This document shows, one piece after another, positions 1-34,385 of a stretch of 34,385 nt of DNA. The stretch is from a virus (taxonomy: Duplodnaviria; Caudoviricetes). Position numbers and translations under genes: made by a program. A model generated the notes under the pieces. That model worked only from the letters and a program-made list of their open reading frames with translations. It did not search any database and was not told where the DNA came from. The DNA lies in the IMG/VR virus record IMGVR_UViG_3300038379_000354, positions 1-34,385 of that record; one strand, written 5' to 3'. The number at the start of each line of letters is the position of its first letter. The stretch's first letter is position 1.

Positions 1-155
1 GCTCCACCCCTGACGGTGCCCCCATAGGCCCAAGATAGGGGGTGGGACAATGGGAGTAAAACGCGATCCCGGCCCGTGCTCTCGAGGCCCCTCGAGCCCA
101 GGCTCGCCCGATCGCCACTGTCCCACATACTCTTACCACAAGGTTTTTTTGACCC

Positions 156-527
156 ATGACGCACGAAGAGGCCCTCGAGCTCGCGCGAGAGGTGATCAAC
201 GGCAAGTCCCGCGGCTACGTGAGCGCGGCCATCGCGCTCTCGCATTACCTACTCGGTCGCGAGGGCGCGGGCAGCACGGCCCTGCCTCCAGCGCGCGCGT
301 CGATTCCGCCCACACCACCGCGCGCGTTCTTGGAGATCCCTCACGACCCCGTCCCGTCGTCGTGGCCCCCGCCTCCCGAAGAGGTGAGCTCCGGCCGCTT
401 GCCCACGCCACCGGCCCCGCGCACCTCGCCCATTCCTGAGTCGAGTGACAGCGAGTGCCCGCTAGCCAAGGTGCTGGAGGCGCAGGGAGATGTCGAAGTC
501 GGCGCGCGTGATAGGGTCAAAGTATGA
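156..527 (+). CDS. Hypothetical protein (Pro-rich) upstream of terminase large subunit
   Basis: 123-aa ORF whose TGA overlaps the terminase ATG (ATGA 524-527). Helical N-terminus, Pro-rich middle. No small-terminase motif recognised. Confidence 0.55.
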   Translation: MTHEEALELAREVINGKSRGYVSAAIALSHYLLGREGAGSTALPPARASIPPTPPRAFLEIPHDPVPSSWPPPPEEVSSGRLPTPPAPRTSPIPESSDSECPLAKVLEAQGDVEVGARDRVKV

Positions 528-2131
528 CCGCCGCCAACAACGCCACGCTCGAACGTCTGATGACTCTCGGGGTAGATCCCCTGAATCCGGGGGAGGGGAA
601 GAGGCTTGCCGTCCGGCACCGGCAGCTCCGCGCCCTCGTCGCAAGACACGACCCGAACGTGTTCTGTCGCTTCGTGCTGAAGGATGAGCGCACCGGCAAG
701 CCCATCTTGCAGGCCCCCATGCACAAGCGGTGGCACGAGCTCATGGGCGCGCACGATCGCCTCGTCATGTGGTCCCACGTCGAAGGGGGCAAGACCACGC
801 AGGTCGCCATCGGGCGGACCCTCTTCGAGCTCGGCGCGGACCCGAACCTCCGCGTCGCCATCGTCTCGAATACGAACGAGCTCGCGAAGAAGATGACGCG
901 CTTGATCGGGCAGTACATCGAGAAGAGCGCTGAGCTGCACGAGGTGTTCCCCGAGCTCGTCCCGACCAACGATCCGAATCTGCCGTGGAAGGCGAGCCAG
1001 CTCACGGTGCGCCGCGAGCACGCAGCCAAGGACCCAAGCGTGCAAGCGTGCGGCGTGCACGGCAACATCATCGGCTCTCGTATCGATCTCCTCATCCTCG
1101 ACGACATTCTCGACCACGAGAACACGCACACGCCCGGCCCCCGCGCCGACGTCATTCGCTGGATCAAGTCCTCGCTCTTCTCGCGCCTCACCGAAAAGGC
1201 CCGCGTGTGGATCGTGGGCAACGCGTGGCACCCCGAAGACGCCATGCACTTGCTCGAGAAGGAGGAGCGCTTCGTCGGCGTTCGCTTCCCCGTCGTCTCC
1301 GAGACCGGCGAGCTCACGTGGCCCGAGCGCTGGAGCAAGGAGCGTATCGATCTCGCGCGCCAAGACCTCGGCCCCCTCGAGCATGCGCGCCAGCTCATGT
1401 GCCAAGCGCGCGACGATTCGAGCGCGCGCTTCAAGCGCGAGTGGATCGACGTCGCAATCGAGAACGGGCGCGGCCTCGCCATGGTGCGCAACGCCGAAGA
1501 TCTCTGGGATGAGGAGGAGCTCAGCGAGGAGGAGCGCGAGGAGCGCGCCAAGGCCCGCGAGACCATCTGGAGGCTCACCGGCAAGGGCGCCTTCTTCACC
1601 GGCGTCGACTTGGCCGTCAGCAAGAGCGACAGCGCGGGCAGCACCGTGCTCTTCACGATCTACGTCGACGAGAAGAAGAGGCGTCGCGTGCTCGACGTTC
1701 GCGCTGGCAAGTGGAGTGGCCCGGAGATCGTGCAGCAGATCAAGCAGTGCTACGACGACTTCGGCTCCATCTTCATCATCGAGAACAACGCGATGCAGCA
1801 GATGGTCGTCGACATGATTCGCGACGAGAGCGATATCCCCGTCGTCCCCTTCACCACCGGCAAGAACAAGGCGCACTACGAGTTCGGCGTCGAGTCGCTC
1901 GCGGCGGAGATGGCTGGCGGCAAGTGGGTGATCCCCAACAAGGCCCCCACGGAGAAGGGCAAGCTCGCCACGCTCGACAAGGAGGTCAGCGAGTGGATCT
2001 CCGAGATGCTCTTCTACGACCCCAAGGAGCACACGGGCGACCGCCTCATGGCCTCGTGGTTTGCGCGGGAAGGCGCGCGGAAGTTCGTAGATCTGCGAGG
2101 CGGGCACAACGTCGGCGTCCGCGTCTTGTGA
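524..2131 (+). CDS. terL: Terminase large subunit
   Basis: Walker A-like HVEGGKTT, Walker B LLILDD, motif-III-like VGNAWHPED, nuclease TGVDLA, IIENN and C-terminal HTGDRLMASW. Located before the portal. Confidence 0.93.
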   Translation: MTAANNATLERLMTLGVDPLNPGEGKRLAVRHRQLRALVARHDPNVFCRFVLKDERTGKPILQAPMHKRWHELMGAHDRLVMWSHVEGGKTTQVAIGRTLFELGADPNLRVAIVSNTNELAKKMTRLIGQYIEKSAELHEVFPELVPTNDPNLPWKASQLTVRREHAAKDPSVQACGVHGNIIGSRIDLLILDDILDHENTHTPGPRADVIRWIKSSLFSRLTEKARVWIVGNAWHPEDAMHLLEKEERFVGVRFPVVSETGELTWPERWSKERIDLARQDLGPLEHARQLMCQARDDSSARFKREWIDVAIENGRGLAMVRNAEDLWDEEELSEEEREERAKARETIWRLTGKGAFFTGVDLAVSKSDSAGSTVLFTIYVDEKKRRRVLDVRAGKWSGPEIVQQIKQCYDDFGSIFIIENNAMQQMVVDMIRDESDIPVVPFTTGKNKAHYEFGVESLAAEMAGGKWVIPNKAPTEKGKLATLDKEVSEWISEMLFYDPKEHTGDRLMASWFAREGARKFVDLRGGHNVGVRVL

Positions 2132-2152
2132 GGCCCCGTCTCGCGGGGTAGG

Positions 2153-2389
2153 ATGCACCGCATGGCCACCGAGCTCCGCATCTTCAACGTCCCCCCGGTC
2201 ACGCCCGAGAACCAGCGCCCCGTTCCGACGCTGCATTCGGTCGTCTCGCTCGAGGAGGAGGGTGACGCGGCGAAGCGCGCTGCCAAGCTGAATCTCCGCG
2301 AGTCCGGCTTCACCGTGCGCTCGCTGAATTGGGGACCGACGCCGGCCGGCAAGTCCGAGCTCGTCGCTTACGTCACGAAGGGAGCCTGA
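2153..2389 (+). CDS. Hypothetical protein
   Basis: 78-aa ORF with typical codon usage filling the gap after the terminase. Start could be the second Met (2162). Confidence 0.6.
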   Translation: MHRMATELRIFNVPPVTPENQRPVPTLHSVVSLEEEGDAAKRAAKLNLRESGFTVRSLNWGPTPAGKSELVAYVTKGA

Positions 2390-2391
2390 TC

Positions 2392-2730
2392 ATGCGCCAC
2401 GACGTCCGAAAGCTCGAAGTCCCCGCCACCGGCAACCACGGAGCGGCCAAGGCCATCCAAGATCTCTCGAGCACCGCGGTCGCCATCGATGGGACGGGCG
2501 CCGCCGCGTTCTCGCTCGCGGTGCAGGTCAAGATCTCCGGCGCCGACGACGCGGCGAACGATGGCTGGCTCACGGTCGCCACCGGCATCATCGCAACGGC
2601 GATCGTCCCCCTCGCGGCGAGCGCGAACGGCGCGCCCTATCCCGCAACCCATGTGCGCCTCGTCTCTACGACGACAGGCAGCCCCGCGCCGAAGGCTGTC
2701 GTGGGCGGCTACAACGAGCGAACGACCTGA
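2392..2730 (+). CDS. Hypothetical beta-rich protein, possibly virion-associated
   Basis: ATG 2392 after GGGAG and the stop of the previous gene (track ORF 2329..2730 starts too early). Ala/Thr/Val-rich, 112 aa. Confidence 0.65.
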   Translation: MRHDVRKLEVPATGNHGAAKAIQDLSSTAVAIDGTGAAAFSLAVQVKISGADDAANDGWLTVATGIIATAIVPLAASANGAPYPATHVRLVSTTTGSPAPKAVVGGYNERTT

Positions 2731-2741
2731 GAGGCTGAGTC

Positions 2742-4952
2742 ATGCCGGACGATCTGCGCGAGAGCGCCGCCACGATGCACGAGGTGCGCGAGGGTCTCTT
2801 GAAGGCCACCGTCATCGCGGCACGCGAGAAAACGCACGTCGTCCCGTACCAGGACGAGCAGGATTCCCGCTTCGAGGGCGTGGGCGCTATCATCCCGCCC
2901 TACGACCCGACGACGCTTCTGCTCTTGCTCGAGCACTCGAATGCGCTGCGCCAGTGCATCGACGCGTACGTCACGAACATCGACGCCTTCGGCCACACGT
3001 TCGAGCCGATCATCGACGTCGCCGCGGCCGATGCCGACGACCGCCTCGCGAGCTACATCGTCGCGCGCCGAATCGCGCGGATGCCCGAGACCGTGGCCGA
3101 CCCCGCGAAGCAGGTTCCTCAACCCACGGTTGAGGAGCTTGCAGCGGCGAAGCTCGAGCTGGCCGAGCGCATGCGCGCCGAGCGCATGAAGGTGCAGCAC
3201 TTCTTCGACTTCGCGTGCCTCGACTACTCGTTCGTCACGCTTCGCCGGCGCACGCGGCAAGACCTCGAGCTCCTCGGCAACGCCTACTGGGAGGTCCTCC
3301 GCAACGACGGCGGCCAAGTCGCCGGCTTCGAGTACGTCCCTTCGTTCACCGTGCGCCACATGAAAGCCGACACCCACGCGACGTGCGTGTCGATCAAGGT
3401 GAAGGAGAACGAGTTCGACTACGGGGAGATCAAGTCGAAGCGATACTTCCGCCGCTTCGTGCAGATCTTCGAGACGCGCGTGGTGTGGTTCAAGGAATTC
3501 GGAGACCCGCGCTTCATCAGCGCGACGACGGGCGCCGTCTTCAACACGCGCGAGGACTGGGATCGCTACTGCCGCGAGCACAACGGCGCGGACGTCCTCG
3601 CGACCGAGATGATCCACTTCCGCGTGCACACGCCGAAGAGCAGCTACGGCGTGCCCCGCTGGATCGGCACCATCCTTAGCGTGCTCGGCTCGAGGCAGGC
3701 AGAGGAGGTGAACCTCACCTACTTCGAGAACAAGAGCGTGCCCCCCCTCGCCATCCTCGTGCAAGGCGGGAGGATGTCGAACGAATCGATCGATCGCGTG
3801 AAGGACTTCATCGAGAACGAGATCAAGGGGAAGAAAAACTTCCACAAGATTCTTGTGCTGGAGGCCGAGGGGCAAGCGGGCGGCGGCGGCTTCGACCAAG
3901 GCCGCATGAAGATCGACTTGAAGCCGCTCACCGCGGCGCAGCACAACGATGCGCTTTTCCAGAACTACGACGAGCGCAACATCGACAAGGTGGGCCAGGC
4001 CTTCCGCCTTCCGCGAATGCTCCGCGGTGATATCCGCGACTTCAACCGCGCCACTGCCGAGGCGGCTCTCCAGTTCGCGGAGAGTCAGGTCTTCGGCCCC
4101 GAGCGCGACGAGTTCGACTTCACCATCAACCGGAAGATCTTGCCGGTGCTGGGCATCCGGTTCTGGCGGTTCAAGAGCCACACGGTCAGCGCGACGAACC
4201 CGCAGGACCTCACCGCGATGATCGAAAAGCTCTCTGTCGTCGGCGTCCTCACGCCTGCCGAGGGACGCGAGCTCGCGGAGAAGGTCTTCAACCGCGAGCT
4301 GCGGAAGATCAACGAGTCTTGGGTTCGCCAGCCCCTCGAGCTCACGAAGGCCGGTATCGTTCCGCCCGAGGACAAGGACATCAGCGACGCGGCGGCTGCC
4401 GCGCTCACGCCTGGCGCGCCCACGGGGGGCACGCCTCTCGGCGGCGCGGCGATGTCCACGCCGACCGCCCCCGCGGGCGGGGGGGTCGTGCTCACGGGGA
4501 CGGACGCGGCCTCGGTCATCACGGTCAACGAGGCGCGGCAGAGCATGGGCCTCGGGCCGCTTCAGAAGCCCGCGGACAAGGGCGGTGGCGCGGACCCGGA
4601 CGGCTTCCTCACGGTCGCCGAGTTCAAGGCGCTCCGCATGTCGCTCGGCCAGACGCAGGGTGCGGCCGAGGGGCAAGAGGCAGCCGGAGCCACGCCGGTC
4701 GAGAACGCCGACATGACGACCGGCGACCTCGCCTCGGAAGGTGGCCTCGCCATCGGGGGGCAGCGGCGGCGTTTTCGGCGCCAGCCCCCGACCACGAAGA
4801 GCGAGATCTTGTCTCTCGCGGCGGACCTGATGACGCTGCGGAAGACCATGAGCGAGCTCGAGGTGGCGGAGATCGAACGCCAGTTCACCGAAGCGCTCCG
4901 CCAGCAGAAGGCGGCCGAGGACCCCGAGAACGGCGGCCCCATCGAGGGCTAG
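2742..4952 (+). CDS. Portal protein (PBSX/HK97-like) with long C-terminal extension
   Basis: Portal motifs DLELLGNAYWEVLRN, EMIHFR..SYGVPRW, YFENKSVP, AFRLPRMLRG...NRATAE and VLTPAEGRE. Position after the terminase. Confidence 0.92.
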   Translation: MPDDLRESAATMHEVREGLLKATVIAAREKTHVVPYQDEQDSRFEGVGAIIPPYDPTTLLLLLEHSNALRQCIDAYVTNIDAFGHTFEPIIDVAAADADDRLASYIVARRIARMPETVADPAKQVPQPTVEELAAAKLELAERMRAERMKVQHFFDFACLDYSFVTLRRRTRQDLELLGNAYWEVLRNDGGQVAGFEYVPSFTVRHMKADTHATCVSIKVKENEFDYGEIKSKRYFRRFVQIFETRVVWFKEFGDPRFISATTGAVFNTREDWDRYCREHNGADVLATEMIHFRVHTPKSSYGVPRWIGTILSVLGSRQAEEVNLTYFENKSVPPLAILVQGGRMSNESIDRVKDFIENEIKGKKNFHKILVLEAEGQAGGGGFDQGRMKIDLKPLTAAQHNDALFQNYDERNIDKVGQAFRLPRMLRGDIRDFNRATAEAALQFAESQVFGPERDEFDFTINRKILPVLGIRFWRFKSHTVSATNPQDLTAMIEKLSVVGVLTPAEGRELAEKVFNRELRKINESWVRQPLELTKAGIVPPEDKDISDAAAAALTPGAPTGGTPLGGAAMSTPTAPAGGGVVLTGTDAASVITVNEARQSMGLGPLQKPADKGGGADPDGFLTVAEFKALRMSLGQTQGAAEGQEAAGATPVENADMTTGDLASEGGLAIGGQRRRFRRQPPTTKSEILSLAADLMTLRKTMSELEVAEIERQFTEALRQQKAAEDPENGGPIEG

Positions 4953-4953
4953 C

Positions 4954-7900
4954 ATGTTCGCTGCGACCCTCGATTGGTTCATCGAGGACGTCTTCCGGCT
5001 TCCCGTCCAGAAGGCGCTCGATCCGAACGACCCTCACGACTTCGCGATCATCACCGCGCAGCTCGCGAAGGCGACGAAGGGGCTTGCCCAGCCCGAGGAG
5101 GCGAAGGCGTTGAAGCAGGCGCTCGCCATGCTCGACGTCGATTGGAAGAACATGAGCGGCGACGCGAAGGCCAAGGTGGTGCAAGCCGCCAAGGCCGCGG
5201 TCAACCCGGTGAAGACCGTGCTGCCCAAGGTCGAGGACAAGTTCGAGGCTGACGCCGCGAAGCTCGGCATGCAGACGAAGGCGTCGAACAAAAAGACCTT
5301 CGGCTTCGCGATCGGCGTGAGCCTGACGGACGTGCAGCAGAAGTCCCTCCAAGCCATTGCCTTCTCGCAGGGCAACTACGTGCGCGACGAGTACGGGAAG
5401 CGATCAGACGCCTTCGGCTTGAAGGCGAAGCAGATCGTGGCCGAGGAAGTGGCCAAAGGGAGCACGCAGAAAGAGATCTCCAAGAGGCTGAACGTCGAGC
5501 TCACCGCGCAGCAGTTCAACCGCTCGCAGTCCTACTGGGACATCATCGCCGGGGCATTCGCGAATCGCGCAAGGACCTACACGAACCTCTCGTCGTATCA
5601 GGAGGTCGGCATCCAACGCTTTCGCTTCGAGTCGGTGCGCGACCAGCGGACCTCGCAGATCTGCCGCTTCATGCACGGCCGCGAGTTCCCCGTCGAGTCG
5701 GCGTTGAAGGCTTACGCGCGGTCCGAGGCCAAGGGCGGCGACGTGAAAGAGGAGCAGCCGTGGGCCGGTCAGGCGAACGACGCTGACGGCAACCCGGTCA
5801 TCTACGTCAACAGCGGCGGCTCGCGCGTGCCGCTCGCCACGGTAACCGAGTCCGCAGCGGGCAAGGTCGACGAATCGGGGAAGTTCTCGGGTGGCGCCTC
5901 CAACGCGCAGCTCGAGAAGCTCGGAGTGATGACGCCACCGTTGCACGGGCACTGCCGCAGCACGATCGTGCCGGCCGGGACCTCGACGGTGGCGGTGCCC
6001 ACCGCGCCGCCCTTGTTCCAGCTCACGCCCCCCACCGCAGCACCGCCCCCGCCCACGGCTGCCCCACCTCCGCCACCGGCTGCACCGGCTGAGCAGACGG
6101 GCCTTCCCTTTGGCCCTGGCGGGATCTCGAACGTGCCCGCCATGCTCTTCCCCGAGCAGCAAGGCTTCGCGTTCGGTCCTGGCGGGATCTCGATGAAGCC
6201 CATCGCGGTGCCGACGCTCGATCCCGCGGCGCCTCCGGTGAAGGCCTATGTTCCGCTGCATGAGAAAAAGGACGCGGCGCTCGAGAAGCTCGCCGCGCTG
6301 AAGCCGAACGCGAACGGCCTCGTGCCAACGCCGATGACGGTCAAGCAGAACGACAAGTTCGACAAGGCGAAGGACCAGATCGTCGAAGCGTTCGCGGACG
6401 GCTACGGCAAGAAGACGCCGCCGAAGTTCATCTCGGGCATGAAGGCGACGAAAGCCAAGGTCGACCCCGCCAAGGTCGAGGAGTTCATCAAGAACCCCAA
6501 GCTCCTCATCAAAGAGGAGATCCAGCTCGTCAAGATCGGCAAGGAGCTCTACGTCGTGCACGGGCACGAGGCACTCGCTGCGGCGCACTTACTCGACAAG
6601 TGGAAGATGCCCGCGAAGGAGATCAGCCTCAAAGAATTCGAGGCCTTCATGGCAGAGAAGGCGAAGGCCGCTGCCGCGAAGCCCGCTGCGCCGCCCATTC
6701 CGCCGAAGCCTGTCCCTACACCGACACCGTTGCCGCCCCCGCCGCCCACGCCGCTCAAGCAGGCGATCGATCCCGCAGCGATCATGCATGAGAAGACGAA
6801 CCGGCCGGGCGGTGGCTCGAATCAGGGCGCGTTCTATCGGGGCAAGGACGGCGTGGAGCGCTTCGTGAAGCTCTATCAGGACCCCGGCCAAGCGCACGGA
6901 GAAGTCCTCGCCAATTCGCTCTACAAGGCGCTCGGCTTCGAGTCCCCGGAAGCGGTCACGTGGAAGGACGTAAGCGGCAAACAGGGCTACGCGTCCACGC
7001 TCGTCGAGGGCAAGCAGCTCGGCTCGGGCGCGACCAAGGCGCAGGCGCGCGAGTTCTTCAAGGGCTTCGCCGCTGACGTCCTCTCCGCCAACTGGGACGC
7101 CGCGGGGCAGAGCGTCGACAACGCCTTCCTCACGAAGGGCGGGAAGGTCGTCCGTATCGACAACGGCGGTGCGTTCCTCATGCGCGCGCAGGGCGGTCGC
7201 AAGCCTGCCGCTGTCCTCAACTCGGTCAGCGAGCTCGACTACTTCTTCCCAGGCTCGGGCAAGTCGAACCCCGGCTACCACGCGCTCGCGAAGGCTGCCG
7301 GCTACAACTCCGTCGAGGACTTCAAGGACGAGTTCAAAGGGCAGGTCGCGAAGATCTCTCAGGTGCGCCAGCAGTACGGGGGCTGGAGCAACTTCGTCGC
7401 GCAGTATGCGCCAGGCCTCGCCGACCCTGATCGCGCGCAGGTCGTCAAGATGCTCGAGGAGCGCAACCGGCTGCTCGAGAAAAAGGTCGCCGAGCTCTAC
7501 GCGCCCGCGCCGCCCCCGCCTACGCCCGGCAGCATCGAGGGCAAGCGCCTACCGTCGATCAATGGCGCGAAGCCGAGCGACAAGCTACGCCTCGCCGACC
7601 TCCCCGAGACCCCGCGCCCCAAGGACGCGCCCGTTGGAAAGATGCCGTGGGGCGAGGACCGCGCGGCGTACCGCAAGCGTATGGAGGCTTCGCTAGCGAA
7701 GATCTCCGAGACGAACAAGTCCGGTGTCGTCGCGTTCACCGGCAGCTCCTACGGCGCGATTCGCGAGTCCGAGATGCGTGGCACTCCCGACGCGAACGCG
7801 CAGAAGATCAAGCGCGCCTTCCAGCAGGGTACGGCCGAGGCGTGCACCGTCATGCGCGCAATTCAAGTGCCCGAGAGCGTCGCCGAAGGCATGATTCGCA

Positions 7901-8184
7901 ACGGCGGCGTCTTTCGCCTCGGGCAAGGCAACAAGGGGGCGACGGCGTCGACGACTTGGGATCCGGCCGTGGGCATGGAGTGGGCAGGCGGCACGTACGA
8001 TGGCGGCGACGTCAAGATCAAGTTCATGATTCACCAGAAGTCGGGGCTGCCCATCGAGGCGATCTCCCGCTTCCGCCATGAGCACGAGATCCTCCTGCAC
8101 GCCGACGCCGAATTCCGCGTTGTCGGTTCGGCCCGGCTTCAGGGAAAGAAACGGGTCATCATCATCGAGCTCGAGGAGATCTGA
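4954..8184 (+). CDS. MuF (SPP1 gp7-like) minor head protein fused to a ParB-like segment, a HipA/PI-kinase-like domain and a C-terminal ADP-ribosyltransferase
   Basis: MuF motifs D-x-RTSQICRFMHG and PPLHGHCRSTIVP (5935-5973). YVVHGHEALAAA (ParB/Srx-like). Kinase-like GGSNQG, FVK, EVLA, NWD...DN, RIDNGG. ART-like FTGSSY..IR, VMRAI, ASTT, EHEILL. Directly after the portal. Confidence 0.85.
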   Translation: MFAATLDWFIEDVFRLPVQKALDPNDPHDFAIITAQLAKATKGLAQPEEAKALKQALAMLDVDWKNMSGDAKAKVVQAAKAAVNPVKTVLPKVEDKFEADAAKLGMQTKASNKKTFGFAIGVSLTDVQQKSLQAIAFSQGNYVRDEYGKRSDAFGLKAKQIVAEEVAKGSTQKEISKRLNVELTAQQFNRSQSYWDIIAGAFANRARTYTNLSSYQEVGIQRFRFESVRDQRTSQICRFMHGREFPVESALKAYARSEAKGGDVKEEQPWAGQANDADGNPVIYVNSGGSRVPLATVTESAAGKVDESGKFSGGASNAQLEKLGVMTPPLHGHCRSTIVPAGTSTVAVPTAPPLFQLTPPTAAPPPPTAAPPPPPAAPAEQTGLPFGPGGISNVPAMLFPEQQGFAFGPGGISMKPIAVPTLDPAAPPVKAYVPLHEKKDAALEKLAALKPNANGLVPTPMTVKQNDKFDKAKDQIVEAFADGYGKKTPPKFISGMKATKAKVDPAKVEEFIKNPKLLIKEEIQLVKIGKELYVVHGHEALAAAHLLDKWKMPAKEISLKEFEAFMAEKAKAAAAKPAAPPIPPKPVPTPTPLPPPPPTPLKQAIDPAAIMHEKTNRPGGGSNQGAFYRGKDGVERFVKLYQDPGQAHGEVLANSLYKALGFESPEAVTWKDVSGKQGYASTLVEGKQLGSGATKAQAREFFKGFAADVLSANWDAAGQSVDNAFLTKGGKVVRIDNGGAFLMRAQGGRKPAAVLNSVSELDYFFPGSGKSNPGYHALAKAAGYNSVEDFKDEFKGQVAKISQVRQQYGGWSNFVAQYAPGLADPDRAQVVKMLEERNRLLEKKVAELYAPAPPPPTPGSIEGKRLPSINGAKPSDKLRLADLPETPRPKDAPVGKMPWGEDRAAYRKRMEASLAKISETNKSGVVAFTGSSYGAIRESEMRGTPDANAQKIKRAFQQGTAEACTVMRAIQVPESVAEGMIRNGGVFRLGQGNKGATASTTWDPAVGMEWAGGTYDGGDVKIKFMIHQKSGLPIEAISRFRHEHEILLHADAEFRVVGSARLQGKKRVIIIELEEI
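6091..6193 (+). repeat. Imperfect duplication in the MuF linker (EQTGLPFGPGGIS / EQQGFAFGPGGIS)
   Basis: Two copies 63 nt apart sharing cctggcgggatctcga, within a Pro/Ala-rich linker. Confidence 0.75.
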
Positions 8185-8223
8185 GAAAAAAACTCAGCGC
8201 GCCGCACAAGCTAAGGAATAGAG

Positions 8224-8682
8224 ATGCCCCGATACCCCGCCAACTATGCCCAGGACCTCGATGCGGAGACGCTGAAGCGCTTGCCGAAGTTCGCCACGTA
8301 CGAGGGCGATGCACCCGATCTGAAACACCTGCGCGGCCTCGTGCTCGAGACCGCGACGGTGGAGCAGCTCGTGTATCCAGGCGAACGCGACAACGTCTTC
8401 GTCGAGGACGAGGACGGCACGCGACACCGTCCGTGGCGCTTCGTGGAGATCGTGGAGCTGGACGCGAATGGGAGCCCGGTCATCCCCCCGGTCGAGCCCA
8501 TTCCCGAGCGTGGGCCGGACGCCATGAGCAGCGGTGACCTCGGCGCCCTCGGAATGACGGACCAGGACCTCATCGACCTCGCGAAAAGCGAGCTGGGAGA
8601 GGTCTACGAGCCTGACCGGCCGGGGCCAAGTGACCTCCGGCGCTCGATCTATAACCGGGTGATGGCAGCGATTCACGGCTAG
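8224..8682 (+). CDS. Acidic hypothetical protein, candidate immunity/partner of the MuF toxin domain
   Basis: 152-aa ORF with AAGGA RBS directly downstream of the MuF-ART gene. Function inferred only from position. Confidence 0.7.
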   Translation: MPRYPANYAQDLDAETLKRLPKFATYEGDAPDLKHLRGLVLETATVEQLVYPGERDNVFVEDEDGTRHRPWRFVEIVELDANGSPVIPPVEPIPERGPDAMSSGDLGALGMTDQDLIDLAKSELGEVYEPDRPGPSDLRRSIYNRVMAAIHG

Positions 8683-8713
8683 ACCTCGACAGAGCTAGGT
8701 CACGCGAGCTAGA

Positions 8714-9055
8714 TTGCCTCGTGTGGAACCTGGCGTGTTCGCTTCCCTCGTAACCGAGGACAAGGTCGGGAAGGTCGCTCTCGGAATCGAGGCGGCCGTC
8801 GCTCAGTCGTTCATCGATGATATGCAGCCGGGGCGAGTCATCATCGTCCACGGCGGCAATCGCATCACGCAGGCCGAGATCAAGCGGCGCGGCGAGATGT
8901 GCATCAAGATCTTCCGCATGCTTCGGGGCGACCTGAAGTGGACGATCGAGCGGATTCTCGACCACCTCCCGCAGTATCTCCGCAAGGAGCTCGACGGCCT
9001 TACGTGGGAGCCGGAGGCGCGCCGCGCTTCCTGGTACGGACCCGCTCGTCCTTGA
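8714..9055 (+). CDS. Hypothetical protein
   Basis: 113-aa ORF (TTG start, uncertain) with typical codon usage and an amphipathic helical C-half. Confidence 0.6.
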   Translation: MPRVEPGVFASLVTEDKVGKVALGIEAAVAQSFIDDMQPGRVIIVHGGNRITQAEIKRRGEMCIKIFRMLRGDLKWTIERILDHLPQYLRKELDGLTWEPEARRASWYGPARP

Positions 9056-9110
9056 CCTGGACAGCGCACGCGCATTCGAGATAGACACTCGCCCCTCTGG
9101 AGAAGATGCC

Positions 9111-9833
9111 ATGAACATGCAGGAGACCCTCTCGACGCTCGACAAGGTCCTCGGGATCAAGCCGCCGAAGATCGTCAAGATGACCAAGGCCGCCTTCGAG
9201 AAGCACGTCGCGAGCGAGCTCCAGAAGGCGAAGGCCGAGGCCGAGGAGACCGACAAGGAGAAGGGCGCTGCGAAGGCGAAGAAGCGCCTCGAGTTCCTCC
9301 GCGCGACCATGAAGCTCGCGATCGCGAAGGCTTCGTGGGAAGGCGGCAACGGTGAGGCAGCGATCCCGGTCTACGAAGAGGGCTACGAGCCCCCGACCGA
9401 GATGCCGACCGAGATGGAGCGCCCGGCCACCTTCCAGGGTGACGGCGGCACGAATGCGGACGGGGCGTCGTTCGCTTCGGCCAAGGGCGTGCAGAGCTTC
9501 GGCGATTCCTCCATGGGCGGCGCGAAGACCGCCAGCGGCACGCAGGTCCCTGCCTCCGGCGCGGGCACGCAGGCTGACGGCGCCTCGTTCGCCGCCGCGG
9601 GTGGCACGCAGTCGTTCGCGAAGGGGCTCGAGGAGCTCACCGCGACGCTCAAGTCCCTCGGCGGGCAGGCACCCGCGAAGCAGCCCGCGAACGAGGTGCC
9701 TGCTCCGCCGCAGGGTCACGTCGACGATCCCTCCGTCTGGCCGCGCGACCTCGCGAACCCCGACTTCCTGAAGGAAGGGGTGGCGAAGCGCGCCGAGACG
9801 TGGGGCACGGATCCGTGGGCTCCGACGAAGTGA
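9111..9833 (+). CDS. Low-complexity putative scaffold/internal head protein
   Basis: GGAG RBS. Charged helical N-terminus, internal 18-aa repeat, and C-terminal WPRDLANP motif shared with the scaffold ORF ending at 13098. Confidence 0.75.
   Translation: MNMQETLSTLDKVLGIKPPKIVKMTKAAFEKHVASELQKAKAEAEETDKEKGAAKAKKRLEFLRATMKLAIAKASWEGGNGEAAIPVYEEGYEPPTEMPTEMERPATFQGDGGTNADGASFASAKGVQSFGDSSMGGAKTASGTQVPASGAGTQADGASFAAAGGTQSFAKGLEELTATLKSLGGQAPAKQPANEVPAPPQGHVDDPSVWPRDLANPDFLKEGVAKRAETWGTDPWAPTK
9447..9617 (+). repeat. Two-copy 54-nt in-frame repeat (GTNADGASFASAKGVQSF / GTQADGASFAAAGGTQSF)
   Basis: Copies at 9447-9500 and 9564-9617, read directly from the sequence. Confidence 0.8.
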
Positions 9834-9841
9834 GGTAGGAC

Positions 9842-12043
9842 GTGCGCCGAAAGGTTGCCAAGCAGCAAGCAGTGACCCTGCTCGACATGCCGCTCGCGAA
9901 GGGGCGTGTCGCGAAGTCGGCGCTCGTCTTTCACGATGGCCTCGCGGTCCTTCGCCTGAAGAACCTCGAGCAGCCGATCTCTTGGAAGCTCCACCTCGCG
10001 CGTGACCCGCGGACCCCCGCGGCCGATCTCGCGAAGAGCTTCTCGGCGTTCGGCTCTCGTCACGTGCACGCCTTCAAGGACGTCCCCGCTGAGTTCAGCC
10101 CGCCGATGGCAGACCTCGCGGCAGGACCCTCACCTGCGATCGACGGCGTGACGGAGTTCGGCCTCCAGACCGAGGACGACCACGAATACTTCATGTCGAA
10201 GTTCGGCGATCTCGTTGGCATCGTGCGCATCACGCGTAAGGCTGGCGGGTGGTCGGCGAATCTCTCGAAGACCCTCGTGCCGCGTGTCCTCACGGACGAG
10301 GCGGTGAAGAAGGGCCTCATGCCTCCGCCCGGCCATTCGGGTCTCCCGAAGTCGCTCGAGGCGGTCGTGCCGGCCGAGTATCGCTACTGGCAGGCCAGCG
10401 GCGAACAGGCCATCGCTATGCGTGACGCGCTCGTCGAGAGCGGCTTCTTCTCCGAGGATACGATCAAAGCGGTCGACGGTGAGCTCCGCAAGGTGGAAGT
10501 TCGCTACTACCTCTACGAAACGCAGGGCGACGTCGGCAAGTCGATCAAGCGGCTTCCCACCCTCGCCGATCGCGTGGCGAAGGTCGTTCCCGAGGCCCTC
10601 ATGGGTCAGGGCTTCGCGCCGATGGCAGAGGATGACTGGCTCGAGGCGCTCGACAAGAACGACGCGCCGGGGAACCTCGCGATCCTTTCGCCTCCCGACC
10701 GCACCACGAACCCGCGCGAGATGGCGCGTGCGGCAGCCACGCTGAAGGGCGACTTCCTCCTCGAGCACGAGGACACCAAGCAGGCGCGCGCCGCGTTCTC
10801 TCGCGTCGGGCAGCTCTTCAAGCTGGCCGGCGAGCCCACGCGGATCTTCTGCGCGTCGTTCCCCCCGGTCGGCGCGGCCTGGCTCGGCAAGGCCGCCGAT
10901 GGCGCGGTGAAGAAGGTCGTCGACTTCCAGGGGATCAAGGTCTCGATCGATCGTCCCATGGGCTTCGTGCAGACCGGCAAGGACGCTGAAGGCAACGAGT
11001 GGTCGCGCACGTACCACAACGACTACGGCTTCCTCCCGCGGACGAACGGCGGTGATGGCGGAAGCCTCGACGTGTTCATGGGGCCGAGCGAGAAGAGCGA
11101 TCGCGTGTTCTGGGTCGAGCAGCGCAAGGCCGATGGGACCTTCGACGAGTTCAAGATCTTCCTCGGCTTCGATGCGCCGGGCGAGGTCCTCGACGTCTTC
11201 AAGGCGCACATCCCCGTGCGCTTCTTCGGTGGCCTCTCGGAGATGACTGTCGCGCAGATGAAGGCCTTGCTCAACCTCGACTTCGGCGAGGTACAGAAGG
11301 CGGTGCGCGCAGCGGTCGTCAAGATCGCCGGCGTCTCCTACGAGCAGCTCCGTTCTGCCATCAACGCGGCGCTGACCGAGGCGTTCCCACCCGAGGGTGA
11401 CAACGCGTGCAGCCCTTGCGGCTACTACTGCGAGGACATCTTCGACGACAAGGCGATCTTCTACAAGGAAGGCAAGACGTACGCGATCGGCTACACGTAC
11501 CAGAACGGCGCGGTCACGCTTTCGGGTGAGCCTGTCCCCGTCGTTCGCGACTGGAAGCCGGCTTCTGAGCTCGGCGGCGCCTCGCCCCTCGCGATGGCCG
11601 CGCCGAAGAAGAAGCCGGTCGCGTGTGCCGACAAGGCAGTCTTCGACGAGCTCGAGAAGCGGTCCGTCAAGCTGGCGCGCGCCACGGTGCAGAAGGACCA
11701 GCGCTACGTCCTAGGTATCGTGCTCGAGCCGGACATCGTCGACGCGCAGAATGACACCTACTCGGCCGAGGAGATTCGCGGCGCCTTCGAGAAGTTCGCG
11801 GAGCAGTATCGGAACGTCGGCCTGATGCACAAGCAGGTCATCAACGACCGCGTCGCGATCGTCGAGAATTACATCGCGCCGGCCGACTTCCAGATGGGCG
11901 ATACGACCATCAAGAAGGGCACGTGGTTGATGGGGGTGCGGGTCAACGATCCCGACCTCTGGTCGGCCTGCAAAGACGGCTCCATCACGGGGTTCTCGAT
12001 CGGCGGGTCGGCCATCCGTAAGCCGGTATCGCAAGGGGTTTGA
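9842..12043 (+). CDS. Multidomain prohead protease (XkdF-type C-terminal domain) with inorganic-pyrophosphatase-like and decayed Dam-methylase-like domains
   Basis: GTG start after GAGGTAGGA. C-terminal RYVLGIVLEPD..DAQND..SAEEI...GLMH...ENYIAP...KGTWLMG...GFSIGG is XkdF-like. Central SIDRPMG...DYGFLPRTNGGDGGSLDVFMG...FDEFKIFLGF is InPase-like. Confidence 0.85.
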   Translation: MRRKVAKQQAVTLLDMPLAKGRVAKSALVFHDGLAVLRLKNLEQPISWKLHLARDPRTPAADLAKSFSAFGSRHVHAFKDVPAEFSPPMADLAAGPSPAIDGVTEFGLQTEDDHEYFMSKFGDLVGIVRITRKAGGWSANLSKTLVPRVLTDEAVKKGLMPPPGHSGLPKSLEAVVPAEYRYWQASGEQAIAMRDALVESGFFSEDTIKAVDGELRKVEVRYYLYETQGDVGKSIKRLPTLADRVAKVVPEALMGQGFAPMAEDDWLEALDKNDAPGNLAILSPPDRTTNPREMARAAATLKGDFLLEHEDTKQARAAFSRVGQLFKLAGEPTRIFCASFPPVGAAWLGKAADGAVKKVVDFQGIKVSIDRPMGFVQTGKDAEGNEWSRTYHNDYGFLPRTNGGDGGSLDVFMGPSEKSDRVFWVEQRKADGTFDEFKIFLGFDAPGEVLDVFKAHIPVRFFGGLSEMTVAQMKALLNLDFGEVQKAVRAAVVKIAGVSYEQLRSAINAALTEAFPPEGDNACSPCGYYCEDIFDDKAIFYKEGKTYAIGYTYQNGAVTLSGEPVPVVRDWKPASELGGASPLAMAAPKKKPVACADKAVFDELEKRSVKLARATVQKDQRYVLGIVLEPDIVDAQNDTYSAEEIRGAFEKFAEQYRNVGLMHKQVINDRVAIVENYIAPADFQMGDTTIKKGTWLMGVRVNDPDLWSACKDGSITGFSIGGSAIRKPVSQGV

Positions 12044-13098
12044 CGATGGGCGGTCATGTAGTGCATGCTTCCCGCGTGGCAGTCGCTAAGGCTGACGGAT
12101 CGAACGAGGGAGTCCACCGACTCGAGGATATCGAGGTCAAGGAGGTCTCCCTCGTCGATCGTCCGGCAAACAAGCGTCCCTTCCTCGTGGTGAAAAGGAG
12201 TGATCAGATGAGCACGCAGGTTCAACCGGACGGGAAGGGCGGCTTCACGGCGGCAGGCGACGCAAGCAAGGCGGGTCCGCCTCCGATGCCACCGGGCGCG
12301 GGTGTTCCCCCTGGCGGCGAGAAGAAGAAGCCGAAGGCGATCGGCAAGCTCGACGTTCCGCCCGGCTTCAAGGAGATGATGGGGCCGATGCTGGCCAAGG
12401 CGTCCGAGAAGCTCAAGGAGCTCGCGGATGCGGTCGGCTCGAGCACCGCGGTCGAGGTCGGCGACGACGGCGAGATGCCGGGCGTGCCCGCCGAGTTCTC
12501 GGACGCGCTCGGCGCCATCATGGGCACGCTCGACAAGCTCGCGGGCATGTGGCCCTCGGCTCCCTCGGGTGGCGGTGCCGAGATGGAGGGCGAGGGCGAC
12601 GAGCCCCCGATGCCCACCGAGATGCAGATGCGCGCTGCGCTCGACAACATCGGGAAGACCCTCGGGCACCCGAAGGTCGAGAAGGCGATCGTCACGAAGA
12701 TCGGCGCCAAGATGGCCAAGGAGCGCTTTTCGCGTCTCCAGCAGGCGGCGCAGACGCTCACGTCGCTCATCAACGAGCTCGCCCCCTCGGCTGCTACCCC
12801 CGCGGCGCCGGCTGGCGGCCTCGGCAAGAGCGAGGAGGGCAAGGCCCTCCTGAAGTCGATCGAGGACATGCTGACTCCCGTGATCGCCGGGCTGAATCAG
12901 GTCGGCGTCGTCGTGAAGCAGCAGAAGTCCGAGCTCGAGACGATCAAGAAGTCGCGGGGCACTGGCAACGCGGCACCGGACGTCGAGGGCTCGGGCAAGG
13001 CGCCTGCGAGCGACGGGTTCTCGTGGCCCCTCGACCTCAACAACCCCGTGAACAAGGAAACGGTCTCAAAGACCGAGTCCTTCTTCGGAGACGACTGA
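12040..13098 (+). CDS. Protease-fragment/capsid scaffold protein (start uncertain: 12040 TTG, 12046 ATG or 12076 GTG; nested start 12208)
   Basis: N-terminal RLEDIEVKEVSLVDRPANKRPFLVVK (HK97/XkdF protease strand), then a Pro/Gly/Ala-rich and helical scaffold-like region. Directly before the capsid gene. Confidence 0.8.
   Translation: MTMGGHVVHASRVAVAKADGSNEGVHRLEDIEVKEVSLVDRPANKRPFLVVKRSDQMSTQVQPDGKGGFTAAGDASKAGPPPMPPGAGVPPGGEKKKPKAIGKLDVPPGFKEMMGPMLAKASEKLKELADAVGSSTAVEVGDDGEMPGVPAEFSDALGAIMGTLDKLAGMWPSAPSGGGAEMEGEGDEPPMPTEMQMRAALDNIGKTLGHPKVEKAIVTKIGAKMAKERFSRLQQAAQTLTSLINELAPSAATPAAPAGGLGKSEEGKALLKSIEDMLTPVIAGLNQVGVVVKQQKSELETIKKSRGTGNAAPDVEGSGKAPASDGFSWPLDLNNPVNKETVSKTESFFGDD
12196..12210 (+). 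promoter_or_regulatory. Internal Shine-Dalgarno and in-frame ATG (nested scaffold start)
   Basis: AGGAG at 12196-12200, 7 nt before ATG 12208, in frame with 12040..13098. Confidence 0.6.
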
Positions 13099-13134
13099 GG
13101 CGAGCAACTCGCCAACCATGAAGGAGAATGAGCG

Positions 13135-14088
13135 ATGAGCCTCGCCGGACAGATCACCGACAACCGAACCGTTCTCGAGAAGGCCGACCTTGCGCTGAGC
13201 GACCTGACGTCCTCTGGAGGTCTCCTCCAGCCGGCGCAGGCTGCCAAGTTCATGCGCATCCTCATCAAGCAGTCGAAGTTGATGGGGATGAGCACGGTCG
13301 TCCCGATGAAGAGCCACAAGCAGCTCATCGAGAAGATCCGCTTCGCCGGCCGCGTGCTGCGCGCTGGCAACGAGGCGCAGGCGCTCGCCGCGGGTGACCG
13401 CGCGAAGCCGAACCTCGGCAAGGTGGAGCTCGATGCGCAGCTCTTCAAGGCGGAAGTCCGCCTCAACAACGAGGTCCTCGAAGACTCGATCGAGCGGGCG
13501 GAGCTCCGCCAGACGATCATGCAGATCCTCGGGGATGCCATCGCGCGCGACATGGAGGAAGTCTCGATCCAGGGCGACACCGCCTCGGCCGATCCCTTCC
13601 TCGCGAAGTTCGATGGTCTGCTCAAGCAGATCACGTCGAACGTCGTCGACGCGGCGGACACGAAGCTCTCGAAGGTCCACTTCCGCGACATGCTGCGGGC
13701 ACTCCCCTCGGAGTTCCTCCGCAACAAGTCGGAGATGCGGTTCCTCACGAGCGTCGACGCCGAGATCGACTACCGCGACACGCTCGCGGATCGAGTCGGG
13801 CCGGTCGGCGACCGCTTCCTCGAGCAAGACGCCGCGGTGCAGTACAGCGGCGTTCCCGTCGTGGACCTCCAGCTCATGCCGGAGAACATTGGCACGGGCT
13901 CGCACTGCACGAACGTGGTCTTCACCGACCCGAAGAACATCAACTTCGGCGTGTGGCGTCAGATCCGCATCGAGACGGACAAGCTCGTTTCGGAAGGCGT
14001 CCTCATCATCGTCGCCACCCTGCGCTTCGACATGAAGCTCGCGGAGGAGACGGCCACGGTGAAGACCATCAACGTCAACGTCGCCTGA
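13135..14088 (+). CDS. Major capsid protein (HK97 fold, XkdG-like)
   Basis: [21 protein letters not shown]-arm motif, [20 protein letters not shown]...[22 protein letters not shown]. 317 aa, after the scaffold. Confidence 0.92.
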
Positions 14089-14112
14089 GTCCAGGCGGGA
14101 AGGGAACACGTC

Positions 14113-14436
14113 ATGGCACTCGGAGCTCTTACCATCGTCGAGAAGATCCACATGGGCGGCGGGCCGCTCTGGGCTCTTCGCTGCACCATCGTAGGCGACG
14201 GCGCCTACGCCGCTGGCGGGTCCACGGGCCTGCTCGCCAAGCTCAAGACGGCGCTGAAGGACGACCAGATCAACATCATCTCCGTGCAGGACAGCTCGCC
14301 CCCCGCGACGGTGTCCCGCCTGGAGTACGACCACGCGAACGAGAAGCTCTTCGCCCGCGTGCGCACCACCGGAGTCGAGTCGGCGGTCGCGGACCAGAGC
14401 GCGGTCACCTACGGCCTCGACATCGTGGCAGGCTGA
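14113..14436 (+). CDS. Putative capsid decoration/structural protein
   Basis: 107-aa beta-rich ORF immediately after the capsid gene, with RBS. Confidence 0.65.
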   Translation: MALGALTIVEKIHMGGGPLWALRCTIVGDGAYAAGGSTGLLAKLKTALKDDQINIISVQDSSPPATVSRLEYDHANEKLFARVRTTGVESAVADQSAVTYGLDIVAG

Positions 14437-14438
14437 TC

Positions 14439-14669
14439 ATGGCGACCATCAAGACCTCGTTCGGCAGCGGCGGCTCGAACCTGACTCCCGGTGGAGCCAG
14501 CGCGACGCCGTCGCTCGCGACCGCCCTTCGGGACGTCGCGGACGACCTCGCCGACCTGAAGGCGAAGCACAACGGGGCGATGGCCAAGCTCGACGCGGAC
14601 GGCGGTGTCACCGACACCAACTACGCGGCGCTCTGGAACGTCGGCACCCTGAAGACCATCAAGGGCTGA
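14439..14669 (+). CDS. Small putative head fibre protein
   Basis: ATG 14439 just after the previous stop (3' part of track ORF 13953..14669). 76 aa with heptad-like DLADLKAKHNGAMAKLDA resembling head-fibre coiled coils. Confidence 0.6.
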   Translation: MATIKTSFGSGGSNLTPGGASATPSLATALRDVADDLADLKAKHNGAMAKLDADGGVTDTNYAALWNVGTLKTIKG

Positions 14670-14680
14670 TCTCCAGCCCG

Positions 14681-14709
14681 TTGACATCGAGCCGGGCCAC
14701 TGTCACGGT
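14681..14709 (+). promoter_or_regulatory. Possible sigma70-like promoter
   Basis: Exact TTGACA (14681-14686), 17-nt spacer ending in TGn, weak -10 CACGGT, in one of the few intergenic gaps. Confidence 0.3.
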
Positions 14710-14741
14710 GGTCCGGCATCGCCATTGGAAAGGATCCGCAC

Positions 14742-15296
14742 ATGAGTATGCTCGCACGCCTCAAGCCGTTCGACGGGAAGCGCCACGTTCTCCGAAGCCT
14801 CACCGTCTTCGGGATCAAGTTCGTCGAGGACCGTGGATGGTACAAGGTCGACGACGACGTCGCCGACTACCTGAAAACGGTCAAGCAGCGCGACACCGAC
14901 CCGGACAGCAACGCCGCGTTCGACGTCTGCACCGAGTCGCAGGCGCGTGCCATCGACGCTTCCGAGAAGACCAAGGCCATCCGAAAGGCGGCAGAGGAAG
15001 CCGAGCCGGCGAAGGCTCCGATGCGCGTGCACAACGTGAAGCGCGCCGAGGCGGCCACCGCGGCAAGGGCCGCCGTCGCCAACGTCGACGAGGCGGGGGA
15101 CCTCACGACCGCCGACCTGGCCAGCCATGCCAAGCCGGCCGCCCCCGAGGAGCCCGCAGACGCCGCGCCTGGCCTTTCGGGCGACTTCGACGAGGACATG
15201 GCCGCGACCACCCCGAAAGCGCCTGGAGAGACCGGCCCCGCAGCCGGAAAGGGCAAGTCCAAGGGCCTCGGCCGGAAGCCCCCGCTGCTCGAGTGA
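14742..15296 (+). CDS. Hypothetical protein (small N-terminal domain plus Ala/Pro-rich tail)
   Basis: AAGGA RBS, 184 aa, typical codon usage. Confidence 0.7.
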   Translation: MSMLARLKPFDGKRHVLRSLTVFGIKFVEDRGWYKVDDDVADYLKTVKQRDTDPDSNAAFDVCTESQARAIDASEKTKAIRKAAEEAEPAKAPMRVHNVKRAEAATAARAAVANVDEAGDLTTADLASHAKPAAPEEPADAAPGLSGDFDEDMAATTPKAPGETGPAAGKGKSKGLGRKPPLLE

Positions 15297-15685
15297 GCCC
15301 CGAGGAAGCCGCGGCACTCCGCAAGACGGCCACCGGACTGCGCCTGAAGGCCAGCGCCGGCGTCCTTGCGGTGGCTGCCGCGAAGGATGTGGCGGCGACC
15401 ATGGCGCGCGAGCTCGCGCGGCGCGTCGAGGCGGACCTCGACAGTGGCGAGCTCGCGAAGCGCTACGAGCGCGAGCTCGAGGTGGCGCGCGCGGAACACG
15501 GCGGCGATGCGCCCATCGCCGCACTGCTCGCGATGCTCGCGTGGCATGGCAAGCTCGCTGCGCAAGTGGCGAGCGACTACGCCACGAAGATCGAAGGAGA
15601 TCGACGCGCTGCAGAGGGCCGCGCCGTGGGGATCGAAGAGACCCTCGCGGCCTTTCCTCGTTCGACACCCGAGCCCCCTCCCTGA
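15293..15685 (+). CDS. Hypothetical Ala-rich helical protein
   Basis: GTG 15293 overlapping the previous TGA (GTGA). 3' part of track ORF 14681..15685, 130 aa. Confidence 0.55.
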   Translation: MSPEEAAALRKTATGLRLKASAGVLAVAAAKDVAATMARELARRVEADLDSGELAKRYERELEVARAEHGGDAPIAALLAMLAWHGKLAAQVASDYATKIEGDRRAAEGRAVGIEETLAAFPRSTPEPPP

Positions 15686-15710
15686 TAGAGAAAGGGGATG
15701 AGGTGGCTCG

Positions 15711-16118
15711 ATGAACAGGCTCTATCCGAAGGGGAGGCAGGCGTTCCTAGAGGGCCTGATCGCGTGGCTCACCGACGACATTCGAGCGGTGCTCGTTGAC
15801 ACCGCGCTCTACACCTACAACGCGGCGCACGAGTTCCTCTCCGACATCCCGGTAGGTGCACGCGTCCAGACCTCGCCGTCCCTCACCGGGAAGACGAGCG
15901 TGGACGGTGTCGCGGACGCCGACGACGTCTCGTTCCCTTCGCAGACGCGCCCCTCAGTCGAGGCCCTCGTGCTCGTGAAGTGGACAGGCGTGGCGGCGAC
16001 GACACGGCTGATCGCTTACATCGACTCGGCGGCAGGATTGCCGATGCCCGCGCAGGGCGTTGCGATCATTCATAACCACATCTGGGATAACGGGTCGAAT
16101 CGAATCTTCGTCCTGTAG
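15711..16118 (+). CDS. Putative virion structural protein
   Basis: GAGG RBS. LYPKG...W.TDDIRAVLVD...HEFLSDI...LTGKT...DADDVSF pattern typical of small phage structural proteins. Confidence 0.7.
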   Translation: MNRLYPKGRQAFLEGLIAWLTDDIRAVLVDTALYTYNAAHEFLSDIPVGARVQTSPSLTGKTSVDGVADADDVSFPSQTRPSVEALVLVKWTGVAATTRLIAYIDSAAGLPMPAQGVAIIHNHIWDNGSNRIFVL

Positions 16119-16130
16119 GAGTGTTGCGTC

Positions 16131-16364
16131 GTGGCGAAGATCCTCATCGGACGCAACCTCAGTGCCGGGACGGACTCTGTCACCGTCCCCGGCATTGCGT
16201 ACGCGCTCGTGTCCGAGGAGCACGACTGGATCGGCCTGACCTACAACACGCTCGGCAAGATCGCGACGGCTACTTACAAGCTCGGCGGTGCGGGTGGAAC
16301 CACCGTCGCGACCCTGACGCTCGGCTACACCGCTGGCCGCCTCACCTCTATCGCGAAGACGTGA
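16131..16364 (+). CDS. Hypothetical small beta-rich protein
   Basis: GTG start after AGGAG. 77 aa ending YKLGGAGGTTVATLTLGYTAGRLTSIAKT. Confidence 0.65.
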   Translation: MAKILIGRNLSAGTDSVTVPGIAYALVSEEHDWIGLTYNTLGKIATATYKLGGAGGTTVATLTLGYTAGRLTSIAKT

Positions 16365-16368
16365 GGGC

Positions 16369-16794
16369 ATGCCGTTCGTCTTCAACCCCTTCACTGGCAA
16401 CTTCGACACGGTCTCTGACCCGATCGAAGACGCCTTCACCTTCGCCGCCGACTGCACTGCGAGCGAGCTCGTACACGACGTCGTCAGGATCTCTGCGGAC
16501 GTTGTGGCGGGGGTGTTCCAGGTTCGCAAGGTCGACGTGTCGGACTCGACCAAGATGCCGGGGATCGGCATCATCATCGAGAAGCCGACCGCGTCAACTG
16601 CAATCGTGGTCTACCTCGGGGCGGTCACACTCGTCGGCCCCCTCCTGCCGGGCAAGGTTTACTTCATCGGGGCGGATAGTAAGCCGTCCTCGACATGCCC
16701 AAGTGGACCTGCTCTAGTACAACCGATCGGGTTTGCACTGGACGCCACACGGCTACTTTTCAAGCCCTCGATGACGATGGTACGAGTTCTCTGA
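16369..16794 (+). CDS. Putative capsid cement/decoration protein
   Basis: 141 aa. GIGII...V.LGAV...L.PGKVYFIG...P...LVQPIGFALDAT resembles the C-terminal domain of 17229..18488. Confidence 0.6.
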   Translation: MPFVFNPFTGNFDTVSDPIEDAFTFAADCTASELVHDVVRISADVVAGVFQVRKVDVSDSTKMPGIGIIIEKPTASTAIVVYLGAVTLVGPLLPGKVYFIGADSKPSSTCPSGPALVQPIGFALDATRLLFKPSMTMVRVL

Positions 16795-17225
16795 TGGCGA
16801 CGAAGAAAGCTGCCCCTCCCCCGAACCCGGACCTCGACATCGTTGACGAGGACGGCTTCCTCTGCCTGAAGGGGAACCGGCTCTGGAAGTGGCGCGCGCT
16901 CGAGGCCGAGCTCCGCGCCGAGCTCCTCGAGCTCGACTCTGTCAAGCAACGTATCCAAATTGAGATCTCCAAGAACCCCGAGCTACCGCCGCTCCTTACG
17001 CGGCAGGCCGAGCTCGCAAGCTCCATCTCTCAGGCCAAGGCCGAGGTGTTGGGCTTGCAGGGAGAGATCGAGCAACTCTTCGGTGTGTCGTTGAAGGAGT
17101 GTGCCTTCGATGACAAGACCGGGAGGCTTTACAATCTGAGTGATGGAGGCGAGCGGGGAGATCCCGTGAAGCCAAAGATATCGAAGCGGTCACCTCGGAA
17201 AACGTCCGCACCGAAAGGGAAGTAA
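16794..17225 (+). CDS. Coiled-coil hypothetical protein
   Basis: ATG 16794 overlapping the previous stop (TGATG). 143 aa, heptad-rich middle, basic tail. Confidence 0.65.
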   Translation: MATKKAAPPPNPDLDIVDEDGFLCLKGNRLWKWRALEAELRAELLELDSVKQRIQIEISKNPELPPLLTRQAELASSISQAKAEVLGLQGEIEQLFGVSLKECAFDDKTGRLYNLSDGGERGDPVKPKISKRSPRKTSAPKGK

Positions 17226-17228
17226 GCA

Positions 17229-18488
17229 ATGGCGCTCCGTAAGTTCCTGTTCCAAAACCAAACTGAAGGTTTCTTCGAGGAGCAGGCAGCGACCGACGAG
17301 ATCTCTCTCGGTAAGGTCACTGCTGTCGGTGTCGGCGGCATCGCCTTCGACGCGTCTTCGCAGCGCATCGTCAGCGTCGCGACGCCCACGGCGGGCACGG
17401 ACGCCGTCAACAAGAACTACGTCGATTCCGTTGCGACGGGCCTCGACGTGAAGCAGTCCGTTCGCCTCGCGACGGTCGCCGCGCTTCCCGCCAACACCCC
17501 CGCGGGCACGGGCGTTGGAAAGACGCTCACCGCGAACGCGAACGGCGCGCTCTCGGTCGACGGTGTGGCGGTGGCGGTCGGCAATCGCATCCTCGTGAAG
17601 AACGAGGCGGCAGCCGACGACAACGGGATCTACACCGTGACCGCGACCGGCGACGGCTCGAACCCGTACGTGCTCACGCGCGCCACGGACTTCGATCAGG
17701 ACGCGGAGGTCACGGCCGGTGCCTTCACCTTCGTGGCCGAGGGCAGCACGCTCGCCGACACTGGCTGGGTCCTCACGACGAATGACCCGATCACGGTCGA
17801 CACGACCTCGCTCGCCTTCTCGCAGTTCTCCTCGACGACCGCCTACACCTTCGACCAGGGCCTCTCCAACACGGCGGGCTCCATCAAGGTCGAGCTGGAC
17901 ACGGGTGCAGATGCGCAAGGTGCGGGTGCCGGTGGCGGCAGCTCGGGCCTGGAGTTCGACGTCAATACCGCAGCGGGCAAGCTCCGCGCAGCGGTGTCGG
18001 CGACGCGCGCGATCAATCGCTTCGGCGACGGCCTCGGTATCGAGGTCGACCCGCAGGCGAATACGGCCGGATCGAATCCGAGCACGGCGGTCTCCGCGAC
18101 GGGCCTCACGGTCGTCCGTTCTCCGAAGACCGAGGAGAACTACATCGCGTCGGAAGCGATCGCGGTGGGCGATCCGGTCGCGTGGAGCACGACGAACAAC
18201 AAGCTCGTGAAGGGCCGCGGGGACACGGACGCGAAGGCGCGCATCGTCGGCGTCGCGCGCACCGCAGCGGCGGCGGATACCGAAACCCTCGCCGTCGTCT
18301 CGGACGGTGTGGCAGCGGGCACGCTCACGGGCGCGACCGCGGGCGATCCGTACTACCTTCAGGACACGGGCGGCGTGGGCACGTTCGCGGCTATCACCGC
18401 GGGCAAGCGCGTGATCCGCGTCGGCTTCGCGAAGAACGCGACTGACCTCTTCGTGCAGGTCATGGACCTGGGCAAGAAGGCCGCGTAA
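17229..18488 (+). CDS. Putative head/tail fibre or decoration protein
   Basis: PTAGTDAVNKNYVD trimer-stalk motif, VDGV.V.VGNRILVKNE...NGIY...TRATDFD module, cement-like C-terminal domain. Confidence 0.75.
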   Translation: MALRKFLFQNQTEGFFEEQAATDEISLGKVTAVGVGGIAFDASSQRIVSVATPTAGTDAVNKNYVDSVATGLDVKQSVRLATVAALPANTPAGTGVGKTLTANANGALSVDGVAVAVGNRILVKNEAAADDNGIYTVTATGDGSNPYVLTRATDFDQDAEVTAGAFTFVAEGSTLADTGWVLTTNDPITVDTTSLAFSQFSSTTAYTFDQGLSNTAGSIKVELDTGADAQGAGAGGGSSGLEFDVNTAAGKLRAAVSATRAINRFGDGLGIEVDPQANTAGSNPSTAVSATGLTVVRSPKTEENYIASEAIAVGDPVAWSTTNNKLVKGRGDTDAKARIVGVARTAAAADTETLAVVSDGVAAGTLTGATAGDPYYLQDTGGVGTFAAITAGKRVIRVGFAKNATDLFVQVMDLGKKAA

Positions 18489-18700
18489 TGGCCCGCAAGC
18501 GCGGCAAGCCCGCGTGCCACGGTGCGAACCTCATCTCGCACCGTGGCGGCTCTTCGCAGGCCGCTCTCGCATCGAGTGCGGACGTTCCACTCTCGAGTGT
18601 CATCAAAGCCGAGAAGTACCGGCGCACGAACGAGCAGGTCATCACGAAGCTCGCGACGACACTCGGCGTCGCAGAGAACGCGATCACGCGCGGAGCGTAA
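18488..18700 (+). CDS. Hypothetical protein
   Basis: 70-aa ORF coupled to the previous stop (TAATG) and ending 3 nt before the next start. Confidence 0.5.
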   Translation: MARKRGKPACHGANLISHRGGSSQAALASSADVPLSSVIKAEKYRRTNEQVITKLATTLGVAENAITRGA

Positions 18701-18703
18701 CGC

Positions 18704-18988
18704 ATGGCAGTCGGTCCCGATCGCGTCCAAGTCATCAAGCGCGAGTCCGCCGCGCTTGGTGGCGACGGTGCGGACGACGCGGATTACACCGCGCCGCTCG
18801 ACCCGCAAGAGGACGCGATCGAAACCGCTGGCGTGTACCTGCAAGACGGATCGAACCGCGATGAGGGAGTCTACGTCGAGCGAGACGGGCAGAACATGCG
18901 CTTCCGAGATCAGAAAAACACGACGCCTGTTTCGCTCACGGACCTCCGCATCTCGTTCCGTCGTCACTTCTTACTGATGGGTGGGTGA
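18704..18988 (+). CDS. Hypothetical protein
   Basis: GGAG RBS, 94 aa ending RRHFLLMGG, tightly packed. Confidence 0.6.
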   Translation: MAVGPDRVQVIKRESAALGGDGADDADYTAPLDPQEDAIETAGVYLQDGSNRDEGVYVERDGQNMRFRDQKNTTPVSLTDLRISFRRHFLLMGG

Positions 18989-18991
18989 GGC

Positions 18992-19321
18992 ATGGGCGAG
19001 GTACTCAAAGTTCTCGGTCAGCGCACTCCCGCCGCGACGACACAAGAGGCGCTCTACACCGTGCCCGGCTCCACCGTTGCCACGGTCTCGTCCCTTCTTG
19101 TCTGCAACCAGAACAACGCGACGGTAAAGTTCCGCGTGCGGATCAAGGTGAACGGCGAAGCGGACGCCGCGAAGCAGTTCATCTACTACGACGCGGAGAT
19201 CGGCAAGTTGGACACCTTCGCAGCCACGCTAGGGCTGACGCTTGGTGCGGGTGACGTCGTGGCGATCTACGTCGACACGGCCAACGTGAGCTTCAACCTC
19301 TTCGGTGTTGAGGTGTCCTGA
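18992..19321 (+). CDS. Putative virion structural protein (beta-sandwich)
   Basis: 109 aa. LYTVP...TVSSLLVCN...FIYYD...LTLGAGD...VSFNLFGVE pattern common in small phage structural proteins. Confidence 0.7.
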   Translation: MGEVLKVLGQRTPAATTQEALYTVPGSTVATVSSLLVCNQNNATVKFRVRIKVNGEADAAKQFIYYDAEIGKLDTFAATLGLTLGAGDVVAIYVDTANVSFNLFGVEVS

Positions 19322-20139
19322 TGAGCCAGGGCACCTCTGTCCAGAAGGTTGCCGGTAGTGATGGCACCAGCGTCCGTGTCATCAAGACGGACGCGGACGG
19401 CCGCATCGAGACCGCCGCCGCGGGATCGACCGCCACGACCAAAGGCTTCGCGTCGGGAAAGGTCGTGCTGGCGACGACTACGCCCTCCCCAGTTCGCGCG
19501 ACAACCTACACCGAGCCGTCAAGCAACGCGCAGCGATCTTTCTCATCAAACAACGCGAACGATTCGAGCGCCGGCACGGGCATGCGCACGTTGCGCCTCA
19601 CCTACTACGCGTTGTCGGCCGGCGTGATTACTGGCCCCTTCACGGAGACCATCACACTCAACGGCACGACGCCCGTGAACACTGTCGCCTCCAACATCTG
19701 CTACGTCGAGAGCATCAAAGCACTGACAGTCGGATCGACGGGCTCGAACGTCGGCATCATCTCGATGTTCGCTTCGACGGGTGGCGGCGGCGGGACCGTG
19801 TGGACGATCGCAGCGACGGAGAAGCAGACCTTCGCCGCGCACCACTACGTGCCTAGCGATCAAGTGGCGTACGTCACGGGCTTCACGGCTGGGATCAAGG
19901 GCGCCGACACTACGGGCGCCATCCTAGTCGCGAAGAATCCCACGAACGCGAATGCGGCGGAGGTTCAGATCAGCGATCTCCTTCGTGTGCCTTCGAGCGG
20001 GCAGGCCAACCGCACCTACGGCACACCAATCGAGGTTGCTGGTCCCGCACGCATCACCGCCTTTGCGTTGCCCGACAGTACCTCCAGCCGCACCTACTAC
20101 GCGTCTTTCGACTTCTATGAGCAGGAGGCGGCAGCATGA
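19321..20139 (+). CDS. Putative virion structural protein (Ser/Thr-rich, beta)
   Basis: 272 aa. SSNNANDSSAGTGMRT...ETITLNGTTPV module. Translationally coupled at both ends. Confidence 0.7.
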   Translation: MSQGTSVQKVAGSDGTSVRVIKTDADGRIETAAAGSTATTKGFASGKVVLATTTPSPVRATTYTEPSSNAQRSFSSNNANDSSAGTGMRTLRLTYYALSAGVITGPFTETITLNGTTPVNTVASNICYVESIKALTVGSTGSNVGIISMFASTGGGGGTVWTIAATEKQTFAAHHYVPSDQVAYVTGFTAGIKGADTTGAILVAKNPTNANAAEVQISDLLRVPSSGQANRTYGTPIEVAGPARITAFALPDSTSSRTYYASFDFYEQEAAA

Positions 20140-20624
20140 GCCAGCTCGCCACTTACCGCGTCGCCGCTTCGCTCGCGGGCGCCGCCAACAAGGTCATGCT
20201 CGCGGTGCTCAACCCTGCCGGGTCGGGCAAGATCATCAGGGTCAAGCGGTTCAGTATCTTCGTTCCCTCTTCTTCGGGTACTGAGGTCGTCGTGCATTGG
20301 GAAGCGCGCATGGCGACCGCGTTCTCGGGCGGGACCGCAGCGACGCCGACGAAGGCCGACTCCGCCGACGCTGCCTCCGCTGCTACGTGCCTCACGGGGG
20401 CGACGACCATCACGCCGACCGATCCCGCGCAGCCGCTCGTTGAAGACGTGGTGGTGCAGATCAACACCTTTCAAAGTCCTGACAGCTATCGGTTCGACCT
20501 CGCGAAGAGCGCGGACGAGAAGCCGGTCGTTCTTCGCGCGGGGGAAGGCTTCTACCTGAAGCAGATCGAAAGCAACACGTCGACACACAAGGTCGGGATC
20601 GTCTACACCGAAGAGGCACCATGA
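20136..20624 (+). CDS. Putative virion structural protein
   Basis: AGGAGG RBS, ATGA overlap, 162 aa beta-rich, PVVLRAGEG motif. Confidence 0.7.
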   Translation: MSQLATYRVAASLAGAANKVMLAVLNPAGSGKIIRVKRFSIFVPSSSGTEVVVHWEARMATAFSGGTAATPTKADSADAASAATCLTGATTITPTDPAQPLVEDVVVQINTFQSPDSYRFDLAKSADEKPVVLRAGEGFYLKQIESNTSTHKVGIVYTEEAP

Positions 20625-21535
20625 ATCGCGTATCGTTTCTACTCATCGCCCTCCTGGCGTTCTTCACCGCGTGCGCTGCGGGCAGCGGGGCCAAGCCCGA
20701 GCCGGCGAGCGAGACCACGCTCCGCTACACGACGGCTTGCAAGACATGCTCGAACGTGACGCCGCAGCAGAAGGTGATCCTCGTCCACGGACGCGGCGAC
20801 AGCCCCGCGCGATGGGACACGCTTGTCACGAATTGGTCGAGCAAGGGCTTCACGGAGAACGTGAACCTCTTCCGCATCGACCTCGCGGCTTACTGCACCT
20901 CGAACACGTTCTGCGCCATGCTCCCCGCCCCCGATGGGACGGGTGCGACCTACGTGAACGAGAGCTACGCCAAGTGCCTCAAGCGCTACGTCGACGAGAA
21001 GGTTCCGTGCGACTCGGACGCCGGCACGTGCCCAGCCGTCGACATCGTCACGCACTCGCAGGGCGGCATCGTCGCGCGGTACTACGCGCGCTTCCTCGCG
21101 GCGCCCCGGCAGGTGAACGACCTTGTCGTGATGGCCGCGCCGAACAACGGGATCACCAACTGCACGCTTGCCGGGTCGTGTCAGGGTGTGAACCCCGAGG
21201 ACTGCCCGGACTCCGCCTTCATGCGCAAGCTGAACGGCGTATCCCCGCAAGGGGACGGAACGAACGATGAGACGCCGGGGGCGAGCCAGCTTGGGCCTGT
21301 CCACTACGACGCGATCCTCTCCACCGGAGACAAGACGGTTGTGCCGTGGTGTACGGCCTACTTCATCCTGAACCCGCAGACGCAACAGGGCGACGATCTG
21401 TCTTGCTCCGGCGCGGGGAACTACACGCTCGACACCGAGGCGGACTCCTGCAAGCTGTCGAACATCCAGCACCTCGTCGTCCCGACGAATGCGACGGCCA
21501 TCAACCACGCCTACTGCCAGGTGACGGCGGACTGA
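20621..21535 (+). CDS. Cys-rich lipoprotein alpha/beta-hydrolase (lipase/esterase family)
   Basis: Signal peptide with lipobox-like FTAC (Cys18). VILVHG oxyanion motif, VDIVTHSQGG nucleophile elbow, AAPNNG, DETPG, GDKTV (Asp), IQHL (His). Confidence 0.85.
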   Translation: MNRVSFLLIALLAFFTACAAGSGAKPEPASETTLRYTTACKTCSNVTPQQKVILVHGRGDSPARWDTLVTNWSSKGFTENVNLFRIDLAAYCTSNTFCAMLPAPDGTGATYVNESYAKCLKRYVDEKVPCDSDAGTCPAVDIVTHSQGGIVARYYARFLAAPRQVNDLVVMAAPNNGITNCTLAGSCQGVNPEDCPDSAFMRKLNGVSPQGDGTNDETPGASQLGPVHYDAILSTGDKTVVPWCTAYFILNPQTQQGDDLSCSGAGNYTLDTEADSCKLSNIQHLVVPTNATAINHAYCQVTAD

Positions 21536-22006
21536 ATGAGCTGCGTCGCGTGGGCACCGACGATGACTGCCGCTTCCCTCGATCTCACGATTGAGAAGGA
21601 AGGCATTGGCGGTGTCGTCGGCCTCGCGCCGACCGTGGCCTTGCGCAACGCGGCCACGCTTAACAGCTACTTCGATTGGGCCGACTCGACATTCAAGACG
21701 AGCGGCTGGACAACCAAGTATGCGGCAATGACGGCGGTGGAGCGCGGGCACTACCGACGTGCGCTCGACCTCTCTACCACGCCTTCGATCATCGAGGGGA
21801 TGGCGCTCGTCGCGGAGTACCACGTCGACAACGGAAGCGGGATCATCGGCGACGCCCACGACATCATCACGGTCGCGGACGCGGCAGCCATCGCGGCGGC
21901 GGTCTGGGACGCGCAGCTTGCGGATCACCTCGACGCCGGCACGACGGGAGAGGCCCTCGCGAACGCTGGCAACGATGTAGTCAGGGCGACCGGCATTCCC
22001 CCGTGA
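21536..22006 (+). CDS. Hypothetical structural protein
   Basis: 156 aa abutting the lipase stop. IAAAVWD...H..AGTTGEAL C-terminal motif seen in phage virion proteins. Confidence 0.6.
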   Translation: MSCVAWAPTMTAASLDLTIEKEGIGGVVGLAPTVALRNAATLNSYFDWADSTFKTSGWTTKYAAMTAVERGHYRRALDLSTTPSIIEGMALVAEYHVDNGSGIIGDAHDIITVADAAAIAAAVWDAQLADHLDAGTTGEALANAGNDVVRATGIPP

Positions 22007-22019
22007 TAGGGTAGGAAGC

Positions 22020-23138
22020 ATGCCGGCGCTCGCTAGAGGACAGACTTCCAACTGCGCGTTCCCGCAGCTCGACGTCTTCATCTCCGTCAACGGAATCCTG
22101 ACGGACGTGTACTCGCTCGAGTTCCAGGTTTTCGAGCTCGTCTCGAATCCTGGCGTCCCCACGCAGGTCTACCCGGTGTCGGGCCGACAGACGGTCAACG
22201 TGGGGATCACGTGCCCGACCGCGAACGCCGGGCGCATTAGCGTGGGTCGTTACTTCGCCACGTGGACGGTGCCGCTTTCCGAGCTCATCGGCCCGCACCG
22301 CGTCAAGTGGTTCTTCAAGGTGAGCGCGACCTCTTCGGAGATCGTCTTCCAAGAAGACTTCGAGGTGCTGGCCGAGGGCACCGCGACCGGCATGACCGGC
22401 TACTGCACGGTGCAAGACCTTCGCGACGAGGGTGTCACTACGACGATGGCTGATGACGCCTTCCTCTCGCGCCGCATCGCGCTCGCGTCCCGGTTCATCG
22501 ATGCTGCCACGAAGCGCTTCTTCGAGCCGCGCACCATGACGATCAAGGTGGATGGTAAGGGCGGGCCGAAGATCCTCCTCAGCGACCCCATCATCGCTAT
22601 CTCAGAGGTCCTCTTCGACACGACGCCCTACGAGCCGGCCGCGACCGAGATCGACCCAGACCTCCTGGTCATCTACAACCGGCACCTCACGCAAGGGCTT
22701 GTCTCGCCCGACGACCGCAACAACCCGAAGATCGAGCTCTTCCACCCGTCCGAGATGCTGTATCAGTACGGGTCCGCACGCACGTGGTCGAACCTCATCT
22801 TCCCCTTGGGACAGCAGAATGTGACGATCATCGGCGTGTTCGGCTACACGGACCCCGACCCGCCGAATTCGTCCGGCAAGACGCCAGACCTCATCTCGCA
22901 CGTGTGCAAGCTCATCACCATCCGTGAGCTCGACAAGATGACGAACACGTCGGCGCGCTTCGACCGCCACAATCGCCATCGCCTCACGAGCGAGCGCACG
23001 CGCGATCAAGCCTACACACTCGAGGGACTCGGCGCGCTCGGCGGTGGCCGAATCGCCGGCTCCGCCTGGACTGGCGACCCCGAGATCGACAGCATCTTGG
23101 CTTACTACACGAGGCCCCCTGCCTTGGGGGCTACATGA
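22020..23138 (+). CDS. Head-tail connector/adaptor with N-terminal beta extension
   Basis: AGGA RBS. YCTVQDLRDEG...RRIALASRFIDAATKRFF and GVFGY...P..I..VC are adaptor (gp6/gp15-like) features. Confidence 0.75.
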   Translation: MPALARGQTSNCAFPQLDVFISVNGILTDVYSLEFQVFELVSNPGVPTQVYPVSGRQTVNVGITCPTANAGRISVGRYFATWTVPLSELIGPHRVKWFFKVSATSSEIVFQEDFEVLAEGTATGMTGYCTVQDLRDEGVTTTMADDAFLSRRIALASRFIDAATKRFFEPRTMTIKVDGKGGPKILLSDPIIAISEVLFDTTPYEPAATEIDPDLLVIYNRHLTQGLVSPDDRNNPKIELFHPSEMLYQYGSARTWSNLIFPLGQQNVTIIGVFGYTDPDPPNSSGKTPDLISHVCKLITIRELDKMTNTSARFDRHNRHRLTSERTRDQAYTLEGLGALGGGRIAGSAWTGDPEIDSILAYYTRPPALGAT

Positions 23139-23299
23139 CGAAGACCGAGAAGGATCGTCACGAGACGGGGCGCGTGCGCGGGCTGTTTTGCTACAACTGC
23201 AACGTCGCGATCGGGCTGATGCAGCACGATGAAGCGCGCCTCGAAGCGGCCGTCGACTACCTCGAAAGGAGCAAGGCGCAATGCGCGGAAGACTCCTGA
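23135..23299 (+). pseudogene. N-terminally truncated endonuclease VII (His-Me finger) remnant
   Basis: My translation: MTKTEKDRHETGRVRGLFCYNCNVAIGLMQHDEARLEAAVDYLERSKAQCAEDS*. Matches the endo VII C-half H.TG.VRGLLC..CN..LG...L..A..YL but lacks the first CxxC and the D-H motif. Confidence 0.8.
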
Positions 23300-23796
23300 A
23301 CCCCTTCAAGGCGAAGGTCGCGCGCCTCGATACGGTCGGCACGGCGGCAGACCCGGACGCGGGCGGCCCTCTCACCAGCGGCTACGATCCCATCTTCCGC
23401 GAGCCTCTTCCCAAGGTCGGCGGTGGCAACTATCGCAAGGAGCATGACGCGCTGCTCATTCCCTGCCAGGTCGAGTTCGATGACATCGTCGATCAACTTG
23501 CGCAAGCGTCGGCGGGGCAAGAGACAACGACCAAGGTTCGCATCATCTTCCACTTCGAGGATCTCGAGCGTATGAGTCTCGTCGACGCCACGACAGGCCA
23601 GGCGCTCCTTCGCCTCAACGACCGGCTGCTCTCGATTCACCGCTTCGATGACGAGACACTCATCCAGACGGTCGGTCTCGACGCCAACGGCTACTTCTGC
23701 ACGGAGGCCAGGCCAGTCTCGTTCGGCCTATCTGGCGGTGCGCGGAACCTTCTCGTCTGCGTCTACGAGGCGCGCGACAACACGGTGCGGCAGTGA
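23281..23796 (+). CDS. Putative head closure (stopper) protein
   Basis: AAGGAG RBS, 171 aa, GYDPIFREP motif. Position after the adaptor. Confidence 0.65.
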   Translation: MRGRLLNPFKAKVARLDTVGTAADPDAGGPLTSGYDPIFREPLPKVGGGNYRKEHDALLIPCQVEFDDIVDQLAQASAGQETTTKVRIIFHFEDLERMSLVDATTGQALLRLNDRLLSIHRFDDETLIQTVGLDANGYFCTEARPVSFGLSGGARNLLVCVYEARDNTVRQ

Positions 23797-24341
23797 TCGG
23801 CGTCAAGCTCATTGGCGATTGGAAGCTGGCGAAGAGGGTGCTCGAGACCGCACCCGCAGCTTTCGACCGCGCGCTGAAGGCCACCATCGGGGCCGAGGCT
23901 GAGCGCATCGCGGGGGCCATTCGGAAGAAGATCGCGAGCGGTGTGCCCCCGCCGAATGCCCCGAGCACGGTCTACTTGAAGGGCAGCTCCAAGACCCTCA
24001 TCGCCTCGGGCGAGATGCAGAAAACCGTGCAGGTGGTGTGGAAGGGCAAGTTCCAGGCGTTCATCGGGATCCCTGCGAACGCGAAGAAGGGCACCGCGCG
24101 CCTCGCCGACATTCACGAGTCCGGGCGCGTCATCGTGCAGCAGATGACCCCGAAGCAGCGGCGCTTCCTCCACGCCAAGTTCCCCGGATACACGGGAAGC
24201 GGGACTGGCATCATCGTGATCCACATCCCGGCCCGCCCCTTCATCAAGCCCGTCTTCGAGGACTATGAGAAGAGCGGCAAGCCCAAGTTCTTGAAGGCGC
24301 TCGGGGAGAACCTCGACGGCTGGGCACACGGAGGCGGGTGA
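23793..24341 (+). CDS. Neck/tail completion protein (HK97 gp10 / Mu gpG-like)
   Basis: PPNAPSTVYLKGSSKTLIASGEM, IHESG, IPARPFIKP motifs. Confidence 0.8.
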   Translation: MIGVKLIGDWKLAKRVLETAPAAFDRALKATIGAEAERIAGAIRKKIASGVPPPNAPSTVYLKGSSKTLIASGEMQKTVQVVWKGKFQAFIGIPANAKKGTARLADIHESGRVIVQQMTPKQRRFLHAKFPGYTGSGTGIIVIHIPARPFIKPVFEDYEKSGKPKFLKALGENLDGWAHGGG

Positions 24342-25414
24342 TGGGTGTCCCCACTATCACGAAGATCGACAAGAACGCCGGCCCCACGGGCGGACGGCGC
24401 CTCGTCAAGATCTGGGGAGGCAACTTCCAGCTCGCCCCCGCCCCCCCGCTTTCGGGGCCGGCCCCTGTACCGAATCCGAGTGTGGAGGTCCTCTTCGGCG
24501 CGGTGAAGGCGCGCGAGGTGCGCGTGATGGCGCCCTCGCTACTCCACGTGATCACGCCGATCAGCGACCCCGGCCTCGTGTCGGTCACCGTTCGCAACAT
24601 CGACCAAGCGGGGGCGGTCATTCCAGGCGAAACGGTGACCGTGGCGGACGCGTACACCTTCGCGCGCCCCGAGCTGAGCAACCCCGAGGTGAAGAAGCGC
24701 AGCAACCTCACCCGCCTCGTCATGGCTGTCGTGACGGAGCTCCGGCGCCAGATCCTCGACAACACCATCCTCGCGACGAGCACGGACTACGACGACACAC
24801 CTTCCGGCGCGAACGTGGCCGCGCTGCCGAGTACGCCGGGCCTCGTGCTCTCGGGGCCATTCCTTCGGCAGAACCGCTTCTTCGCGACCAACCAACCTCG
24901 CGTCGAGAATGATGGGGACGGCGCGTCTTTCGAGCAGCGGCCCGCGCGTACCGTCGACCTCGCCTTCACACTCATCGGCGTTGACGACAGCTCGATTCGC
25001 GAGCTCGACCTGATGCACGAATGCACCGCGTTCTTCCAGCGGAACACGTATCTGCGCATGCTTCGAGATCCCGAGGTCGCGGAGACCTACGTGGAGTACG
25101 AGCTCGACTTGGAGTCGGATGGCGACTTCAAGCAGACCGGGACGGCCAACAACTCGAACATCCGTGCCTTCAGTGGTAACTTCGTCGTTCGTGGGTTCGA
25201 TGTGGACGACGAGGACATGGCCGTGATAGCGGCTCCGTCCGTGCAGGAGGTCGTCCCCACCGGGTCCGCAAGCGTTGGCGAGATCGGCTCGCCACCGCAG
25301 CCGTTCATCTTCTACGGGCAGCCCGGTGTCACGCCGCGACCGCCTGTTCAACCGCCCCCCGCTCTTGGGCCTGGAAACTCAGGTCCCATCGAGCAGATCC
25401 CCCCGGAGGAGTGA
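24341..25414 (+). CDS. IPT/TIG-domain protein, probable tail terminator
   Basis: PTITKIDKNAGPTGG..VKIWGGNF...VLFG...ITP...VSVTVRN is IPT/TIG-like. The C-half sits at the tail-terminator position before the sheath. Confidence 0.7.
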   Translation: MGVPTITKIDKNAGPTGGRRLVKIWGGNFQLAPAPPLSGPAPVPNPSVEVLFGAVKAREVRVMAPSLLHVITPISDPGLVSVTVRNIDQAGAVIPGETVTVADAYTFARPELSNPEVKKRSNLTRLVMAVVTELRRQILDNTILATSTDYDDTPSGANVAALPSTPGLVLSGPFLRQNRFFATNQPRVENDGDGASFEQRPARTVDLAFTLIGVDDSSIRELDLMHECTAFFQRNTYLRMLRDPEVAETYVEYELDLESDGDFKQTGTANNSNIRAFSGNFVVRGFDVDDEDMAVIAAPSVQEVVPTGSASVGEIGSPPQPFIFYGQPGVTPRPPVQPPPALGPGNSGPIEQIPPEE

Positions 25415-25689
25415 TGCCCACGCTCTCGAACCGCACGAAGCAGATCCAGGTCTTCAACATCCCCTGCGAGCCCGGTTGTACCGGGGGCGCTGGGAAGCTC
25501 TGTTCGACGGTCGAGCAGCGCTTCATGGTGGAGGCGCGCGATGGGACGCGTGGCGTCAAGGTCACGGAGAAGCACCTGCCGGGATCGGTCACGTTTCTGG
25601 CCGGGGAAAAGAAGGATGTCCCCGCCTCTGTCGCAGCGGCCCCCGATATCAAAACGGCCATCGACCGCGGAACCCTGCGGCTGCTATAA
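25414..25689 (+). CDS. Hypothetical protein
   Basis: GGAGGAG RBS, 91 aa, before the sheath gene. Confidence 0.65.
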   Translation: MPTLSNRTKQIQVFNIPCEPGCTGGAGKLCSTVEQRFMVEARDGTRGVKVTEKHLPGSVTFLAGEKKDVPASVAAAPDIKTAIDRGTLRLL

Positions 25690-25721
25690 GTAGCCAAAGG
25701 ACTCACCTCGAGGAGTGACCC

Positions 25722-27968
25722 ATGAGCTCGCAACTTCTGGCATCGAAGATCGTCATCGTCGAGGAGGAGCCGAAGGTCCGCACGATTGCGGGCGTCACGA
25801 CGGCTACCACTGGCTTCCTCGGCATCACCGAGAAGGGGCCGGTCGGCGTCGCAACGCTGGTCAACAGCGTCGACGAGTATGACTCGATCTTCGGCGGCTA
25901 CACCGCCAACGGCGATGTCAGGCAGGCGATCGACGGGTTCTTCCAGAACGGCGGCACGACGGCTTACGTCGTGCGGACGACGCACTACACGGACGTCACC
26001 GACCCGAGCACGAAGACGAGCGCGAAGGCCTCGGTCACGCTCCAGACGGGCGCGGTGGCCGCGTACGGCGGAAGCGTCACTGGCACCGCGACGGCGCCCT
26101 TCAACCTCGAGCCTGGCGACACTCTCGTCGTCGACCACGACGCGATCTCGCCGACGACGGCGACCTTCAACGCGACCGCGGCGGCTCGAGAGAACACGCC
26201 GGCCGAAACGTACGCGCTGGTCAACGCCTACACCCTCACGGTCAAGGTCGACCAGGGCAGCCCGCAGACCATCGCCTTCCTCACCTCCGAGTTCGTGTCG
26301 ATCGGCGCGGCCACGGCGGAAGAGGTCGCAGCGGTCATCAACGCCAAGATCGTTGGCGCGAAGGCCTCGGTCACATCGGCGGGCACGAAGGTCACGATCA
26401 CGAGCGACCGGCGCGGCACCGGCAGCTACATCGAGGTCACGGGCGGCACCGGCAACGGCGTGCTCGGCTTCAACGTCGCGGAGGTGCAGGGCACCGGCAA
26501 CGTCTCGAACATCGACGCGGTCACGGTGGCCGAGGTCAAGACGATCGTGGAAGCCGCGGTCTCCGGCGTCACGGTCACGGACGTCAGCGGTAAGGTCAAG
26601 ATCCAGCGCAACACCACCGGGCCGACCGCAACGGTTCAGGTGGACGCCTCGAGCACGGCAGACGACGAGCTCGGCTTCGACAACGCGGTGCATGCAGGCT
26701 CGACAGGCGCGGCGGTCAACACGCTTCGCCTGGACGGGAAGTACGACGGCACCTACGCCCATATCCTGAAGGGCAAGGTCGAGAACGCGACGAGCGGCAA
26801 CGCCGCCGAGTTCAACCTCGTCGTCCTGAAGAACGGAATCATCATCGAGACGTTCCCGAACGTCACAATGGATGATGCCGCGACGAACTACGTGGAGACG
26901 GTCGTGAACCACGCGACGACCGGCTCGAAGTACGTCGCTGCGGTCGACCTCGACGCGGGCACGGGCGCCGCCTCGACGGACCGCCCCATCAACGTGACGA
27001 CCTCCTTCCTCTCGGGCGGCAACGACGGCCTCACGTCCCTCGCCGACACCGACTTCACGGGGGCCTCGAGCTCGAGCGGGAAGACGGGCATTCGCGCGTT
27101 CGATCTCGTGCAGGACCTCAACCTCCTCACGATCCCCGGCCGCGCGACCTCTGCGGTGCAGAACGCGATGATCACCTACTGCGAGGTGACCCGCGACATG
27201 AGCATGTTCGCGATTCTCGACCCGCCCGCGGGGCAGAGCGCCGAGCAGATCATCACCTACTTCGAGACGACCGCGGCCCTGCTCGGCATCTCGGAGTTCG
27301 GCGCGGCCTACTGGCCGCGTATCAAGGTCCTCAACCCGAATAAGACGGTGTTCGGCAACGAGGACCAGATCACCGTCCCGCCCTCGGGTCACATCGCCGG
27401 CGTCTACGCCCGCACCGACGCGAGCAAGGACGGCGGCGTCTACGAGTACCCTGCGGGTGTCGAGAACGGCATCCTCTTCGGGTGCCTCGGGTTCGAGACC
27501 AACGAGGTGCTCGAGGAGGCGAAGCGCGACCTCGTCTACCCGAAGCGCATCAACCCGCTGACGGTCCTGCCGGGTTCGGCGCGCCACATCGACGGCACGC
27601 GCACGCTGAAGGGCGGAGGCAACTTCCCCTACATCGCGGAGCGGCGCGGCGCGATCTTCATCGAGCAGTCGGTCAAGAACGGCCTCCAGTTCGCGCGGCA
27701 GAAGAAGAACACCGAGGAGCTCCGTCAGACGGTCAGCCGCACGGTGGAAGCATTCCTCTTGGCGCAGATGCGCAACGGCGCCTTCCGCACCAACGACCCG
27801 GCGACCGCCTTCTACGTCGACTTCGGCGAGGGGCTAAACCCGGCATCGGTGCAGTTCGCCGGCCAGCTCATCGGCCGCATCGGCATCGCTACAGCGAAGC
27901 CTGCGGAGTACATCATCTTGCGATTCTCGCAGGACACGCGCGCACTCGAAGAGGAGCTCGCGGCCTGA
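25722..27968 (+). CDS. Contractile tail sheath protein
   Basis: [77 protein letters not shown]. Confidence 0.95.
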
Positions 27969-27991
27969 CCGCGGCGCATTAGGAGGTCGTC

Positions 27992-28459
27992 ATGCCCACG
28001 GTCATCGGAAAGACCCGTAGCTTCCACAAGAAGTACAAGTTCATCGTCGAGATCGACTCGTTCGGCTCGAGCGCCTGGCAGAAGTGCTCGGAGCTCTCCG
28101 CCGAGGTCGCGAAGATCGAGCAGTGGGAGGGCGGCAGCCTCATCCCCAACAAGTCGCCGGGCCGCGTGACGTTCTCGGACGTCACGCTCGAGCGCGGCGC
28201 CACGGACGACCAGAATGCCTACGACTGGTTCAAGCAGGTCGCGGACGCGGTCGCGAACAGCGGCGGCGTCGACGACACCTACAAGCGCAACGGCGATGTC
28301 GTGCAGCAGAACCGCGACGGCAAGACCCTTCGCCGCTGGCGGCTCACGAACGCGTGGCCGACGAAGTTCGTCGCGGGCGAATGGGACAACACGGCCGACG
28401 AGAACGTCATGGAGATGCTCACGCTGACCTACGACACCTTCGAGCCGAAGAAGGTCTGA
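27992..28459 (+). CDS. Tail tube protein (T4 gp19-like family)
   Basis: [48 protein letters not shown]. Confidence 0.93.
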
Positions 28460-28463
28460 CGCT

Positions 28464-28498
28464 GAAGGCGCGCCGGTCACGCGGCGCGCGTTCACTTA
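28464..28498 (+). terminator. GC-rich hairpin after the tube gene (possible weak terminator or RNA-stabilising stem)
   Basis: Perfect 8-bp stem gcgcgccg (28468-28475) / cggcgcgc (28482-28489), 6-nt loop, followed by gttcactt. Confidence 0.4.
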
Positions 28499-28513
28499 CC
28501 CGCACGAGGCCCC

Positions 28514-29407
28514 ATGTCGACAGAGACCATCGAGCTCCCTTCGGGGCTCACGCTCAGCATCCGTGGAATGAAGGCGAAGGAGATGGCTCTCCTCGCCGAC
28601 GACAGCGAGGACGAGGACAGCCCGCGCAGCAAGGAGCGCGTGCACCGCAAGAAGGCGGGGGGCAAGCGGAAGAACCCCGTGAGCGCCATCCTCTCCGGCT
28701 GCGCGCTCGAGGTCCTGAACGTTGGCCCCTACGAGGCGTGGGGCGCGGTTGCCGGGACGCTGCCCCATTCCGAGGGGAAGGAGCAGATTGCCGGCCCCGG
28801 TCGGCTCCCGGTCCCGGAGCTCCTCATGGCGGATCGCTTCGTCGCGCTTACGCGGGTTCGTGCGGCCACGTGGGGCGATGGCTACGAGTTCCGCGTGCGC
28901 TGCAAGGAGAAGACCTGCGAGCGCTACAAGAAGCCCTTCCTCTGGGAGATTCCCCTCTCCGAGCTCGAGGTGAAGCCTCTGCCCAAGGCGTCGCGCGAGC
29001 GCGTGGCGCAGAAGCAGCTCACCTTCGAGTTCGTCCTCGGGGGCAAGAAGGCGAAGTTCAAGCTCCAGCAGGGCCTCGACGAGCTCAACGCGCCGGACCT
29101 TTCCGAGCTACCGAAGAGCAAGATCTTCCTCGCGCAGTGCGCCTCACGTTTGATCTATGTCGAGGGCATCGACGTCACCGACTTCGACAACCTCCTCGCG
29201 TGGGTCGGCGAGCTCGACCTCCAAGACGTGCTCGAGGCGACGTCGCTTTACGACTCGGTCGATGGCGGCATGGAGACGAACACGATGGTCGAGTGCCCGG
29301 ACTGCGGGCTGGAGTTCGACATCGCCGTCCCTTTCGACAGTCAGTCCTTCCTCCTGCCGGACAAGAAGACCCCGGCTGGGAAGCGGCTGGCCGAACCGAT
29401 CAGCTAG
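28514..29407 (+). CDS. Tail assembly chaperone / T4 gp26-like protein with Cys motifs
   Basis: IELPSG N-terminus, DRFVAL..VR..TWG..YEF...C, C-terminal CPDCG...PF. Located between tube and tape measure. Confidence 0.75.
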   Translation: MSTETIELPSGLTLSIRGMKAKEMALLADDSEDEDSPRSKERVHRKKAGGKRKNPVSAILSGCALEVLNVGPYEAWGAVAGTLPHSEGKEQIAGPGRLPVPELLMADRFVALTRVRAATWGDGYEFRVRCKEKTCERYKKPFLWEIPLSELEVKPLPKASRERVAQKQLTFEFVLGGKKAKFKLQQGLDELNAPDLSELPKSKIFLAQCASRLIYVEGIDVTDFDNLLAWVGELDLQDVLEATSLYDSVDGGMETNTMVECPDCGLEFDIAVPFDSQSFLLPDKKTPAGKRLAEPIS

Positions 29408-29604
29408 TACCGCGCTACGACTGGGAAGCCTGGCAAGAGGCGCTCTTCTCCCTGCTCTACACGCAACATGGTGGGAGCGGCCTGTCTCTCACCATGGCCG
29501 ACGTTCTTGAGCTAGACTTCGCTCAAGTCGAAAAGTTCATCGAGCTCCTAGACACGCGGCGTGCCGAGGAGGCGAGGGCGATTCGCGCGGCAGGGAGAAG
29601 GTAG
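29329..29604 (+). CDS. Probable -1 frameshift extension of the tail chaperone (gpGT-like)
   Basis: C CCT TTC heptamer at 29329-29335 in the chaperone frame. The -1 frame is open to 29604 and encodes WQEALFSLLY...G.SLTMADVLELD...FIELL. Confidence 0.6.
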   Translation, partial: PFRQSVLPPAGQEDPGWEAAGRTDQLVPRYDWEAWQEALFSLLYTQHGGSGLSLTMADVLELDFAQVEKFIELLDTRRAEEARAIRAAGRR

Positions 29605-29605
29605 C

Positions 29606-32281
29606 GTGGCGCTCAACAACTTCGGCCTCGGGTTCGAGCTGGCAGCCAAGGACTCGGCGTCCGCGGCTGTCGTCGGCCTTGGGAAGAAGATCGGCCTCCT
29701 CCAGAAGAACGTCGAGGACGTCAACCAAGCGTTCGAGGGGACCACGAACCGGACGCGCGACCTCACCACGGGTCGCTTCGTCAAGGCGCCGCAAGGGTTG
29801 CTCAACAAGGAGTTCATGGGCCAGGTCGGCGCCGCGCTCACCGGCATCGGCGTGGTCGCTTCCGGTGTGGGCTACGGCATTGCGCACTCCCTCTCGGGCG
29901 CGCTGGACGAGGCGACGAAGTTCGGTAAGAGCGTGGCCGAGGTCGCATCGATCACCGACCGCGCGGCCTTCCCCATGGAGGTCATCGAGAAGATCGGTAA
30001 GGACATGGCGTCCACCTACGGAGGCGACCTCAACCTCCAGGTGAAGACGCTCTACCAAGCCGTGAGCTCGGGTGCCTCGAGCGCCGCGGAAGCGACCGCC
30101 CTCATGCACGCCGCGAACAAGCTGGCGGTCGGCGGTCTTTCTGACTCCTTCATGGCCGTCGACGCGCTGACCAACGTGCTCAACGCGTACGGCATGAAGA
30201 TGACGCAGGCGAACGAGGTCTCCGACGCCCTCTTCACCACGGCAAAGATCGGTAAGACCACCATCGACGAGCTCGCGAAGCAGATCGGCCGCGTGGCGCC
30301 GACTGCCGCCGCGATGGGCGTTGGAATGGATGATCTCATGGCCGCGGTCACCGCGGGCAGCACGCAGCTCGGCAATGCAAGCGCCGCCATCGATGGCTTC
30401 AAGGAGGCCATGAGCGGCATCTTGAAGCCCACCGCGGACGCCGAGAAGGAAGCCAAGCGCCTCGGCATCACCTTCAGCGCCAAGGCACTCCGCGAACAAG
30501 GCTTCCCGAAGTTCCTTGCATCGATCACTCAAAACGCCAAGTTCTCGAAGGACACCATCGGCAAGCTCTTTGGCTCGATGACCGCCTTCAACACCATGTC
30601 GGTCCTCGCGTCGAACAACGGCAAGGCCTTCGCCGATGCCCTCGATGGGATGAAGAACAAGGCGGGGGCGACCGACTACGCTTTCGAGACGCTGGCGCAG
30701 ACCGCAGACTTCGCCTCGAGCGTGCTCAAGTCGAACGTGCAGACCGCGATGGTGAACATCGGCCAAGTGATCGCGCCAGTCATCGGGCGCGTCCTCACGT
30801 GGGTCAACAAGCTGTTCAAGGCCTTCAACGACGGGCCGAAGTGGATGCACAAGTTCGTCGCCGTCGTTGGGGTCGTCGGCGCCGCCATCGCCTTCCTTGT
30901 CGGTGGCCTCGCGAGCGGCGCAGTCGCTATCGGCGGCCTCATCATCATGGGCAAGGCCCTCCTGATCGCGCTCGGAGTCGTGGCGGTGATGTTCGGCGCG
31001 GTCGTCGCGGCGGCCATCCCGCTCATCGCCATCGGCGCCGCGCTCTACGTGGCGTGGACACGCAACATCGGCGGTATTCAGGAGAAGGTCACCTATTGGT
31101 TCAACCGTATCAAGCTCGCCTTCCAGGCCCTCGTCATGATCTTCGAGGAGGGAGGCTTCTCGGGCAGCGTCCTCGCCGAGCTCAACAAGGCAGAGAACGC
31201 GGGCATCAAGCAGTTCGCGATCAACGTGTTCATGTGGATCGGGAGGATCAAAAACTTCTTCCGCGGCCTCGGCGCGGCATTCTCGACCGGCATGGAGCGT
31301 GTCGGCCCCATCATCGACAAGATCTCGGAGGCCTTCGGGCGCCTCGTCTCGCACTTCTCCCCGGTAAAGGAGAATGCCAAGTCCGCCGAGTCCACCTTTC
31401 AGAAGTTCGGGCGTATCGGCGGCCAGGTGGGCGACTTCCTAGCGACGGTCATGGAGAAGGTCGCGACTGGCGTGCTGCTCGCCATCACCTTCGTCGAGGG
31501 TGCGGTCGCTGTCTTCGAGGGCTTCAAGCCTGCGCTGACCGCGGCGTGGGACGCAGCGAAGGGTCTCTTCAAAGCCTTCAGCGATATCTTCGCCGCGTTC
31601 GGAGGCGGCAAGAGCTCGTTGAACGACCAGCAGGTGACTTGGCAGACCCTCGGGAACGTGCTTGGGTTCGTCGCGAACATCATGATCACTAGCCTCACGG
31701 TCGCGATTCGCGTGGTCGCCGGCGTCCTCACTTGGATCGCAGGAATCATCGCGGCACTGGTCACCATCTGGGATGGCCTCACATCGGCAATCGCGACTGG
31801 AGTGCAGATCGTCATCGCCATCTTCACCGGGCAGTGGGGCCAGGCTTGGGACCTCGCGAAGAAGATGGTCACCGACTGGATGACGACCGTACTGTCCGCG
31901 TTCCTGAAGGTCATCGGTGGCGCCGCGGGCATGGTCGACTCGCTCGGCAAGATCTTCGGGAAGGACCTCGGCCTGAAGGCCAAGGTCGAGGGGCTCGGGG
32001 CCGGCCTGGCGCCGGGCGGGGGCGCGTCCCCGGCCCTCCCCGCGGCCACCCCCCCGGCCGCCTCGGGAAACCTCGCTGGCGGGGCGCCTGGCGTGGCTGC
32101 GGCGGGGGTGGCGGCCCCGGCCCCGGCCCTCATTGGCCCGCCCCCGCCCCCGGTGAAGACCGATGTGACGGTCAAGAGCGAGATCGTGCTGGACAACGCC
32201 AAGGTCGGCGAGGCCATGAAGAAGCTCAGCGTCGAGAATTCGGGGCGTGGCTTCGCGCCGACGCCTTCGCCCACGGAGTAA
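29606..32281 (+). CDS. Tape measure protein (TP901-like core)
   Basis: GTG 29606 after GGGAGAAGG. LYQAVSSG, LTNVLNAYG, SDALFTTAKIGKTT..EL core, hydrophobic segments, periodic W/F. 891 aa. Confidence 0.92.
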   Translation: MALNNFGLGFELAAKDSASAAVVGLGKKIGLLQKNVEDVNQAFEGTTNRTRDLTTGRFVKAPQGLLNKEFMGQVGAALTGIGVVASGVGYGIAHSLSGALDEATKFGKSVAEVASITDRAAFPMEVIEKIGKDMASTYGGDLNLQVKTLYQAVSSGASSAAEATALMHAANKLAVGGLSDSFMAVDALTNVLNAYGMKMTQANEVSDALFTTAKIGKTTIDELAKQIGRVAPTAAAMGVGMDDLMAAVTAGSTQLGNASAAIDGFKEAMSGILKPTADAEKEAKRLGITFSAKALREQGFPKFLASITQNAKFSKDTIGKLFGSMTAFNTMSVLASNNGKAFADALDGMKNKAGATDYAFETLAQTADFASSVLKSNVQTAMVNIGQVIAPVIGRVLTWVNKLFKAFNDGPKWMHKFVAVVGVVGAAIAFLVGGLASGAVAIGGLIIMGKALLIALGVVAVMFGAVVAAAIPLIAIGAALYVAWTRNIGGIQEKVTYWFNRIKLAFQALVMIFEEGGFSGSVLAELNKAENAGIKQFAINVFMWIGRIKNFFRGLGAAFSTGMERVGPIIDKISEAFGRLVSHFSPVKENAKSAESTFQKFGRIGGQVGDFLATVMEKVATGVLLAITFVEGAVAVFEGFKPALTAAWDAAKGLFKAFSDIFAAFGGGKSSLNDQQVTWQTLGNVLGFVANIMITSLTVAIRVVAGVLTWIAGIIAALVTIWDGLTSAIATGVQIVIAIFTGQWGQAWDLAKKMVTDWMTTVLSAFLKVIGGAAGMVDSLGKIFGKDLGLKAKVEGLGAGLAPGGGASPALPAATPPAASGNLAGGAPGVAAAGVAAPAPALIGPPPPPVKTDVTVKSEIVLDNAKVGEAMKKLSVENSGRGFAPTPSPTE

Positions 32282-32284
32282 GCC

Positions 32285-32827
32285 ATGGCGTTCGACGACA
32301 AGGCCCCGAAGATGATCCTCGCGAACATGACGACGGGTGAGTCGCATGAAGCGCAGTTCAACCCCGAGCAGTTCAACGAATCGATCGGCGTCAACTACGC
32401 CAAGCTCCAGGTCCCCGGCCTGTCGCATTCGCGAAAGCACTTCATCAACACCGAGGACGTGAAGTTCGACTTCGAGCTCTGGTATCACGCGGTCGGCGGC
32501 ACGGCGGCGGACCTCGCAACCATCCTCGAGCACCGCAAGTTCCTCTACGCGCTGACCCACCCGTGGCGCGCAGATGGCATCAACCGCGGGGGGCCGCCGC
32601 GGGTCCTCTTCATCTGGCCGACCTTCATCAGCCTCACGTGCGTGATCACCGGCCTCACGTTCAACTACACGCAGTTCTCGAAGGCGGGGGCGCCCATCGC
32701 GTGGAAGGCGAAGGTGACGCTCGAGGAGATTCGCGACACCTTCGTGTCGATGGAGGACATTCTTTCGCTCGGGACGCAGCGCGCGGACATCGGGCAGATC
32801 ACAACGCGATACAAGGGTGAGTTCTGA
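32285..32827 (+). CDS. CIS-tube-like / tail tube initiator protein
   Basis: AQFNPEQF, PPRVLFIWP, CVITGL...YTQF...G.P...KVTLEE motifs. Position after the tape measure. Confidence 0.8.
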   Translation: MAFDDKAPKMILANMTTGESHEAQFNPEQFNESIGVNYAKLQVPGLSHSRKHFINTEDVKFDFELWYHAVGGTAADLATILEHRKFLYALTHPWRADGINRGGPPRVLFIWPTFISLTCVITGLTFNYTQFSKAGAPIAWKAKVTLEEIRDTFVSMEDILSLGTQRADIGQITTRYKGEF

Positions 32828-33189
32828 TGGCCGGCCCCCGTCGCTACAGCAGGCACCTCTACAGCCTCGGCTTCCATGATGACGAGCCGGATGGCAGCGA
32901 AGGCCCGCTCATGCTCACGGAGCGCGAGCCGTTCACGTACCGCGTCTACGCCGACAACCGCGAGCACATCGTCTCGCAAGGAGAGACGCTCTTCACCCTC
33001 GCCGCGAAGTACCTTTCCCCCATCCCGCGTGCCGCGGGCCTTTGGTGGGTCATCGCCGACTTTCAGCCAGACCCCATCCACGACCCGACCATCCAGCTCA
33101 CGCCCGGAACGACCATCGTGATCCCGAGTGTTCGCACCGTGCTCGAGGCGGTCTTCAGCGAAAGTCGGCGTCTCGAGGCCGGTCTATGA
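32827..33189 (+). CDS. LysM-like baseplate protein (P2 gpX-like)
   Basis: HIVSQGETLFTLAAKYL...LWWVIAD...IHDP..LTPGTTIVIPS. Confidence 0.85.
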   Translation: MAGPRRYSRHLYSLGFHDDEPDGSEGPLMLTEREPFTYRVYADNREHIVSQGETLFTLAAKYLSPIPRAAGLWWVIADFQPDPIHDPTIQLTPGTTIVIPSVRTVLEAVFSESRRLEAGL

Positions 33190-34385
33190 GCAAGGCGAAG
33201 GACGCGCCGTTCTACTACGTACTCGTGCAACCTGAAGGGAAGGGCGAGGCGTCGCGTATCGACACGACCGATACGGTGCTTTCGCTCAGCTACGAGGACG
33301 GCGAGAAGAAGGCGAACCAACTCGTGCTCGAGGTCGACAACTGGGACCTCTCCAACTTCGACAACCCCATCTGGAAGACCGGCAACACCGTCATCGTGAC
33401 GTGGGGCTATCCCGGCTTCATGGCGCCGCAGCGGCAAGCCGTGATCCAGAAGGTGAAGGGCTCGACCAAGCTGCACATCACCGCGCTCGCGAAGTCGATT
33501 CTCATGAACAAGGTCACGAAGAGCAAGACCTACGAGAACACGACACGCTCTGAGGTGGTGCACGCGATCGCGAAGGAGTACGGCTACGGCGACGCGCAGC
33601 GTGACGTCGAGGAGACCTCGACCGTGCATGAGACGATCACGCAAGCACGCATGACCGACGCGCAGTTCATCAAGAAGCTGGCCGACGCGGAGCACTTCGA
33701 GTTCTACGTCGACTTCGACGGCTTGCACTGGCACGCGCGCCGGCTCGGGAAGAAGCCGCTTCGCGTGCTCCAGTATTACCTCCCGCCTGACGTCGGCGAC
33801 ATCATCGAATTCGACGTCGAGAACGACATCTTCGCGAAGCCTGCCGCGGTGACGACCAAGGGCCGCGATCCTGTCAAGAAGGCCGACGTCGGCGGCGAGG
33901 CATCGAACGGCAAGACGGAACGCGACGCGCTTTCCCCGGTGCCTGAGATGGTCGACGAGGCCACTGGGTCGATCACGCAGCAAAAGCAGTCGGTCTCTGC
34001 TGATACGCGACCCACGACGGAGACGAGCAAGGACCAAGCGAAGAAGGAGGCGGACGGTGCCTTCAAGCGCTCGCTCCTCACGAACGTCAAGCTCAAGATC
34101 GACATGGTGGGCGACCCCGGCATCGTCGCGAAGTCGGTTGTCGAGGTGCGGGGGATCTCGAAGCGGCTCTCCGGCCTGTACTACGTGAACCGGGCTACCC
34201 ACAAGATCGACTCGGGTGGCTACAAGCTCGAGCTCCATTGCTCGACAGATGGCACGCGAGGCCATTCCGAGAACCTCATCCCAGCGAATGCGGGCGGCGG
34301 GGGGTCGAGCGCCGCAACACCGGCTGCGCTCGAGGCCTGCAAGAAGCAGGCGGCAGCGAAGTCGAGCGAGCTCGCGAGCGCCATC
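33186..34385 (+). CDS. Baseplate hub (late control gpD / gp27-like), 3'-truncated by the window
   Basis: Not in the ORF track (no stop in window). ATG 33186, open for 400 codons: LSLSYED, VTWGYPG, SEVVHAIAKEYG, Q..MTDAQFIKKLA, VGDPGI, SGLYYV..ATHKID.GGY. Confidence 0.88.
   Translation, partial: MSKAKDAPFYYVLVQPEGKGEASRIDTTDTVLSLSYEDGEKKANQLVLEVDNWDLSNFDNPIWKTGNTVIVTWGYPGFMAPQRQAVIQKVKGSTKLHITALAKSILMNKVTKSKTYENTTRSEVVHAIAKEYGYGDAQRDVEETSTVHETITQARMTDAQFIKKLADAEHFEFYVDFDGLHWHARRLGKKPLRVLQYYLPPDVGDIIEFDVENDIFAKPAAVTTKGRDPVKKADVGGEASNGKTERDALSPVPEMVDEATGSITQQKQSVSADTRPTTETSKDQAKKEADGAFKRSLLTNVKLKIDMVGDPGIVAKSVVEVRGISKRLSGLYYVNRATHKIDSGGYKLELHCSTDGTRGHSENLIPANAGGGGSSAATPAALEACKKQAAAKSSELASAI

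Follow-up and report, generated by a model that had tools for sequence, protein, structure and literature searches.

The gene at 4954-8184 raises a question of function: what is a protein of the phage head doing with enzyme domains at its C-terminus? The gene is a single open frame of 1076 aa, on the + strand like every feature described below, in a window (the whole stretch of DNA analysed, 34,385 nucleotides) that is all that is known of the genome of an uncultured, contractile-tailed phage. It starts 2 nt past the stop of the portal gene (2742-4952; PF04860, E 1.7e-20; phrog_12, E 1e-41), whose product is the presumed docking partner of the MuF protein, and lies between portal and head protease in an operon made up entirely of structural genes, the only kind that the window holds. 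No close cultured relative of the phage was found (the major capsid protein is at most 39.5% identical and the MuF gave one weak match); among genomes the best match, a 7-kb contig from a Polyangiaceae bin (L168), gives only a weak hint of the host. GC and GC3 carry no mark of recent acquisition on the cargo.

Architecture of the head protein

Residues 1-341 (4954-5976) form a MuF, or SPP1 gp7-like, head domain, recognised by TIGR01641 (58.3 bits, above the cut-off of 39.65) and by phrog_13868 (E 1e-66, residues 6-339), with PF04233 just below its cut-off of 29.6 (28.3 bits, E 3e-6). The core ends at residue 340 (about nt 5973), where the earlier note had put it. Beyond this point the chain alternates between Pro-rich linkers, which that note had also described, and folded modules: there are three linkers (5977-6240, 25 Pro in 88 residues; 6670-6774, 16 in 35; 7504-7650, 13 in 49) and three modules, namely a degenerate ParB/sulfiredoxin-fold domain (residues 430-572; 6241-6669), an atypical kinase domain (residues 605-855; 6766-7518) and an ADP-ribosyltransferase (ART; residues 895-1076; 7636-8181). 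The kinase and ART motifs quoted beforehand are all present in the translation, and the suggested check of folds returns kinase, ART and ParB/Srx folds from AlphaFold2 models and fold searches. The central claim – two modifying enzymes on one MuF chain – is supported, with both folds and both sets of catalytic residues intact by models and conservation.

The gene is not an assembly chimera, because its architecture recurs in relatives and because in an independent viral contig (L001) an ORF of equal length and architecture has a kinase segment that is 100% identical. Among 183 fetched proteins the exact order MuF-ParB-kinase-ART occurs in 26 (this product included) and MuF-kinase-ART in a further 21. 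The cargo is variable within the MuF clade: when loci were found by MuF alone (n = 53), 39 were scored as lacking any extension of more than 20 aa after the MuF (the locus end cuts four of these 39) and an ART was detected only in two complete ORFs, both of which also have the kinase. Five further long proteins of the clade end in a HEExH peptidase-like tail and have neither kinase nor ART; C-termini are short, or kinase-ART, or HEExH peptidase-like and other tails.

The first module beyond the MuF is basic (pI 9.4) and was modelled with confidence (AlphaFold2, pLDDT 91.9). The nine best rows of the fold search are all ParB/Srx-superfamily chains, with a Foldseek E of 5.8e-4 and a middling score against sulfiredoxin (Z 8.5, rmsd 3.2, 80 aligned), and so the fold previously read from the letters holds, while the module itself has decayed. 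At what we take, from the G-x-x-R motif, to be the position of the expected superfamily Arg, the product reads G-H-E-A and has A540; in 36 relatives Ala is the commonest residue there (17) and Arg is outside the five commonest. Since the active-site arginine conserved in the ParB/sulfiredoxin superfamily (PMC5512222, in the part available) is missing, the domain is probably not an enzyme.

The kinase and ADP-ribosyltransferase domains

The AlphaFold2 model of residues 605-1076 (kinase plus ART, pLDDT 92.7) contains a bilobed kinase fold with Lys (K639, nt 6868), Glu (E650, nt 6901), catalytic Asp (D715, nt 7096), Asn (N723, nt 7120) and metal-binding Asp (D736, nt 7159) in place. These residues are near-invariant, being retained in 249, 249, 256, 256 and 255 of 257 unique domains respectively. 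The family has in addition residues of its own (D708, N713, G718, R734, R744, K750 and E760), among which the near-invariant basic R744 and K750 fall just past the D-N-G motif; about six C-lobe helices follow that motif in the model. The best fold match is CtkA (Z 17.1, rmsd 3.2, 208 aligned), ahead of PI4KII-alpha (Z 14.2, 215 aligned), CotH (14.1), MavQ (13.2), Fam20 (13.0), HipA (11.7) and actin-fragmin kinase (11.4): the lipid kinases PI4KII and MavQ are close behind CtkA and level with the protein kinases CotH and Fam20. With all seven the domain shares the fold and the Lys/Glu/Asp/Asn/Asp core at 12-16% identity to the fold-matched solved kinases, which bears out the kinase fold proposed from its Gly loop, Lys, Glu and DN motifs. 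The placement of kinase and ART relative to each other is of low confidence (pTM 0.58), and the model thus gives no sign of a fixed interface.

The catalytic loop sets the family apart. Canonical kinases have four residues between the catalytic Asp and the Asn, a D-x4-N spacing seen also in HipA and PI3/PI4 kinases; here, unlike in CtkA and the other atypical kinases, 227 of the 257 domains have seven, and no His. This D-x7-N loop without His leaves the substrate class, and even protein-kinase activity, uncertain. Strictly defined, the HipA and PI3/PI4-kinase families combine a family profile with D-x4-N and a His, and the present kinase has neither: no Pfam match to them was obtained at E up to 0.1. 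HipA_C gave weak matches only, in some relatives, and the atlas places a PI3_PI4_kinase cluster at 0.91, on 12% of its members. Neither the full protein nor a kinase-only profile of 25 family sequences retrieved a solved kinase from the PDB at E below 1. The relationship to known kinases is visible by fold only: the domain resembles HipA/PI3-PI4/CtkA-like kinases at that level and is not filed as a member of the HipA or PI3/PI4 family.

The family is large (3,864 matches, as clusters at 50% identity, at E up to 0.001; 1,641 at E up to 1e-10), with homologues in phages of E. coli, Yersinia, Pseudomonas, Enterobacter and Morganella, and cultured homologues are annotated 'ADP-ribosyltransferase' or 'hypothetical'. 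The kinase segment of this copy has no credible match in Pfam, NCBIfam, PHROGs or PADLOC and is for that reason invisible in annotations. One match to the segment, Diphtheria_C (E 0.03, below cut-off), was rejected as chance because the segment has a kinase fold.

The C-terminal ART has Vis as its best fold match (Z 15.5, rmsd 3.6, 179 aligned) and belongs to the R-S-E clade by R968 (nt 7855), S999 (nt 7948; S-T-T, where the clade motif is S-T-S-like), E1043 (nt 8080) and E1045 (nt 8086) – the R, ASTT and ExE from which an ART had been recognised at the outset. All four are invariant in 27 of 27 sequences, and among 195 kinase-linked ARTs (22% mean identity) the R is kept in 195, the S in 186 and each E in 194. 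An ExE motif suggests arginine specificity; the ART is accordingly predicted to be of the arginine type, and it may also act as an NADase or in RNAylation.

By combining at least two unrelated conflict domains in a single virion-linked chain, the protein resembles the polyvalent proteins and the head-packaged ARTs of the Alt/VIP2 kind, in which several unrelated enzymes share a chain, MuF-Alt/VIP2 fusions occur and the companions include NUDIX, InPase, ParB-like, 2H-type and peptidase domains (PMC5512222 and PMC9503650, in the parts available). MuF-ART fusions, that is, are already known. The ART of polyvalent proteins is, however, of H-Y-D type, whereas this one is R-S-E, a clade excluded from genuine polyvalent proteins in the available part of PMC5512222. 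The kinases differ too: the polyvalent kinase of Iyer 2017 has lost its whole C-terminal subdomain and has a conserved His-insert-Asp (PMC5512222, same part), whereas the helical C-lobe is kept here, according to the model, and there is no conserved His.

The downstream gene and a predicted toxin-immunity organisation

The gene at 8224-8682, on which the earlier note had not remarked, encodes an acidic protein of 152 aa (pI 4.5) with no credible match in Pfam, NCBIfam, PHROGs or PADLOC and no usable match in the atlas search. All 17 distinct matches to its family lie at most 221 nt from the end of a kinase-ART ORF; ten of them are seeds, and the other seven comprise one truncated copy of the window gene, a second match in one locus (L114) and five from new loci. 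The family is absent from all 35 short-MuF loci; among the 73 de-duplicated ART-bearing loci that have room for it downstream, it was seen in just eight. Prediction of a complex between this product and the kinase-ART scored 0.82, as against 0.17 for the best of three controls (the mark applied to such scores is reached by 116 of 157 solved pairs and 2 of 215 mismatched pairs). The runs share at least 82% of contacts, with a partner pLDDT of at least 85; the predicted interface is confined to the catalytic face of the ART, R968 and S999 included, and this partner has no confident predicted contact with the kinase domain, a result that does not bear on other inhibitors. The product is thus likely to inhibit the ART, and its occurrence only behind kinase-ART genes, together with the predicted binding, points to a locus organised as a MuF toxin-immunity pair.

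The following gene, at 8714-9055, encodes a conserved head-module protein of 113 aa; the inserted block of cargo and inhibitor ends, on its right-hand side, where this gene begins. It was considered as a kinase inhibitor and rejected, because 19 of the 30 matches to its family come from loci in which the MuF carries no scored cargo domain.

Two known systems are organised in a comparable manner. MuF polymorphic toxins likewise have MuF1 directly after the portal, variable C-terminal cargo and a small downstream ORF (here 152 aa, slightly above their 150-aa line), and putative ARTs make up 14% of 191 such toxins (Jamet et al. 2017; PMC5576092, in the part available). The present chain differs in carrying two intact enzymes and a probably dead ParB-like domain; 'kinase' has no occurrence in the main text of PMC5576092. 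Bxa, from a prophage of Bacteroides stercoris, shares with it the N-terminal MuF, the C-terminal Arg-type ART, the setting in a head-morphogenesis region and a small adjacent gene, whose product in the one case (Bsi) blocks the ART active site and in the other is predicted to do so (PMC11699363, in the part available). That part mentions no kinase domain in Bxa and describes an ADP-ribosylhydrolase gene (immunity being by Bsi and BAH), whereas no such gene was detected among the 33 ORFs scanned in the window.

An ART binder predicted next door means that a plain toxin role competes with the 'host takeover' reading. We lean, by a little, towards an account in which the MuF kinase-ART protein is loaded at the portal and enters the host along with the DNA, its ART being inhibited in the producer cell by the product of the neighbouring gene. 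The chief competitor, possible and in our judgement unlikely, is that the protein is strictly a MuF polymorphic toxin: its ART would arrest growth and be aimed at non-immune cells, 8224-8682 would protect lysogens, the benefit would fall to the lysogen or lie in competition between phages, and the kinase would be a second toxin or a helper and no tool of takeover. The toxin-immunity gene order with its predicted active-site binding, the polymorphic tails on the same MuF and the faster divergence of the ART (mean identity 22%, against 43% for the kinase) all argue for this, as do the antibacterial action of Bxa, promiscuous on Arg (PMC11699363, in part), and the presence of MuF toxins in temperate phages, a small ORF being next in 89.4% (PMC5576092, in part). 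Yet a structural gene strongly expressed late would need an inhibitor anyway; the window, being structural genes only, is silent on lifestyle; and kinase-ART loci number at least 23 in 185,579 species genomes (searched with a single short pattern, and nearly all titled metagenome-assembled or uncultured) as against 97 in viral contigs.

Kinase-ART coupling and probable delivery in the virion

Coupling of the two enzymes was scored in 321 unique kinase proteins, a sample gathered by similarity to this kinase, whose members are not phylogenetically independent, and with ART profiles built from the same kinase-linked proteins. Of the 257 proteins that continue for 150 residues or more beyond the kinase, 201 have an ART there (median gap 56 residues); an ART precedes the first kinase in six. 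The profiles find none in 116 of the 321, about a third (33 of the 321 are of 330 aa or less, some cut by contig ends), and in GodonK gp67 the kinase was detected and an ART was not: the two enzymes can occur apart. This MuF clade is the carrier in 54 of 195 proteins, with 12 changes of carrier on the kinase tree, and portal, InPase, NUDIX and Acb1 fusions also carry both enzymes. One protein (P0069) repeats the pair five times, one locus (L074) has ART-kinase-ART as three separate adjacent genes, and the same pair is found in gene 47 of E. coli phage ECML-606-1 (kinase 1680-1902, ART 2069-2236). NUDIX domains are fused in 39 of the 321 proteins and are encoded two genes downstream of the kinase-ART in cultured phages. 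ART clusters follow the kinase tree (42 changes, against at least 114 when shuffled). A homologue search with the ART only returned three proteins, all kinase-bearing and too few for a base rate. We propose that the pair behaves as one mobile cassette joined to several virion carriers.

Such constancy might reflect a coupled reaction, in which the kinase, instead of acting on independent host proteins, either modifies what the ART uses or makes (its substrate or product, for instance the ADP-ribose adduct, ADP-ribose in free form or nucleotides related to NAD) or serves to prime or switch the ART itself. The fixed kinase-then-ART order with its median gap of 56 residues, the five-fold repeat, the three-gene arrangement and the NUDIX companions are all consistent with this, and R744 and K750 would suit a phosphate-bearing substrate. 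We nevertheless think it improbable: ART is the commonest cargo enzyme in such proteins (PMC5512222 and PMC9503650, in part), so that frequent co-occurrence is to be expected in any case; no ART was detected with about a third of the kinases; and the tracking of the kinase tree fits shared descent equally well. Similarly doubtful is a two-step writer, in which the kinase would phosphorylate the ADP-ribose adduct, or the same targets, to leave a mark that resists host ADP-ribosylhydrolases, the enzymes arriving on the incoming DNA ahead of all phage gene expression. A further alternative, in which the kinase has nothing to do with the ART and phosphorylates lipids or small molecules at the membrane or cell wall as the DNA enters, is very improbable: the PI4KII-alpha and MavQ matches and the atlas cluster would suit it, but the best match, CtkA, is a protein kinase, and the bacteria named above as hosts of phages with homologues normally lack phosphatidylinositol.

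The preferred reading – release from the portal into the host, with the ART held in check beforehand – can be set out in steps. Late in infection the MuF would bind portal and DNA, a few copies being loaded per capsid, as for SPP1 gp7. The acidic 152-aa protein would mask the ART on its NAD-binding face, in the manner of Bsi on Bxa, and be left behind or shed. After entry the ART, which is probably not very selective, would move ADP-ribose from NAD+ onto arginines, and hydroxyl groups on host proteins would be phosphorylated by the kinase; both modifications add negative charge. The basic MuF and the probably dead ParB-like domain may hold the enzymes on the incoming DNA, in which case nucleic-acid-binding proteins would be hit first: restriction and other defence proteins, and RNA polymerase. 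We infer delivery in the virion from SPP1 gp7, the MuF precedent for portal and DNA binding and capsid loading (PMC6316719, in the part available), and from a kinase-ART homologue without this MuF, gp129 of Yersinia phage fHe-Yen8-01, whose GenBank note, behind which no paper was found, reads 'phage particle associated protein'.

Tethering to DNA would steer the enzymes much as a DNA-binding domain steers the T7 kinase. The latter contains a DPV motif together with a shut-off domain and is synthesised after entry; the present kinase has D-N-G-G at 736-739 and is on a head protein, and its segment has no PHROGs match. Shared with T7 gp0.7 and JSS1_004 is the joining of a phage kinase to a DNA-binding part, here a putative one, and they offer a functional model for anti-defence phosphorylation, the T7 kinase having recently been shown to disarm many defences (PMC13645617, in the part available).

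Neither the kinase family nor a kinase-ART pair in a virion is described in the literature searched, although PMC5512222 or PMC9503650 may list the architecture in figures or supplementary material. Term look-up found no such kinase or pair in the available parts of PMC5512222, PMC9503650, PMC3482391, PMC5576092, PMC7824862, PMC7302621, PMC9503643, PMC12226406, PMC13645617 and bioRxiv 2025.01.14.632903. MuF toxins and ARTs packaged in phage heads are familiar from that literature, whereas a kinase carried in virions is what it does not describe. The tight pairing of the kinase with an Arg-type ART, itself intact, and with a predicted inhibitor offers a direct handle on the role of MuF cargo at infection. 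Both predicted enzymes are likely to enter the host cell aboard the virus particle.

Domain layout and folds

The ORF 4954-8184 (+) encodes 1076 aa. The earlier note described its product as a MuF protein with a ParB/Srx-like segment, a kinase and an ADP-ribosyltransferase (ART), and all the motifs it quoted are present in the translation. The MuF core spans residues 1-341 (TIGR01641 above cut-off; phrog_13868, E 1e-66), and three Pro-rich linkers set the three modules apart. AlphaFold2 models, built from alignments of 27 sequences for residues 605-1076 (pLDDT 92.7, pTM 0.58) and 16 for residues 430-572 (pLDDT 91.9), were compared with 48,161 solved chains. The kinase (model residues 1-249) best matches CtkA (Z 17.1, rmsd 3.2, 208 aligned), followed by PI4KII-alpha (Z 14.2), CotH (14.1), MavQ (13.2), Fam20 (13.0), HipA (11.7) and actin-fragmin kinase (11.4). 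For the ART (model residues 266-472) the best match is Vis (Z 15.5, rmsd 3.6, 179 aligned), with C3bot2, HopU1, Certhrax and VIP2 also found; the middle module (430-572) matches sulfiredoxin (Z 8.5), serine kinase SerK, PadC, KorB and other ParB chains. The three fold assignments made previously thus agree with the fold searches.

The ParB-like domain has G-H-E-A at the place of the superfamily active-site Arg; in 36 relatives this position is Ala in 17, and Arg is outside the five commonest residues. Its most conserved columns hold mainly structural residues (Ala, Leu, Val), along with a Lys and a Gly. The domain has a basic pI of 9.4 and is missing in many relatives. It appears to be a non-catalytic spacer, possibly nucleic-acid-binding.

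The kinase segment has no kinase-family match in Pfam, and no match at all in NCBIfam, PHROGs or PADLOC. It is matched by 3,864 representatives at E ≤0.001 (1,641 at 1e-10), of which the best 150 were carried forward. Among 257 unique domains (each at least 150 aa), the kinase core residues K639 (249), E650 (249), D715 (256), N723 (256) and D736 (255) are kept, as are the family-specific residues D708 (257), N713 (257), G718 (256), R734 (257), R744 (248), K750 (254) and E760 (251). Conservation this strict suggests an enzyme maintained by selection. The catalytic loop lacks His and has an Asp-to-Asn spacing of 7 residues in 227 of the 257 domains; canonical kinases have 4 residues between catalytic Asp and Asn. 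The window kinase is not the polyvalent-protein kinase, which is described as lacking a C-lobe, and it does not have the DPV motif described for T7 kinase.

Stand-alone kinases of ~250-290 aa occur in loci L065 and L069-L084; many begin with a short leader rich in Lys/Arg, hydrophobics and Glu, which may resemble the capsid-targeting leaders of T4-like internal proteins. Distant homologues occur in Melainabacteria/Gastranaerophilales and other gut bins (L172, L174-L178, L180-L182, L184, L186, L188-L190 and L054-L059); those examined in metagenome loci have the kinase within 1500-2400-aa proteins, with no ART by the ART profiles.

The ART and its pairing with the kinase

R968, S999, E1043 and E1045 are invariant in a 27-sequence alignment, and an ExE motif points to arginine as the ADP-ribose acceptor. 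The ART set comprised 195 of 292 single-kinase proteins, those with an ART stretch of >110 aa after the kinase. At a mean identity of 22%, the Arg is present in all 195, the Ser in 186 and each of the two Glu in 194, counts biased toward high conservation because the ART profiles derive from the same proteins. A profile of the family nevertheless picked up C3-type enzymes in the PDB as well.

Pairing was counted over 321 unique kinase proteins pooled from all fetched proteins and loci. An ART is present in 205; it lies behind the kinase in 201 of the 257 proteins with at least 150 residues after the kinase, and ahead of the first kinase in 6 of the 321. The median gap between the two domains is 56 residues. 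NUDIX domains occur in 39/321, and 33/321 are at most 330 aa long. The window MuF clade is the carrier in 54 of 195 kinase-ART proteins, a state that changes 12 times on the kinase tree (at least 42 in 100 shuffles). The pairing is in part explained by shared descent and base rate: near relatives are over-represented in the sample, ART clusters track the kinase tree (42 changes, compared with 114 or more after shuffling), and ARTs are described as the commonest cargo enzyme of this sort (PMC5512222, PMC9503650).

Other fusions in the kinase family involve portal, InPase, NUDIX, Acb1, topoisomerase IB and SNF2, and one 3416-aa protein (P0069) carries the kinase-ART unit five times over. Further architectures (proteins P0160, P0103 with locus L020, and P0173) are Acb1-NUDIX-kinase-ART, topoisomerase IB-NUDIX-kinase and portal-InPase-kinase-ART. 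An unfused form of the pair, with ART, kinase and ART as three separate neighbouring genes, is seen at L074 5638-8508.

A control search by MuF alone gave 54 loci, of which 53 were scored (a copy of the window genome was left out). No extension was found in 39 (4 of these cut by the locus end) and an extension in 14; a kinase was found in 3, one of them truncated, and an ART was detected in no ORF other than the 2 complete ones that bear the kinase. Five further long proteins of the window MuF clade have an HEExH peptidase-like tail in place of kinase-ART. Window-type MuF and ParB-like domains with ~700 aa of other, unassigned cargo occur at L201 2445-5786 and L215 5806-9156.

Neighbouring genes and a candidate inhibitor

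The window is a head-and-tail operon of a contractile-tailed phage, with terminase (524-2131), portal (2742-4952, upstream of the MuF-kinase-ART gene), prohead protease (9842-12043, +), major capsid (13135-14088), sheath (25722-27968), tube, tape measure and baseplate genes. The available genome sequence consists of the window alone. Several close relatives are on contigs of ~100 kb; a search for a close cultured relative found none. The protease (PF14550 XkdF-type, residues 616-724) also carries an inorganic pyrophosphatase domain (PF18823, residues 357-477), making it a head protein with a second enzyme; relatives L007, L014 and L038 have the reverse domain order. An alpha/beta hydrolase gene (20621-21535, +; lipase- or thioesterase-like) has tail-fibre-like genes on one side and the head-tail adaptor gene on the other.

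An ORF overlooked in the earlier note, 8224-8682, begins 40 nt past the stop of the MuF-kinase-ART gene and encodes an acidic protein of 152 aa. A profile from 10 downstream ORFs, run on all locus ORFs, gave 17 distinct matches, none of them more than 221 nt from the end of a kinase-ART gene. Seven are non-seed: 5 come from new loci, one is a further match in L114 and one is a truncated window-gene copy. The family was found in 0 of 35 short-MuF loci with room downstream, and in 8 of 73 de-duplicated ART-bearing loci vs 0 of 50 ART-less kinase loci. On these counts, the family would seem specific but far from universal, or else too divergent for detection. The next gene, 8714-9055 (+; 113 aa, no match in Pfam, PHROGs or NCBIfam), is conserved close to MuF in 30 loci, whether or not these have cargo, and probably encodes a core head-module protein; because it is common to short-MuF loci, the cargo and the small gene 8224-8682 look inserted together.

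Complex prediction for kinase-ART with the 152-aa protein scored 0.82 against 0.17 for the best control; 116 of 157 solved pairs and 2 of 215 mismatched ones attain the mark, counts that hold only approximately with custom alignments. Runs share at least 82% of contacts, partner pLDDT is at least 85, and the 53 residues of the large chain in confident contact all fall in the ART, R968, S999 and H1042 among them. The predicted complex supports the 8224-8682 product as a putative active-site inhibitor of the ART. Because solved ART-immunity pairs are on record (6drh, 8za7), the score may have been reached by likeness to them, yet the partner has no known family.

Cultured relatives and proposed function

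The kinase is matched in 20 GenBank phage records. Kinase then ART is found in 4 of 6 cultured-phage proteins examined (Yersinia fHe-Yen8-01 gp129, Pseudomonas Dolphis gp117, E. coli ECML-606-1 gene 47 and Morganella Mecenats66 ORF50); one has only a weak ART match, ahead of the kinase, and GodonK gp67, whose gene sits after the portal gene, has a kinase with no detected ART. The MuF profile matched none of the six. An acidic ORF (~160 aa, pI 4.3-4.9) follows each of the four kinase-ART genes, and a NUDIX gene comes next in all three phages scanned or annotated there, giving a conserved cluster of large kinase-ART protein, acidic 160-aa protein and, in those three, NUDIX (loci L085, L086, L243, L244). 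GenBank notes gp129 as a 'phage particle associated protein', and all three fHe-Yen8-01 cluster genes are annotated particle-associated; no paper giving the method behind the gp129 note was found in the literature searched.

As the best reading, we lean towards an effector of two enzymes that is loaded into the capsid, together with an inhibitor that restrains the ART on the producer side. The MuF protein would be loaded into the capsid via portal binding, as described for SPP1 gp7 (PMC6316719); delivery of MuF cargo is still termed a hypothesis in the accounts consulted (PMC5576092, PMC11699363). The ART would modify Arg promiscuously and be blocked by a structural inhibitor, as described for the Bxa/Bsi toxin-immunity pair (PMC11699363), and a DNA-binding part would steer the kinase to nucleic-acid-binding defence proteins, as described for T7 gp0.7 (PMC13645617). 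A toxin that a temperate phage uses in competition is a less probable reading, though one to be taken seriously; coupled two-step chemistry by kinase and ART is doubtful, and a lipid or small-molecule kinase very improbable.

MuF-ART fusions (PMC5576092, PMC9503650, PMC11699363) and virion proteins that combine several enzymes, with kinases of a different type among them (PMC5512222), are described in published work. No description of the window kinase family, of its link to an R-S-E ART or of the 8224-8682 inhibitor family was found in the literature searched; the supplements of Iyer 2017 and Iyer 2022 may list them. The locus is best seen as a variant within the MuF toxin and virion-effector kind.
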